A stretch of DNA of 64,000 bases from Longimicrobiales bacterium (GCA_965116905.1 OZ220732.1:896001-960000); one strand, 5' to 3'. Positions 1-64,000 are shown, counted from the stretch's first letter. The notes: a model not told the origin generated them from the sequence alone. Numbers and translations: made by a program.

Positions 1-249
1 GGGTACCTCGTCTTCCCGCGCTGGGCCGAGACAGGGTTGGGGATCGTGGGCCATGTGGAGAGCCCCTTGCAGTGGTGGGGCGCCACGCGCGGTGCAGTGG
101 TCGACGCCGCCCGGGCCGTGACTCTGAACGAGGTACAGCGCATGCTGAACGAAGCCGTGGTGGCCAGGTCGGAGAGCGACGGGAATTCGGAGACGGACGG
201 GAGGGCGGAGACCGACGGGAGGGCGGCGAGCGACGGGAGGTCGGGGTGA
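1..249 (+). CDS. Partial hypothetical protein (3' end), C-terminal 6-aa repeats
   Basis: Open frame from the window start; stop overlaps the queE GTG start (GTGA). Confidence 0.6.
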   Translation, partial: GYLVFPRWAETGLGIVGHVESPLQWWGATRGAVVDAARAVTLNEVQRMLNEAVVARSESDGNSETDGRAETDGRAASDGRSG

Positions 250-914
250 CGCCGCAGTCCGTGCGCGTGACGGAGATCTTCCATTCGATCCAGGGAGAGT
301 CCACCTGGGCGGGCCTGCCGTGCACCTTCGTTCGCCTGACGGGCTGTCCGCTGCGCTGCGTGTGGTGCGATACCGCGTACGCCTTCCACGGGGGCACGCG
401 CATGCCGATCACCGAGGTGGTGGAGACCGTGGCGGCGGAGGGGTGCGGGCTGGTCGAGATCACCGGCGGAGAGCCGCTGGTCCAGCCGGGCGCGGCGACA
501 CTGGCCTCACGCCTCCTGGACGACGGATACACGGTTCTGGTCGAGACCTCGGGCGCGGTCGACGTGAGCGTTCTGGACGACCGGGTCCACACGATCATGG
601 ACCTCAAATGCCCCGGCTCGGGCGAAGCCGACCGCAATCTCTGGACCAACCTGGAGCACCTGTCGGAGCGTGACGAGGTCAAGTTCGTCGTCTCCGGCCA
701 GGACGACTTCGAGTGGGCCGCCAACGTGATCCGCCGCCACGGACTGGACGAGCGCGTGCAAGCCGGCACGCTCGGAGCGCTGCTGGTCTCGCCGGTCTGG
801 GGACTGGAGGAGATGGAGGCACTGGCCGCATCGATCCTGGCGAGCCGACTGCCGGTCCGGTTTCAGACCCAGCTCCACAAGCACATCTGGGGACCCGACC
901 GCGCCGGCGTATAG
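246..914 (+). CDS. queE: 7-carboxy-7-deazaguanine synthase (radical SAM)
   Basis: EIFHSIQGE, FVRLTGCPLRCVWCDT (CxxxCxxC), TGGEP, QLHKHIW. Confidence 0.92.
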   Translation: MTPQSVRVTEIFHSIQGESTWAGLPCTFVRLTGCPLRCVWCDTAYAFHGGTRMPITEVVETVAAEGCGLVEITGGEPLVQPGAATLASRLLDDGYTVLVETSGAVDVSVLDDRVHTIMDLKCPGSGEADRNLWTNLEHLSERDEVKFVVSGQDDFEWAANVIRRHGLDERVQAGTLGALLVSPVWGLEEMEALAASILASRLPVRFQTQLHKHIWGPDRAGV

Positions 915-950
915 GCCGGACGCCAGGGCGGTTCTGGGACGAGACCCGGC

Positions 951-1565
951 ATGCGACTGTCGCAACTTCCCGACGCGCTGGCCGGCCGATTTGGACCGAC
1001 GGACTCGGCGCTACCGGATCGTCACCGCAGGAATGCCGCGGTTGCGTTGGTCCTGCGTCCGCCGGCTGAAGCCCGGGACCCTCGGGTCGACCGTTGCGAG
1101 GTGCTGGCGATCCGAAGGGCGGACTCCTCTCGGGATCCGTGGTCCGGGCAGATGGCGTTGCCGGGCGGGAGCCTGGACCCGACGGATTCCGGACTGCTCG
1201 CTGCCGCCGTGCGCGAGGCGGACGAGGAGACGGGGCTGCGCCTGGACGTGGGTGGCCGTCCGCTGGGCCGGATCGAGCCGATGCGGCCGCTGGGCGTGCG
1301 CCTGCCGGTGATCACGATCTGGCCCTTTGTCTTCCGGACGGACCCGGCGGCGAAGGCCCGAATCGCCAGCCCCGAAGTGGCTTCGGTCCACTGGTTCCCG
1401 GTGCGTGCCCTCGACGACCGCTCGAACCGCAGCTCGTACGCGTACCGTGATCCGAGCCTGGGAGTGCGGCAGTTCCCGTGCATCCGGCTGGAGGGCCAGG
1501 TGATCTGGGGGCTGACCTACCGGATCCTGACGCAGTTTCTGGAGGTGCTTCGGCCACCCCTGTGA
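951..1565 (+). CDS. Nudix hydrolase, CoA pyrophosphatase type
   Basis: SGQMALPGG followed by Nudix box GGSLDPTD...AAVREADEETG; IWGLT. Confidence 0.88.
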   Translation: MRLSQLPDALAGRFGPTDSALPDRHRRNAAVALVLRPPAEARDPRVDRCEVLAIRRADSSRDPWSGQMALPGGSLDPTDSGLLAAAVREADEETGLRLDVGGRPLGRIEPMRPLGVRLPVITIWPFVFRTDPAAKARIASPEVASVHWFPVRALDDRSNRSSYAYRDPSLGVRQFPCIRLEGQVIWGLTYRILTQFLEVLRPPL

Positions 1566-1579
1566 GCGGCCGGTGCGAA

Positions 1580-1607
1580 CGGAAGGTTAACTATAGTTTA
1601 CCTTCCG
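1580..1607. terminator. Near-perfect 28-bp palindrome between convergent genes (possible bidirectional terminator or binding site)
   Basis: CGGAAGGTTAACTATAGTTTACCTTCCG, one mismatched pair. Confidence 0.5.
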
Positions 1608-1624
1608 AAGATCCCGCCCCGTGC

Positions 1625-2695
1625 CTACCGCGAATCCCGCCACTCCACCAGGAACAGGTTCGTGTTGCCTTCGTGCGACATGTTGCGGTTGGAGCCGAAT
1701 ACCAGGCTGGTGCCGTCGGGGTGGAACACGGGGAACCCGTCGAAGCCCTCCGACCATGTGACCCGCTCGAGACCGGTCCCGTCGACGTTGATCAGGTAGA
1801 GTTCGAACTCCCGCCCCCTCGGGTCGTCCATGTTCGACGAGAAGATGATCTGCTCTCCGGAGGGGTGCCAGTAGGGGGCGAAGTTGGCCGCGCCGTTGTC
1901 GGTCAGCTGTCGGACGTTCGAGCCGTCCGCATCGGCGACGTAGATGTTCAGGGCGGAGGGGCGGATGAGGCCCTCGGCCAGAAGGGACAGGTAGTCCTCC
2001 CGCTCCTCGGCGGTCTCCGGGTAGTGGGCCCGCCACACGATCTTCGTGCCGTCCGGACTGTAGAATGCGCCGCCGTCGTAGCCGAGACGGTCGGTGATGC
2101 GCGTCACGTCGGAGCCGTCGGGCAGCATGGAATAGAGGTCGAGGTCACCGTCGCGAATCGAGGTGAAGATGATCCGGTTCCCCGTGGGTGAAAACGTGGC
2201 CTCGGCGTCGTAGCCGAACTCGTTCGTCAGCTGACGCAGGTTGGATCCGTCCACGTCCGCCGCGAAGATGTCGAAGCTCGGGTACACCGCCCACACGTAT
2301 CCTCGCGAGAAATCCGGCGGGGTCGGGCAGGCGCGGCTGAAGTGATGCGTCGACGAGTAGAGGATCCGGTCGCCGCCCGGGTAGAAGTACGAGCAGGTGG
2401 TGCGGCCGTCGCCCGTGCTGACGAGCTGTTGTTCGCCGGTTGCCGGGTCGTATGTGTAGATCTGGTCGCACCCCTCTCCGGGAGTGCGGGTCGACTGGTA
2501 GACCAGCCTGGCGCCGTCGAACGACCAGTACGCCTCTGCGTTCTCGCCCGCGAAAGTGAGCTGTTTCATCTCGCCGAAGCGGCTCTCTTCGGGCCGAACC
2601 AGCTCCGGTATGTCAGGATGTCCCTGGCCGCCTGCCCAGGAAGGTGCAGCCATGGTCAAAACGGCCAGCAGCATGATCGATCGGGATGTATTCAT
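1625..2695 (-). CDS. Secreted TolB-like PD40-repeat beta-propeller protein
   Basis: Signal peptide; repeated FSPDG/YSPDG/FHPDG motifs and QLT..GYD. Confidence 0.85.
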   Translation of the reverse strand: MNTSRSIMLLAVLTMAAPSWAGGQGHPDIPELVRPEESRFGEMKQLTFAGENAEAYWSFDGARLVYQSTRTPGEGCDQIYTYDPATGEQQLVSTGDGRTTCSYFYPGGDRILYSSTHHFSRACPTPPDFSRGYVWAVYPSFDIFAADVDGSNLRQLTNEFGYDAEATFSPTGNRIIFTSIRDGDLDLYSMLPDGSDVTRITDRLGYDGGAFYSPDGTKIVWRAHYPETAEEREDYLSLLAEGLIRPSALNIYVADADGSNVRQLTDNGAANFAPYWHPSGEQIIFSSNMDDPRGREFELYLINVDGTGLERVTWSEGFDGFPVFHPDGTSLVFGSNRNMSHEGNTNLFLVEWRDSR

Positions 2696-3915
2696 TCAAC
2701 GTGTCGGATGTTGTGGGATACCGGTGTTGGGACCCCGGCGGTCCGGGGCTCGCTGTTCGGGCCGGACTGCGGGAAGCCCCCAAACCTAGCACGAATCCCG
2801 CGCTCGGCCAGTTCGCGGATGTAGGGTTCGGTGGGAATGATTTCGTCGGGTGTGCCCACTCCCGAGGCAACCTCCCCGCGCGCCTGCATCAGCGCCACGA
2901 TCGCCAGGGTGAACCCGGTGGTCCTGGCCATGGCCGTGATCCCCGTTGCCGGGTCGTAGCGGTCGACGACTTCGTAGCGGACCCGGGACCGGACGCCGTC
3001 CTTCTCTCCCGTCACCTCGACGCGCGCGACCACGAGGTCGTCCCCGCTCTCGTTTCTGAGCGAGGGCGTCGCCTGCTGGATGAAGAACTTGCGGGGATTG
3101 ACGATTGCCCCGTTGTAGTCAACGTCCTGGTCGCTCAGCAGCCCGAGTTCGCGGATGGCGCGCATGACCCGGGCGTGGCCCGGGTAGCGCAGCGTCTTGT
3201 ACTCGAAGCTCCTGATCCGGTTCTCGTACCGGGCGGGCATCGTGGAGGTCCCGCCGCCGGTGTGGAAGGCCTCGAGGCGGCCGATCGGTGCCCCGAACTC
3301 CACGGTTTCCAGCTCCGACAGCGCGTCCACGCGGATCCGCTTCCCGTCCCTCAGGATCTCGGCCGGCGTTACGTAGTAGTCGAACATGCCTTCGAGAGCG
3401 TACACGATCTGGTAGTTGAGGGGCGGGCGGGGGTTGCGGGGCAGCCCGCCCACCCACAGCCGCACCGTGTGAACCGACTCGTAACGCTCGATACCGGCCT
3501 GGGCCAGGATATTGACCATGCCCGGGGCCAGCCCGATATCGGGCGCGACCGAGACGCCGCGTTGCCGGGCGGCCGCGTCCAGCCCGCGTTGCCGGGTGAC
3601 GATTGCGGTGTTGCCGCCCAGGTCCGTGAAGTGGGCGCCGGCCTCGACCGCGAGCCGCGCCATCTCGTAGTTGAAGTGGTAGGGGAGCGCGCACAGCACG
3701 CCGGTGGCGCCCTCCATGGCGTGCCCGATGGAGTTGGAGGATGAGGCGTCTGCACGCAGCGTCGACAGCCGTCGGCCCAGGTGAGGCCGAAGCGCCGGGT
3801 GCAGCGCGTCCGGATGCAGGTCGGCGACGACGACCTCTTCAACCACGTCCTGCCGCAAGAGGTCGAAGGCCGCGGCAGAGCCCTGGGCACCGCCCCCCAG
3901 TACGAGGAATCTCAT
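2692..3915 (-). CDS. Saccharopine dehydrogenase / lysine 6-dehydrogenase family protein
   Basis: GGGAQG Rossmann motif, [27 protein letters not shown]. Confidence 0.88.
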
Positions 3916-6395
3916 GCGGGCCCCATGAGGTTGAACTGCGTCTCGTGCACGGGCTCGTCGCCGTTGAGGCGCGTGACCCCCACGATTCGGTCCCCGACCC
4001 CTGGCGAAACGACGCGCTGCGCCGGTGCTGTGCGCGGTTTGAGCGCCACGGAGCCGACCGTCGCACCCGTCGGCACACCACCCGCGGAGAGCAGCACGAC
4101 CCGGTCGTCGTCCAGTCCCTCCAGCGCGCCGACGATCCCGTGGGCACAGTCCCGGGTCGCCATCGCCGAGACGCCGAGGCCGCTCCGCTTGCGGATCGGG
4201 AAGTCGGCGAGGGGCGTCCGCTTTCCGGCGCCCTGTTCGTTGACTAGCAGAATGGGGGCCTCGCGCATGGCGGCGATGAACGCGACGACTTCGTCTTCTC
4301 CGCGCAGACCGATCCCCTTCACGCCCAGCGCCACGCGGCCCATCACCGGGACCTCCCGTTCGGGGAAGCGTAGCGCGCGCCCCTGCCGCGTGACGAGGAG
4401 GAATTCCGTGTCCCCCGACGTGTCGTGCACGTCCAGGACGGTGTCGTCCGGTCGGAGCCGCATCGCGATGATCCCGGCGGGCGTCGGGTTCGAGTACTCG
4501 TTCAGGCGCGTCCTCTTGGCCAGACCGGCGCGCGTGACGAACGCCACGTAGCGATCCTCCGTGAGATCCTCGATCGGCCGGATCGCGACGATCGGATCGC
4601 GGCGGTCGATCCCGAGCAGGGCCCAGATCGACTTGCCACGCGCCGCACGCGACCCTTCAGGGACCTCTTCGACCCGCAGGAAGTACACCTTCCCCTTGCT
4701 GGTGAACGACAGCAGCCAGCCCTGCGTCCGCGCGACGACCACGGTCTCCAGGTAATCGCCGCGGTAGCGCTCCATCGCGGCCATTGCAAGGCCCGCCGCG
4801 GTGCGCCGCCTGTAGAGGTGCATCGGAATCCGCTTCAGGTAGCCCTGGTGGGAAATGGTGACGACCACGTCCTCGTCGGCGACGCTCGACTTCACATAGG
4901 CGAAGTCGGCCTTGTCCTGCCCCTCCAGAATCACGGTGCGGCGGGCGTCGCCATAGCGCTCTACGACCTCGTCCAGCTCCCTGAGCATGACGGTGAGCTG
5001 CAGCGACTCGTTCGCGAGGAGGCCGCGCAGCTTCTCGATCGCGGCGCGCAGATCCGCCTCCCGGGCGCGCAGGTGGTCGCCTTCGAGCGCGGTCAGCCGG
5101 GCGAGCCGCATCCGCAGAATGGCCTCCGCCTGGATGTCGCTCAGGCCGAAACGCTCCTGCAGCCGGGCCGCTGCCTGGGCGCGGTCCGTCGAGCGCCTGA
5201 TCACGGCGATCACTTCGTCGATGTGGGCCAGCGCCGTGAGGAGACCCTGGGTGATGTGCAGGTCCGCCTCGGCCTTGTCCAGATCGAACCGCGACCTGCG
5301 GCGGATCACGTCCAGGCGATGGTCGCGGAACCGTTCCAGCAGCTCCTTGAGGGTGAATTCCTCGGGCTGCTTGCCACCGTCGAGAGCCAGGAGAATCGCG
5401 CCGAAGGTGGACTGCAGCGCGGTCTTCTTGAAGAGCACCGCCATGATGCCGCTGACGTCGGCCCCTCGCTTCAGCTCGATCACGAGGCGGATACCCTCGC
5501 GGTCCGACTCGTCCCGGAGGTCCGCCACGTCGGGCAGCATGCCCTTGCGCGACAGCCCGGCGATCTGCGCGATGATCCGGGACTTCGACACCGCGTACGG
5601 CAACTCGGTCACCACGAGCTGCTTGCGCCCCCCCCTCACGGCCTCGGTCACCACGCGCGCCCGCATCGTCATCCGGCCGCGCCCGTTCTCGTACATGCGA
5701 CGAATGCCGGCGCGCCCGACGATGTAGCCGCCCGTCGGGAAGTCTGGCCCGGGAACCTGCTCCATCAGTTCGGCCATGTCGCAGTCCGGGTCGTTCACCA
5801 GCGTCCGCAGCGCGTCGGCCACCTCACGCAGGTTGTGCGGCGGCACGTTCGTGCTCATCCCCACGGCGATACCCGAACAGCCATTGACAAGCAGGTTCGG
5901 GACCGTGGACGGCAGCACCGCCGGTTCCTTGAGACGGTCGTCGAAGTTGTTCTCCCAGTCGACCGTGTCCTTCTCGATCTCGGCGAGCAGCTCGGTGGCG
6001 ACGCTGGCGAGACGCACCTCCGTGTACCGGTACGCGGCCGCCGAGTCACCGTCGATCGAGCCGAAGTTGCCCTGTCCGTCGACGAGCGGGTAGCGCAGCG
6101 AGAACTCCTGGACCATGCGGACGAGCGCATCGTACACGGCCGCGTCGCCGTGCGGGTGGTACTTGCCCAGCACCTCCCCCACCACGGTCGCGCTCTTCTT
6201 GTAGTCGCGGTCCGGCCGCAGTCCGAGTCCGTGCATGGCCACGAGAATCCGCCGGTGCACCGGCTTGAGTCCGTCCCTGACGTCCGGGAGGGCGCGCCTC
6301 ACGATCACGCTCATCGAGTAATCGAGGAAGGCGTGCTGCATCTCATCCTCTATGTGCCGCTCAAGCACGCGGTCACGCACGCGGGCTACGCTCAT
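3912..6395 (-). CDS. Type IIA DNA topoisomerase subunit A (GyrA/ParC family; GyrA-box degenerate)
   Basis: [36 protein letters not shown]-terminal beta-pinwheel repeats. Confidence 0.93.
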
Positions 6396-6429
6396 GCGGC
6401 CTCCTGCCCCTGCTCACTGAGGTGAGTAC

Positions 6430-7290
6430 TCACTCACGTCCCGGTATGTACCCCCGCTCCAGCACGTCAACCGTGTCGCCCAGCGCGATTCGCCCGCGCC
6501 CGCGGTGCACCACGTTGACCCCGAAGTAGACATGAGACTCAATGCGGCGGTAGAACGCCAGCGTCCTGAGCGGCTCGGAGGCCGGGTCGCGGGTGCCCGA
6601 ATCCTGGTCGACCGTCGTGACCTTGCAGCGCGCGCACAGCTTCACGCCCTCGAAGCCCAGGCCACCGATGGCGAAGCGCTGCCAGCGGTCCTCGTCGTGG
6701 GGCGAGTCGCCGGTCACCACGATATTCGGCCGGAACCGCTCCACCGGGATCGGCCGGCCGACGCGCCGGGTCAACTCGTCGACCGAACGCTCGCTGACGA
6801 GCAGCACCGGAAATCCGTCCGCGAAGCCCACCTGGTGTCCCGCCGCGTACTCGGGGTCGGTGGCGCGCGCGTCCCGATTGCGCATGAAGACCAGCCGGAA
6901 CTCTCCACCCAGCACCGAGGAAAGCCAGGCGTCGGCTTCCGCCCCGACGGTGCGTGCGCGAGCGCCCGAGCCATGAATACGCACCCGGACCGCGCTGCCG
7001 CCTGGATCCAGGGGAAGGGTCAGGGTGTCCGCTCCGGGGGCCGCGAGCGCCAGCGAGCCGTTGTCGAGGCGGGGACGAATGCCAGCCAGCCGGGGAGTGT
7101 CGCGCTGGCTCACGAATTCCCCATCGGGCCTCACGATCATCCAGCGGCGGTCGAAACGGGGACCCAGTTCGTCGAAGTCCATGGCGTCGAGCTCGATTCC
7201 CCGGGTGCCCTTCACCGGATAGACCCGGAGGCGGGTGACGCGGAGCGGTCCGCCGCCGGGCCGTGCCGGTTCCGGGGGCGCGCCAGTCAC
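6430..7290 (-). CDS. MOSC domain protein
   Basis: YPVKG, DRRWM, FADGFP, RFRPNI, CARC. Confidence 0.9.
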   Translation of the reverse strand: MTGAPPEPARPGGGPLRVTRLRVYPVKGTRGIELDAMDFDELGPRFDRRWMIVRPDGEFVSQRDTPRLAGIRPRLDNGSLALAAPGADTLTLPLDPGGSAVRVRIHGSGARARTVGAEADAWLSSVLGGEFRLVFMRNRDARATDPEYAAGHQVGFADGFPVLLVSERSVDELTRRVGRPIPVERFRPNIVVTGDSPHDEDRWQRFAIGGLGFEGVKLCARCKVTTVDQDSGTRDPASEPLRTLAFYRRIESHVYFGVNVVHRGRGRIALGDTVDVLERGYIPGRE

Positions 7291-7703
7291 GTGACCACCG
7301 CGTCGAGGTTGCGGCTGACGATCGTCAGCGGAAGCGTGGCCTGATGACGTCCGTTGACCAGGACGTGGAAGGTGTGGACCCCGGCCTCCTGAAACACGAT
7401 GCCGTCGAGGTTGATCACGTGCGGCACCCGGATCCCGGTCTGGAGGCTCGAGGGGCTCGGAGCCACCTTGAGCTCGCCGCTGAGTGAGACGATCTCCTTG
7501 CCGGACGGTGACGCGAGCTTGATGGTGAGCTTGTGGGTTCCGGCGTCGTTGGCGCCGCCGAGGAAGCGCAGGACGAGCGAAAGACGGCCGTGCCGGGCCG
7601 GAAAGCGCGCCACGCTGATCTGGTCGAAGACGCCCAGCAGATTCAGCTTTCCGGACCCGTCGATGGTGGCCGCGTCGGCGATCAGTACGAGGTCTACGTC
7701 CAC
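7287..7703 (-). CDS. Conserved hypothetical protein (DUF6941-like)
   Basis: GTG start; ADAATIDGSGKLNLLGVFD N-terminus; coupled to neighbours. Confidence 0.7.
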   Translation of the reverse strand: MDVDLVLIADAATIDGSGKLNLLGVFDQISVARFPARHGRLSLVLRFLGGANDAGTHKLTIKLASPSGKEIVSLSGELKVAPSPSSLQTGIRVPHVINLDGIVFQEAGVHTFHVLVNGRHQATLPLTIVSRNLDAVVT

Positions 7704-8344
7704 GAAACTCCTTCCCCGGCCGCGCCGGCGCGCGGCTCTCCCATGAGTGACCCGGCCAGCACTAGGCCGAACAGCAGGTCCAGGGCCGCGTGTGCGATGA
7801 CCGACGGCCAGACGCTGCCGGTCCACGCCACTCCGAGGGCCATCACAACGCCGATCACCGTGGTCCGCACAATCCCGTGCCGGCCCTGGTACGAATGAAG
7901 GAAGCCAAAAACACCCGCGGCGGGCAAGGCGCCGGCCAGATAGGAACCGGTCCAGGGCAGTAAGAGCGCGGGAATGAAGGCGCGAAAGACGATCTCCTCC
8001 GAGAAGCCGGCGGTGACGGAGAGCGCTGCGAATACCCCCTTTTCGCGTCTCGTTTCGGGGATGATCGCGCGGACCATTGCGGTCTCCTGCCAGCCGAACC
8101 GCCGCGAGAGACTCCGGAACGCATAGGCCACCATGACGCCTGCCCCGGTGAGGAGCATGGCGGGACCCGGGACGCCGGCAATCCCCGGCGGCCACGACAG
8201 CAGCCCGGGTGCGGCCGGGTGCGGGAGGCGCGGGAGCGCCCAGAAGGCCAGCAGCCCAAAGGCCGCGAGCACAAGCATGGAACTCGTGTAGACCGGGACG
8301 CGGGCGGCGCGTATCTCTTCGCCGGTAACGGGCTCGCGCTTCAA
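7694..8344 (-). CDS. CPBP (Abi/CAAX) intramembrane metalloprotease
   Basis: EEIVFR, FGFLH, IAHAALD motifs; hydrophobic segments. Confidence 0.88.
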   Translation of the reverse strand: MKREPVTGEEIRAARVPVYTSSMLVLAAFGLLAFWALPRLPHPAAPGLLSWPPGIAGVPGPAMLLTGAGVMVAYAFRSLSRRFGWQETAMVRAIIPETRREKGVFAALSVTAGFSEEIVFRAFIPALLLPWTGSYLAGALPAAGVFGFLHSYQGRHGIVRTTVIGVVMALGVAWTGSVWPSVIAHAALDLLFGLVLAGSLMGEPRAGAAGEGVSWT

Positions 8345-9780
8345 GCGCGCAGCTCCCTTCCCGTGCGCAGGATTCCGTCGATCGCGAGGTCGATGTCGGC
8401 GGCGGTCGTGCGCGTATTCAGAATGCAGAACCGCAACGAAAACCTGCCCGCCAGGCGCGTGGAGGACATCATGGCGTGGCCCGACTGTACGATCCGACGC
8501 TGAATCTCCCGGTTCAGCTCGTCCAGGTCAGGCTGGGCGGCGGCCGGATGTCCGACGTATCGGAAACAGACGACGCCGAGACTCTGCGGCGACAGCATTT
8601 CCAGCTCCGGTTCGGCCCGTATCCGCGCTTCGGTCCGTTGGGCCAGCTCGATGGCGCGCGCGATCTCCCTGCGATGCGCGCCCACGCCGTAGCGCTGGAC
8701 CGAAAGCCAGACGCGCAGCGCGCGAAAGATCCGCGTGAGCTGCAGGCCGCGGTCGCAGAAATTGACGTGTTCCGGTCCCCAGTCGGCGTCCTGAAGGTAC
8801 TCCGGGAGCATCCTGAAGGCCGATTCCAGCCTTGCCACGTCGCGCACCATGAGGCAGCCGGTCTCGTAGGGCTGAAAGAACCACTTGTGCGGGTCCAGGC
8901 TTATGCTGTCCCCCAGCTCCAGTCCCGAGAGCAGGGGCCGGGTGTTCGGGTCCAGCACCGCGAAGCCCCCATAGGCCGCATCGATGTGGTACCAGAGCCC
9001 CTCATCGGCTGCGATGTGGGCGATCTCGGCCAGCGGGTCGATGGCTCCGGTGTTGGTGGTGCCGGCGTTGGCGATCACGCAGAACGGTGCAAGACCGTTC
9101 TCGCGATCCCGGCGAACAGCCTCGCGGAGACCCGAAGGCACGATCCGGAAGTCGGCGTCGACGGGCAGATGGCGGACCCGGGTGCCGTCGATCCCGGCGA
9201 TGCGGGCGGCCCGGACGACGGAGGCGTGGGTCTGCTCGGAGACGTACACCGTACCTGAAGGGGGATTCCCGGCGGCTTCTCGCGCGGTGACGAGAGCGAT
9301 CAGGTTGGCGGCGGATCCACCGCTGGTGAACAGACCCCCGGCGCCGGGGGGATACGCCAGCCATTCACGGAACCAGTCGGTGACGGTGACTTCGATCTGG
9401 GACGGACCCGACGATTCGAGCCACGTGCCCTGAAACACGTTGAAGCCGTTGATCAGGAAGCTGGCCAGGACCGATGCCCATGACGGACTGGACGGAATGA
9501 AGGCCAGGAACCGCGGATGGTCGATCCGCCCGGCGAAGGGCATCACGTCTCGCAATATGGTCTCGAGCAGCGGTTCCAGGGGCTGGCCGGTGTCCGGCGG
9601 CGGGCCGTGAAGGAGGGGCTCCGTGACCTCCCGGGCGGCCCCCTGCCAGGGCGGACCCTCGGCGAGGTTTGCCCAGCGGTCCACGATCGCGTCGACCACC
9701 TGGTATCCGGAACGCCGCATTTCCTCCGGATCCTCCAGGAGTGAGAGGCCGGCGGCGGCTTCCCTCGTCTCTGCTGTCAT
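8341..9780 (-). CDS. PLP-dependent (group II, aromatic-amino-acid-type) decarboxylase
   Basis: HPRFLAF, SGGSAAN, HIDAAYGG, DSISLDPHKW. Confidence 0.9.
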   Translation of the reverse strand: MTAETREAAAGLSLLEDPEEMRRSGYQVVDAIVDRWANLAEGPPWQGAAREVTEPLLHGPPPDTGQPLEPLLETILRDVMPFAGRIDHPRFLAFIPSSPSWASVLASFLINGFNVFQGTWLESSGPSQIEVTVTDWFREWLAYPPGAGGLFTSGGSAANLIALVTAREAAGNPPSGTVYVSEQTHASVVRAARIAGIDGTRVRHLPVDADFRIVPSGLREAVRRDRENGLAPFCVIANAGTTNTGAIDPLAEIAHIAADEGLWYHIDAAYGGFAVLDPNTRPLLSGLELGDSISLDPHKWFFQPYETGCLMVRDVARLESAFRMLPEYLQDADWGPEHVNFCDRGLQLTRIFRALRVWLSVQRYGVGAHRREIARAIELAQRTEARIRAEPELEMLSPQSLGVVCFRYVGHPAAAQPDLDELNREIQRRIVQSGHAMMSSTRLAGRFSLRFCILNTRTTAADIDLAIDGILRTGRELRA

Positions 9781-9856
9781 CCGTTGACGCCTTGGCTGAA
9801 GGGGTTCTAGTGTAGGGTCAGGCACGCACCTGTTTCCACGTCCACGGAGGACGACC

Positions 9857-10168
9857 GTGACCACATCGGCGCCGCCCAAGGCAACATACCGCGTGATCGA
9901 CGCGTACGATCATCCGCACGGAGGCCGTATTCTGCGGCTCCGCCTCGGGAGGGGCGAGGCTTTGCGGGTCAAGGAGCTGAAGGGTTGCGCCATGATCGCC
10001 ACCTCGCCGGATGGCGTCGAGGAGCAGATAACCGTGGGCGGCTTCGCTCTTTTCGGCGGCAGACCATCGGATTCCCGGCTGGCCAGAACGGGCCGGGTGG
10101 ATGTCCAGGTGACGGGCGAAGTCGCGCGGCTCGTGGAGTTCGGATGGACGCTGGCAGGGCCGGTCTGA
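9857..10168 (+). CDS. Hypothetical protein
   Basis: RBS GGAGG before GTG; plausible composition. Confidence 0.6.
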   Translation: MTTSAPPKATYRVIDAYDHPHGGRILRLRLGRGEALRVKELKGCAMIATSPDGVEEQITVGGFALFGGRPSDSRLARTGRVDVQVTGEVARLVEFGWTLAGPV

Positions 10169-10239
10169 CGGGCCAGCACACGCTCCCCATGCCCGCCGGT
10201 CGGGCTCCCCGCTCTGCCGGTGGGGACGGCCGCTAGCGG

Positions 10240-10941
10240 CTAGCGCGCTCCTGTGGCGCCCCGGGCGCCGGGCGGATCCCGTTCGAACGCCCTCCGGAAC
10301 CACGCCACATAGGCCTCCTGGGCCCCGGGATCCGCTGCCAGCCAGTCCCTTCTGGCCTCGACGAATGCATCCGGCCGCGCGGTCAGGATGAATGCGTCCA
10401 GGTAGCCGTTCTCTTTCGAATACATCAATTCGTCGAGAATGCCGTAGGGAGGGGCGTCGAAGATCGACCGCTGATACAGCCAGGTGTCCGATACGCGGGC
10501 CAGGATCGCCTTCTCGAGTTCGAAATCGCTCGCGCCGAGCGCCTCGGGCAGCCACCGATCCAGCCGGTTCTGCGCGGCCATCAGGTGGAGGTGCGCGTAG
10601 ATCGTGTATGGTCCGGAGATGCCCGGCCTCGCCTGAGCGGTCACGTTGGCGGTGTCGCCCTGCTCGTTCACCTCGAGCCGCTCCCAGGGATAGACGGGCC
10701 CTTCCTGCCCGTTTGTGTAGATCATGAACGAGGGGTCGAGCGTGATGCTGTCCATCTGCTCCCTCAGCCACGCGTCCACCTCCTCCATGCGTTCCTTGGT
10801 GGGCGCGAGCCGTTCCCCGGATAGGATGACGAGCCGCCGCGGTTCGGGAAGCTCGAACTGGGCCGTGCCGCAGGCGGACAGCGTGAGGGCGGCGACCGCG
10901 ACAACAGCGCGGCGAACGTTCAGGGTGGTGTGCATCGTCAT
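10240..10941 (-). CDS. Hypothetical lipoprotein
   Basis: Signal with lipobox LSAC; normal codon usage. Confidence 0.7.
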   Translation of the reverse strand: MTMHTTLNVRRAVVAVAALTLSACGTAQFELPEPRRLVILSGERLAPTKERMEEVDAWLREQMDSITLDPSFMIYTNGQEGPVYPWERLEVNEQGDTANVTAQARPGISGPYTIYAHLHLMAAQNRLDRWLPEALGASDFELEKAILARVSDTWLYQRSIFDAPPYGILDELMYSKENGYLDAFILTARPDAFVEARRDWLAADPGAQEAYVAWFRRAFERDPPGARGATGAR

Positions 10942-10985
10942 GGCGTGGCCGGTGTGCGTGCGAAACGGGCGTATCACCACCTTAC

Positions 10986-11204
10986 TCAACCCGTCTCGGG
11001 GGGTCCATGTTCCATCTCGTTCGCTACCATGTCGTCCGGCGCGGCGTCCCGCCAGCGAAGGAATTCGAAGGGGCTGCGGCAGTCGGCGCACCAGCAGGTG
11101 GTGAGCGAGGCGTGGCTCCCGAAGAGGGACATCAACTCGGTGCGCTCGCCGCCGCAAAACGGGCACGGGGGCACGTCAGCGGGGCCCGCGGGGTTCGTGT
11201 CCAC
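10986..11204 (-). CDS. PaaD-like zinc-ribbon protein
   Basis: CPFCG..TELMSLFGS...CADCRSPFE, matching the PaaD C-terminal domain. Confidence 0.8.
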   Translation of the reverse strand: MDTNPAGPADVPPCPFCGGERTELMSLFGSHASLTTCWCADCRSPFEFLRWRDAAPDDMVANEMEHGPPETG

Positions 11205-11210
11205 TGCGCG

Positions 11211-12035
11211 CTACTCCACGAAGAGGTCACGGTTCCGATCTCCCCGCGCCCGCTCCACGGCTTCCTCGCCGGGCGCGCCCGGACCTCTGCGGCGCTCCGA
11301 GTCCCAGCCGTCGCGCGCGGGCTCGACCGCGTCCAGGTCGATGCCCGCGGTGGCAAGCGTGCCCCGCAGCGTTTGTCCACACCGGTCCCGGACACGGTCC
11401 TCCGGCCAGACGTGCCCGTCGGCCACCAGGGTGTCGTGGGCTTCGTCGGCGGGGAGGAGCCAGGCGAGGGTCGTGGGCAGCATGGCCTCGGCGGAATCCC
11501 GCAGGCGCGCCGCGCCCTCGCCCCCGGCAGCTGCGAGACGGCCGAACCACGCCGTGCCGAAGCGGCGGTGATACTCCTCTTCGGCAAGCATCTTGGGCAC
11601 ACGGGAGCGCGCGAGCGCGAACTCCCCGTCCGCGAAGCTCTCGAGCGCGACCGAGAGGGCGCCGTCGACCACCACCACCGCCGCGACGAAGTGGGCCCAG
11701 TCGACGAAGGGACGATCCAGCGCGGGTGCCGAGTAGTAGCGGGCGGCCGGGCGCGTGTGCTCCACCTCGTAGGGGTCGAAGTCGAAGTGCTTGAGCATGG
11801 CGTAGAGGAGCCGGGCATGGCCCCACTCGTCCTGCGACATCGACGAGGCCGCGATCCCCGTCTCGATCGAGGGACTGCCCAGCAGCCAGTCGCTGTAGCG
11901 GATTCCGAGCAGGCGCTTGGTGTCCGCCAGGCTCAGGATGTGACGGGCGAGGGGTGCGGGAGCGCCATCGGTCGCCTCGGCCGCCCCCGCAGGCGACGGA
12001 GCGCTCGGCCGACCCTGCCGGCGGGCGGAGGTCAT
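11211..12035 (-). CDS. paaC: Phenylacetyl-CoA epoxidase subunit PaaC-like
   Basis: LADTK, QDEWGHAR, EEEYH ferritin-like motifs; cluster context. Confidence 0.78.
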   Translation of the reverse strand: MTSARRQGRPSAPSPAGAAEATDGAPAPLARHILSLADTKRLLGIRYSDWLLGSPSIETGIAASSMSQDEWGHARLLYAMLKHFDFDPYEVEHTRPAARYYSAPALDRPFVDWAHFVAAVVVVDGALSVALESFADGEFALARSRVPKMLAEEEYHRRFGTAWFGRLAAAGGEGAARLRDSAEAMLPTTLAWLLPADEAHDTLVADGHVWPEDRVRDRCGQTLRGTLATAGIDLDAVEPARDGWDSERRRGPGAPGEEAVERARGDRNRDLFVE

Positions 12036-12313
12036 GGCCCGGCGGCCCCCTCTGCCACGTCCTTCCCCTCCGGCGCGTTCTTCCCCTCCGCCACGTTCTT
12101 CGCCCACGGTCCCTCGACGCGGTTGACCGGGATGACCGCCCCGCGCGGGACCACGCACATCTCGAACCAGTTCTCCTCGTCGTAGGTCTTCCAGGCGTAG
12201 ACGCGCGCCAACTCGTCTCCAGGCGCGTCGATGTACCCGATGTGACGGAGCGGCTCGCCGCGGCTCTTGCGCGCGAAGACCTCGTAGACACGCTCGTCCA
12301 GGCCCGTGCTCAT
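12032..12313 (-). CDS. paaB: Phenylacetyl-CoA epoxidase subunit PaaB-like
   Basis: YEVFARK...HIGYIDAP..ELA...VVPR. Confidence 0.78.
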   Translation of the reverse strand: MSTGLDERVYEVFARKSRGEPLRHIGYIDAPGDELARVYAWKTYDEENWFEMCVVPRGAVIPVNRVEGPWAKNVAEGKNAPEGKDVAEGAAGP

Positions 12314-12735
12314 GCGCCCACCCCGAAACGTCCCAGCTTCCGCCGGCCTTCGTCGGTCATCCGGGCCGTGGTCCACGGCGGATCCCACACCTCGTTGATC
12401 TCGACCGCGTCCACCCATGGCTCCATGCCGATCCGGTCGCGCACGTCCTGCTTGATGAAGTCCATGCAGGGGCAGGCGGTGGCCGTGAAGGTGAGGTCCA
12501 CTCGCGCCCTGCCGCCGTCGAACGCCACACCGTACACGAGGCCCAGCTCCAGCAGCGAAATCGGCAGCTCCGGGTCCAGGACCTCGCCGAGAGCCGCCCT
12601 GAGCGCCCCTTCCTTGTCGGCGGGTGCCTCGGTCAGCGGCGCGGACCACTGGTCGCGGCCTCCGGAGGCGTGAACGGCCGGGGCCGGCTGGCCGGCGAGG
12701 ATGGTCGCCAGCGAGCGCCGGTTCAATTCAGCCAC
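12310..12735 (-). CDS. paaD: PaaD-like / DUF59 metal-sulfur cluster assembly protein
   Basis: VLDPELPISLLELGLV, TATACP, WDPPWT; start codon uncertain. Confidence 0.8.
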   Translation of the reverse strand: MAELNRRSLATILAGQPAPAVHASGGRDQWSAPLTEAPADKEGALRAALGEVLDPELPISLLELGLVYGVAFDGGRARVDLTFTATACPCMDFIKQDVRDRIGMEPWVDAVEINEVWDPPWTTARMTDEGRRKLGRFGVGA

Positions 12736-13661
12736 GACGCCACCGACGCGCGCGATCTGCGCACCGAGTCCACGTAGATCTCGTTCATCGGGCCGCGTCC
12801 CTTCCAGCGCTCGAAGACGGCTTGCCATGTGATCTCTCCGTCGTCGAACAGCCAGCGCTTGGCATCGGGGTCGTACTCGCAGGGGAAGGGGTATTCCAGC
12901 ACGTACTCGTCGGCGTCCTCGTCGTAGTGGGCGGGCACCGACAACCCCAGGCTCTCGCACAGCGGCACCGTCGACGACATCCACACCTGCCGGAGTTCGT
13001 CGTTCGTCAGTCCCTTGAGCTTGTAGTCCAGCTGCCCGCTGTGGTGCTTGAGGTCGTCCGGCAGGCCGAACCACTCGATGGTCATCGGGAACATCCAGTC
13101 GACGCAACGCTGCAGCAGCTCGGTCGCGGCCCCTCCGGCGCGCGCCAGCCGGCGCATCCACACCTCGCCGTGGCGCAGGTGGAAGGTCTCCTCCATGTCC
13201 ACCTTGACCAGCGCCCGCTTCAGGGGGCCGTAGGAAGTGTTGCGGTGCACGTCGCCCAGCAGGCAGATGCCCGCCCGGTCGAAGAACCCGTTCGCCACGA
13301 CCAGTTCGGCCCAGTTGTCGAGCGGCTGGTCGAAGCCGTAGGGGTGCTTGAACTCGTGCGGCTCGCGTCCATAGACAAGCTGCTCCTTCGAGACGCCGAG
13401 GTCCTCGAGCAGCCGGTACGCAATGTTGGCGTGGGCCAGCTCGTCCTGAATGATCGCGTGCGCGCTCACCTGGGTATTGGTGGACGGGGCGTGCCGGGCG
13501 GCGAACCAGTAGGCCGGAGCGCTCATGAGCTCGGTGTCCGCCTGGACGGTCAGCTGCACGATGAGCGCCCTCCGGTATCCGGGCGTCATCTCCTCGGGGG
13601 ACTCGAGGATGTAGCCGCTGCGGATCTTCTGCTTCAGTTCGTCTTCCGTATATGTCGTCAT
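12723..13661 (-). CDS. paaA: Phenylacetyl-CoA epoxidase catalytic subunit PaaA-like
   Basis: QADTE, QDELAH, SYGPL, EETFH di-iron motifs, NDELRQ. Confidence 0.85.
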   Translation of the reverse strand: MTTYTEDELKQKIRSGYILESPEEMTPGYRRALIVQLTVQADTELMSAPAYWFAARHAPSTNTQVSAHAIIQDELAHANIAYRLLEDLGVSKEQLVYGREPHEFKHPYGFDQPLDNWAELVVANGFFDRAGICLLGDVHRNTSYGPLKRALVKVDMEETFHLRHGEVWMRRLARAGGAATELLQRCVDWMFPMTIEWFGLPDDLKHHSGQLDYKLKGLTNDELRQVWMSSTVPLCESLGLSVPAHYDEDADEYVLEYPFPCEYDPDAKRWLFDDGEITWQAVFERWKGRGPMNEIYVDSVRRSRASVASWLN

Positions 13662-13677
13662 GGCGTTCTCCAGGCTG

Positions 13678-13980
13678 CTAGATCCCCAGCGCGGAACGGA
13701 TCAGGGGACTGATGCGCTCCGGCGTCCATGGCGGCTCGAAGGTGAGTTCCACCTCTGAGTCCTCCACCCCCTCCACCCCGGCCACGGCCTCACGGGCCTC
13801 TTCGAGTATCTGGCCGGCCGCCGGACACATCGGCGTCGTCAGCGAGATGGCGACCCTGGCGCTGCTGCCATCGATCTCGATGTCGTATACCAGCCCCAAC
13901 ACCACGAGATCCAGATTGAGTTCCGGGTCCTTGACGGTCTTGAGGGCGTTGCGGACGGCTTTCTCGGTGACTTCGGACAC
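13678..13980 (-). CDS. DUF59 (SufT-like) metal-sulfur cluster assembly factor
   Basis: VKDPEL..LGLVY, LTTPMCP, FEPPWTPE. Confidence 0.88.
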   Translation of the reverse strand: MSEVTEKAVRNALKTVKDPELNLDLVVLGLVYDIEIDGSSARVAISLTTPMCPAAGQILEEAREAVAGVEGVEDSEVELTFEPPWTPERISPLIRSALGI

Positions 13981-14043
13981 GCTTGCGACCTCCGGCGATT
14001 GCGGGCTTCGCTAATCTAGTCCCATGTCGGTACATTCGCCTCC

Positions 14044-15123
14044 ATGCGAGTTGCCATCAACACCGGCGGAGGCGATGCGCCGGGCCTGAATGCGGTCGTG
14101 CGCGCCGCGGTACTCGCCGCGGAACGGCGGGGATGGGACGTCGTCGGCATTCGCCGCGGCTACGACGGGCTTTTCATGGACGACGGCGTCGTGTCGCTCA
14201 ACACCGGTTCGGTGCGGGGGATCACGCATCTCGGCGGGACCATCCTCGGAACGACAAACCGCGGCAGTCCGTTTTCGTTCCCGATCAGGCAGGCCGACGG
14301 CAGCATCCGGATGGTGGACCGGTCCGACGAGGTCATCAGCAGGATTCAGGAACTGAAGATCGACTGCCTGATTGCAGTGGGCGGGGACGGGTCGCTCAGG
14401 ATCGCCAGCGAGCTCGCGGAGAAGGGCCTCAGGGTGATCGGCGTGCCCAAGACGATCGACAACGACCTGCCGGGCACAACCTTCACCTTCGGGTTCCATA
14501 CCGCCGTGCAGACCGCCACCGACGCGATCGACAAGCTCCATTCGACCGCGCAGGCCCACCAGAGGGTGATGGTGGTGGAACTGATGGGCCGGCACGCGGG
14601 CTGGATTGCGCTGTTCGCGGGTTTCGCGGCAACCGCCGACGTCATCCTGATCCCGGAGATCCCCTACGACCTGACAAAGGTGGCCGCGAAGATCGAAAGA
14701 CGCTGGGAGGAGGGGCTGGAGTTCGCGATCATCGTGGTCGCGGAGGGGGCGATGCCGAAGGGAGGCGAAGCGTCCTACCTCGAAGAGCTGGGGAAGGGTG
14801 GCCGGCGGCGTCTCGGGGGGGTGGGGAAGCGGATCTCCCGCCGCCTCCAGGAGCTCACCGGGCATGAGACGCGCAGCCTGGTGCTCGGCCACCTCCAGCG
14901 CGGCGGCCGCCCGATCGCCTTCGACCGGATCCTCTCGCTTCTCTTCGGGACCGCGGCGATCAACCTCGCGGCAGATGGCCGCTTCGGGTGCATGGTGGCG
15001 CTGGATGCGCCGACCGTTACCGCCGTTCCCCTGGCCGACGCGGTCCGGGCCGCGAAGACGGTGCCCGTCGACGGCGACATGGTCAGGGCAGCGAAGGCGA
15101 TGGGGATTTCGTTCGGGGACTGA
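14044..15123 (+). CDS. pfkA: 6-phosphofructokinase (group III type)
   Basis: GGGDAPGLN, GGTILGT, GGDGS, PKTIDND, MGRHAG, LGHLQRGG. Confidence 0.95.
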   Translation: MRVAINTGGGDAPGLNAVVRAAVLAAERRGWDVVGIRRGYDGLFMDDGVVSLNTGSVRGITHLGGTILGTTNRGSPFSFPIRQADGSIRMVDRSDEVISRIQELKIDCLIAVGGDGSLRIASELAEKGLRVIGVPKTIDNDLPGTTFTFGFHTAVQTATDAIDKLHSTAQAHQRVMVVELMGRHAGWIALFAGFAATADVILIPEIPYDLTKVAAKIERRWEEGLEFAIIVVAEGAMPKGGEASYLEELGKGGRRRLGGVGKRISRRLQELTGHETRSLVLGHLQRGGRPIAFDRILSLLFGTAAINLAADGRFGCMVALDAPTVTAVPLADAVRAAKTVPVDGDMVRAAKAMGISFGD

Positions 15124-15195
15124 GGGCGACCGCCGGCCTTTCCCCTCCGCCGACACGTCGCGCCGAGGCTGCTCCGGCCTGAAAGCCCTGGCCCG

Positions 15196-17946
15196 TCAGC
15201 TCACCGGCCTCGCCCGCCGCCAGTCCTCCGCCCGCATCGACACCAGGTTGGCGAAGAGCCGATACGCGCCCGGCACGCCCGCGGGAAACTGGCGGAAGAA
15301 GGCCAGCCCGGTGTAGACGTACAGCCCCTCGCCCACCTCGGCCACCAACAGGCCGCCGCGCTTCGGGTCCTCGCCGGGGTCGGCCATCTCCATCACGGGC
15401 GTGTAGCGCTCGTCCCACTCTCCGAGGAAGTAGAGCCCCCGTTCCTGCACCCATCCCTCGAAGTCGGCGGGGCCGATCCGGTTCGGTGCCGAGAATACCG
15501 GGGACCCGGGCGCCAGCACCGTCACCTCGGCCACCTCATCCGTCACACGGTCATGCGGCCTGCTTATGCTGACCGGGTAGGGCGTGAATCCGCCCGCGGG
15601 GAACTCGTAGCGGTTGTACTGCACGATCACGGTGCCGCCCGTGCGAGCAAAGGCGAGGACCGCGTCGTTGGCGGCGGCCAGATCGGGCCGCGTCTCGTAT
15701 GCCCGCACCCCGAGCACCAGCACGTCGAAGCGGGAGAAGTCGCCCCGGCTCAATTCAGCCTCGCCGAGTTCCTCGACCTCCATCCCGATCTGGCGGAGCG
15801 CGTCGGCCCCCCCGTCCCCGGATCCCATGACGTAGCCCACCCGCAACCCCGAGTTCGCCGCCACGGGAAAGGCCGAGACCCGAACCGCCGCGTCGCGCAC
15901 CAGCACGCTGCGCGGTATGTGCGGATAGTCGATGATGTCGGACGATATGACAAAATCACTATTGATTCTGTCCGCCCCTGCCGCATCGGCGACCTCTGAA
16001 CCCTCTGTTTGCTCGCTCGCTACCGCCCGAATGACAAATTCACCATTGATTGTGTCATTGGCCGGTGTGACCGTGAAGGCCGCCGATCCGCTGGCACCGT
16101 CCGGGCCCAATGAAAACGGCACCTCGAAGGGCGTCGCCGCCCATCCTTCGGGCACGTCCAGCCGCACCGTCCCCGAGCGGGCCCTGGCCGAGTTGTTGGT
16201 GAGCACCACCCCGACCTCGCGCCCAGCGGTCGCACCGGTCGGCCACACCATGGACGGCGGGTTCACGGCCACGTCGATGGCGGGCACGACCAGCACGCGC
16301 TTCCGGTATTCGCCCGTGGCCCCGTCGACGCCCACGTAGCTGCCGTCGCGCTCGACGGCAGCGGTAGCGATAGCGGCGCCGGCGCCCTGGGTCAGCGCCA
16401 TGGCCACACGGGCGCGCACCGGCGCCGGTCCGAACGGACGTGCCCACAACTCCGCGTCGTCCGGCCAGCTGTACATTGCACCGGTGCGCTCCTCTTCCAT
16501 GTACCAGGGCGCCGACACCCGCGCGTCCGGGGGAACCGCGACCCTCCAGCTCCAGCGCCCGACCTCGCCCGGTCCGAGGCGCCCGTCCGCAGGCGTCTCG
16601 GCTACCGGCGGCCGGAAGAAAAACGAGCGCGGCGGACCGACCGTCGACTCCTCCGTGGGAGCCGCGTCCCATTCGGAGGGCAGCAGCAGCTCGGGCGCCA
16701 CGCCGGACAACTCGAGGCCGCCGCCGTTCCAGACGTTCACGTCCACGACGACGGACTCGCCCGGCGTCAGCAAATCCCGCCCGACCCGTACGTCGATCAC
16801 GATCCCCGCCGCCGCGAGCAGCGTCTCCGTCACCTGCTCCAGCCGCCGCTCCAGCACGCGCCGACCCTCGCCGGCCGGGGCCTCGTCGACCAGGCCGCCG
16901 AGGGTCGTGGCCGCTTCCGCCAGCCCCGCCACGGCTCCGTCGGGCCGGATCGCCGAGAGGCCGCTCGCCGCGTCGGCCAGCGCGCCGCGGTACCGGTCAA
17001 GCCTCCGCTCGGTGTCCGCCGGCCATCCCGCAGGCAAGGGTGCGCCCAATTGCCCGATCAGCGTGGTGTCGACACCCGCGAAGACGCCGTCGTCCTCTGT
17101 CCCCTCCAGCCCCTGCAGTCCCTCCGCCACCGACGCCTCCAGACGCAGCGAACTGGCCCGTGAGCCCATTGACTGGCCCGACCCCATGTCCTGGGATTGA
17201 TGCTGGCTGCGACTTTCCATTGCCAGTTGGAAGTGCGACCTCCCCAGCACGGGATCGAAGCGGCCCGTCGGCACGCTGAGGGTCGCATCGGTGGGGGAAA
17301 ACCGAGTGGACCGGTACAGCTTGGCGGGCTGCCAGGGGGTGACGCCGTGCGCGGCGAGTTCGGGATAGCGATCCGGGTCCCCGGCTGCCGCGAAGGCCTC
17401 GCGCGCCGCCACGCCCGCGAGCTGATGCTGGCCGTGGCCGTCGCGGGGCGTCCCCGAAAAGACCGACACGATCACGTGCGGCCGGAACGTGCGCACCACG
17501 AAGACGACATCGCGCAGCACTTCGTCGAGCGGCCAGAAGCGCATGGCCTCGTCGAGGCTCTTGGAGTACCCGAAGTCGAAGGCGCGCGTGAAGTACTGGC
17601 CACCGCCGTCGAGGGTGCGGGCGGCGAGCAGTTCGCCCGTCCGGATCACGCCAAGACCCTCGTGCAGCCGGTGCCCGATCAGGTTCTGGCCGCCTTCGCC
17701 GCGGCTGAGCGACAGGTACGCGGTCTCGGCCCCCATGCCGCGGGCGAGGGTGGCGAGGAAACTGGTGTCCTCGTCGTCGGGGTGTGCGGCGATCATGAGC
17801 ACGCGTTTGACGCCGTCGAGCTGGCGTAGCCCGAGTGCCGTGCCCACCAGGCCATGGTCCTGCCCGCCGGTGAGCGCGGGCGTCGCCGCCAGAGCGAGCA
17901 GCGCGATGGCGGTCGGCGTGGCCGTTGCGATCTTGCCGAATTTCAT
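15196..17946 (-). CDS. Secreted PIG-L family deacetylase with NEW3 and GATase-like C-terminal domains
   Basis: Signal peptide; AHPDDE, RGEGGQN, HGQH; GWVQERGLYF. Confidence 0.88.
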   Translation of the reverse strand: MKFGKIATATPTAIALLALAATPALTGGQDHGLVGTALGLRQLDGVKRVLMIAAHPDDEDTSFLATLARGMGAETAYLSLSRGEGGQNLIGHRLHEGLGVIRTGELLAARTLDGGGQYFTRAFDFGYSKSLDEAMRFWPLDEVLRDVVFVVRTFRPHVIVSVFSGTPRDGHGQHQLAGVAAREAFAAAGDPDRYPELAAHGVTPWQPAKLYRSTRFSPTDATLSVPTGRFDPVLGRSHFQLAMESRSQHQSQDMGSGQSMGSRASSLRLEASVAEGLQGLEGTEDDGVFAGVDTTLIGQLGAPLPAGWPADTERRLDRYRGALADAASGLSAIRPDGAVAGLAEAATTLGGLVDEAPAGEGRRVLERRLEQVTETLLAAAGIVIDVRVGRDLLTPGESVVVDVNVWNGGGLELSGVAPELLLPSEWDAAPTEESTVGPPRSFFFRPPVAETPADGRLGPGEVGRWSWRVAVPPDARVSAPWYMEEERTGAMYSWPDDAELWARPFGPAPVRARVAMALTQGAGAAIATAAVERDGSYVGVDGATGEYRKRVLVVPAIDVAVNPPSMVWPTGATAGREVGVVLTNNSARARSGTVRLDVPEGWAATPFEVPFSLGPDGASGSAAFTVTPANDTINGEFVIRAVASEQTEGSEVADAAGADRINSDFVISSDIIDYPHIPRSVLVRDAAVRVSAFPVAANSGLRVGYVMGSGDGGADALRQIGMEVEELGEAELSRGDFSRFDVLVLGVRAYETRPDLAAANDAVLAFARTGGTVIVQYNRYEFPAGGFTPYPVSISRPHDRVTDEVAEVTVLAPGSPVFSAPNRIGPADFEGWVQERGLYFLGEWDERYTPVMEMADPGEDPKRGGLLVAEVGEGLYVYTGLAFFRQFPAGVPGAYRLFANLVSMRAEDWRRARPVS

Positions 17947-18148
17947 CCTGGGAAGGTAACTATCCGCCATGGACATCGCCGCCACGTTACCACCGGCGGA
18001 CACGATGCCCCCTGCAACTCCCGTCGTGCTCTTAGTTCGGTTTATTCCGTAACCTGTACCAACGCTCGCACAGCTTGCGACGGAACTGGTACGCGGCCGC
18101 CCCGAGGCAGCCCGCGCCCCAGGAGCCCCTGGATCAATCCACGGACTC

Positions 18149-18976
18149 CTAGCGCACCCGCATCACCACCCCGGCGCCCATGTACATGTCCTCGGCCGCG
18201 GCGTTCAGACCCATCCCGAAGCGGACGTCCCACTGCAGGTCGTCGCTCGCGAGCCAGGTGAGCCCGCTGTTGAGGTAGTGCTCGGCGCTTCCCCCCTCGA
18301 GTCCCGCCGGCACGAAGGCGTACCACTCGGCGTAGACGCCGCTGCGCTGGCCCGTCGCGATGCCCCACGACAAAGACTGCGCCCACTCGCTGTAGTCCTC
18401 GTCCATGTGCCCGACGGCGGCGTTCACCTGGGTGCTCCCAGCCAGCGACAGCGCCTCGCTCAGGTCCCAGCTGTACAGGAAATTGAACCCCGGCAGAGTC
18501 CGGCCCGCCGAAAACCCGCCCGTGCCGGTGGCGACCGTCATCTGCGGCAAGAGCGCGGTCGCGGGGAGGACGCCGCGCTGCCCGGAGAGAGCGATCTTGG
18601 CACCCAGGTAGAGGTCCTCCAGCCCCGAGGTGACAACGCCCGTGGCGGACACGTTGACAACCTGCGTCGTCACACTGGTCCCCACCCGAAGCTCCAGTCG
18701 CTCGGCGAGCACCCCGACCCGGAGCAGAGGCTCTCCATAGGAGTGGACCCGGGTCGTGGTGCTGCCGTCGGTATTGGATCCAAGCGTGTAGCCGAGTTCC
18801 AGCTGGAAGCCACCGAGCCCGACCGTGCTGGTCGCCTCGGTGAAGTCGGGGCGGTCCGCGACGAGCGCCTGCGCATGGGCGGCGTCGGGGGCGGTCAGCA
18901 GCCACAGGCCGGCCAGGACGAACAGGACCGGTAGCGCTCGCCCGCGCCGAAGTCCGATGTATACTAAAGTTGACAT
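18149..18976 (-). CDS. Outer-membrane beta-barrel 'transporter' (MetA-pathway of phenol degradation family)
   Basis: Signal peptide, DRPDFTE motif, QLELGY, amphipathic strands; start uncertain. Confidence 0.78.
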   Translation of the reverse strand: MSTLVYIGLRRGRALPVLFVLAGLWLLTAPDAAHAQALVADRPDFTEATSTVGLGGFQLELGYTLGSNTDGSTTTRVHSYGEPLLRVGVLAERLELRVGTSVTTQVVNVSATGVVTSGLEDLYLGAKIALSGQRGVLPATALLPQMTVATGTGGFSAGRTLPGFNFLYSWDLSEALSLAGSTQVNAAVGHMDEDYSEWAQSLSWGIATGQRSGVYAEWYAFVPAGLEGGSAEHYLNSGLTWLASDDLQWDVRFGMGLNAAAEDMYMGAGVVMRVR

Positions 18977-19020
18977 ATTATGTAAACCGTGCTTTCCATT
19001 TTGCCGTGACGCGACCCGCC

Positions 19021-19941
19021 TCAGCGTGGCCAGGGCAGCGCAAGTCCCTCCGGGGCGCGAGACCGGCCGAACCATCCGGCCAGCGCCGCCAGGCTCAGAA
19101 CATAGGGCAAGGCCAGGAAAAGCGGGTACGGCAGGTCCGCGTCGAGCGCCTGGAGCGTGAACTGCAGCGCCTCGGCCCCACCGAAAAAGAGGGCCGCCGC
19201 GAAGACTCCCCAGGGTCTCCACCGCCCCAGCACCACGACCGCGATCGCGATGAAGCCCTTCCCCGCCGACATGTTCTCGGCAAACGTGCCCGTGTGCACG
19301 AGGCTCAGGTGCGCGCCCGCCAGGCCGGCCATCAGTCCCCCGAAAACGACCGCCAGCATGCGCGTGCCCACCACCGGAACACCCGCCGCGTGCGCCGCTT
19401 CCGGCGATTCCCCCGCGGCCCGCAACGCCAGACCCCAGCGAGTGCGGAAGAGAAACCATCCGAGAAACGGCACCATCGCGTACGCCAGGTACGCCGTGAC
19501 CGCCTGATCGAAAAACGCGGGCCCAACCACCGGAATCCTGGACAGGACTGGCACCTCCCACACCGGCACCGTCTGCAGCTCCAGCGCCACCCCCGTCGCG
19601 CCGAAGCGGCTCTGGAACACCGCCCCCGTAAAGCCCAGGCTGCCGATGGTGATCGCGGTTCCGGTGATGATCTGGTCCGTGCCCAGTCTCACCGCAAAGC
19701 CGGCGAACACCAGCGCCGCCATGCCGCCCGCCAACGCGCCCGCCACGAGTCCCGCGTAAGGCCCCATCGCCAACGCCCCGAGCGCCCCGCCGAGCGCCCC
19801 CCAGATCACCGACCCCTCCAGCCCGATATTGATGACGCCGGATCGTTCCGACACCGTTTCGCCGAGGGCCGCCAGCGCGAGAGGCACCGCCAGTCCCACG
19901 GTCGCGACGAGGAAGGATGAGAGGGCGGCGAGGTCAGTCAC
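19021..19941 (-). CDS. ABC transporter permease (nucleoside/sugar CUT2)
   Basis: SERSGVINIGLEG, RAAGE, GKGFIAIA, ALPY. Confidence 0.9.
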   Translation of the reverse strand: MTDLAALSSFLVATVGLAVPLALAALGETVSERSGVINIGLEGSVIWGALGGALGALAMGPYAGLVAGALAGGMAALVFAGFAVRLGTDQIITGTAITIGSLGFTGAVFQSRFGATGVALELQTVPVWEVPVLSRIPVVGPAFFDQAVTAYLAYAMVPFLGWFLFRTRWGLALRAAGESPEAAHAAGVPVVGTRMLAVVFGGLMAGLAGAHLSLVHTGTFAENMSAGKGFIAIAVVVLGRWRPWGVFAAALFFGGAEALQFTLQALDADLPYPLFLALPYVLSLAALAGWFGRSRAPEGLALPWPR

Positions 19942-21004
19942 GGGAAGCCCTTCCCGCCATCCCCTGGACGATTCGGTCGGCGGTGAGCACGGCGAGAATG
20001 ACCAGCGCCTCGATCCCGCGGACCCAGACTTCCGGCACGCCCGCCTCACGCTGCATCGCCCCGCCCCCGGCGCTCAGCGCCCCGAAGACGATGGCCGTGA
20101 CCACGACCGCGAGGGGGTGAAGCCGCGCAAGGAGCGCCACCGCGATCGCCGTGTAGCCCCAGCCCGGTGAGAGTCCCTCGTACATGCGGTGGGTGACGCC
20201 CGCGATCTGGATCCACCCCGCAAGCCCCGCGATCGCGCCCGACACGAGGAAGGACAGCCATACGACGGGCGCCACGCTGAACCGGCCGCTCACTTCCGCG
20301 GCCTTGACCGAGGCGCCGGCCGCGCGAAGCCGGAACCCGCCGGGCGTGCGGGTCAGGTAGAGCCAGAGACCCACGGCGATCAGGACACCGAGCAGGAAGC
20401 CCACGTGGAGCCGCGTGTCGGGGAGCAGGGCGGGCAGATGGGCGGCCGCGGGGATCTCGTCGGTCTGGTTGAACACGCCGCGCGACTCGCGCAGGGGCCC
20501 CTGCACGAGGAACTGGGCGAGGAACAGGGCCACGAAGTTCATGAGCAGGGTGGTGATCACCTCTCCCACGCCCATCCCGGTCTTCATCGCCGCCGGGACC
20601 GACGCCCACAGTGCGCCGGCGGCCGCTGCCGCGAGGAGGGTGACGGGGAGGACGACCAACGCGCCCGCGCCGGGGAGGGCGAGTGCGACGGCGACGCCGG
20701 CCAGCGCGCCCGCGTGCAACTGTCCCTCGGCACCGATGTTCCAGACGCGGGCGCGGAAGGCGAACGCGACGGCCAGGCCGGTGAGGAGCAGGGGCGTGGC
20801 CCGCACCAGCGTGAACGAGACGAAACGGTCCCATGAGCCGAAGGCGCCCCGTGCGAGGGCGGCGAAGGCCTCGCCGGGTGAGTGGCCACCGAGCGCGAGG
20901 AGCACGGCCGCGACGGCCAGGGTGGCGAGGACGGCGGCCGCGGCGGTGATGATTGCCAAGAACTGGGGTCGAAGCCGCGCGGGGGTGGCGCGCAAACGGC
21001 TCAC
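19934..21004 (-). CDS. ABC transporter permease (nucleoside/sugar CUT2)
   Basis: NIGAEGQ, EVITTLLMN, GYTAIAVALL. Confidence 0.9.
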   Translation of the reverse strand: MSRLRATPARLRPQFLAIITAAAAVLATLAVAAVLLALGGHSPGEAFAALARGAFGSWDRFVSFTLVRATPLLLTGLAVAFAFRARVWNIGAEGQLHAGALAGVAVALALPGAGALVVLPVTLLAAAAAGALWASVPAAMKTGMGVGEVITTLLMNFVALFLAQFLVQGPLRESRGVFNQTDEIPAAAHLPALLPDTRLHVGFLLGVLIAVGLWLYLTRTPGGFRLRAAGASVKAAEVSGRFSVAPVVWLSFLVSGAIAGLAGWIQIAGVTHRMYEGLSPGWGYTAIAVALLARLHPLAVVVTAIVFGALSAGGGAMQREAGVPEVWVRGIEALVILAVLTADRIVQGMAGRASRD

Positions 21005-22563
21005 GAGGCGGATCCCGTGCCCGCGCTCAGCATCAGCGCGCCGATCGCGGTGGGGTTGTGGTCCTCGAGCGGGACGGGAATGAGCCGGCCCCGCACCATC
21101 ACGGCGATCCGGTCCGCGAGCTCCAGCACTTCATCGAGATCGGCCGAAATCAGCACGACGCCGGGGGGGCTGTCGCCGGCACTCACGAGATCCGCTAGGC
21201 GCGCCCGCACCGCCCGGGTTGCCTTCACGTCGAGGCCGCGCGTGGGCGATTCAGCCACGAGCAGCTCTCCGGCCCGCAGGAACTCTCGTCCCGTAACGAC
21301 CTTCTGCTGGTTGCCGCCCGACAGGGTGCGCGCCCGTGCATCGGGCGATCCCGCCCGCACGTCCATCTCGTCCACGAGCGCGGCGGACCGATCGCCTATG
21401 GCTGCCCAGTCGAGCCAGGGACCCTTGCGGTACGCGGCCTTCCCATGGAGGGCCAGCGCCACGTTCTCCGCAATTGTGAAACGCTTCACAAGCCCTTCCT
21501 CGCCTCGGTCCTGCGGAATCCACCCGACTTCATGCGGCAACACAGCCGTGCCCGCATCCGGCTTGACCATCCCGGCCAGCACCGCCGCCAGCGCCCGCTG
21601 TCCGTTCCCATCGACCCCGGCGACCCCCAGGATCTCGCCGCGATGCACGGTCAGGCTGATGTCGCGAAGGGGAAAGGCGCCTGGGGAATCGGCGGTCACG
21701 CCGATCAAAGCAGCCGCCGGGCCGCCGCAGTCGTCAGCCTCGTCGCGGTCCCCTGCCTCGTCGCGGTCCCCTGCCCGGTCACGGTCGCCCGCCCGGGCGC
21801 GGTCACCCGCCCCTTCCCGGTCGCCCACCCCGCCACCGGCCGCCTCCCCGATCATCGCTGCCGCCAGTCCGGGTGCCGAGACCGTCGCCGCGGCCGCGGT
21901 CAGCACGCGCCTTCCGCGCCTCAGCACCGTGACCCGGTCGGCCACCGCCAGCACTTCGTCCAGCTTGTGCGCCACCAGCACGATCGAAGTGCCGGTACCC
22001 GCGACCTCACGAAGCACGGCGAACAGCCCGTCCACCTCCTGCGGGGCCAGCACGGCGGTAGGCTCGTCGAGCAAAAGCACGCGTGTCTCGCTCATCAGCG
22101 CCTTCAGGATCTCGATCCGCTGGCGCTGCCCCACCCCCAACCGGTCGACCGGCTCGTCGAGCGCCACATCGAGCCGCAGTTCGCGGGCGCGGGCCTCCAC
22201 GCGCTCGCGGTAGGTGTGCTCAACGGTGCCCCGCCGCGTCCACGCCTCCCCGTTGAACAGCACGACGTTCTCGAACCCCGTGAATCGTGGCACGAGCGAG
22301 AAGTGTTGGTGCACCATCGCCACGCCAAGTGCCCGGGCGTCGCGGGCGCTCCTCAACTCAACGGACCGCCCCCCGATCTCCACGCGGCCCGCGTCCGCCA
22401 CCAGCAGACCGCCGAGAATGTTCGCCAGCGTGGTCTTGCCGGCCCCGTTCTCGCCAAGCAGTCCGTGGATCTCACCCGACGCGACCTCGAAGTCGACCGC
22501 GTCCAGGGCCGTGACGGGGCCGAAGCGCCTTGTGATGCTGTCGAGTCGCCCAGCGGCTGTCAC
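21001..22563 (-). CDS. ABC transporter ATP-binding protein (CUT2, two domains)
   Basis: GENGAGKT, LLDEPT, LSGGNQQK, PTRGLD. Confidence 0.93.
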   Translation of the reverse strand: MTAAGRLDSITRRFGPVTALDAVDFEVASGEIHGLLGENGAGKTTLANILGGLLVADAGRVEIGGRSVELRSARDARALGVAMVHQHFSLVPRFTGFENVVLFNGEAWTRRGTVEHTYRERVEARARELRLDVALDEPVDRLGVGQRQRIEILKALMSETRVLLLDEPTAVLAPQEVDGLFAVLREVAGTGTSIVLVAHKLDEVLAVADRVTVLRRGRRVLTAAAATVSAPGLAAAMIGEAAGGGVGDREGAGDRARAGDRDRAGDRDEAGDRDEADDCGGPAAALIGVTADSPGAFPLRDISLTVHRGEILGVAGVDGNGQRALAAVLAGMVKPDAGTAVLPHEVGWIPQDRGEEGLVKRFTIAENVALALHGKAAYRKGPWLDWAAIGDRSAALVDEMDVRAGSPDARARTLSGGNQQKVVTGREFLRAGELLVAESPTRGLDVKATRAVRARLADLVSAGDSPPGVVLISADLDEVLELADRIAVMVRGRLIPVPLEDHNPTAIGALMLSAGTGSAS

Positions 22564-23567
22564 AAGCCTTCCACGAACTCGATCCGCGGCACCTCCAGCG
22601 TCCCCGCGACGATCTCCTCCCGGGCCCTGTCAATGGCGGCGAGCACGTCATCCGGGATCACCCCCTCCTGAACCGGATTGGGCACGAAGTCCACAGCGCC
22701 CGCCGCGATCCCCGAGTAAAGAACGTCGTCGGACAGGGTCCCCGCCGCCCATGCCGTCGCCGTCCTCAGGAACATGGCCGGAATGTCGATCACCGCGCTC
22801 CCCACGATCACGTCGGGGGCCACGTCGTTCTGGTTGCGGTTCATCCCGAACGCCCACGCCTCGCGTCCGCCTTCGCGGGCCTCGCGCACCGCCTGGAAGA
22901 AGCCGAAACTGGCTGCGTCCACGTTGTGAATCAGCACGTCCGCTCCCTGCCTCAGCTGGGCGGCGGCCGCCTCCTTGGCCGCGGACACATCGTCCCAGTT
23001 GCCGATGAAGGTCTCGAACACCGTCGCGTCCGGGTTCACCGCTCTCACTCCGGCCTCAAACGCGACGAAAGTGCCCTTGGCCGAGGGGATTTCGACGCCG
23101 CCCACCATGCCGAGCACGCCGCTCTGACTGACCGAGGCCGCCGCCATCCCCGCCAGGTAGGTCGCCTCGTTGAGGTGGAAGATGAGTGGCACCACGTTCG
23201 CCGACGGGCGCGACCCCGACGAGATCACGAACGTGACGTCGGGATACTGCTCAGCGGCGCGGCTGGCCGCGTCCTGGTACTCGAATCCGTGCCCGAAGAT
23301 CAGGCCGTAGCCGGCCTCGGCATAGGAGATGAAAGCCTCGTCGAACTCGGCCGGAGTCCGCGTCTGCTGGTGCGAGATCCGGAACCCCAGAGAGTCGCCG
23401 ATGAAGTGCAGGCCCTCGTACGCGCCAGCGTGCCAGCCTGCGTCGCTGACAGGGCCAGAGGTGAGCAGGGCGACGGAGGGGGTGGCGTCGAGGACCTTGT
23501 CTTGGACGGTGCACGCAGGGATGGCGACCAGGAGAACCGTGCTCGCCCAGGACGGTAAACGGGTCAT
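22560..23567 (-). CDS. BMP family ABC substrate-binding lipoprotein
   Basis: Lipobox IPAC; D.GW...AYEG, GHGFE, YLAGMAA. Confidence 0.9.
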   Translation of the reverse strand: MTRLPSWASTVLLVAIPACTVQDKVLDATPSVALLTSGPVSDAGWHAGAYEGLHFIGDSLGFRISHQQTRTPAEFDEAFISYAEAGYGLIFGHGFEYQDAASRAAEQYPDVTFVISSGSRPSANVVPLIFHLNEATYLAGMAAASVSQSGVLGMVGGVEIPSAKGTFVAFEAGVRAVNPDATVFETFIGNWDDVSAAKEAAAAQLRQGADVLIHNVDAASFGFFQAVREAREGGREAWAFGMNRNQNDVAPDVIVGSAVIDIPAMFLRTATAWAAGTLSDDVLYSGIAAGAVDFVPNPVQEGVIPDDVLAAIDRAREEIVAGTLEVPRIEFVEGL

Positions 23568-23739
23568 GGTGGTCTCGCGCCGTGTATGGTGGGAGGTGGA
23601 CCGGCCAGCATCTTTGAGGCCGGTGAGAAGCGAGGTGTACAAAAGATAGTACGGTGGCACGCCGCATGGGGTCGGCGCAGGCCCCTGAAACCTCTCGGTT
23701 CAGTTCACGGGAGACACCGCGGACCGCCGGGCGCAAGAA

Positions 23740-24037
23740 CGGGCTGGGCGGGGGCCTTAGGTAGTGATCCTGGACCGCGCTCGTCCGGCGATTCTGGTTG
23801 ACGAGTTGAGTGACCTGGGTTCGCGGGTAGCCCGTCACCTTGTCAAGAAGCCGCTTCACCAAGCCCTTGCCATCCCCCTCGGAGCCGTGTCAAAGGGGAG
23901 ACCAGCGTCTGGCGAACGAAAACGTAGGCGAGGTCCAGTCCGCCGACTTCGATGTCGACCGCCTCCGTTCCCCCTCGAAGCAAGGCCCGCCTGTACCCGA
24001 GGATCCGAATCCGTTCGGCGTGAAGTATCTCGATCAT
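23740..24037 (-). pseudogene. Degenerate integrase/transposase N-terminal remnant
   Basis: Frameshifted pieces MIEILHAERIRIL...AYVFVRQTL and GLVKRLLDKVTGYPRTQVTQLV resemble an IS-associated integrase N-terminus; boundaries approximate. Confidence 0.55.
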
Positions 24038-24654
24038 TCGCAAAGGACATCTTCGCCCTGCGCCTAGGCTCACCTTTTGCTGGAGACCGCCCTCGCGTTG
24101 AGCTCATTTCTGGTGGTGGACGACTCATAGTTGCCTGAGATCGGTGGACAGGATACCTTGTCGGGGGCGTAGCGGGGGGCAATTCGGGAAGCTCGGCGAG
24201 TTGGCGGATGTGCCTAGGCGACCCGAGGCTCGGGATAGCTTCTGCACCCGCCCAAATCCATCCGTCGCGCCATTAGGCCTTCGTGAGGGCTGGCGCGGCA
24301 CTCCCGCGTTTCACTGCGACGAAGATACGGCGATGATCCGAGACTGACCCGCTTCTCCTATTCCATGCTCTATACCGACAAGAACAGATCACGCTCACGA
24401 CTTTGGGTAAGGTTGTGCAATCATTTGATGTCACACAAACACCAACTCGAATGCCTTTCGCCTATCGAAGCTTAACTGTGCAATCGCAATTGGGGTTGCT
24501 GCCATTCAAGCGCTTTGTCACTTAGGCGGCTAGAGGATCCGACGACCCCGCGAAACCAAGACCGCTATTCACTTCTAAGTGGGGTGCAAAAGTATGTGCA
24601 ACGCGCCCAGCCGACTTTGAGGACAGAGTCGCCGATGACAAAAGGAATTGCCTC

Positions 24655-25218
24655 ATGAGCAAGACATCGGGAAGTGGCACAGAACGGGAGGAAGACCTGA
24701 TCAATGAGGTTGAAGATTGGGTACGGAAGTGCTGGCTCAACATGGTGGGCGTTGCCAAGCGCCAGGGATGGGAGGCGGATGAAGCCGAGGACATAGCGCA
24801 GAGTGCCGCAGTGACGGCGCTCGAAATTGCAAGGCACGAGCCGGAACGGTTGGGCGCGGTGCGGGATATCTGCTGTCGGTGGATGTGCGGAGTCGCTTGG
24901 AACGTAGGACGGGCTGCTCGCACGAAGAGCGAGAGGCGGAAGAGGATTCTGCAGGAGAGCGCTCAGGAAGTCCGACAGATGCTCGCTCCCAGATTCGAGT
25001 CGGATGGGATGATGAGCTCTCGGTGGGTCAGAGTTTGGGATGCTGCGGGGAGGGCTCTTCCTCCGCGGCAAGCGGAGGTCGTCCGACTGATCCTGCAGCG
25101 CCAGATGGATGACGCCGAAGTGGCAGCGATACTCGACATCTCGGAGACGACTGCCCGGTGGCACCGAAATGAGGCCACCAAGACCCTGAGGCGAGTCCTG
25201 AGCCAGCAAGAGCAGTGA
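24655..25218 (+). CDS. ECF-type sigma-70 factor
   Basis: Region 2 (EAEDIAQ...W...VAWN) and region 4 (LPPRQAEV...EVAAILDISETTAR). Confidence 0.85.
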   Translation: MSKTSGSGTEREEDLINEVEDWVRKCWLNMVGVAKRQGWEADEAEDIAQSAAVTALEIARHEPERLGAVRDICCRWMCGVAWNVGRAARTKSERRKRILQESAQEVRQMLAPRFESDGMMSSRWVRVWDAAGRALPPRQAEVVRLILQRQMDDAEVAAILDISETTARWHRNEATKTLRRVLSQQEQ

Positions 25219-25551
25219 GTCTCGAAGATTGGCTTAGCCCAGCTAAGCGAGGGAGGCGAGCCCTCAACTCGAGTTCTCGATGCCCATTGACAGGTTTGGG
25301 CTATCTGGCGTCGATAGAAACTGCGCGCGCGGGCACGTCTTGCGCTCATCGGTGGCCTCCACCGGATGATGAATCTGGCGCCGGGCCACGGTGGCCGACC
25401 CAACAGAATGGATCCTTCATGACCACTATAGGGTAGATCGGCGGGCACGTAACAGTAAGCCGCAGCACCCGGAATGGCAGCAGCCAAAGCGAAACCAACC
25501 GATGATTCTCCTCCAACTTCGCGGGACGCCGCTGGTGTTGGCACTCCCAAT

Positions 25552-26160
25552 ATGAGAAGCGCGCCGTTGCGTTCTCGGTCATGGACGGTGGCCGTCAGCG
25601 TTCTTCTGATCACCGCGACCGCGCTCATTGTACGGTCCAGATCCGTAAACCGGGAATTGCGAGCTTTCTTTGAGATCCAAAGCTCAATCGCCGCGCGAAC
25701 GACGACTCACGACCGCCTAATCGGCACACGAGTGCCATCGCATCTTCGGGGTCAATTGGCCGAGGCTGCGGCAGTTGCTACAGATCAAGGTGCTCGGCTG
25801 CTTTGGATCGTCGACACCGACCGCTGCGGGCGTTGTCTGACCGACGGTTTGGGGGCCTGGAACGCGCTGGCCAAAGACAGCACCCTGGTGAGACAACTGG
25901 TGGTAGTAGGCGACGCCCCGGTTCCTGAGGAGGCCAAGCGTGCGCTGCGAAGTACTCCGGCGATTTCCGTGACCAGGGAAGACCTCCGGACCACGTTCGG
26001 ATCGCTGCTTCCCAACACTAAGATGCTAATAGACGGCAAGGGGATCATTCTCTTGGCCGATTCAAGAAACACCGGCTCGGAGTGCGGCTGGAGCTTCGAT
26101 GCCCAAGTGGGCGCCCTACGTGGGGCGCTCGCTAGCGAACTTGTCCGCAATCAACCTTAA
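25552..26160 (+). CDS. Membrane-anchored thioredoxin-fold protein
   Basis: N-terminal TM helix; WIVDTDRCGRC (CxxC); LPNTKMLIDGKG; start may be 25474. Confidence 0.65.
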   Translation: MRSAPLRSRSWTVAVSVLLITATALIVRSRSVNRELRAFFEIQSSIAARTTTHDRLIGTRVPSHLRGQLAEAAAVATDQGARLLWIVDTDRCGRCLTDGLGAWNALAKDSTLVRQLVVVGDAPVPEEAKRALRSTPAISVTREDLRTTFGSLLPNTKMLIDGKGIILLADSRNTGSECGWSFDAQVGALRGALASELVRNQP

Positions 26161-26179
26161 GATCCGAAAGGGGATCGAA

Positions 26180-26425
26180 ATGGACAGAGTCATCGAGCTT
26201 ATCCGGGTGGCAAGCGCAATCGCGTTGCTTGTCGCGATTACGGTCGGCTCCGGAACCCTAAGCTCAGCGTCCGCCGCAGGGTGGTGCGACGAGGCTGAGT
26301 ACTGCCATTGGGACACACCGGGAAGCTACGACGTCTATGGTGATGGGGAGATGATCGTCGCCTGCGCAACGTCGCACTGTGACTCCACGGAGCAGTGGTG
26401 CTGCCTCGACGGTGCCGAGCACTGA
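26180..26425 (+). CDS. Small secreted Cys-rich peptide (6 Cys)
   Basis: RBS-like AAGGGG; signal peptide ending ASA/SAA; core WCDEAEYC...CATSHC...WCC. Confidence 0.75.
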   Translation: MDRVIELIRVASAIALLVAITVGSGTLSSASAAGWCDEAEYCHWDTPGSYDVYGDGEMIVACATSHCDSTEQWCCLDGAEH

Positions 26426-27672
26426 CCTGGCCTTACTTGGGCGTGGGGGCAAGATCGGCCTTGGGTGCAGCGCAGCTCGAGTGTGTGGTTGCAACTACAA
26501 GTGGGCGGTTGCACCTGAGGCCGAAACCTCCAATCGATAGTTCTCTTACCGCACACGGCACGGCCACTGCCCACGGCACAAAATGCGGACCGGTTCCGCG
26601 AACCAGTTGGTTGTCGCTCTTCGCTATCGCCACTGTGCTCGCGGCCTGTGAGGCCGACCCCCACACGGTGCCGTCTCCGCCCTTCGACGAGGTCTTCGCC
26701 TTGGCCGGGACCGTCGAGTTGGCGGAATCACCGACGGATTCGGTGGCTCAAATCGGTATGTTCCGGGAGCGCCGAGCCGGCGGATTCCTCATTTCCGACA
26801 GGCTGCTGCCTCGGATACGTCGCTATTCGGAAGACGGCGCGCTCGAGGCTGCGTTCGGGAACTTCGGCGACGGCCCGTGGGAGTTCCGCCGTATGGGCGG
26901 GTTTGCGGAGACGACCTCTGGACACGTCGTGGTGGCCAACTGGCGCAATTCGTGGCTCAGCTATCTGACGCCGGCGCTGACTCCGGACACCATCGTTCCG
27001 GTTCCGGGCTTGGCGGTCTTCGGAGTGGAAGCCTTCGCCGATGGTGTGATTCTTTACGGAGTGAGAAGCGTCGTGCTGGCCACCATGGGCGGGCGCGAGG
27101 AACGTGGACACCTTCATCGGCTCGTCGCCGATTCGATTGCATGGAGCGCATGGACTTCGAGGACTGACGACAAGCCCTACTGGAACGGCCTGGGTGGCGG
27201 TCGCTCGGTGACCATCGCCGGTGATTCAATATTCGTCATGGAACCACTGCTCTACCCCGCCACCATCCTGAATGGTGCGGGCGATTCCGTCGGCACCATC
27301 GGCTACCCATCCCCCTCCTTCCGCCAGATACCGGAGATTCCGCGTGGCTATTTTGCAGGCGAGCAGAGCGGGTCAAGGGTCCGGGAGGTGTTGCGGAGCT
27401 ACGACCTGGTGAGGCGAATCAATGTCGTCGCAGACGACTACCTGGTCTTCACAATCGGTCGGCCGGATCCGGCGAAACCCACGTTCCCATTTCGCAAGAT
27501 GGACACCGCTGTGGAGGTTTACGATCGCCGCTCTGGCGAGAAGCTCTACAGGGACGTTGACCTTCCGGAGGGGTCGAAGGTCCTCGGCGGGGGTCGCTAC
27601 CTGTACGTGCTTCTCGATCCAGATTTTCCGCCTTGGCGCATCGCGAAATACCGGCTATTGGCCGAAGACTGA
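26395..27672 (+). CDS. Six-bladed (NHL-like) beta-propeller lipoprotein
   Basis: Lipobox VLAAC; FGNFGDGPWEF motif; true start probably downstream of 26395. Confidence 0.75.
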   Translation: MVLPRRCRALTWPYLGVGARSALGAAQLECVVATTSGRLHLRPKPPIDSSLTAHGTATAHGTKCGPVPRTSWLSLFAIATVLAACEADPHTVPSPPFDEVFALAGTVELAESPTDSVAQIGMFRERRAGGFLISDRLLPRIRRYSEDGALEAAFGNFGDGPWEFRRMGGFAETTSGHVVVANWRNSWLSYLTPALTPDTIVPVPGLAVFGVEAFADGVILYGVRSVVLATMGGREERGHLHRLVADSIAWSAWTSRTDDKPYWNGLGGGRSVTIAGDSIFVMEPLLYPATILNGAGDSVGTIGYPSPSFRQIPEIPRGYFAGEQSGSRVREVLRSYDLVRRINVVADDYLVFTIGRPDPAKPTFPFRKMDTAVEVYDRRSGEKLYRDVDLPEGSKVLGGGRYLYVLLDPDFPPWRIAKYRLLAED

Positions 27673-27791
27673 TATCCGGGTCATAGCGTCCGGTAGCCGA
27701 CCTCGCCGACCCGCGTTATCTGGTGGCCCCCGCCGGGCGAGGGTAGAATACAGGCGCGAATCGCGTTGACCCCCCTGCCCGGAAGCCCCTC

Positions 27792-29198
27792 ATGAGCCAA
27801 CCCCGCGACCATTGGAGTTCCAACACCGGCCTCGTGCTGGCCGCTACCGGCAGCGCGATCGGCCTTGGCAACCTCTGGAAGTTCCCGTTCATCACCTGGG
27901 AGAACCAGGGGGGAGCGTTCGTTCTCGTCTACCTGATCTGCATCGCGGCGGTCGGCCTGCCGATCATGATGGCCGAGCTCCTCATCGGGCGACGTAGCCA
28001 GAAGAGCGCAGTAGGGGCGCTCAAGGACGCCGTGGCATCCAAGTGGCCGGGCGGCCGCACTCTCGGAGCCGTGGCCGGAGGATGGGGCGTGCTGGCGGGC
28101 TTCATCCTGCTCAGCTACTACACGGTCATCGCGGGGTGGTCGCTATACTACTTCGCGCAGTCGGTCGGGTGGACCTTCGGCGGCTTCCCTGCCGACCTGT
28201 CGGCGGTCGACCTCTTTGATACGCAGGTGAGCAACGCCGGCCTGCAGCTCATGCTTTCGCTGGGGTTCAGCATCGGGACGATCGCGGTCGTCTACTTCGG
28301 GGTGAGCAAGGGGATCGAGAAGATCGCCCGGATCTTCCTGCCGATCCTCTTCGGAATCCTGCTTCTCATGCTCATCAGTGCGCTCGGCATGAGCGGGTCG
28401 GGCGAGGCGTTGGCGTACATCTTCCGCCCCAACTTCGCCGACCTGACCACGGAGGCGGTTCTGGAAGCCCTCGGGCACTCCTTCTTCACGTTGTCGCTCG
28501 GCATGGGGGCCATGATCACCTATGGCTCCTACATCTCCCGCAAGCACTCCGTGGTCAAGGCGTCGGGGGCGATCGTGGCGCTGGACACCATCATCGCCCT
28601 GGTCGCCACCGTGATCATGTTCTCGGTGATCTTCTCGGTGGCCGGGATGCGCGACGAGGTCGGCGGCTCCACCGTCGGGATGCTCTTCATCTCGCTGCCC
28701 GAACTGTTCTACACCGAGGTGCCGTTCGGCGTTGTACTGGGACCGCTGTTCTACGTGCTCGTCGCCCTGGCGGCGCTCACCTCGACGATCTCGCTACTGG
28801 AAGTGGTGTCCGCCTACCTGATCGACGAGCGCGGACTGACGCGCCACAAGGCGACCATTGGGGCTGGCGTCGCGATCTTCGTGTTCACGATCTTCGCCGC
28901 CCTGTCGTTCACGGGCACTCCCTTCCTGTCGACCATGGAGATCTTCGACGGCAAGGCCGGCTGGTTCTCGACCGCCGACCACTTCGTCTCCAACTGGATG
29001 CTCCCGACCGGTGGCTTCTTCATCACGCTGGCGGCGGGCTGGTTCATGACCCGCAAGGACACGATGAGCGAGCTGATGGACGGCACCGAACCGCGCTGGT
29101 TCCACTACGGCGCGTGGCGCTTCTTCATCCGCTGGGTGGCGCCGCTGGCCGTCGCGGTGATCATCTACTTCGTGATCCTGGGGACGGACTTCAGTTGA
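27792..29198 (+). CDS. Sodium-dependent transporter (NSS/SNF family)
   Basis: GSAIGLGNLWKFP, GGAF, FFTLSLGMG..ITYGSY. Confidence 0.95.
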   Translation: MSQPRDHWSSNTGLVLAATGSAIGLGNLWKFPFITWENQGGAFVLVYLICIAAVGLPIMMAELLIGRRSQKSAVGALKDAVASKWPGGRTLGAVAGGWGVLAGFILLSYYTVIAGWSLYYFAQSVGWTFGGFPADLSAVDLFDTQVSNAGLQLMLSLGFSIGTIAVVYFGVSKGIEKIARIFLPILFGILLLMLISALGMSGSGEALAYIFRPNFADLTTEAVLEALGHSFFTLSLGMGAMITYGSYISRKHSVVKASGAIVALDTIIALVATVIMFSVIFSVAGMRDEVGGSTVGMLFISLPELFYTEVPFGVVLGPLFYVLVALAALTSTISLLEVVSAYLIDERGLTRHKATIGAGVAIFVFTIFAALSFTGTPFLSTMEIFDGKAGWFSTADHFVSNWMLPTGGFFITLAAGWFMTRKDTMSELMDGTEPRWFHYGAWRFFIRWVAPLAVAVIIYFVILGTDFS

Positions 29199-29211
29199 CG
29201 GACAGATATCG

Positions 29212-31365
29212 GTGACCAGCGGCCCGACCGCCCCGCGCGTCTCCAAACGCCCGCCGGAGGTCTCCTTCGGCGGGCGTGTCTTGTTCCTCGCGGACGACGC
29301 CGACCTGATCCGCCGCCAGCTCCACGACGGGCTCGACCTCGACCTCACCCCCGAGCTCAAGGCCAGTCTCCGCGACCAGATCAGCACCGACGAGATCACC
29401 CCCGCGTACATCTGCTTCTTCTACGACGAGACGCTGGGCGAATTCCCGTACCTGGGGCTGGAGGTCAGGAGTGAGGGCGGGCGCGCCGGCGGGCGTGCCA
29501 GCGGGCGTGCCGGCGGTGGAGAAGGCCGCACCGAGGCCCCCATCGAGCGCGGCAGCGTCAAGGACGCGGGCTTCATCTGCTCCGTCGCCGGCAAGCGCCG
29601 CGGCAAGGGGTCGAGCCGCGAGCAGAGCCCCTACGCCGAGCTGATGGCGGGGATCAAGGTCGTCGTCAGCGAGAGCATCGAGCGGATCTACAACGAGAAC
29701 TGCCAGAACCTCGGCATCCTCACCACGACCGACTTCGGACTCATCGAGCGCATCCGCTCGGGCGAGCCGATCCCGCTGACCGAGTTCACGGCCGGGACGG
29801 ACGAGATCACCCGGCAGATCATCGAGTACGGTGGCCTGTTCGAGTTCAACATGGCCCGCATGGGAGGCCAGGTGACGCTCCCGTCGCCGCGCGCGCTGGG
29901 CGAACCTCCCGCAGGCGACGCGGGGCCCCGCCCCATGACGCTCGGCGAGAAGATCTTCGCCCGCAAATGGGTCGTCGACGCTTCCACCGACCACATCGGC
30001 ACCGAATGGGCCGAACCCGGCGAGGCGGGATTCTTCCGCGCCGACATCCGCTTCTCGCACGAGTACGTCACGCCCATGGCTGCCATCTTCTTCGAGCAGA
30101 AGCTGGGCGCCGGCGCGAAGGTCCTCGATCCCGATACGATCCTCTTCTTCCGCGACCACCTGACCTTCCTGCACAAGGTGATGAGCCAGGAGCGGATCGA
30201 GCAGGGGCTGCTGGAGGTCGCCAACCAGCTCGAGGTCAAGCAGCGCGAGTTCTCCGAGAAGCAGGGGATCCGCCTCTACGGCGAGCAGCAGGGCCACGTC
30301 ATGGGTTCCGAGGCGATCTGCCACTCCAAGATCCTAGAGGACTACGCCGAGCCGGGCATGCTCGTGATCGGCACCGATTCGCACACGCCCCACGCGGGCG
30401 CGGTTGGGGCGCTGGCCTTCGGGGTCGGCACCACAGCGATCTTCAATTCGTGGATCACGAAGGACGTGCGCGCGCGCATCCCGCCGTCGTTCAAGGTGGT
30501 GGTGGGCGGCGAGCTGCCCGCCAACGCGACCGCCAAGGACCTGATGCTCGAGATCCTGCGCCATCCCTATGTGCGCGACGGCCACGCGATAGGCCAGATC
30601 ATCGAGTATGCGGGCCCGGTTGTGGAAGGGCTGTCTGTGGATGAGAGAGCGACCATGACCAACATGGCCGCGGAAGTGGGCGCGTTCACGGGTCTGGTCG
30701 CGGCCGACGAGAGAACGGTCGAGTTCCTCGTGCGGGAGCGCGGCATGCAAGTGGCCCGCGCCCGGGCGCTGGTCGAAGGGGTGCACAGCGATCCCGGCGC
30801 CGAATACGTGAAGGTCATCGAGATCGACGCGACGCGGCTGCGCCCGATGGTCGCGCTGCCCGGCGATCCCGGAAACGGCCTCTACATCGACGAGCTGGCC
30901 GACGCCGTGCCCATCGAGATCGCCTACGCCGGGTCGTGCACGGCCGGCAAGAAGGAAGACATGGACATGTACGCGCGCGTCTTCCGCGAGGCCCGCGACC
31001 GGTGGGGGCTCGGCGTCCACCCCGGCGTGAAGTGCTACATCCAGTGCGGCTCGACCGACGTGCGGGAGTACGCGCGGGAGCAGGGGTACCTGGACCTGTT
31101 CCGCGAGATCGGCGCCGAGTTCATCGAGCCGGGGTGCGGCGCGTGCATCGCCGCCGGGCCGGGGGTCACCCGCTCGCCCGACCAGGTGTCGGTGTCGTCC
31201 CAGAACCGCAACTTCCCGGGCCGCTCGGGGCCCGGCCAGCTGTACCTGGTGTCGCCCTACTCGGTGGCCGCGTCGGCGGTGGCGGGGAGGGTGGCGGCGT
31301 GGGAGCCGGGGGTGCGGATGGAGCGGGCGGGGGCAGGGGCGCCAAGGGTGCCGGTGCTGGCGTAG
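29212..31365 (+). CDS. Aconitase-family dehydratase, fused swivel (LeuD-like) + [4Fe-4S] (LeuC-like) domains
   Basis: ISTDEITP, GSSREQ; RDH, GTDSHT, GSCT, PGCGAC, NRNFPGRSG. Confidence 0.9.
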   Translation: MTSGPTAPRVSKRPPEVSFGGRVLFLADDADLIRRQLHDGLDLDLTPELKASLRDQISTDEITPAYICFFYDETLGEFPYLGLEVRSEGGRAGGRASGRAGGGEGRTEAPIERGSVKDAGFICSVAGKRRGKGSSREQSPYAELMAGIKVVVSESIERIYNENCQNLGILTTTDFGLIERIRSGEPIPLTEFTAGTDEITRQIIEYGGLFEFNMARMGGQVTLPSPRALGEPPAGDAGPRPMTLGEKIFARKWVVDASTDHIGTEWAEPGEAGFFRADIRFSHEYVTPMAAIFFEQKLGAGAKVLDPDTILFFRDHLTFLHKVMSQERIEQGLLEVANQLEVKQREFSEKQGIRLYGEQQGHVMGSEAICHSKILEDYAEPGMLVIGTDSHTPHAGAVGALAFGVGTTAIFNSWITKDVRARIPPSFKVVVGGELPANATAKDLMLEILRHPYVRDGHAIGQIIEYAGPVVEGLSVDERATMTNMAAEVGAFTGLVAADERTVEFLVRERGMQVARARALVEGVHSDPGAEYVKVIEIDATRLRPMVALPGDPGNGLYIDELADAVPIEIAYAGSCTAGKKEDMDMYARVFREARDRWGLGVHPGVKCYIQCGSTDVREYAREQGYLDLFREIGAEFIEPGCGACIAAGPGVTRSPDQVSVSSQNRNFPGRSGPGQLYLVSPYSVAASAVAGRVAAWEPGVRMERAGAGAPRVPVLA

Positions 31366-31413
31366 GGGCGGGGCGTCACGCCGGGCACGCGAGGCATGCC
31401 AGGCATGCGGTCT

Positions 31414-31827
31414 TCAACCACCTACGTGCGTTGGCACCTCGATACCCTTTGCGATTGCGGCCGCGGCCAATCTGCGGTCGAGCGTCGCGAGTGGCAGTTG
31501 CATGCGAAGGGCCAGCTCCAGGTACATCGCGTCGTAAACGGATAGCCCGTCCTCGTCAGCGAGCGTGAGCACCGCTTCCCAGACCCGGCCGGCCGAAACG
31601 GGTTCGATCTCCACCGGCAGACCCTTGAGGCTGTTGCGGACTCTCGTCCATTCGTCCCTGGTGATCCGGCCTCGGCTGGTGGCGACCCACAGGACGTTGC
31701 CCACTTCGATCGGCCAGAGAGCGGGAACGAATGCCCTGCCGTCGATCAGGGACTCACGCAGCCGATCGGTCTCCGGCGAGGCCTCGTCCGCGAACACCCA
31801 CGCCATGGTCACCGAACAATCGAGCAC
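31414..31827 (-). CDS. vapC: VapC PIN-domain toxin
   Basis: FVLDCS, E.GN, LSVYDAMYLELA, LATLD. Confidence 0.9.
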   Translation of the reverse strand: MLDCSVTMAWVFADEASPETDRLRESLIDGRAFVPALWPIEVGNVLWVATSRGRITRDEWTRVRNSLKGLPVEIEPVSAGRVWEAVLTLADEDGLSVYDAMYLELALRMQLPLATLDRRLAAAAIAKGIEVPTHVGG

Positions 31828-31832
31828 GAACG

Positions 31833-32075
31833 TCAGCGTCTGCGGCCCTCTTCGATCATGTCGCGAATCGAGAGCCCGCCCAGGCTATGGGTCTTCTGGA
31901 AGGCCTTCAGATCCTCGATTGCGGCGCGGATCCTGGTCGTGTCGCGGGTCTTAAAGGGGATCAACTCCGCGACGGGGCGATTGTGTCTGGTGATGACAAA
32001 CCGCTCCCCGGCCTGCACCCGCCGCAGGAGACGAGGGAGGTGGGTCTTGGCTTCGAAGGATCCGATACGGGACAT
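31833..32075 (-). CDS. Phd/YefM family antitoxin
   Basis: EAKTHLPRLL..V..GE..VITRHNRPVAEL. Confidence 0.9.
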   Translation of the reverse strand: MSRIGSFEAKTHLPRLLRRVQAGERFVITRHNRPVAELIPFKTRDTTRIRAAIEDLKAFQKTHSLGGLSIRDMIEEGRRR

Positions 32076-32121
32076 GGAATGCGTTTCAGCCGAAACGTTT
32101 TGGCTCAACCAGAAATCAGAC

Positions 32122-32139
32122 TAGACTGAGACCAGTCTA
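32122..32139. promoter_or_regulatory. Inverted repeat, putative TA autoregulatory operator
   Basis: TAGACTG-AGAC-CAGTCTA upstream of the antitoxin. Confidence 0.55.
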
Positions 32140-32186
32140 ATTTGTTCACGGAATTGAGACAACCCGGACCGCTGACATGTTGGCCG

Positions 32187-32792
32187 CTAGGCGGTCGGCT
32201 TCGGCCGCACGGCAAACCGGTTGACCCACCGGACCAGATCGGGGCGCCTGATTCGGGCGGCATGGAGCGCGCGGGCGATCTCGTAGAGCGAGATGCCACC
32301 CCGGGTGCGAAGGTCCTTGAAGCGGGGGGCGGTGACCGCGCCGAATAGATGCGCCAGGATGGCACGATCGGCGGGTGTCAGGCGGGCAGAGCGGAACAGG
32401 CGCGAGAGGGCCGGGCCGCTGGGGCGGTTCGCAATGCCCGCGAGGTGCAGGCCGGAGAGGTCGGCAAGGAAGTCGTGGGCGGCTTGCTGCCCCCCCGGCG
32501 GGAGGATGCGCATCCGTGCGCGGGGGTAGTCCCACCAGGGGAGCGGAAGAGGGTCGAGGGGTGTGGTCCGTTCCGCTCGGCAGTAGTGGACGGTCGTGGG
32601 CTTGCCGGGCCCGCCGATCATGGAGCCATGCGGCCCAAGGCCTTCGGCCGCAGGGTCGCCGCCACGGCGGATGCAGTCGTCGAAGCGGCGGCGCTCGTAG
32701 CGGGCGATGAGCTCCTCGTCGCTGGGGACGCGCTCGGGATCCCGTGGAGGCGGGTCGAAGTAGTAGGCGCGGACGAGGTCGTAGTCGATCAT
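32187..32792 (-). CDS. Hypothetical protein coupled to AbiEii gene
   Basis: ATGA overlap with the upstream AbiEii-like gene. Confidence 0.7.
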   Translation of the reverse strand: MIDYDLVRAYYFDPPPRDPERVPSDEELIARYERRRFDDCIRRGGDPAAEGLGPHGSMIGGPGKPTTVHYCRAERTTPLDPLPLPWWDYPRARMRILPPGGQQAAHDFLADLSGLHLAGIANRPSGPALSRLFRSARLTPADRAILAHLFGAVTAPRFKDLRTRGGISLYEIARALHAARIRRPDLVRWVNRFAVRPKPTA

Positions 32793-33472
32793 CGCTGGCG
32801 GTCGTGAAGTTCGTCGCGGACGAGTTGTTCGACGATGGCAAGAGCCCGTTTCTCCAAAGCGGGGTCGGACGGACTCAGGAGGGGGGCCAGGTCTCGACCG
32901 CTGGCCGTGTGGTCGCTGAAGGCCTCGAGGATGTTGCCCAGCTCGCTCCGACGGACTGCTCGGAACGCTTTGGCGAGCTCGGCGGAGTCACGGCGGTTGG
33001 CCCAGGCGATGTCGTACACGTCCTGGGACAGGATGGTGCGGCGCTGGGCCATGCGAAAGACAAGCTTCTTGCCGAGGATTTCGTTGGTGGTCTCCAAGGG
33101 GAGTCTTGTACCGCGAACAGTGTCGGGCGAGCGGGGTTCGGAAGTTAGAGCTCCGGGGTTGACGGTGATGTGCCCATCGAGGCCGCGAAAGCGGATGTAG
33201 GTGTCGTCCCTGCCGATGGCCAGGCGGATAACGGGTGCGGCGGCGGTCAAGTCGAGGGTGAAGCGGCCGCCCGTGTTCCGTTGAAAGTGGAGATAGCGGT
33301 CGCTGTCGACGAAGAGGTCCACATCCGTGCTGTGCCTGTGCGCCCAGCGTGCCGCAAGGGCGGTGCCGCCGCCGAAACGAATGTTGTCCTCGCCGTCGAA
33401 CGCGTGGGCGAGGGGACGTCGAACCGCCTCGAAGAGTTCGGCCGGACCGGTGGGCAGTTCGTATTCAGCCAT
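32789..33472 (-). CDS. AbiEii/AbiGii family nucleotidyltransferase toxin
   Basis: FGGGTALA...HRHSTDVDLF, EILGKK, DVYDI. Confidence 0.85.
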   Translation of the reverse strand: MAEYELPTGPAELFEAVRRPLAHAFDGEDNIRFGGGTALAARWAHRHSTDVDLFVDSDRYLHFQRNTGGRFTLDLTAAAPVIRLAIGRDDTYIRFRGLDGHITVNPGALTSEPRSPDTVRGTRLPLETTNEILGKKLVFRMAQRRTILSQDVYDIAWANRRDSAELAKAFRAVRRSELGNILEAFSDHTASGRDLAPLLSPSDPALEKRALAIVEQLVRDELHDRQR

Positions 33473-33478
33473 GACGAA

Positions 33479-33550
33479 TGACGCCGTTCGCCGACATTCG
33501 AGTATTGTCGTCGCTCACAGACATTGATGATTTGTCGTCGTTCGCCTACA
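33479..33550. promoter_or_regulatory. Three 18-bp imperfect palindromic operators (TGTCG-N8-CGACA), 27-bp period
   Basis: TGACG-N8-CGACA (33479), TGTCG-N8-AGACA (33506), TGTCG-N8-CTACA (33533), between divergent abiEii and hipB. Confidence 0.7.
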
Positions 33551-33599
33551 ATTGAGTGACTCAATCGAATCCCGGGTCCCCAACTTCCGAGGATCACCC

Positions 33600-33896
33600 A
33601 TGAGAGTCAACACACCCGCCGATTTCGGCCATTTGATCCGGCGGGCGAGGAAAGCACGGGGCATGACCCAGCAGCAGCTGGCGCGCGCGGCCGCCGTGGG
33701 ACGCCAGTGGATCGTGGGGATCGAGGCAGGAAAGCGGCGGGCCGAACTCGGGAAGGTAATGCAGACCCTGGCTGCGCTGGACCTGACGTTGTCAATGCAC
33801 GGCGAAGGGATACCCGAGACCCGCAAATCCGAAGTTCCGATTGAAGCCATCGATCTCCAGGATGTTCTGGATGCGCACCGGCGCACATCGCGGTGA
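33600..33896 (+). CDS. hipB: HipB-like XRE HTH antitoxin
   Basis: IRRARKARGMTQQQLA...GRQW...IEAGK; GTGA overlap with hipA. Confidence 0.88.
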   Translation: MRVNTPADFGHLIRRARKARGMTQQQLARAAAVGRQWIVGIEAGKRRAELGKVMQTLAALDLTLSMHGEGIPETRKSEVPIEAIDLQDVLDAHRRTSR

Positions 33897-35173
33897 ACGA
33901 GCGCCTGATCGCGTTGGCCGATGGCCGGAAGCTCGGAGAGATCGAGCGGGACGCCAGAGGTCGGCTCAGCTTCCAGTACGACGACTCATGGAGCCAGGAA
34001 GAAGCGGCGTTTCCGCTTTCCCTCTCGATGCCGATGACTGTCCGGAGCCACGGTCATGACAGTATCGAACCATGGCTATGGGGACTCCTGCCGGACAACG
34101 AGAATGTGCTGGCGCGGTGGGGCCGGAGGTTCCAGGTTTCGGCGCGCAGTGCCTTCTCCCTGCTCCGCGGAACGGGGGAAGATTGTGCGGGAGCGGTGCA
34201 GCTGGTGCGGCCGGAGCGGGTCGACCACCTGCGGGCTTCGGCAGATTGGGAAGTCGCCTGGTTGACGTCCACCGAGGTCGCGGCCCGCCTGCGGACGCTT
34301 TGGCGCGACGACAGCGCGTGGCGGCTCGACGGTGACGAGGGGCAGTTCAGTCTGGCCGGGGCGCAGGCCAAGACGGCGTTGCTCCTGGATGGCGACCGCT
34401 GGGGCATTCCGCAGGGTGCGACTCCCACCACCCACATCCTGAAACCACCGATTCGACGCTTTCCCGGACACTGCGAGAACGAGCACCTCTGCCTTCAACT
34501 GGCCCGCGCCCTGAGGATTCCCGCTGCCCGTTCCCAGGTGAGCCGCTTCGGGGGGGTGACGGCCATCGTCGTCGAGAGATACGACCGGATCGCCATTGGC
34601 GGACGGCTCGCACGGGTGCATCAGGAGGACCTGTGCCAGGTCCTGGGAGTGTTCCCGGCGCGCAAGTACGAAGGTGAAGGAGGGCCTGGGTGCCGAGACA
34701 TCGCACAGGCGATCCGGACCCATAGTCGATGTCCGGGTGAGGATCTTCGCTCGTTCGCCAAGGCCATGGTCTTCAACTGGGTCATCGGCGGAACGGACGC
34801 GCACGCAAAGAACTTCTCGTTCCTGATCGCCGTTCGCGGGCGCGCGGCTCTGGCCCCGCTTTATGACGTCGCGAGCACGCTACCCTATCCCGGCCGCTAC
34901 GCGCCAAGACGCAAACTCGCCATGAAAGTAGGCGGCGAATCACGGCTCGGGTACATCCAGGTGAGACACTGGGAGCGGTTCGCTGCCCATGTGGGGCTGC
35001 CGCCGGAAGAAGTCCTCGGGATCTGCGAATCCGTGGCCGCCGAGACGCCCGACCGCTTTGCCGATTTGGTTGCGGCCGCCCGGTCGGAAGAACTGGATCA
35101 CCCGGTCATCGAGAGGCTCGAGGAGGGGATCACGAAGCACGCGAGCGCATGCCTGGACCGGTTGCGAAGATGA
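33893..35173 (+). CDS. hipA: HipA family serine/threonine kinase toxin
   Basis: PLSLSMP, GLLPDN, SLAGAQAK, THILKP, HQEDLCQ, DAHAKNFS, LAPLYD. Confidence 0.95.
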   Translation: MNERLIALADGRKLGEIERDARGRLSFQYDDSWSQEEAAFPLSLSMPMTVRSHGHDSIEPWLWGLLPDNENVLARWGRRFQVSARSAFSLLRGTGEDCAGAVQLVRPERVDHLRASADWEVAWLTSTEVAARLRTLWRDDSAWRLDGDEGQFSLAGAQAKTALLLDGDRWGIPQGATPTTHILKPPIRRFPGHCENEHLCLQLARALRIPAARSQVSRFGGVTAIVVERYDRIAIGGRLARVHQEDLCQVLGVFPARKYEGEGGPGCRDIAQAIRTHSRCPGEDLRSFAKAMVFNWVIGGTDAHAKNFSFLIAVRGRAALAPLYDVASTLPYPGRYAPRRKLAMKVGGESRLGYIQVRHWERFAAHVGLPPEEVLGICESVAAETPDRFADLVAAARSEELDHPVIERLEEGITKHASACLDRLRR

Positions 35174-35197
35174 AGGGCGTGGACCGACCGGCCCGAA

Positions 35198-35270
35198 TGG
35201 TCGCTGCTGGACTCGAACCAGCGACCCCTACGATGTGAGCGTAGTGCTCTACCGACTGAGCTAAGCGACC
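35198..35270 (-). tRNA. tRNA-Val(CAC)
   Basis: GGTCGCTTAGCTCAGTCGGTAGAGC...CTACG-CTCACAT-CGTAG...GGTTCGAGTCC...AGCGACCA cloverleaf; CCA not encoded. Confidence 0.95.
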
Positions 35271-35275
35271 TTGAG

Positions 35276-35348
35276 TACCCCCACGGGGAATCGAACCCCG
35301 GTCTCCTGGCTGAGAACCAGGTATCCTAGTCCACTAGACGATGGGGGC
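35276..35348 (-). tRNA. tRNA-Glu(CTC)
   Basis: GCCCCCATCGTCTAGTGG...CCTGG-TTCTCAG-CCAGG...GGTTCGATTCC...TGGGGGTA cloverleaf. Confidence 0.95.
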
Positions 35349-35481
35349 GTCCATGCCCGCGTCCGGCGAGTCGTGAATGACGCCGGAGGCGAGGGGCAGA
35401 TAAGCTAAAGCGAATCGGCGGGCGGCTCAAGTATGCATGAGGACCCGTCGCCGTCCCAGCTTACCCCAACCGAGGTCCACC

Positions 35482-36354
35482 GTGACCGAGAAACCCGACA
35501 ACCCCTTCCAGAAACTTCGGACCCGAACGCTCATTCCGTTCACGATCTTCGGAATGATCGGTTTGGCCGTGGTTTACGGCATCGTCGCCAGCGTGACGCC
35601 GATTGATCCGCGGGACACCGCAGCGGACGAAACCGCTTTCGAAATCGCGTTTTATGGGGCCCTCGCACTGTGGACCCTGTGGGCGTGCCGCAGGTCGGGC
35701 ACCTGTATCCGGCGGCTCGTCGGCCGTGTGCCCGCCGGCTCCAACTGGCTCCCCGTATTAGGCCTCCTCGTCGTCGCAGGCCTTTTTTCGGTCGGGTCGT
35801 GGAACGTCGCCGCATTCGGGCTGTCACGGATCGCGCCCGGGATGTTGGAGTGGCTGATGGAAGCCGGGTCGCTGATTCCCGTCGATTCATGGGTTGCCAG
35901 CATCATGTGGATGCTCACCGGGGTAGTGTTCGCCCCGGTCGTGGAAGAGGTGATCTTCCGGGGCATCCTGGTGAACCGGTGGGGGGTGAAGTGGGGAATC
36001 AGGACCGGGATCGTTGTTTCGTCGGTGGTCTTCGGGTTGCTCCATGTGGTAGACACGGCCGGGGCGACGATCTTCGGCCTCGTCGCGGCGGTGTTGTACC
36101 TCCAGACGCGGACGCTGATCGTCCCGATCGCATTCCACGCAGCGAACAACCTGGTGGCATTGCTGCTGGAGTTCGTGTACCCGACTGAGGGGCCATTGGA
36201 TCTCGCGGCCGAGGTCCAAGGGATCGAGACCATGGCGCTCCCAGGCCTCGGCATCGCGGCGGTGACGCTACCCGTGCTGGTGTGGTACCTGAAGCGCAAC
36301 TGGCCGGGGCGGGGGGCCGAGATTCCCTATGAGGCGCGGGGAGTCTCAGTGTAG
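35482..36354 (+). CDS. CPBP (Abi/CAAX) intramembrane metalloprotease
   Basis: APVVEEVIFRG, FGLLH, IAFHAANN. Confidence 0.9.
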   Translation: MTEKPDNPFQKLRTRTLIPFTIFGMIGLAVVYGIVASVTPIDPRDTAADETAFEIAFYGALALWTLWACRRSGTCIRRLVGRVPAGSNWLPVLGLLVVAGLFSVGSWNVAAFGLSRIAPGMLEWLMEAGSLIPVDSWVASIMWMLTGVVFAPVVEEVIFRGILVNRWGVKWGIRTGIVVSSVVFGLLHVVDTAGATIFGLVAAVLYLQTRTLIVPIAFHAANNLVALLLEFVYPTEGPLDLAAEVQGIETMALPGLGIAAVTLPVLVWYLKRNWPGRGAEIPYEARGVSV

Positions 36355-36373
36355 GATCGGGCTGATGCCGACC

Positions 36374-36778
36374 CTACACCTCGAACGGATTCAGCAACGG
36401 CACGCCGAGCCTGCGGAAGTCGCGGACGTCGCGAGTCACCACCGTCAGCCGGTGGACTGTGGCCGTGGCCGCGATCATCGCGTCTTCCAGCAGGGTCCGC
36501 GAACGCTGCCGCTTCAACCGGGCCCACTCCCGAAACGCAGCCGCATCCATGGGCAACACGCCGTACGAATCGATCACCTGCTCCAGCCAGATCTCCAGTT
36601 CCTGAGCCTTGTGAGGGTCCCGTTCGCGGACGTTTTCGATGCCGGCCTGGATCTCGCCCACGGTGACGGCGGACAGAAAGAGCTGATCGGACGGCACGCC
36701 GGCAATCCATCGCAGCACGGACCGGTGAGGCTGCGGCCGGCGAAGCTCCGACACGACATTGGTGTCCAGCAGGTACAC
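36374..36778 (-). CDS. vapC: VapC PIN-domain toxin
   Basis: YLLDTNVVSE, DAMIAATA, VVTRDVRDF. Confidence 0.92.
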   Translation of the reverse strand: MYLLDTNVVSELRRPQPHRSVLRWIAGVPSDQLFLSAVTVGEIQAGIENVRERDPHKAQELEIWLEQVIDSYGVLPMDAAAFREWARLKRQRSRTLLEDAMIAATATVHRLTVVTRDVRDFRRLGVPLLNPFEV

Positions 36779-36782
36779 GGGC

Positions 36783-37043
36783 CTATTCGAGCGGAGGGGG
36801 TTCGCGGTGGCGGTGCGCCGCACGGGGTGGCGTCAACTCCTCCGTGCGGGCCTCGGGAGCCAGCAGGAGCTCCTTGAGGTCCCGCCGCGCCATGCGCTTC
36901 ATCCGACGCCACTCGTCGATGGACACCAGCACCGCCGCTTCCACTCCGCGCTTTGTGACCAGCTGCGGGCCGTCGGACACGCTCGACGCGAGCATCTCGC
37001 TGAAGCGCGCCTTGGCCTCCTGCACCTGCCAGACTCTGGGCAC
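36783..37043 (-). CDS. Phd/YefM family antitoxin
   Basis: WQVQEAKARFSE...GPQLVTKRG; RBS AGGAGG. Confidence 0.9.
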   Translation of the reverse strand: MPRVWQVQEAKARFSEMLASSVSDGPQLVTKRGVEAAVLVSIDEWRRMKRMARRDLKELLLAPEARTEELTPPRAAHRHREPPPLE

Positions 37044-37070
37044 ACGATCCTCCTGATTCACAACTTAACT

Positions 37071-37090
37071 GACTAGTTATAGGACTAGTC
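37071..37090. promoter_or_regulatory. Inverted repeat, putative TA operator
   Basis: GACTAGT-TATAGG-ACTAGTC upstream of the antitoxin. Confidence 0.6.
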
Positions 37091-37225
37091 CGATCATGAC
37101 ACGCGGTCAAGGCTCGCCACGCGCCCCTCGCGTTTCGTATTTCAGTCGACAGATTAGGAGCCACGCACAACCGCGGGGCGGCCGTTGTCCGGCTGCCGCC
37201 AAACACCAACACGAAACGCCCACCA

Positions 37226-38815
37226 GTGAACCCATCCCCCCAGGTCCTCATCCTCGGTGGCGGCCCGGCCGGAGCCGCCGCCGCGCGCCTCCTCGCGCAG
37301 TGGGGCGTGGAGGCCGTGGTCGTGGAGCGGTCGCCGGACCCTGACCCGACCGCGCCGTCCCTGGCCGAGTCGCTGCCGCCCAGCACGCGCAAGGTACTGG
37401 CCGCGACGGGGCTGCTGGGGGTCGTGGAGGCGGGCGGATTCCTCGCGAACAGCGGGAACACCGCGCTTTGGGGCGGCGAAGGCCGCCGTGACGACTTCGC
37501 GGGGGGTGCTGCCGGGTTCCACATCCTGCGGTCGCGGTTCGACAGCCTGCTGCGTGCGGCGGCGGCGGAGGCCGGGGCCGAGATCGTGAGGGGCGTGGCG
37601 AGGTTGCCGGAGCAGGGCAGCGACGGGGAGGGATGGCGGGTCGAGGTCGCGCTGGACGGCGGGAAGCGCGTCGAGATGCACCCGCGCTGGATACTCGACT
37701 GCACCGGCAGGGCCGGCTTGCTGGCGCGCCGCTACCGCGTCCTGGAGTCGAAAGCGCCGACTCTGGCGGTGGTTCGGCGGTACCGCAACGACCGCGGGTG
37801 GCAGAACGTCGAGGCCACCCACGCCCTCGTGGAGAGCTTCGAGCGAGGCTGGGCCTGGTCGGTACCCACCTCGGAGACCGAGCGTCACGTCGCGGTCATG
37901 CTCGACCCTCAACTCCACGCCGTGATGGAGGGGGCCGCCGATCTCTCGGCTGCCTTCGAGGCCGAGATCGCCAACACCGCCCTCATGCACTCCATCACAA
38001 CCCCCGCAGTGTCCGTCGGCGACGCCTGGGCGGTGACCGCGTCGATGTACACGTCGTCCCGGTTTGCTCTGGACCGGGCGTTGCTCGTGGGAGACGCGGC
38101 CTCGTTCGCGGACCCGATGTCGTCGTACGGGGTGAAGAAGGCGCTGGCGTCGGCGTGGCTGGCCGCGGTCGCGGTCCACACGGCGATCCGCACGCCGGAG
38201 CTGGCGGAAACCGCGGCCGACTTCTACAGCCGCAGGGAGCAGGCGATGTACGAGGCGTTGCGGGAAGGGCTGGCGACGCAGGTGGCGGGGACGAGGTTGG
38301 GGGGCGAGGGCGCGGGGGACACCAGCGGGTCGGCAACCGCAGGGCCTGGTGCGGGCGCGCCCGAAGACGCCTTCTGGGACCGGCGCGCGCTGTGGCTTGC
38401 CGATCGATCCGAGGCCGCAATCGAAGCGAACTCGCCCGACGGTCCGTCCCCCGAGGCGCTCCGCGACGACCCTGAGGTGCGCGCGGCCTTCCACGCGCTG
38501 CGTCTGGGTTCGGGACGCCTCCGCGTGGGGCGCCGCGACACCGTTGACCGGCCCCTGGTCATCGGGAACCGGATCCGTCTTGCTCCCGCGCTGGTGACCC
38601 CGCGCTTCCCCGCCGGCGTCCGCTACTTTCGCGACGTCGACCTGCTCCGCGTGGTCCACCTGGCGACGGGGTCGGCCAACCCCGGTGCCCTCTACGAGTC
38701 CTACTGCGAGTGGGCGGCGCGCGAGGATCTGCCGCCGGTCGACCTGGCCAACTTCATCGGCGTGGTCGCGCTGCTGGTCGCCGACGGGGTGCTGGTGCCG
38801 GGGCGGGGAGCCTAG
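37226..38815 (+). CDS. qhpG: FAD-dependent monooxygenase, probable QhpG (CTQ biogenesis)
   Basis: GGGPAG, ESLPP, DCTGR, GWAW, LVGDAASFADPMSSYGV; directly upstream of qhpA. Confidence 0.75.
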   Translation: MNPSPQVLILGGGPAGAAAARLLAQWGVEAVVVERSPDPDPTAPSLAESLPPSTRKVLAATGLLGVVEAGGFLANSGNTALWGGEGRRDDFAGGAAGFHILRSRFDSLLRAAAAEAGAEIVRGVARLPEQGSDGEGWRVEVALDGGKRVEMHPRWILDCTGRAGLLARRYRVLESKAPTLAVVRRYRNDRGWQNVEATHALVESFERGWAWSVPTSETERHVAVMLDPQLHAVMEGAADLSAAFEAEIANTALMHSITTPAVSVGDAWAVTASMYTSSRFALDRALLVGDAASFADPMSSYGVKKALASAWLAAVAVHTAIRTPELAETAADFYSRREQAMYEALREGLATQVAGTRLGGEGAGDTSGSATAGPGAGAPEDAFWDRRALWLADRSEAAIEANSPDGPSPEALRDDPEVRAAFHALRLGSGRLRVGRRDTVDRPLVIGNRIRLAPALVTPRFPAGVRYFRDVDLLRVVHLATGSANPGALYESYCEWAAREDLPPVDLANFIGVVALLVADGVLVPGRGA

Positions 38816-38968
38816 AAGCTACTTTGCGCCGTGTCCGCCTGTTTCCTATCGTTGAGGTCGCCCACGGGCATGCGGGTCCGTGCATCACCTTGAAGCGGGA
38901 GGGACAGGGAAGCGATGAGCCCCGGGAGAGGGAGCACAGGGAGCGGCAATAACCCGGCCTGGCGACGC

Positions 38969-40708
38969 ATGAGACACCTCTCGCTGCCCGCGGCACTGAC
39001 GCCGTTGGCGTTGTTCCTTTCCCCGGCTTTTGCTCCAGCGGCCTCCGCCCAGGAGTCAGTCTCCGACACCGCCAACACCGGCATCCCCGTCACCGACCAG
39101 CTCGTCATCGAGAGCTGCGACCGCTGCCACGCCGTCGACGACGACGGCATGATGACGCGCGTCTCGTACATGCGGAAGACGCCCGAGGGCTGGCAGCAGT
39201 CGATCCGCCGCATGGTGACCCTGAACGACGCGGAGCTGGACGCCGAGACCGCGCGCGACATCGTCCGCTACCTCTCCGACAGCCACGGACTGGCGCCCGA
39301 GGAACTCCGGCCGGGCCGGTTCGAAGTGGAGCGCCGACTGATCGATTGGTCGTACGAGGAGTCGCATGAGGGGGATGAGGACGTCGATCGGGTGTGCAGC
39401 AGCTGTCACTCGATGGGACGGGTCGTCATCCAGCGCAGGACGAAGGAGGAGTGGGATCTCCTCATGGCCATGCACCGGGGCTATTATCCGCTTTCCGACA
39501 CGCAGGGGTTCCGCCGCTTCGGCCCGCCCGCGCCGGGCGCGTCCGATACCAGCCATCCGATGGACAAGGCGGTGGCCGAGCTGTCCGGGAAGTTCCCGCT
39601 GACGACCGCGCAGTGGACTTCGTGGGCGGCGACGATGCGGCCGCCGCGAATCGCTGGCACGTGGGCGCTGAAGGGGCACGATCCCGGACGCGGCCCGATC
39701 TACGGCACGGTCGAGATCTCGGAAGCGGCCGACGGGGCCGACTTCACGACCCGGGTTCGATACGCGTACGCGCGTTCGGGCGAGCAGGTGGAGCGCGAGG
39801 GCCGCGCGATCGTCTACACGGGCTACCAGTGGCGCGGCCGTTCGTTCGAGGACGGCGACGAGGCGACGTCGCTGCGCGAAGTCATGATGGTCGAGCGCGG
39901 CTGGGGCGAGATCAACGGCCGCTGGTTCGCCGGCGACTACGACGAGTTCGGCCCCGACGTGACGCTGTTGCGCGCCGACGGCCCGGTCGTGCTGGGTCTG
40001 CACCCCGTCGCCCTGCGTTCGGGCAGCAGCGCGACGGTGACGGTGCATGGCGTGAACCTGCCCACCGGCCTGGGCGCCGCGGACCTGGACCTGGGGCCCG
40101 GCGTCGAGGTCGTGAGCGTCACCCGCAGCGACTCCGAGGTGCTGGCCGCCGAGGTCACCGCGGGCGACGATGCCGCGGTCGGCGCCCGCGACGTGTTCCT
40201 CGCGGGCCGTCCGGTGCCCGGCCACCTGACCGTGTACGAGACCGTCGACCGGATCCTGGTCACGCCCGAGGCGGGCATGGCGCGGCTCGGCGGCGGCGCA
40301 TTCCCGAAGGGCTTCGCGCAGTTCGAGGCCACCGCCTTCAGCGACGGCCCCGACGGCAAGCCCGAGACGGACGACGACCTGAATCTCGGCTTCGTCGACG
40401 TCGAATGGTCGATGGAAGAGTACTCCGCGATCTTCGACGACGACGACATCGAATACGTGGGCACGCTGGGCGCTGACGGCCTCTTCCAGCCGGCGCTGGA
40501 CGGCCCCAATCCGGACCGCGACGGCCTGCGCAACAACGTCGGCGACGTCTGGACGGTGGCGACCTACCGCGGCCCCGACGGCAAGGAGGTGCGCGGACGC
40601 GCCCACCTGATCGTCACGGTGCCCCTCTACATGCGCTGGGAGCCGTGGCGGGTGCAGGAGATGCCGCTCCCGCGGCGGCGGACCTCGGACATGGGGAACG
40701 AGCGATGA
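38969..40708 (+). CDS. qhpA: Quinohemoprotein amine dehydrogenase alpha subunit (diheme c)
   Basis: Signal peptide; CDRCH and CSSCH heme motifs; RKTPEGW; YTGYQWRG; GPNPDR...NNVG. Confidence 0.93.
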   Translation: MRHLSLPAALTPLALFLSPAFAPAASAQESVSDTANTGIPVTDQLVIESCDRCHAVDDDGMMTRVSYMRKTPEGWQQSIRRMVTLNDAELDAETARDIVRYLSDSHGLAPEELRPGRFEVERRLIDWSYEESHEGDEDVDRVCSSCHSMGRVVIQRRTKEEWDLLMAMHRGYYPLSDTQGFRRFGPPAPGASDTSHPMDKAVAELSGKFPLTTAQWTSWAATMRPPRIAGTWALKGHDPGRGPIYGTVEISEAADGADFTTRVRYAYARSGEQVEREGRAIVYTGYQWRGRSFEDGDEATSLREVMMVERGWGEINGRWFAGDYDEFGPDVTLLRADGPVVLGLHPVALRSGSSATVTVHGVNLPTGLGAADLDLGPGVEVVSVTRSDSEVLAAEVTAGDDAAVGARDVFLAGRPVPGHLTVYETVDRILVTPEAGMARLGGGAFPKGFAQFEATAFSDGPDGKPETDDDLNLGFVDVEWSMEEYSAIFDDDDIEYVGTLGADGLFQPALDGPNPDRDGLRNNVGDVWTVATYRGPDGKEVRGRAHLIVTVPLYMRWEPWRVQEMPLPRRRTSDMGNER

Positions 40709-42195
40709 GCGCCGGGGCCCCGACCGCCACGCCGGACACCGCCGGCAACGGCGCGACCGCCGCCGACCCCGTCTTCCTCGCCCAGCGCGAGTTCCACCCC
40801 TTCGAGGCGGCGGGCGAGACGTTCCTCTACCTGGTGCCGTCGGCCGCCGTCTTCTACCTCGACGAGCCGTCCGTCGCGGTCCTCCAGGCCCTCGACACGG
40901 GCGCCGCGAGCGAAGACGACCTGGTCACGGCGCTCGCCCCACGCTTCGGCGAACCCGCCGTGCGGCGCAGCCTGGCCGAGCTGGTGCGGGTGCAGGCGAT
41001 CGGCCTCACCACAACCCCGAAACAGACCTTCCCGCGGGTGCTGCCGCAGGCGGATTTCCCGCTCACCACGATGGTCCTCAACGTCACCAACAAGTGCAAC
41101 CTGGCGTGCACGTACTGCTACGAGTACGGCGAGGACAAGATCGTCGACACCACGTGCGACCCCGCGCCCAACTACATGAGCGAGGAGACCGCGCGGAAGA
41201 GCGTCGACTTCATGTTCGAGCAGTCGGGCGATCTGCCGGTCGCGCACCTCACCTTCTTCGGCGGCGAGACGCTGCTCAACTTCAAGGTGCTGCGGAACAC
41301 GGTGGCGTATGCGCGCGAGCGCGCCGTGGAGTTGGGGAAGGACGTCGATTTCTCGCTGACCACCAACGGCACGCTGCTGCGCGACAAGGTCATCGACTGG
41401 CTGGCCGAGAATCGGATCGGCGTCACGGTCAGCATCGACGGGCCGAAGGAGATGCAGGACAAGTTCCGCGTCTTCAAGAACGGCATGGGCAGCTACGACT
41501 ACGCCCTGCCGAAGATCAAGCGCCTGCTGGAGCGCCACCGTACGCGTCCGATCGGCGCCCGGGTGACGCTCACCCGCCAGACGCTCGACGTGCCGCGCAT
41601 CTTCCACCATCTGCGCGACGAGGTGGGGTTCTGGGAGGTGGGGTTCGCTCCCGTGACGACCGCCGACGGGCGGGGTTACGCGATTCAGGACGCCGGCTTC
41701 GACCGCATGCTGGGCCAGTTCGAGGAGCTGGCGCAGGAGTTCCTCGAGTTCGCGGTCGACGACCGGCACCACGGGTTCTCGAACGTCAAGGACACGATCG
41801 AGGAGATCCACAAGGGCGTCAGCAAGGCCTTCCCCTGCGGCGCCGGGCTGGGGCTGATGGGCGTGGCCACCGACGGCGACGTCGCGCTCTGCCACCGGTT
41901 CGCGGGATCGGACGACCACAGCATCGGGTCGGTGCACACCGGACTCGACCGCAAGCGCCAGTTCGAGTTCCTCGGACACCATCACGTGGCCAACAAGACG
42001 GACTGCAACACCTGCTGGGCGCGGCCGCTGTGCGCCGGCGGCTGCTATCACGAGGCGCACGTGCGCTACGGCGACACGGGCGTGGCGAACCTGCACTACT
42101 GCGACTGGATCCGGAGCTGGACCAACACCTGCCTGGAGGTCTACGGCGAGATCGCGGTCAAGAACCCGGGGTACCTGGAGCAGTTCGAATCATGA
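40705..42195 (+). CDS. qhpD: Radical SAM/SPASM thioether-crosslinking maturase
   Basis: N-terminal RRE-like region, CNLACTYC, FFGGE, PCGAG..CHRF, CNTCWARPLCAGGC. Confidence 0.93.
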   Translation: MSAGAPTATPDTAGNGATAADPVFLAQREFHPFEAAGETFLYLVPSAAVFYLDEPSVAVLQALDTGAASEDDLVTALAPRFGEPAVRRSLAELVRVQAIGLTTTPKQTFPRVLPQADFPLTTMVLNVTNKCNLACTYCYEYGEDKIVDTTCDPAPNYMSEETARKSVDFMFEQSGDLPVAHLTFFGGETLLNFKVLRNTVAYARERAVELGKDVDFSLTTNGTLLRDKVIDWLAENRIGVTVSIDGPKEMQDKFRVFKNGMGSYDYALPKIKRLLERHRTRPIGARVTLTRQTLDVPRIFHHLRDEVGFWEVGFAPVTTADGRGYAIQDAGFDRMLGQFEELAQEFLEFAVDDRHHGFSNVKDTIEEIHKGVSKAFPCGAGLGLMGVATDGDVALCHRFAGSDDHSIGSVHTGLDRKRQFEFLGHHHVANKTDCNTCWARPLCAGGCYHEAHVRYGDTGVANLHYCDWIRSWTNTCLEVYGEIAVKNPGYLEQFES

Positions 42196-42211
42196 GGAAG
42201 GAGGCGGACAA

Positions 42212-42631
42212 GTGGACCACCTGAAAGCCATCAACCAGAAGGCGCGGCGGATCCAGGAGCATGTGGCGGCGCCGAACGGCGGGTCGGCCCCGGGGAGCGC
42301 TCCAGTGGCCGCGAACGGCGGCCCCGCCGACGCGCCGGCCAGCCCCGCCACCAGCGGCGACGGCGACCTCGACGTCGTCGGCCTGGAAAGCCGCGAGGGG
42401 CCGAACATCCCGCTGGGGTGCTCGCTCGTGTTCGCTCCCGGGTGGGAGGTGGACTCCACCGGGGGGACCGCCGGACTCTGTCAGCCCGTCGAACGCGACC
42501 TCTTCGATTGCCACCTGGCCTGCTTCTGGCCCGCCCACGTCCCGGACCAGCTCAACCACGCGCCGGACTGGACCGGCAAGTGTGCCGCTGCGCAGAAGGA
42601 CTGGCGCAAGATCGACCTGATCTTCCCGTGA
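42212..42631 (+). CDS. qhpC: Quinohemoprotein amine dehydrogenase gamma subunit precursor
   Basis: HLKAINQKA leader; GC...PGWEVD...LCQPVERDLFDCHLACFWPAHVPD...DWRK. Confidence 0.95.
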   Translation: MDHLKAINQKARRIQEHVAAPNGGSAPGSAPVAANGGPADAPASPATSGDGDLDVVGLESREGPNIPLGCSLVFAPGWEVDSTGGTAGLCQPVERDLFDCHLACFWPAHVPDQLNHAPDWTGKCAAAQKDWRKIDLIFP

Positions 42632-43737
42632 TGCGCCCGGGTCTGCTGCTTCTGACCGCCGGGCTTGTCGCCCTCTCGGGTGGCCTCGGCTCCAGCCCCG
42701 CCCACGCCCAGGGCGGCGGCAACGGCGTCATCTACATGGCGGCGTACGACCATTCGATCAAGGTCATCGACGAGAATTCGCTCGAGATCGTGGACGAGTT
42801 CGAGACTTCGATCGGGATCCCGATCGGGCTGACGCTGTCCGCCAACCACGAGCGCATCTACGTGCGCGACGCCGAGTTCGAGGAGATCGAGATCTTCGAC
42901 GTGGCCACCCGCCAGTCGCTCGACAGCTTTACCCTGAGCCGCGGGGACCGGAAGGTGCGGATCTGGGGGATGGAGGTCGATCCGGCCGAGGAGTTCGTCG
43001 TCCTCAACACCATGCGGTACACGAAGCGCATCGACCGGTGGGAGATCGACGAGGCGGTGCTGCTCAAGTACGACCTGGAGGAGAAGCAGGTCACCGACAC
43101 GATTCCCTGGCCGGAGGGTGAAGGCGGTCGCAGAGCGCGCCTCATGTTCTCGCCGGAGGGGGAATACCTGTACTTCTTCAGCCGGGGCAGCATCATCGTC
43201 CTCGAGACCGAGGGATTCACGGAAGTGGACCGCTGGGACCTCTCGCGTCCGCTCGAAGAGGGACTGGGCCGCTTCAGCTTCGGGTTCCCCACGAGCCTCC
43301 ACGATGAACGGGGATTCCACACCGGCCTCTTCAACTTCACCGACCCCGTGCAGAACCGCCGCATGATGGGGATCGCGCGCGTCAACCTGGCGGAGCGTGA
43401 CGTCGACTTCTTCACCCTGGGGCCGAGCTCTCCGGTCAGCTTCCGCCTCGCGCCCGGCGGCAACAAGGGCTACGGCCTGGTGCAGCAGATCGGGAACTAC
43501 GAGTTCTGGACCTTCGACCTGGAAGGGCGGCGCGTCGAGAACCGCCAGCGCTTCGCGGGACGACCGCGCATGGGCCTGGAGGTCAGTTCCAACGGCGAGT
43601 TGCTGTACATCTACAACGCCGGCGCGACGATCGACGTCTACGACGCCGACACCTACGAGTTCATCCGGACCGTGACCTTCGACGCGGATATGACAAGCTT
43701 TGTCATGATTCCGGAGGGGACGGGGCGGGCGGGGTAG
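42631..43737 (+). CDS. qhpB: Quinohemoprotein amine dehydrogenase beta subunit (beta-propeller)
   Basis: TGATG coupling to qhpC; signal peptide; beta-propeller repeats; operon position. Confidence 0.8.
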   Translation: MRPGLLLLTAGLVALSGGLGSSPAHAQGGGNGVIYMAAYDHSIKVIDENSLEIVDEFETSIGIPIGLTLSANHERIYVRDAEFEEIEIFDVATRQSLDSFTLSRGDRKVRIWGMEVDPAEEFVVLNTMRYTKRIDRWEIDEAVLLKYDLEEKQVTDTIPWPEGEGGRRARLMFSPEGEYLYFFSRGSIIVLETEGFTEVDRWDLSRPLEEGLGRFSFGFPTSLHDERGFHTGLFNFTDPVQNRRMMGIARVNLAERDVDFFTLGPSSPVSFRLAPGGNKGYGLVQQIGNYEFWTFDLEGRRVENRQRFAGRPRMGLEVSSNGELLYIYNAGATIDVYDADTYEFIRTVTFDADMTSFVMIPEGTGRAG

Positions 43738-43768
43738 GGGGCCGGGCGTCGGCCGGAGGCGCGCTAGA

Positions 43769-45418
43769 ATGGCCATCCTGGACCCCGAACTCCGCCGCGG
43801 CCTCGCCTACGTCCTCCCCTACCGAGGCCGGCTTGCCGTCATCCTTGGTCTCAACCTCGCCGGGACCGCGCTCGCCCTCTATGTACCGTACCTGACCCGC
43901 ACCCTGGTCGACGATGCGCTCCTGGGCGGCGATCTCGACGCTCTCATCCGTGTGGTCGGGCTCTTCCTCGCCGTCACCGCCGCCAGCTTCGGCCTGAACG
44001 TGGCCAGCGGGCTTCGGTACACGAAGGTTTCAGCTGAAATCCTCTTCGACATGCGGCTCGCGGTCTACCGGCACCTGCAGCGACTGTCGCCGCGCTTCTT
44101 CGCGCGCACTCCGCTCGGCGAGATCATGTCGCGGATCAACAACGACGTGGGCGAGATCCAGCGCGTGCTCGCGGACACGGCGCTGGCGTGGGTGGGGAAC
44201 GTGGCGTTTCTGGTGGGGACGGTCGGCATGCTCCTGTGGCTGGACTGGCGGCTGTTCCTGGCGGCCGCGGTGCTGCTGCCCCCCGCGATCTGGGCGCTGG
44301 TGCGGTACCGGCGGCGGCTCGAGGTGCGCGTCCGCGTCATGCGAGAGCGTAGCGCCGACATCGGCACCTTCCTGATCGAGACCCTGCGCGGCGTACGCCT
44401 GGTCGCGGCTTCGAACGCGGCCGAACGCGAGGCGGTCCGATTCCGCGAGCGCAACGACTCGTTCGTGGACTCGCTGATGAAGATGCAGCGCCTGCGCTAC
44501 CTGGCGGGTGGACTGCCGGGACTGCTGCTGTCGGCGAGCACGGCGGTAGTGTTCCTCTACGGCGGGTCGCGCGTGATCGGCGGCGTGATCACGCTGGGCA
44601 CGTTCACAGCGTTCATGGCGTACCAGATGCGCCTGATCGGGCCGGTGCAGGGCCTCATGGGGCTGTACACGGGGATCGCGACCGCGCGGGTCTCGCTGCG
44701 CCGCGTGCACGAGCTGCTCGACGAGCCGATCGAGGTGGCCGACGCCGAATCGCCGGCCGCGCTGGGTCCCGTGCGCGGGGAGCTGGTCTTCGAGGACGTG
44801 TCGTGCGGGCACGGCCGTGGCGGGGCGGTGCTGGAGGGGTTCGGGATGACCGTCGCGCCGGGCGAGGTGGTGGCTCTGGTGGGTCCTTCAGGGGGAGGCA
44901 AGTCGACGGTGGCCGACCTTATTGTCCGCCATCTCGACCCCGATTCCGGGCGTGTCCTGCTGGACGGGCGAGATGTTCGGGACATCGGCCTGGCGGAGTT
45001 GCGTGCAAATGTCGCGCTGGTCGACCAGACCGCGTTCGTCTTCAACACCTCGATCCTGGAAAACGTGCGGTACGCGCGGCCGGACGCCGACGAGGCCGCG
45101 GTGATGCAGGCCGTCGAGCGCGCGGGGCTGGGCGACTTCGTGGCGGGCCTCCCCGACGGCCTCGGCACGGTGGTGGGCGAGGAAGGCCGGCAGCTTTCCG
45201 CGGGGGAACGGCAGCGCGTGGCGATCGCGCGGGCCCTGCTGGCCGATCCGGCCGTGCTGGTGCTGGACGAGGCGACGAGCGCGCTGGACATGGAAGCCCA
45301 GGCGCACGTGGTGGGCGCGTATCGCGAAGTCATGAGGGGGCGGACGACCGTGTTGATCACGCACCGGGAAGAGATGCTGCGGGGGGTGGATCGGGTGGTG
45401 GAGGTGGGGCGTGGGTAG
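43769..45418 (+). CDS. qhpF: ABC exporter (TMD+NBD), probable QhpF
   Basis: ABC membrane domain; GPSGGGKS, LSAGERQR, LDEAT; follows qhpB. Confidence 0.8.
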   Translation: MAILDPELRRGLAYVLPYRGRLAVILGLNLAGTALALYVPYLTRTLVDDALLGGDLDALIRVVGLFLAVTAASFGLNVASGLRYTKVSAEILFDMRLAVYRHLQRLSPRFFARTPLGEIMSRINNDVGEIQRVLADTALAWVGNVAFLVGTVGMLLWLDWRLFLAAAVLLPPAIWALVRYRRRLEVRVRVMRERSADIGTFLIETLRGVRLVAASNAAEREAVRFRERNDSFVDSLMKMQRLRYLAGGLPGLLLSASTAVVFLYGGSRVIGGVITLGTFTAFMAYQMRLIGPVQGLMGLYTGIATARVSLRRVHELLDEPIEVADAESPAALGPVRGELVFEDVSCGHGRGGAVLEGFGMTVAPGEVVALVGPSGGGKSTVADLIVRHLDPDSGRVLLDGRDVRDIGLAELRANVALVDQTAFVFNTSILENVRYARPDADEAAVMQAVERAGLGDFVAGLPDGLGTVVGEEGRQLSAGERQRVAIARALLADPAVLVLDEATSALDMEAQAHVVGAYREVMRGRTTVLITHREEMLRGVDRVVEVGRG

Positions 45419-45489
45419 GATGCCCTTGATTGCACTGCAATCATGCGGTAGCTTCTCCGCACGTTCCGCACCACGAGGAGGCACGGTCA

Positions 45490-45735
45490 ATGGCGAGTAT
45501 CACGATCCGCAACCTGGACGACGACGTAAAGACGCGCCTTCGCGTACGCGCCGCCGAGCATCACCGTTCGATGGAGGAGGAAGCGCGTATCATCCTGCGC
45601 GACGCCGTAACTGACCGGCACGCTGATCCACACAATCTCGCGACGTTCACGCGGCAGTGCTTCGCGTCTCTTGGCGGCATCCAACTCGAACTTCCGCCGC
45701 GCGGCCCCATGCGCGAGCCTCCAGATTTCTCCTGA
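45490..45735 (+). CDS. FitA-like ribbon-helix-helix antitoxin
   Basis: MASITIRNLDDDVKTRLRVRAAEHHRSMEEEAR. Confidence 0.9.
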   Translation: MASITIRNLDDDVKTRLRVRAAEHHRSMEEEARIILRDAVTDRHADPHNLATFTRQCFASLGGIQLELPPRGPMREPPDFS

Positions 45736-45743
45736 GCGGCTTC

Positions 45744-46175
45744 ATGTTCATCATCGATACGAATGTCGCGTCCGAACTCATGCGTCCCGAACCGACGGCC
45801 GCGGTAGCGGCATGGATCGGTGAGCGCGATGCGCGGGACATGTACCTGACGGCCGTGAGCGAAGCGGAACTCCTTTACGGCGTCGCGATCATGCCGACCG
45901 GCAAGCGGCGGAGCGCGCTGGAGGCTGCCATGACACGGTGGCTGAGTCTCGGCTTCAGAGAACGGATTCTTCCGTTCGACAGCGCGGCGGCCCGAGCGTA
46001 CGCGGAGATCGCTGCCGAGCGGCGTCACGCTGGCCGGCCAATCGGCGAGGCCGACTGCCAGATCGCCGCGATATCCCGCGCACGTGGAGCCACTCTGGTC
46101 ACGCGTAATGTACGAGACTTCGAGCGTACGGGACTGAATGTGATCGATCCTTGGGCGGGGGTCGGTCCATCCTGA
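45744..46175 (+). CDS. vapC: FitB/VapC PIN-domain toxin
   Basis: IIDTNVASE, DCQIAAI, LVTRNVRDF. Confidence 0.92.
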   Translation: MFIIDTNVASELMRPEPTAAVAAWIGERDARDMYLTAVSEAELLYGVAIMPTGKRRSALEAAMTRWLSLGFRERILPFDSAAARAYAEIAAERRHAGRPIGEADCQIAAISRARGATLVTRNVRDFERTGLNVIDPWAGVGPS

Positions 46176-46246
46176 CGACCGCGGCCGCCGACCGTGAACG
46201 CGTGAGCCCGTGGCGCAACAACGTGCCCGACCCGTGGGACCGCAGC

Positions 46247-47344
46247 ATGCGGGCCGACGCGCTTGGTACGCGCGCCCGGAGTCTGCGCAATGTGCTGGCG
46301 GTCCCGTTCCTGGTCGCGGCCTTCGGAATCTGGGCGGGTTGCGACGGCGGCACCGACACCGACTCCACCATCACACCTGTCGCGATGCCCTTTGCTGACA
46401 AGTTCCGGCTTGAGCAGGTGATCACGCCGGAGCAAAGCATGGAGTCGCCCATCGTCAGGATTTCGGGGGCTTCCTGGAACGGTGATCGCTTCGCCATCGC
46501 CGACGTTTCGGAGGCGAATGCCAAGCTGTTCAGCATTGATGGGTCGTTGCTTGCCACGGTGGGACGAAGCGGCGAGGGCCCGGGCGAGTTCATGGCCGCT
46601 CGCTATCCGGTCCTCGCGGACGGGCGTCTGTTCGTGGCCGATGGGGCACTGGGCCGGGTGTCAGTCTGGACGGAGAGCGGAGAACTGGAGCGGGAGATCC
46701 AGGTTGGAGCGGGGTTCATCTCGGATTTCGCCTTGCTGCCGGATGGCCGGCTCGTGTTCACCGGCAGCGGCTTCGGCACGCCGGGCGCGGCGATGGGCGT
46801 GTTCGCGGACGACGGCACCGCGGTGGCTCAGGGGCTTTTCACCACGACGGTTCTCCCTGCGGATGCCGATCCCGAGGCCCCGTGGGCCAACGTGCGGCAG
46901 ACGTCTTTCGCCGTTGCCAACGACACCGCCTGGGCCGTGTCGACGATTTCGGACAGTCTCTGGGCCGTCCCTCTGACCGCCGACACGCTGTGGGCCGAGG
47001 CCTACCGACTTGCCATCCCCGGTTACGTGGCACCGGCCGCGCCCGAAGAACCCCTGCGCTCGCTGCAGGACCTGAGCGCCTGGGGCAGGAGTTTCCACGG
47101 TGCGGCCCCGCCGGCCGCAAGCTCCGAACTACTGGTCTTTCCGTTTGTTCAGGGCGTGCTGAACAACGGCGACCCCACGATCCTGCTCATGAGAGATGGG
47201 GAAGGAGACTGGTACGCGCTCAGTGATCCTCCCCCGGTCATCGCGGCGTTCGCCGATCGGCTCCTGGCAATCCACAATCCCCTGGAAGACCCCGTGGAGC
47301 TGGCTGTGTACGAGGTGCGGAGCGCGGGTGGAACAGGACGATGA
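46247..47344 (+). CDS. Six-bladed (NHL-like) beta-propeller lipoprotein
   Basis: Lipobox [15 protein letters not shown]. Confidence 0.8.
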   Translation: MRADALGTRARSLRNVLAVPFLVAAFGIWAGCDGGTDTDSTITPVAMPFADKFRLEQVITPEQSMESPIVRISGASWNGDRFAIADVSEANAKLFSIDGSLLATVGRSGEGPGEFMAARYPVLADGRLFVADGALGRVSVWTESGELEREIQVGAGFISDFALLPDGRLVFTGSGFGTPGAAMGVFADDGTAVAQGLFTTTVLPADADPEAPWANVRQTSFAVANDTAWAVSTISDSLWAVPLTADTLWAEAYRLAIPGYVAPAAPEEPLRSLQDLSAWGRSFHGAAPPAASSELLVFPFVQGVLNNGDPTILLMRDGEGDWYALSDPPPVIAAFADRLLAIHNPLEDPVELAVYEVRSAGGTGR

Positions 47345-48495
47345 GATCCCCCAAGGCGCCCCTTGCTGCGTTTGCCGCGTTCGCGGCCGCCCTCGTGAGT
47401 TGCCAGGAAACGCCCTCAGGCCCGGGAATCCAGGTGGACACCCTGCCGGGCGGACGGGTCGTCGTCTCCAACCCGGACGCACATTTGGTGGCCGGTGGCC
47501 CGCCGCTGCGGCTTGTCGAAGAGCTTCGCATAGGCTCGGTCGACGGGAGTTGCGATGCCTTTGGCTCGGTGGTTTCGATGACCGAAGACGAAAGCGGCAG
47601 GATCTACGTCGCCGACTTCCGCAATGCCGAGATCACGATCTTCACGCCGACCGGCGAATGCCTGCGGAGCTTCGGTGGCAAGGGCGAGGGGCCCGGAGAG
47701 TTCGCCATGCTCTCGGGGATCGCGTGGCAGCCTCCCGGATTCCTCTGGGCCAAGGACCCGCTCAACGATCGGTTGACCGTTTTCGATTCGGCAGGGGCAG
47801 TGCTGGCAACCCACACGCTTGAACCGTCGTTGAGCGCCTCGATCCCATGGCGAGGATGGGTGGACCGGCAGGGACGCCTGCACGATTTCGTGTTGAGCCG
47901 CGACGTCCACGTCAGGTACGGTACCGGCCCTGATCTAGTGGTGTTGGATACGTTCCCGGTTCCCGAGACGCCAATGCCGGAACCCCCAACGTACACGCAA
48001 ACATCGGGCAGCATCGCAATGATGTCCCGTCTGCCCCACTCACCGGACAGTCGATGGGCTGCGAATCATGATGGGAACATCTGGAGGGCACGCACCGACG
48101 TATTCGAGTTGCACGAAACGACGTACGACGGCGACACCCTGCGCACCGTGCGCCTTGGCCGTCGCCCGGAAAGGCTGGAAGGGAGGGAGAGGGACAGTAT
48201 TGCCGACGTGACAGGAGTGCGCGCCAGCAGGCTTCCCGAAACGAAAGAGGTCCTCGGGGGAATCTACGCTGGTGCCGACGGGTGGACGTGGGTCAGCCGG
48301 GTCAGCGTTGACAGGGGACCGGTCGAGGTGTTCGATGTGTTTGATGACGGAGGGCGATACCTCGGTCCCGTGTCCTCAGCGGTCGCGATCGACCTCGGAA
48401 CCAAGCCGGTGTTCGGCCGGGGTACCGTGCTTGCCGTAACCGAGGATGAACTTGGCGTGCAATACATCGTTCGATTGCGGATCGAGCAGGGGTGA
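47341..48495 (+). CDS. Six-bladed (NHL-like) beta-propeller lipoprotein
   Basis: Lipobox LVSC; EELRIG, GRIYVAD, GGKGEGPGEF, EDELGVQYIVRL. Confidence 0.85.
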   Translation: MRSPKAPLAAFAAFAAALVSCQETPSGPGIQVDTLPGGRVVVSNPDAHLVAGGPPLRLVEELRIGSVDGSCDAFGSVVSMTEDESGRIYVADFRNAEITIFTPTGECLRSFGGKGEGPGEFAMLSGIAWQPPGFLWAKDPLNDRLTVFDSAGAVLATHTLEPSLSASIPWRGWVDRQGRLHDFVLSRDVHVRYGTGPDLVVLDTFPVPETPMPEPPTYTQTSGSIAMMSRLPHSPDSRWAANHDGNIWRARTDVFELHETTYDGDTLRTVRLGRRPERLEGRERDSIADVTGVRASRLPETKEVLGGIYAGADGWTWVSRVSVDRGPVEVFDVFDDGGRYLGPVSSAVAIDLGTKPVFGRGTVLAVTEDELGVQYIVRLRIEQG

Positions 48496-48500
48496 AACCG

Positions 48501-48959
48501 TCACCCCTTTGGCAGCGAGCCCGACTCCTCGCCGGAGCCCAACGCGCGCCCGGCCTTGCGGGCGACCAGCAGGCTGGCCACGCCGCCTCCGGCGCCGAGG
48601 AGTGGCAGAATGCTGAACGGGACGATGGCGCCCCCGTTGGGCCAGTCCCCCCAACTGCCGCCCACAACGAGTCCTGCCAGCAGGAGGCCGCCCAGCACGC
48701 CCACCGATGCGACTCGTGAGTAGGAAAGCTCGTCCAACGAGCGGCCGCGCGCCTCGATCGCCAACATGGCCGAGAAGCTCGTACCGATCCCGACGCCCCA
48801 CACGGTCCCCGCAATGATCATGAACCCCAGCTCATCCTCGGCACCGGGAAAGAACACCTTGCTGGCCAAAGCGACCAGTGAGAAGAACCCCGCGCCGACA
48901 GCGCCGAAGGTCAGCCCCATGCCGAGGACACCACGAACGACTTTCTTCCAACGCGACAC
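48501..48959 (-). CDS. Small multi-pass membrane protein
   Basis: RBS AGGAGG; about four hydrophobic segments. Confidence 0.75.
   Translation of the reverse strand: MSRWKKVVRGVLGMGLTFGAVGAGFFSLVALASKVFFPGAEDELGFMIIAGTVWGVGIGTSFSAMLAIEARGRSLDELSYSRVASVGVLGGLLLAGLVVGGSWGDWPNGGAIVPFSILPLLGAGGGVASLLVARKAGRALGSGEESGSLPKG
48733..48840. repeat. 108-bp direct repeat, copy 1
   Basis: Matches 53854-53961 with 9 mismatches by manual alignment. Confidence 0.9.
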
Positions 48960-49358
48960 GGCGGCCTCCTGCTTGCAGTGATCTGGTGCCATGGAGGATA
49001 CCTGAGATAGGGTCGGGCGTCCAAGCGGTTGCCAGCGCGGTAAGGCCCAGGGCAGCGGCAGATTCAGGCAGCACCTAAGGCGGTGACACTCGCCGAATTG
49101 ACGCCACCCGTGCGGGACGGCTGCGAGGCGAGAAAGCGCAGCAGTTTCCCGCAGGTCCGCTTCTTCAGTGGCCGCCGACCGGACCCCGCAGCCCGGTGCA
49201 CCTGAGAGCTGCGTTGCACGTTTTCCCGACTGGGACTGTTAACTCTATCGCACAGGGGAGGTGCGGACGCTGGAAGCTCTCTTCCGAGCCTCAGTTTCCC
49301 GTAGATCCCTGACTCGGGGGAAACGCCCTCGTAGACACTCACAAGAGGAGGAAGCATC

Positions 49359-49640
49359 ATGACGTACCGCCAGTTGTTCTCGCTTTTGCCGGACTTTCCG
49401 AAGCCGCTGAGGGTCGGAGTGTCACTCCTTGCCGTCCTTGCGACGGCGGCGGGAGCTGGTACCCTCGCGACATCCCCGGCTGCGGCTGCAGTCGGTTCAC
49501 CCTTCTTGGATTGCACGTCAGAACAGGTGGACATAGGGTTTGAGGTCATCGGTCGAGAGTGCGGTGGTCCGGGTGTGGGCATCATCCATTGTCACTCGAG
49601 CGGTAGCGTGATCGTCGAGGATGTCCATTGCCTTGCATGA
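49359..49640 (+). CDS. Small secreted Cys-rich peptide (C-x15-C-x9-C-x12-C)
   Basis: Strong RBS GAGGAGG; hydrophobic signal-like region; paralog of 52322-52615. Confidence 0.8.
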   Translation: MTYRQLFSLLPDFPKPLRVGVSLLAVLATAAGAGTLATSPAAAAVGSPFLDCTSEQVDIGFEVIGRECGGPGVGIIHCHSSGSVIVEDVHCLA

Positions 49641-49857
49641 GGCCTGTTCGGCCTGTCTTGCGTGAGAGCGACCGTTAGCCGCGGTCGCAGCTGCGTGGGA
49701 CAACCTGTGCCCGCTCCCGCTTCCGCAGCCTGTGTCCAAGCGGAAACCGCGCTGCGTGAAGTGGGAGCGGGAGCTTCATGCTCAGTAACGTGACTCCTGT
49801 CGCATCGGTCTGCCGGAGCAGCCCATTGCCATTGTATGGAAGGATGAGCGAAACACA

Positions 49858-50547
49858 GTGAATAGAGAAAAGACCTCTTCTGTCATCGCGAACCTCATGG
49901 TCATTGTGAGTGTTTGTTGCGCGGTTGTTATGACGACCGCCGTCTTACGGCGCGCGCCTGGCACTACGGAATCGATCCAACCGCGCGAGCCTGCGACCAC
50001 CGGTACTCAAGAGATCCAGGATTGGGCTGCACTCGCGTCAGGTGGTCACGATCTTGGACCAGAAGACGCGCCTGTGTGGATTGTCGTATTCTCGGACTTC
50101 CAATGTCCAGCATGTCGCGCTCTAGCTACACGGCTCCGCGCGCTCAATTCAACGCAGCCTGCTCTTGCTAGGGTCTTCTATCGACACTTCCCCCTGCCGT
50201 CGCACGTACATGCTGAGGAGGCAGCTTTGGCAAGCGAGTGCGCCGCAGCGCTAGGGCGCTTCCTGGCCTTTCACGATGTCCTGTTCTACGAGCAAGAGGT
50301 AATCGGCCACATGCCTTGGCAGTACTTTGGCGATCTCGCCAACCTAAACGACATTCCCGCATTCACGGAGTGTATCCGAGTGGGCGAGCCGATGACCCGT
50401 ATCGTAGACGATCGGCGAACAGGCGAACTCATGGGGATTGATCGTACGCCCACTTGGCTCATCAATGGTACCGTGGTTGTTGGAGTCCCATCGCTATCGC
50501 GCATTAAGGACTTGATCGCCCAGCATCGCACGGCGGATCCGCAATGA
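49858..50547 (+). CDS. DsbA family thiol-disulfide oxidoreductase
   Basis: TM anchor; GPEDAPV..VFSDFQCPAC; YRHFPL; GIDRTPTWLING. Confidence 0.9.
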   Translation: MNREKTSSVIANLMVIVSVCCAVVMTTAVLRRAPGTTESIQPREPATTGTQEIQDWAALASGGHDLGPEDAPVWIVVFSDFQCPACRALATRLRALNSTQPALARVFYRHFPLPSHVHAEEAALASECAAALGRFLAFHDVLFYEQEVIGHMPWQYFGDLANLNDIPAFTECIRVGEPMTRIVDDRRTGELMGIDRTPTWLINGTVVVGVPSLSRIKDLIAQHRTADPQ

Positions 50548-50602
50548 GGTGATATCGCGATGTCCGTCTGCAGTAACCCACAAGGAAGAAAGGCAAAACA
50601 AA

Positions 50603-51097
50603 ATGACTGATCGAAGAATCGTCGCGGTGCGGCGCCCCATGTTGTCGTGGGCTTACCTCGCTGTAACGCTGCTCTTAGTCGGCGCTGAGAACGCTTCTGC
50701 CCAACAGCAGATCAGCATTCCACGAAACCCAGCCAATGGGTACGTCGGCCTGAGCTACCGGCCAACGGACTTCACGGAAGCTGACGTACAGAAGCGTGCC
50801 CTTCCATTCGTAATCGCCGTGGTTCCTTGCTCGCCGGCCCATTTTGCTGGAGTAGAGCCTGGCGATGTCCTTCTTCGGGTAAACGACCAGGACTCGAGAG
50901 GCCGGGGGCTGTTTCGCGGGACCATTGGAACAGAGTATCAAGTGACCCTAAGACGTGCAGACGAACTGTACGACCTACGGTTTGTCCGCGTTGAGCTTCC
51001 GACACAAATGCCTGCGCCCGTGCGAACCTCTCCCATGGGATCGACGGAAGAATGGAATTGCAGTAGTTCTCAGTGGTTCGGGGCTGTGGAACAATGA
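50603..51097 (+). CDS. Secreted PDZ-domain protein
   Basis: Signal peptide (ASA); GYVGL; VVPCSPAHFAGVEPGDVLLRVN. Confidence 0.8.
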   Translation: MTDRRIVAVRRPMLSWAYLAVTLLLVGAENASAQQQISIPRNPANGYVGLSYRPTDFTEADVQKRALPFVIAVVPCSPAHFAGVEPGDVLLRVNDQDSRGRGLFRGTIGTEYQVTLRRADELYDLRFVRVELPTQMPAPVRTSPMGSTEEWNCSSSQWFGAVEQ

Positions 51098-52182
51098 GAG
51101 GTTGGCTGGTACTAGCGGTGGTTGGTATGGCCGTTGGGACGTGCGAGAGTAACAGCAGCGAAAGCCACGAGAATCCGGTTGAGGTCTTCGAGATGAGGGA
51201 AGAACTCAGGATCGGGCGTGCAACTGGCGCTGGCCCGGAGGTCTTTGGGCGGATCGTGTCCCTGGCTGTCGATGACCGCGGCGCGATATACGTGGCTGAC
51301 TCGCATGGGCCGGCGATAATCGCGTTTTCCTCCGAAGGGAAGTTTGTCCGGCGCATCGGGCAGCAAGGACAGGGGCCTGGAGAGTTTGGGAGCCTTGAGG
51401 GTATCGCCTGGCAGCCAACCACTGCGACTATATGGAGCATGGACTTCACGAGGCGCACCTTAATGGGCTTCGATACACTCGGCGTGCATCGGTCTACACA
51501 CCGGTACGCGACAGAGACGATGCACTTTAGCCTACCATGGGTGGGGCGGATAGACGCATCGGGGCATCTTTATGACTTGGACCCGATGACCCATACGCAG
51601 GTGGTTAGATACCAACTATCTGTGGACACCGTAGGGCCGGTTGACAGTCTAGCTATACCGGCGGTCCGACCAGAACCGCCAACCTACACGATCCGCCGCG
51701 GGGCTCTGACGGAGCTAGCCACTGTGCCCTTCAGCCCGTGGATTGCCTGGGATGTATCGCCGCAGGGCAATGTGCTGTTGGCCAACACCTCCGTGCTTGA
51801 GATCCACGAGGTGACATTCGACGGTGACACGATCTATTCAATAGCGCTTGACCGTAGCCCGCCTCCGCTGGAGCGTCGAGTGCGTGACAGTATCGCAAGC
51901 GACATCGGAGTGCCGTCGAGATTGTTGCCGAAGCATAGGACCGCCATGGAAGACGTGGTCGTTGGATTGGACAATAGCATCTGGATTGACTTGACCGATG
52001 ACACGCAAAGCTCATGGGAAGTGTTTGACGAGAAAGGCCACCATATCGGACAGGCAACATCGCCTTTGGTCATCAACAAGAAACCCCGCCCGGTCGTCAC
52101 TATGAGGACCCTAACAGGAATCACAGAGGACGACTTAGGCGTTCAATATATTGTGCGACTAGGGATTGAATTCCCCACCTGA
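51094..52182 (+). CDS. Six-bladed (NHL-like) beta-propeller lipoprotein
   Basis: Signal with Cys; EELRIG, IYVAD, GQQGQGPGEF, EDDLGVQYIVRL; paralog of 47341-48495. Confidence 0.85.
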   Translation: MRGWLVLAVVGMAVGTCESNSSESHENPVEVFEMREELRIGRATGAGPEVFGRIVSLAVDDRGAIYVADSHGPAIIAFSSEGKFVRRIGQQGQGPGEFGSLEGIAWQPTTATIWSMDFTRRTLMGFDTLGVHRSTHRYATETMHFSLPWVGRIDASGHLYDLDPMTHTQVVRYQLSVDTVGPVDSLAIPAVRPEPPTYTIRRGALTELATVPFSPWIAWDVSPQGNVLLANTSVLEIHEVTFDGDTIYSIALDRSPPPLERRVRDSIASDIGVPSRLLPKHRTAMEDVVVGLDNSIWIDLTDDTQSSWEVFDEKGHHIGQATSPLVINKKPRPVVTMRTLTGITEDDLGVQYIVRLGIEFPT

Positions 52183-52321
52183 CCTGGGAAAGGAGGTGTA
52201 TAGCAAACACAGGGAGAAACGGGGAGTCGCAGTCCCTGGCTCGCGAAGGGAAGCATAGCTATCGTTGTAGTCACCCCAAAGCAGTTTGATCAAACCAATC
52301 GTTGAAAGGGAGTACATTATC

Positions 52322-52615
52322 ATGCGGAAGCTTTTTCTTGTTGACATGGCAGGCATCAAGCGCGGCGCAGCTGCAAGGTACGCTGCACTTCTAACCAGTC
52401 TGTTTACGATCGTAGGGGGTGCACAGGCTGCTGCGCCTCTTTCGGTCGCGGCGATGCCTCATTCGGAGACAGGCGCGGCCCCCAATTGCTCTGCGGCAGC
52501 CGTAGCGGCCGCTATGGGTCTCTTGTGGAAGAGGTGCGAGGGGCCGGGATCGGCGACTCTCCACTGCAGCGAAGGTGGGTCGGTTCTCTTGGAGAACGTC
52601 GAGTGTGAGGAGTAG
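52322..52615 (+). CDS. Small secreted Cys-rich peptide (C-x15-C-x9-C-x12-C)
   Basis: RBS AGGGAG; signal-like region (AQA); paralog of 49359-49640. Confidence 0.8.
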   Translation: MRKLFLVDMAGIKRGAAARYAALLTSLFTIVGGAQAAAPLSVAAMPHSETGAAPNCSAAAVAAAMGLLWKRCEGPGSATLHCSEGGSVLLENVECEE

Positions 52616-52721
52616 GGCGTGAAAGGAGAGGGATCGAGCCTGGTCGTACCATGGGTGTCCCGTATCCGCCAACCAGACGGGAGGCGAAGCTCGGGACTCC
52701 GGTGGGTCTAGACCAGGAGGT

Positions 52722-52761
52722 GCATTGCCCCGTCCCCGCGAGCGCGGGGACGGGGCAATGC
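52722..52761. terminator. Perfect 19-bp GC-rich hairpin downstream of the peptide gene
   Basis: GCATTGCCCCGTCCCCGCG-AG-CGCGGGGACGGGGCAATGC; no U-tract. Confidence 0.55.
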
Positions 52762-52889
52762 TCGGATGCACGACTGCTCGCTTGGTCAGGGACGCAGGGG
52801 GCCGCTCTTCCAACCTCGCGAGAGATCTTCAGCAAGGAGAGGCGGTGGCCCGAAAGACGCTGCTCGGCGCGGCAAGAGTCGAGAGTGTT

Positions 52890-53250
52890 CGCCGGCTGAA
52901 GTACGGACTCGGCCGGAGCCAGGGGAGATCGCGGTCATTCTCGCGATCTCCCGCACCACGGTCGGCAGCTAGGTCCGGCGCGGGAGCGACCGGGGGCTGG
53001 CGCGGCACAGGGGCGTGACGTTTCAGCTCCTGATGGTACGAGTGCCGCGCGCCCCCGGACGGATATCAGTACAGCCGCTTCTGCGACCACTACCGCGTGG
53101 GGCTCGGTCGCCTTGAACCCGATGTCAACCGAACATACCATGACCTGGCGGTGCACGACCGGATGGCGGTGCTGCCCGCCCGGCCGCGCTCGCCCCAGGA
53201 CAAGGCGAAAGTGGAGGCGACCGTCCAGAACGTGGGACCATGGCTTCTTG
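52890..53250 (+). pseudogene. istA: Internally deleted IS21-family istA transposase remnant
   Basis: Fragments RLKYGLGRSQGEIA..AISRTTV, PDGYQYSRFCDHYR, and EPDVNRTYHDLA...VLPARPRSPQDKAKVE, separated by stops/frameshifts. Confidence 0.75.
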
Positions 53251-53853
53251 GCATCCACTCGGGGTGCTACCGGGCCTGCTGGGTGCCGGCCCGGAACCCG
53301 CTCGAAGTGTTGGCGGTCGAGAAAGGCGAGAGGATTGATCGGGACATGCTCGAGGAGGCGCCTAGGTCTGGTCGACCTCTCCCTCGACCGGCAGGTCATC
53401 ATGATTGGCCTGTGCGTCGACAGGCTTTTTCCGGAGATCGGCCGCGCGCAGCTCGATCTGTCGTACCTGATACATCGGGGGCTCCATGTACGAGGGACTC
53501 CGCCTCACGGGCGTTCCCGGAAGGTATCACGCTGACCGGACTCCCTGTTTCCGTAGCTCGTCAGTCTTTGATTCGGGTCTCAACTCGAACTGTTCGAGCT
53601 TCTCGAATATGGCCCTCTCCCCCCTGATCGTGGTGGGCGGAGTGCCGGTGAAGGTCAGGGCCCAACTAACCTCTTAGCGGTTCGTCGCCAAGCCGGGATC
53701 GTCGGGTGTCCGAGGGGCACACCAACGTTCTCACTTGAGCGCCACCCGACCTCACGCTGCACAGGCGTTAGCGGGATAGGTCCCCAAGGCATCACGATGG
53801 ATGGCGCTGGGAAGTCCACAAGCGCGAGGAGTCAGAGGGGGTCGAGGACCTTC

Positions 53854-53961
53854 TCCAACGAGCGGCCGCGCGCCGCGACCGCTAGCATGGCCGAGAAGCT
53901 CGTACCGATCCCGACGCCCCAAACGATCCCCGCGATGATCATGAACCCCGACTCATCCTCG
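53854..53961. repeat. 108-bp direct repeat, copy 2 (fragment of the 48501-48959 membrane gene)
   Basis: About 92% identical to 48733-48840. Confidence 0.9.
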
Positions 53962-54014
53962 GTGGGGAGCCCGCCGTGATTGAGAAGCTGGCCCGGCGTT
54001 GAGGGCGAATGCGG

Positions 54015-54578
54015 TTATCCGTCTCCTGCCGACAGCATGTTTTGGGCCACCACGCCGAGCTGCCGTCCGTGACCGTCGGCCACGACGCGACCTCGCCCGT
54101 CGACCGCGAAGACCCACGGCGTCCGTTTCGTAATGGCATGACCGAGGGGCTCGGCCGATGTGACGATGACGGGCCATTGTCGGTCACGGAGGTAGTCCGT
54201 CGCCCCTGGACCGGCAGCAACGGCAATGATCCGATAGCCCTTGTGTACGCTCCCTTCCAGCCAGTCAGACCAAAGGGGTGCAACACGGCGGCTATGGGCG
54301 CAGTCGGGGTCAAAGACGAGGAGGAGCGCAGGCTGCCCCGTGCCGAGCTCCTGCAACACTCCGTGGGAATCTCTCAACGACAGATCCGAAAGGTCATCTC
54401 CCCTCGTCACAAAAGGGGACGGGCCATCGGTGTGGGCCTTGACGTAAGCGAAAGCGAGGGCTTGAAGGACGGCCACGACAGCCAGGCCGGCGACGGCAAC
54501 GTGCCATGGCCCGCGCCAAGAACCTCTCCTCTCGCTCTCGGGAAGAATCTCGGCGCTCGCGGCCTCGTTCGATGACAT
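54015..54578 (-). CDS. Membrane-anchored thioredoxin/peroxiredoxin-like protein
   Basis: TM helix; LLLVFDPDCAHS (CxxS); RTPWVFAVDGRGRV. Confidence 0.8.
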   Translation of the reverse strand: MSSNEAASAEILPESERRGSWRGPWHVAVAGLAVVAVLQALAFAYVKAHTDGPSPFVTRGDDLSDLSLRDSHGVLQELGTGQPALLLVFDPDCAHSRRVAPLWSDWLEGSVHKGYRIIAVAAGPGATDYLRDRQWPVIVTSAEPLGHAITKRTPWVFAVDGRGRVVADGHGRQLGVVAQNMLSAGDG

Positions 54579-54824
54579 TGCGACCCCCCGTTGGGATTGC
54601 CAGGCAGGACAAAGGGCGCCTGCCTTCACTGTCCCTGCTAACAGGTGAGATGCCCACAGCGTGCAATCGGAGGACGTGGTAGCCAACAGGCGCGAATTGC
54701 ACGATTCCGTCCTGGGATCTGTTAGTTGATCATAAAGAGGGGAGTGACCCCTCATTCGGGGCGTGGCCCAGTGGAGTCTTTTCTGGCCCAGTTGCCTTGT
54801 TTTCTTCCCAGAAGGAGTGGAAAC

Positions 54825-55025
54825 TTGCGAGCTACCGCGATAGTGCTCATCCTGCTGAACCTTGTCCTCGGCGCGGGTCTACTGGAGTCGATCAGGAACG
54901 ACGCGACTCGAGCGCAGGGCTTCCGCAGTTGCTGCCGTGTTGCAGGTGCCGAGGCCTACTGCTGTGACCAGTGCTGTTGGTTCCGCACCGATTGTGACTT
55001 CGACAGCGATTGCCAGGATGCCTGA
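54825..55025 (+). CDS. Small secreted Cys-rich peptide (8 Cys, three CC pairs)
   Basis: RBS AAGGAG before TTG; hydrophobic N-terminus; CC-x8-CC-x2-CC-x5-C-x5-C. Confidence 0.75.
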   Translation: MRATAIVLILLNLVLGAGLLESIRNDATRAQGFRSCCRVAGAEAYCCDQCCWFRTDCDFDSDCQDA

Positions 55026-55062
55026 CCGGTAGGAGGTCGCGGTTGATCGGGAGGCTGAACGG

Positions 55063-55866
55063 ATGACGACGACTCAGCGCCGCAGGAAACCTGTCGGCTG
55101 GGCCGGGGCCTGCTTCAGGGCCATGGCGCCTTGGCTTTTGCTGCTCGTGGGTGGCAAGGTTGTCCTGACCCAGATTTGGGCGCCGCTGGAAGAGGCGTCA
55201 TCGCTGTCTCGATGGCTTTGGCTCATCATTGATGACCTTGCCTTGGTCCTTCCGTTCCTCCTTTTCGCGGTGGGCCTTGCTCTGGGACGAGTGCTGGGGC
55301 ACTCGGGGCGAGTGGTTCGGGTCGCCGTACTGGTGGGCATGGCGGTGAGCATCCTGTCCTACAGCTTGGGTGCCTGGGCGGCGCCGGAAATCGAGGAGCG
55401 GCTTCGGGCGGCGCGGCGTGCCGACACCGTCGACACACGTCAGTTCGGAATCCCAACGCCGGTCGGCATCCTCCGCAATCTTGAATTCGTGAGGGCCAAT
55501 CCACCGCCCCAATACAGCCTTCGAACGAGCAGTCCACAGGAGTTTCCTCCCAACGTGCTGCTCTGGCGCTTGCACCAGCCACTGGCGTTCGCCGTATTCG
55601 GGATCGCCAATGTGCTCCTGGGGCTGCTGGCTTCCGAGTTGACGGTGGACCTGTCGAACCGGGTGAGGCGAAATGTGCGCCTGGCCGTGGGCGTCGGGGG
55701 CGCGATCGCGTTCCTGGCCTGCATGGTAGTGGCTTCCCCTGTCGAGCCGTTCCTGCGGGACGGCACCATGCGTTCGGGAATCGTCGGCGCGTGGCTGCCG
55801 CTCCTGATCCCGCTTGTCGAGGGCTTGGTCCTTCGGTACCTCGTCCAAAGCCGGCGGTACGGATGA
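55063..55866 (+). CDS. Multi-pass membrane protein
   Basis: About 6 TM segments with an extracytoplasmic loop; ATGA-coupled to the sigma factor. Confidence 0.7.
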   Translation: MTTTQRRRKPVGWAGACFRAMAPWLLLLVGGKVVLTQIWAPLEEASSLSRWLWLIIDDLALVLPFLLFAVGLALGRVLGHSGRVVRVAVLVGMAVSILSYSLGAWAAPEIEERLRAARRADTVDTRQFGIPTPVGILRNLEFVRANPPPQYSLRTSSPQEFPPNVLLWRLHQPLAFAVFGIANVLLGLLASELTVDLSNRVRRNVRLAVGVGGAIAFLACMVVASPVEPFLRDGTMRSGIVGAWLPLLIPLVEGLVLRYLVQSRRYG

Positions 55867-56555
55867 CTGACACGACGTTCGGTGTCCCCCCTTCACTCTC
55901 GGACGATGTGACGCCCGCAGGGGAGAAGCCGCGCCCGTCCGATGCCGACGACATGCCGGACACAGAGGGTGCCGACGACACGCCGGACACAGAGGGTGAT
56001 GCCATTGACGGGGTGGCCTTTCGGGACGGGGACGAAGAGTGCTATCGCGCCGTCCTGGACCGTTTTGAACTCCTGATTCGCAAGGTCTTGTCGTCGTATG
56101 GAGATTGCGATGCCGACCGGCAGGACCTGTATCAGGATGTCTGCGTCCGCATTCTAGAGCAGCGCCACGGATACCGGGAGCAGGGCGCGATGGGCGGATG
56201 GATACACACGCTGGCACGTAACGTGGCCCAGAACTGGCGCGACTCGCAAATCGCACGTGAGTCGGCGCAAGACGAATATGTGGCCGCGTTCGCGCCGATC
56301 GCCGCGGCCAGGCACATCACCGAGGACCCATCGAGGCTCCTGATCCGCAAGGAGCTCCTGGCCAACGTGGAGCGGGCTCTCGACGCCATTTCGGACCAGC
56401 AGGCGAACGCGCTCAGATTGGTCCACATCGAAGGGTACAGTGTCAAGGAGGCTGCTCAGCTCCTGGGCACCAAGCCGGCGACCGTGCGATCCAACGTGCG
56501 CCATGCCAGAGAGAAACTGCGGGAACAGGCGGAGTTGAGAGATGAAATGTCCTGA
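55863..56555 (+). CDS. ECF sigma-70 factor
   Basis: DLYQDV...WIHTLARN; EGYSVKEAAQLLG...TVRS...AREKLR. Confidence 0.9.
   Translation: MTDTTFGVPPSLSDDVTPAGEKPRPSDADDMPDTEGADDTPDTEGDAIDGVAFRDGDEECYRAVLDRFELLIRKVLSSYGDCDADRQDLYQDVCVRILEQRHGYREQGAMGGWIHTLARNVAQNWRDSQIARESAQDEYVAAFAPIAAARHITEDPSRLLIRKELLANVERALDAISDQQANALRLVHIEGYSVKEAAQLLGTKPATVRSNVRHAREKLREQAELRDEMS
55943..55996. repeat. 27-bp tandem duplication in the sigma N-terminus
   Basis: TGCCGACGACA(T/C)GCCGGACACAGAGGG x2. Confidence 0.85.
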
Positions 56556-56982
56556 CCTGAGAACGCTGAGCCGAGTCGGTACGCCCAATGCCGATCCGGC
56601 CGTCGTGGAACACGTGGTGAGTTGCCGTTCGTGCTGGCTGGACTGGCAGATCCAGCAAGGCATGCGTTATCTGGAGGATCCGGTGGTCCAAAACGCGTCG
56701 GATGTGAACGACCGGGTGATCGCCAGGGTCCGCATCAGGGCGCGGCGTGATTCTGAGCCGCCGGCGAGGTGGCGCGATGCCGCGTTGTTCGGCGCAGTCG
56801 TCGCGATTGCGGTGCTCGCTTTCCTGTTGGCAGTTCCGGCGGCCGCAGTGGCTATACCGGTCGCCCCGGCGGTGGGGTACGCGATCCTGGCGGGTGTCCT
56901 GGGCACGCTCTACGTCAAGAAGCGGGACGAAGGTCGCGTTGCTGGCGATTCCGCCGTGGGAGCGGCAGGTCCTGATCTCTAG
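56542..56982 (+). CDS. Putative zinc-binding membrane anti-sigma factor
   Basis: C...HVVSCRSC (HxxxCxxC); two C-terminal TM helices; overlaps the sigma gene. Confidence 0.75.
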   Translation: MKCPDLRTLSRVGTPNADPAVVEHVVSCRSCWLDWQIQQGMRYLEDPVVQNASDVNDRVIARVRIRARRDSEPPARWRDAALFGAVVAIAVLAFLLAVPAAAVAIPVAPAVGYAILAGVLGTLYVKKRDEGRVAGDSAVGAAGPDL

Positions 56983-57135
56983 GCCACGGAGTTCCGCACT
57001 TGCCGCACCGGTGCGTTGCAGCCCTGCGCACCGCCTACCAGTCCGGTAGCGGTCTGGCTACAGTCCGGTATCAGTCTTGATCTCCTTGTCATTGGCGGGG
57101 TTGCCAATTTTTGCCAAAGCGGCTAATCTCCCCCC

Positions 57136-57375
57136 ATGAGCACCATGAACATCTCGCTTCCGGCTTCTCTGAAGTCCTATGTCGACGACCAGGTGGAGGG
57201 TCGCGGATACGGGAGCAGCAGCGCGTATGTCCGCGAACTCATCCGCCGTGACCGCGATCGCCAGCATCTCCGGAGTCTGCTGCTCGAGGGCGGCGAGTCG
57301 GAGCCCGCGGCCCCGGCGGACGCCGCCCATTTCGAGACGCTGCGGAACCGCGTTCGCCACTACTCGGGGGAATGA
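57136..57375 (+). CDS. parD: ParD family antitoxin
   Basis: MNISLP..LK..VD..V....YGSSSAYVRELIR...LLLEG..S. Confidence 0.9.
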   Translation: MSTMNISLPASLKSYVDDQVEGRGYGSSSAYVRELIRRDRDRQHLRSLLLEGGESEPAAPADAAHFETLRNRVRHYSGE

Positions 57376-57704
57376 CGCCGAAGCCGGTGGTTCTGCGTGC
57401 GGCAGCCCGGCAGGACGTCGATGCCGCGGTCAGCCACTACCTGGCGGGCGCCGGCCGTAAGACCGCGCTGCGCTTCGTCGAGCGAGTGGAGGAGGCGCTT
57501 CTCCACGTCGGCGTGAACCCGGAAACGGGATCGCCGCGCTACGGCCATGAAGCCAACCTGCCGGGGCTCCGCTCGTGGCCGGTTCGGTCCTTTCCCTATC
57601 TTGTCTGCTACATGACGGCCCGTGGCCGGGTGGATGTGTGGCGGGTGCTGCACCGCCAGCACGACATCCCGGCGTGGATGGACGAGAGTGAGGGACTGAG
57701 ATGA
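57372..57704 (+). CDS. parE: RelE/ParE family toxin
   Basis: AARQDV...P..GSPR...LRSWPV..FPYLV.Y...VWRVLH..DIP; ATGA overlap. Confidence 0.88.
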
Positions 57705-57844
57705 AGATCTTGCGGGAAGGAGATCGCGGGTACGCTCTGGCGCCGGAACGTGGGCGGGTCGAGATCGTTTACGAGTACCGAGCGTGGCCAGAATCGCCGA
57801 TCCGCCGAGGTAGATTGGCAGCGCACGAAAACAAGGTGGAGCAC

Positions 57845-59104
57845 ATGAGGACCAGGCACGCAATCGGGTTCGTCACGCACGCGCTCATCGCGGCGGCACT
57901 GTTGACGGTCGGGCCGGCGCACTCCCAGGAGATTGTCGAGCTTCCGGCCGCAGACCGCTTGCTGCGGGCCGACTTCGAAGAGGTCTACCGGAGCGGCTCC
58001 ATGGCGGGCGACGACTGGGAGCAGTTCGGCCGCGTACGCCGAGTCGGTTTCGACGGTGCTGGACGGCTGTTCGTCTTCGACAGCCAGGCCGACCGCATTC
58101 ACGTGGTGGGTCCGGACGGCGAGTATCGGCACACGATCGGTCGTTCGGGCGAGGGTCCGGGCGAGTTTCGACGCCCGGACGGGCTTGCGGTCATGCGCGA
58201 CGGGAGAGTGGTGATCGCGGATCTCGGCCATCGTGCGTACCACATTTTCGGGGCGGACGGCGAATTCGAACGCATGGTGGGCATGGCGCCGGAAGCGGGT
58301 GACATCCGGATCACGGACCTCTATCCGCACCCTGGTGGCGAGGCCATCTTCACCGCCGTCGGGTCCCAGTTGCTCTCGGGCAATTTCGGGACGTCCGGGG
58401 GACGGACCATCCCGCATACATCCCGGCCGGTGGAGCGGCTGTTGCTGACCGCGGACGTGGCCGTGAAGGACACCGTTGCCGAGGGGTGGCTGCCCAGCGG
58501 CGGAGACCAGACGTCGCTGCCTGTCGATGGGCAGGCGAACTACCGCGTGCCGACCCCGCTGCCGTTTGGACCGCGTATCCTGCCGGGCGTGCTCCCGGAT
58601 GGAAGCGTGGCGTTCTCGGACTCCTCGGCCTACGCGATCAAGATCACGCGGCCGGGCGCGGGCGTGTGGCGGATCCTGACGCGGCCGCTGGAGCCGATTC
58701 CCGTCACGGCTCGCGAGATCGAAGCCGAAAAGGAGCGCCGCCTCAAGGACCTGGAGGAAAGCAGCGGCAGGGGTGGGATCATGATAAACGGTGTTCGCGT
58801 GGCGCCCAATCTGGACCGTGCCCGGGCGCGAATCGAGGAGCTGGAGTTCTTCGAGGAGGTCTCGATCGTCCGCGGTCTCAAGACGGACTGGACCGGCGGA
58901 ATCTGGGTGCAGCGGCATGGAGAGGAGCCCAGCGACGACGACGGACCCATCGATGTCCTGACCATGGACGGCGAGTACATCGGCACGTATCCGGCAGGCG
59001 CGATCGAGATGCCGGACGCTTTCGGGCCGGACGGACTGGTCGCGTTCGTCGAGACCGACGAACTGGATGTGCAGACGGTGGTGGTGAGACGGCTTGTCCG
59101 GTGA
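57845..59104 (+). CDS. Secreted six-bladed (NHL-like) beta-propeller protein
   Basis: Signal peptide (AHS); [28 protein letters not shown]. Confidence 0.85.
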
Positions 59105-59853
59105 CGACCGGCCGTGGCGTCACCGTTGCCGTCATCGACAGCGGCGTCAACCCGGACCACCCGCATGTGAGCGGCGTCGCCGGGGGCGTGCGGATCGACC
59201 TCGCCGGGGACGTGTCCGATGACGCGTCGGATGACTACGTCGACCGGCTCGGCCATGGCACCGCCGTCTTCGCCGCAATCCAGGAGAAGGCGCCAGCGGC
59301 TGACATCTTCGCGGTGCGCGTCTTCGAGGATCGGCTGAGGACGAGCACCCGGGCGCTGGTCGCCGCGATCGATTGGGCAGCGGAGCGACGGATCCGGGTC
59401 GTCAACCTGAGCCTCGGGACGTTGCGCGAGGAGCACGCGGGAATGCTGAACGAGGCGGTGGAACGGCTGGCGGATGCCGGGGGTGTGGTGGTGGCGGCGG
59501 CGGAAGCGGATGGGCGCCGGTGGTGGCCGGGTTCGTTGCCGTCGGCGATCGGGGTCGTGATGGACGCCAAATGCCCGCGCGAGTGCGTGAAGGTGCGGGC
59601 GCACGGGCAGGTGCGGGCGCACGGGCAGGGCGGAGACACCGTGGAGAGCCTTGGCGACGGCTGGGTGGTTGCCGCTTCGCCTTATCCGAGGCCGATCCCC
59701 GGCGTGCCGGTCGAGGCCAACCTGAACGGGATCAGCTTTGCCGTCGCCAATGTGACAGGAGTGCTCACGCGCCGGTTGGAAGGCGTTAGCGGCCCTCTGA
59801 CACCGGAGGTCTGTCGGGAGCTGTTGCCCAGGGGAAGCACATCCCGCCCATGA
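59101..59853 (+). CDS. qhpE: Short subtilisin-like S8 protease, probable QhpE
   Basis: VAVIDSG, GHGTAV, VNLSLG, GISFA; no signal or propeptide; SPYPRPIPG. Confidence 0.75.
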
Positions 59854-59877
59854 GGACCAGTGAGCGCGCGATCTCGC

Positions 59878-61761
59878 TCATTGCGGATTGCCTTCTTCCT
59901 CCCCGCCGCGGTACCAGTCCTCCCGCAGCCAGTGCACCAGCAACCGGATCTCTTCGTCGGTGAGGATCTCCTCGGGGCCGAACGCCGGCATGCGGTCGTT
60001 GCGGTCGCCGTAGAAGTTCGGGTGCGACGCGTCACGGATGAACGCGGTCAGCCACTGCTCCGACCCGAAGCCGGTCAGCGTCGGGCCGAGCGGCTGCTCG
60101 ACCACGTCCTGGAATTCGTGACACTCGGTGCACCCCACCGACGCCGATGAGACCAGCGCCGTTCCCTCCGTGATCTCCGCCCGGTCGGCCTCGTCCGCCT
60201 CCGCCTGGTAGGGCAGCGCGGCCTGGGCCGAAACGGCCTTGATCACCTTCGCCAGGTCTTCCTGCTCTTCGTGGGTGAACCCGGCGACCCGGCTCTGCAC
60301 CATCCGGACCATGCGGCCGCGGGCGAACTCGGTGCCCCCGAAGTACTCGGGTGTGGCGATCCGCTCGGGATCCAGCAGACCTTCGAGCCACTCCCGGCTG
60401 GCGAACCGTTTCAGGTCGGCGGCGGTCGGGGGTTCGGGCAGCGGGCGTCCCATGCCGTCGTGGCCATCGTACGTGTGGCAGCTGGCGCACCGGTCGGCGA
60501 AGAGACGCGGGCCCTGCGCAAGGGGGTCGGTGCGCAGCAGCGCCAGAGCCCCGCTGGCGGGAATCCCGCCACCCGCTCCGGCAAGCTCCACGGCGCGCTC
60601 CGCCTCGGCTTCGGCATTGGTCTGGGCGAAGACGAAGTCCGGGTCGGCGCGGTCCTGCGCGTACGCCAGCCAGGTCAGGAGCGCGACGCCGGCCAGAACG
60701 CCGCCCGTGAGGCCGAGGTTGAAGCGATGGCCCAGGCGCCACCGCCCCGCGAACGGCATCAGCGCGATCAGGGTGACCACCAGCCCCGGAATGACGATCG
60801 CGCCGATGACCTCGGTGCCGGCCGGGAAGTACTTCAGCCACTGGAAGAGGAACATGAAGTACCATTCGGGGCGCGCGGCCGCGTAGGGTTCGGCGGCGTC
60901 CGCTGGCCCCCCCAGCGGCGCTCCTCCCGTGCGGATCACGAGGTAGAGCACGGCGGCCATCACCGCGAGGCAGGCGACCGCATCCCGCAGGGCCTGATCG
61001 GGCCAGAACCGGCCGGTCCGAGCGGCATCGGTGGCCGCGGCCGGATCGCCGCCCTCATCCCCCTCCGACCCTACACCGACAACCCCGGGCCCGGCACCGG
61101 ACTTCTGCGTGCGCAGCCCCCCGGTCGTCACCCCGTGTCGCCGGAACAGGTACACGTGGCCGGCGATCAGGGCGATCAGCGCGCCCGGCAGGATGCCCGC
61201 GTGGAGCGCGAAGAAGCGGGTCAGGGTGAGGTGGCCGTAGTCCGCGCCGCCGACGAGCACCTTCTGCAGGGCCGGCCCCACGACGGGCGTGATCGACGCG
61301 ATGCTCGTGGCCACCTTGGTCGCCCAGTAGCCCTTCTGGTCCCAGGGGAGCAGGTACCCGGTCAGGGACAGCCCCAGCACGATGTGCAGCAGGACGATGC
61401 CGAACCAGAAGTTGACCTCGCGGGGGGCCTTGTAGGCGCCCGCCACGACCACCTGCATGAGGTGCAGGACGAGGAGCACCATGGTTGCATGGGCCATGTA
61501 GTGGTGGATTCCGCGCAGCATCCAGCCGCCGGCCATCACGTGTTCGATGTAGTAGACGCTCTCCCAGGCGCCCTGTGCGTTGGGACTGTACGCGGCCCAC
61601 AGGATCACGCCGGTCACGAACTGCACGGCGATCGCGAAGGTCAGCGTGCTGCCCCACACGTAGCGCCACTTTGCTCCGCCCGGAATGGACTCGACGAGGG
61701 CCTTGCGGAGGATCGCCCGATACCCCGTCCGGTCGTCGAGCCAGCCGAGAAGCGACTTCAC
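59878..61761 (-). CDS. Cytochrome b fused to a diheme cytochrome c domain (bc-type complex)
   Basis: RGIHH, LHLMQV, GYLLPWDQ, RFFALH, PEWYF; CASCH and CTECH. Confidence 0.9.
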   Translation of the reverse strand: MKSLLGWLDDRTGYRAILRKALVESIPGGAKWRYVWGSTLTFAIAVQFVTGVILWAAYSPNAQGAWESVYYIEHVMAGGWMLRGIHHYMAHATMVLLVLHLMQVVVAGAYKAPREVNFWFGIVLLHIVLGLSLTGYLLPWDQKGYWATKVATSIASITPVVGPALQKVLVGGADYGHLTLTRFFALHAGILPGALIALIAGHVYLFRRHGVTTGGLRTQKSGAGPGVVGVGSEGDEGGDPAAATDAARTGRFWPDQALRDAVACLAVMAAVLYLVIRTGGAPLGGPADAAEPYAAARPEWYFMFLFQWLKYFPAGTEVIGAIVIPGLVVTLIALMPFAGRWRLGHRFNLGLTGGVLAGVALLTWLAYAQDRADPDFVFAQTNAEAEAERAVELAGAGGGIPASGALALLRTDPLAQGPRLFADRCASCHTYDGHDGMGRPLPEPPTAADLKRFASREWLEGLLDPERIATPEYFGGTEFARGRMVRMVQSRVAGFTHEEQEDLAKVIKAVSAQAALPYQAEADEADRAEITEGTALVSSASVGCTECHEFQDVVEQPLGPTLTGFGSEQWLTAFIRDASHPNFYGDRNDRMPAFGPEEILTDEEIRLLVHWLREDWYRGGEEEGNPQ

Positions 61762-62330
61762 GCGACCGGGGTCTTGTCGGGGCGGCCGGGAAGGAAGTTC
61801 TGGAACCGCACCCAGATCTCGTCTCCCTCGCGGACCTCCACCTCGAGCTCGTCCATGTCGCGGGGACTCGGGCTCGCCGGATCGTTGACAGCGCCCTCGA
61901 TGTCGAAGCTGCTCTTGTGGCACGGACACTCGTACCGGGAGTGGTCGGGGGCGAGGTTCACGAAGCACCCCGCGTGCGGGCAGATGACGTTCAGCGCCTG
62001 CAGCGAATCCTCCGTGCGGCGGAGGTAGACCGCGCCCACCGGCATGTTGCGCTGCGTGTTCCACGCGTCGACCCGGTCCGTCACGACGCGGAACTTTCGC
62101 GGGACACCGTCGGCGGGGACGGCCGCGAGCCGCGTGACCGGAACCAGCGCGGGGTCCCTTGCGGTGCGCCGCAGCGGGTCGAACACAACGCGCAGGCCCG
62201 ACCAGACGGGAGCGAGGAAGGCGAGTCCGGCTGCCGCGATCGCCCCGGCCCCGGCCAGAAAGCCTCGGCGGGCGTGGCCGGATGGGCCGGCGGTCTTGCC
62301 CTCGGGTGGGCGCGGCGTTGGGCTGCTCAT
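61758..62330 (-). CDS. Rieske 2Fe-2S subunit
   Basis: Tat motif RRGFL; CPHAGC and CPCHKS. Confidence 0.92.
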   Translation of the reverse strand: MSSPTPRPPEGKTAGPSGHARRGFLAGAGAIAAAGLAFLAPVWSGLRVVFDPLRRTARDPALVPVTRLAAVPADGVPRKFRVVTDRVDAWNTQRNMPVGAVYLRRTEDSLQALNVICPHAGCFVNLAPDHSRYECPCHKSSFDIEGAVNDPASPSPRDMDELEVEVREGDEIWVRFQNFLPGRPDKTPVA

Positions 62331-62414
62331 TGCGGTCGGGTTCCCGGCTCCTGGTGTGTTTGCCGCCGTGGCTTGGGGGACGGCGGAAGTTACGGACGAG
62401 CGCGGAACACCGCA

Positions 62415-62456
62415 ATGTAATGTATACTTTACATAATGTAATCTTTGGTATACATA
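62415..62456. promoter_or_regulatory. AT-rich promoter/operator region upstream of the Rieske gene
   Basis: ATGTAA-TGTATACT-TTACAT inverted repeat within an AT island. Confidence 0.5.
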
Positions 62457-62491
62457 CCTTGGTGTTGCGGGCCGGTTGCCACCGGAGCCGG

Positions 62492-64000
62492 CTATCCGTC
62501 CTGGAACGGCACGAACTCGTGCGCGAGTCCCGGCAGTTCGAGTGCCAGCGCCAGTTCGCGGGCCTGGTTGGCGAGATCCGGGAACGGCACACCACTCCTC
62601 CGCCCCAGTCGGACCTGCTCCAGCGCGATGCGCAACCAGGCCACGGGGTCGGTTTCGCGGGTGGCCGCGGCGGCGTCCTCCAACAGCAGCAGCGCGCCGT
62701 CGCCGTTGCCCGTGCGCGACCGCAGGCGTGCGTGGAACAGGGTGAGGTCCACCGGTGTGCTTCCGGGCGCCGCGTCGAGCGGGCAATGCTCGGCCACGCC
62801 CTTGGCCCGGCCGAGCATCCCCAGCTCCAGGAGACTGTTCCCCTCGATGCTCGCGTGTCGAATCCGGAGCCGTGGCAGCACCGACGGAGCGCCGATGGCC
62901 GACCTCGCGCCGTGCGCATCGCCCCGGGCGAGAGCCAGCGCCGCGTGCGTCATCCGCTCCATGCACCTCACCACCGGGCAGTCCATGGGCTCCGCGACGG
63001 AGCGCGCCTCGGCAAGCGCTTCGGCCGCCGGCTCGAGACTGCCGGTATTGGTGTGCCACTCTGCGAGGTCGAGCAGCAGCTGCACATACGAGGCGGGGTC
63101 GTCCACGGACCTGCTGGCGCCGGCCACCCTTGCCTGCAGTTCCTGGCCCTCCGCCGTCGCGAGTCGGCCCACGGCGATCAGGGCGACCGCGTGGCGGCGC
63201 AACGCGTACATCATCTCATCCCGGAGACGCTCTCGCATCGCGATCCCGACAGCCCGCCTTGCGTGTGCCAGCCCGCCCGGGCGGTCTCCGCAGACCACCT
63301 TGATGGCCAGGGAGGCCTCGGTTCGGCAGCGTGCGACATCCTCCCGATACTCGGGTCGCTTCCCGATTTCGGCCAGCAGTTCGGCCATCGCGCCATGGTT
63401 CGCCGACCTGTGCAGTACCTGCAGCATCGTGTCCCGGATCGCGGGCCCAAGCCAACCGTCGCCACGGCTCTCGGCTTCATCGAGAAGGCCGTTCAGTTCG
63501 CCGATCACGGCCTCGGTGCCCACCAGGCCGAGAAGATGGCGGGCATCGGCCACCGTCAGCCGCAGCTGGATGGCGTCTGCGGGGGACAGTTGACTACCGG
63601 AGGCATCGATGCCTTCGGCGACCCGAAGCACCCCCGCGAGCCGTCGCGATCGATGGTAGGCCCAGGCCAGGCGAACCCCGATCCGGGGCTTGCTCGGCGT
63701 ATCGCTCACCTGATATGCGGCGGCAAGTACGGGGAGGCGTGTGGCGACCCCGTTTCGTGGTGTCCTCTCGAGCGCCTGTACGGCGAACAGCTGGGCGCGA
63801 TCGCTGTCTCCCGCGCGATGGTAGTGGATCGAGGCCGCGGCCAACAGGTCGTTGTCGGAACGCCCGCCCAGCAGGCTGGCCACCGACCCGTGGAGGCTGG
63901 ACCGGCGGCCGGGACTCAGGGTCCGGTAGATCGCGTGGCGGACGAGGCCGTGGCGGACGCGGGCTCTGTTGTCGGCCCAGGAGATCAGGGCGGACGCTTC
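62492..64000 (-). CDS. Partial large AAA-ATPase/TPR-type regulator (C-terminal part)
   Basis: HGLVRHAIYRTLSPGRR..LH..VA...HYHRAGD post-ATPase motif followed by helical repeats; runs off the window. Confidence 0.65.
   Translation of the reverse strand, partial: EASALISWADNRARVRHGLVRHAIYRTLSPGRRSSLHGSVASLLGGRSDNDLLAAASIHYHRAGDSDRAQLFAVQALERTPRNGVATRLPVLAAAYQVSDTPSKPRIGVRLAWAYHRSRRLAGVLRVAEGIDASGSQLSPADAIQLRLTVADARHLLGLVGTEAVIGELNGLLDEAESRGDGWLGPAIRDTMLQVLHRSANHGAMAELLAEIGKRPEYREDVARCRTEASLAIKVVCGDRPGGLAHARRAVGIAMRERLRDEMMYALRRHAVALIAVGRLATAEGQELQARVAGASRSVDDPASYVQLLLDLAEWHTNTGSLEPAAEALAEARSVAEPMDCPVVRCMERMTHAALALARGDAHGARSAIGAPSVLPRLRIRHASIEGNSLLELGMLGRAKGVAEHCPLDAAPGSTPVDLTLFHARLRSRTGNGDGALLLLEDAAAATRETDPVAWLRIALEQVRLGRRSGVPFPDLANQARELALALELPGLAHEFVPFQDG

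Follow-up and report, generated by a model that had tools for sequence, protein, structure and literature searches.

A conserved cassette in Gemmatimonadota bacteria links an eight-cysteine peptide and a thioredoxin-fold protein to an ECF sigma/anti-sigma pair and an LptF-derived membrane protein

In Bacillus subtilis, the ECF sigma factor SigW is paired with RsiW, a single-pass protein with an extracytoplasmic domain. In other systems, namely SigM-YhdL-YhdK and CnrH-CnrY-CnrX, the anti-sigma factor depends on an additional protein in the membrane or the periplasm. Thioredoxin (Trx)-fold accessory proteins have been found to be encoded beside the disulfide-bonded products that they presumably fold, examples being sublancin BdbAB, pediocin PedC, and MauD. 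For the bufferins (BufA with SigF/NrsF), the part of PMC11626156 used here describes a Sec-exported, cysteine-containing miniprotein encoded beside an ECF sigma factor and its anti-sigma factor. According to the part of PMC8103513 on which we draw, ECF sigma factors typically show autoregulation and have a -10 box of the CGT type.

Here, we compare these systems with a locus on a stretch of 64,000 nucleotides from a Longimicrobiales bacterium (GCA_965116905.1 OZ220732.1:896001-960000), which is called the window in its full length. A gene for a membrane-anchored, TlpA/ResA-like Trx-fold protein (54015..54578, minus strand) is divergent from an operon on the plus strand that encodes an eight-cysteine peptide precursor of 66 amino acids (54825..55025), a membrane protein with six helices and the LptF/LptG transmembrane fold (55063..55866), an ECF sigma factor with sigma2 and sigma4 (55863..56555), and an RsiW-like ZAS anti-sigma factor (56542..56982). 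The peptide gene starts with a TTG codon, 7 nt ahead of which lies the ribosome binding site AGAAGGAG (54810..54817, plus strand), and a gap of 37 nt separates its stop codon from the start of the membrane protein gene. The overlap of the latter with the sigma factor gene is ATGA, and the sigma factor and anti-sigma factor genes overlap by 14 nt. Thus, the coordinates confirmed the first-pass annotation, which had described a peptide divergent from a Trx-fold gene and upstream of a coupled block of transmembrane protein, sigma factor, and anti-sigma factor. The TTG-start ORF that it had proposed is also a called gene in a public protein collection, with an identical 66-residue product. The conservation of this five-gene cassette and its predicted promoter in Gemmatimonadota bacteria is well supported by the analyses described below. 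Single-sequence searches of Pfam/NCBIfam at E 0.1 yielded no family for the peptide, the Trx-fold protein, or the anti-sigma factor.

The sigma factor matched PF04542 and PF08281 only, and its TIGR02937 score of 80 bits lay well above the cut-off of 42.9. The profile of the anti-sigma factor matched residues 1-77 of RsiW (5wuq_C, E 4e-4), including C3 and the HxxxCxxC motif, and C3, H24, C28, and C31 were each conserved in at least 90% of 45 sequences. The earlier assignment to the ZAS type is therefore borne out. As with SigW and RsiW, the ECF sigma factor gene overlaps the gene of a class I zinc-type anti-sigma factor, and autoregulation, typical of ECFs, is predicted here. In contrast to RsiW, however, the anti-sigma factor of the window carries two short hydrophobic segments at its C-terminus and lacks a periplasmic domain, so any signal from outside would have to be received by a partner. 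The locus further differs from SigW-RsiW by the addition of a fusible LptF-derived partner together with a linked peptide and Trx-fold protein. In one metatranscriptome, a contig about 95% alike covered 56252-56965 and none covered the peptide, although contigs cannot show absence.

The membrane protein is a strong candidate for this partner. Its model (pLDDT 91.5) contained six helices and zero strands, and in a fold search the three best matches were LptG/LptF of the LptB2FG LPS extractor (Z 16.7, 16.1, and 15.0 over 220-230 residues), compared with 7.7 for the next row. An LptF/G cluster of the Atlas matched the protein at 0.90, and its sequence weakly matched the LptF/G models of Pfam/NCBIfam (E 0.08). 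Unlike LptF and LptG, it has no beta-jellyroll, as only 60-65 residues lie between P108 and H171, in the TM3-TM4 segment, in 83 of 83 sequences. The TM2-TM3 link from P64 to P108 comprises 39-46 residues versus 56-57 in the LptF and LptG proteins of the window genome, which carries an ordinary lptF/lptG pair elsewhere; about 12 residues are thus missing where LptF/G carry the coupling helix. In a simple motif scan, 0 of 40 class 1 loci had an ABC ATPase motif within a distance of 3 kb (see below for the classes). An LptF/G-like fold devoid of the jellyroll, the coupling helix, and an ATPase neighbor argues that the protein is not a subunit of an LPS transporter.

Two classes of the membrane protein were distinguished. 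Class 1 is the 267-residue type, which is accompanied by a separate ZAS anti-sigma factor, and class 2 is a fused type of 400 residues, which occurs without a ZAS protein. The N-terminal part of class 2 is homologous to class 1 (212 columns, 97.5%), while its C-terminal part is free of cysteines and has a weak likeness to the anti-sigma factor (47.7%). In addition, intact fusions of the membrane protein with the ZAS protein were found in P0223, P0232, P0235, P0237, P0238, and at locus L036, which may represent one or two events only. Homologues of 560-2000 residues were not found, which in itself is weak evidence. We consider it very probable that the membrane protein and the anti-sigma factor act as one unit, to which the former would contribute the outward-facing surface. 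In this respect the system resembles SigM-YhdL-YhdK and CnrH-CnrY-CnrX, in which an accessory protein also assists the anti-sigma factor and to which no homology is expected; unlike YhdK and CnrX, the accessory protein here is derived from LptF/G and has a peptide attached.

To characterize the gene neighborhoods, 79 distinct peptide loci were collected, and those 67 whose flanks both reach 3 kb or more were counted. A Trx homologue was present within 3.5 kb at 58 of these loci and an ECF sigma factor at 54; homologues of the peptide thus do neighbor both kinds of gene, in line with the links that had been proposed at the outset. A homologue of the membrane protein was found at 58 loci as well (36 of class 1 and 22 of class 2). 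Neither class occurred at the nine others, one of which has a further divergent copy, leaving eight without a membrane homologue. The first loop of the peptide has 8 residues at all 36 class 1 loci and 9 residues at 21 of the 22 class 2 loci. The five genomes of the same genus that lack the peptide also lack the anti-sigma factor. Mirror-tree analysis of 35 class 1 loci gave distance correlations with the peptide of 0.57 for the membrane protein, 0.54 for the anti-sigma factor, 0.46 for the Trx-fold protein, and 0.45 for the sigma factor; within this set, the values did not single out any partner of the peptide.

A bipartite motif, TTGCAC-N17-YGTYW, precedes the peptide gene by about 130 nt, and a copy on the opposite strand precedes the Trx gene. 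The predicted ECF promoters of the operon (54696..54724, plus strand) and of the Trx gene (54639..54667, minus strand) both have the sequence ATTGCAC-N17-TGTTA. Within 3 kb, the exact motif was present at 28 of 36 class 1 loci, 0 of 22 class 2 loci, and 0 of 9 other loci. Genome-wide counts are partly circular because loci of these genomes had supplied the pattern, and they amounted to 2-14 per genome in 18 same-genus genomes that encode the anti-sigma factor (125 in total, most of which fall outside the training sites), 0-1 in six same-genus genomes without it (2 in total), and 0-2 in each of 16 further genomes. As controls, a reversed pattern and one with a spacer one base short were found 0-3 times per same-genus genome, the latter 0 times in the window genome. 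A matrix built from 14 training sites, all from other genomes, was also applied to the window genome with a threshold of 24 bits and returned 11 sites, compared with 0 in a shuffled copy. Eight of them lie ahead of genes for eight-cysteine peptides or Trx-fold proteins, or of three secreted cysteine-rich ORFs that are unrelated, and the remaining three precede nothing evident. A predicted regulon member within the window (49212..49640, plus strand) comprises a weaker copy of the promoter (49212-49244) and a secreted four-cysteine peptide (49359-49640), which is unrelated to the eight-cysteine peptide and is encoded by the first gene of a DsbA-like/PDZ/propeller cassette. The first-pass annotation had connected the peptide with an ECF circuit, and the finding that the bipartite motif tracks the anti-sigma factor agrees with this. 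With high confidence, we predict that the sigma factor reads this motif and hence activates transcription of its own operon, of the Trx gene, and of the genes for other small secreted cysteine-rich proteins.

In the peptide itself, a hydrophobic leader is followed by the frame CC-x8-CC-x2-CC-x5-C-x5-C, which extends from C36 to C63. These 28 residues match the initial description of eight cysteines in about 30 residues. The window genome contains four copies, each of them next to an ECF sigma factor gene and a Trx paralogue. With a four-row profile, the peptide was detected in 19 of 24 genomes of the same genus and in 0 of 16 genomes that represent two further families of the order. The three further copies and the presence in 19 genomes of the genus show that the gene is not a chance ORF. 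Homologues formed 151 clusters at 50% identity, and exactly eight cysteines were present in 119 of the 150 listed. An alignment of 127 sequences was generated from the window peptide and 126 of the 150, omitting 24 extended or truncated ones. All eight cysteines and Asn12 were at least 90% conserved (97% for Asn12), and relevant Pfam and NCBIfam models, those for bufferins among them, matched none of the 127 peptides at E 0.01. The dN/dS ratio was below 1 in 47 of 47 pairs, with a median of 0.21 (pairs of more than 70% identity, not independent). On these sequence grounds, the peptide is a real gene and belongs to a real family. It carries a Sec-type leader and is likely exported; its model (pLDDT 82) comprises a helix (2-25), a beta-hairpin (34-40/43-51), and a short C-terminal helix.

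The peptide was found in 27 of 401 genomes of the phylum, in 20 of 69 genomes within the taxonomic family, and in 16 of 150 genomes of a family-wide draw. A motif scan of species genomes with fixed spacing retrieved 120 stretches; among the 80 listed with DNA, 12 were true members, 11 of which are titled Gemmatimonadota (including Longimicrobiales) and one Bryobacterales. This distribution points to a member of the Gemmatimonadota as the host. Six weak phylum-level matches lay outside the taxonomic family, and the four that were examined are divergent cysteine-rich peptides with a similar leader and not clear members of the peptide family. Several other candidates were rejected. Matches with an internal TGA did not indicate selenocysteine, since at each of five loci that were checked the codon is the genuine stop; the label "Spy/CpxP chaperone" on two cluster members was unsupported by family scans; and three 19-residue matches on viral contigs were judged to be due to chance.

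The Trx-fold protein has an N-terminal anchor followed by the Trx fold, the latter assigned from a family profile that matched 2m72 (E 1e-8), 3hcz, 3ia1, ResA, TlpA, and PDI, and was also TlpA/ResA/DsbE-like. The window protein has the active site CAHS (within DPDCAHS) instead of CxxC, and RTPW as its cis-Pro-type loop; its residues are numbered from the residue after Met. Across 69 sequences of the family, the first cysteine and the proline of RTPW are invariant, and the second redox position is occupied by S (43%), C (42%), or T (14%). The CxxS variant noted at first sight is thus correct for the window protein, but it is not a family-wide feature. Analogous to BdbAB, PedC, and MauD, a Trx-fold gene lies beside a presumed disulfide client. 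The products of those systems, however, are bacteriocins or an enzyme subunit, whereas the present locus carries its own sigma factor circuit, and neither a peptidase ABC exporter nor an immunity gene was seen at the window locus. The Trx-like protein probably has a dedicated role in folding the peptide, in which the anchored CxxS protein would form and reshuffle mixed disulfides with the exported precursor. A tether between the two through the Asn of the leader and the Gln of the anchor helix is a speculative addition to this role.

There is good support for the cassette, its promoter, and the LptF-derived partner, whereas the function of the peptide is less certain. Our preferred reading, which we hold tentatively and which takes up the peptide signal suggested by the first-pass annotation, is that the ECF circuit regulates itself and that the folded peptide serves as the outside input to the complex of the LptF-derived protein and the anti-sigma factor. 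The sigma factor would read TTGCAC-N17-YGTYW and transcribe its own operon, the Trx gene, and secreted cysteine-rich genes; the peptide would be exported and folded with the help of the Trx-fold protein, likely with four disulfides; and it might then bind the periplasmic segment of 60-65 residues in the membrane protein and gate the release of the sigma factor, a step that we put forward with equal reserve. Such a circuit would report the level of the peptide or the state of periplasmic disulfide folding. A bolder formulation, about which we are more doubtful, is that an LPS-transporter subunit, shorn of its jellyroll and its ATPase contact, now serves as the receptor of a four-disulfide miniprotein that the cell itself makes and thereby feeds a peptide signal into a ZAS anti-sigma factor, and that paralogous pairs of peptide and receptor provide several separate channels per cell over a secreted disulfide-rich regulon.

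The main rival explanation is that the peptide is only an exported output, one of several disulfide-rich proteins turned on by the sigma factor, and that the sigma factor, the anti-sigma factor, and the LptF-derived protein sense the envelope on their own. In that case, the cue might be a lipid or resemble LPS, as the LptF fold suggests, and the target of the peptide would be a host, a competing organism, or a propeller lipoprotein. This explanation is possible, albeit with less than even chances, and several observations are in its favor. Among 28 places of the membrane gene in a draw of 151 genomes from the family, the peptide was directly upstream in 15, a divergent peptide was 0.9 kb away in one, and no peptide was present in 12. 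Most of the peptide-less places (11 of 12 examined) retain the sigma factor and the anti-sigma factor, so the sensing module is able to survive in the absence of the peptide. A propeller-type gene adjoins the peptide at 25 of 67 loci, and one clade of five peptides has kept the Trx-fold protein and the propeller while the membrane protein is absent. The inter-cysteine loops are highly variable, and a predicted regulon that includes three unrelated secreted cysteine-rich ORFs also fits an output role. On the other hand, the peptide gene lies directly before the membrane gene at all class 1 and most class 2 loci in spite of other rearrangements, and each peptide clade keeps its own membrane class across gene orders, with 0 swaps among 58 loci; this match counts only once because the peptide classes are the two sides of a single well-supported ancient branch. 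In contrast to cationic antimicrobials, the peptides have an acidic core, with a median net charge of -3 and negative values in 89% of the 127 sequences. Furthermore, the exact motif was found near only 3 of the 12 peptide-less membrane loci, so some of these may be decayed or rewired.

It is improbable that the peptide is a periplasmic metal buffer akin to bufferins or metallothioneins, which the sigma factor would induce under metal stress and whose thiols the Trx-fold protein would keep reduced. The relatives TlpA and ResA are indeed reductases, and CxxC is retained in 42% of the Trx family; yet CxxS/T is present in 30 of 35 class 1 Trx proteins, which are unable to complete a normal reductase cycle. 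All six variants with six cysteines among the 127 peptides have lost them in fixed pairs, either C36 and C51 (P0097, P0125, P0126) or C47 and C50 (P0086, P0091, P0137). These may be two events only, but loss exclusively in pairs indirectly favors disulfides over metal binding. Histidine and methionine are scarce in the core (median 1). Eight cysteines, an acidic core, a signal peptide, and a linked sigma/anti-sigma pair do recall bufferin loci, and here too an exported cysteine-containing miniprotein, as predicted from sequence, adjoins such a pair. According to the portion of PMC11626156 used, however, bufferins bind metal through thiooxazoles made by an MNIO, and no MNIO (DUF692, PF05114) was detected in the window genome (97% complete), while a control genome was positive. 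The peptides also differ from bufferins in that none of the 127 members matched that family, in having another cysteine frame, and in being accompanied by a dedicated Trx-fold protein in place of MNIO/DUF2063/DoxX. The metal chelator suggested by the first-pass annotation is consequently disfavored by the paired losses, by the Sec-type leader with its dedicated Trx-fold protein, and by the lack of an MNIO. Its comparison with disulfide-knotted toxins is probably only a resemblance, since a sequence search against solved structures gave no match up to E 10, the Atlas scores of 0.76-0.81 are a lead only, and the core is acidic.

It is most improbable that the peptide is never released, its Asn helix staying in the membrane and its cysteine core forming a tethered part of the anti-sigma complex that senses redox state or metal. 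In favor of this idea, Asn12 is unusual in the hydrophobic region of a plain signal peptide, the Gln of the Trx anchor helix is 94% conserved, and in P0175 an Asn-type leader is joined directly to the membrane protein. Against it, in many members the hydrophobic stretch is followed by Pro and then A-x-[TSA]-Q, as at signal peptidase I sites (by eye).

We found no description of the eight-cysteine peptide family or of an LptF-derived anti-sigma partner in the open literature searched. The main text of PMC7826278, as far as it was covered, does not contain "Gemmatimonad", "LptF", or "TGCAC", and its supplement with group descriptions and motifs could hold the sigma factor group; the covered main text of PMC12452194 contains neither "Gemmatimonad" nor "thioredoxin". 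The locus is a system of the ECF/ZAS kind with two components that are undescribed in this literature.

Beyond the first-pass annotation, this work adds the LptF/G fold, the fusion to the anti-sigma factor, the bipartite motif, and the paired loss of cysteines. It reveals an LptF/G fold outside LPS transport that is tied to an anti-sigma factor by gene fusion, and at least 150 bacterial miniproteins with likely four disulfides, an unusual triple-CC frame, and a proposed dedicated folding partner. The motif offers a means to list further secreted cysteine-rich miniproteins in these genomes. The cassette represents a complete, small signaling module from a phylum with almost no characterized regulation and, if the folded peptide is indeed the input of the circuit, it would be a signal of a new kind, one that acts on the expression of its own genes.

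To the left of the 8-Cys cassette, a second cassette is located on the plus strand (window positions 49359-52615), in which genes for a DsbA-like protein, a PDZ protein and a six-bladed propeller lie between two genes for 4-Cys secreted peptides (49359-49640 and 52286-52615, both on the plus strand). Sequence comparison showed that the two peptides are paralogues with 34% alike cores. Upstream of the first of them lies a further copy of the promoter predicted for the 8-Cys cassette.

The 8-Cys cassette is directly flanked by an IS21 transposase fragment on the left (53097-53965) and by a ParDE pair on the right (57136-57704), and a broken second copy of its membrane gene is also found to the left (48501-48992). 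A single contig of sequencing run X1 connects window position 53361 to 57079, omitting the cassette and containing 114 other letters in between. This one contig gives a weak hint that relatives exist that lack the cassette at this site.

In the genome of this bacterium (G000, contig C1), three strong intergenic copies of the promoter motif have no evident gene downstream (G000:C1:394917 and G000:C1:1873657, minus strand; G000:C1:1565324, plus strand). Two of the three are followed by AGAGCATGC. These copies are candidates for remnants or small RNAs.

For the membrane gene (55063-55866), the Atlas protein-cluster resource returned unnamed clusters of 306-327 aa with likeness scores of 0.92-0.93, which are most frequent in Myxococcota and Spirochaetota and may represent additional LptF/G derivatives without the jellyroll. 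In the homologue P0175, the peptide leader is fused in frame to the membrane protein, and the Cys core is absent. In the ECF sigma factor, about 50 acidic residues extend the N-terminus and include a short tandem duplication, DDMPDTEG/DDTPDTEG (55941-55998), that is missing from the paralogues.

A crude filter for short signal-peptide ORFs with at least four Cys yielded 20 ORFs in the whole genome. Nine of these lie within 3 kb of a Trx, DsbA, propeller or membrane gene, a zone that covers 9% of the genome; propeller-like ORFs number 58. Separately, an ArsR-like gene is followed by a tiny metallothionein-like ORF with eight Cys and no leader (G000:C1:394340-394786, plus strand). The counts from the crude filter and of propeller-like ORFs suggest a broader class of cassettes combining a miniprotein, an oxidoreductase and a propeller.
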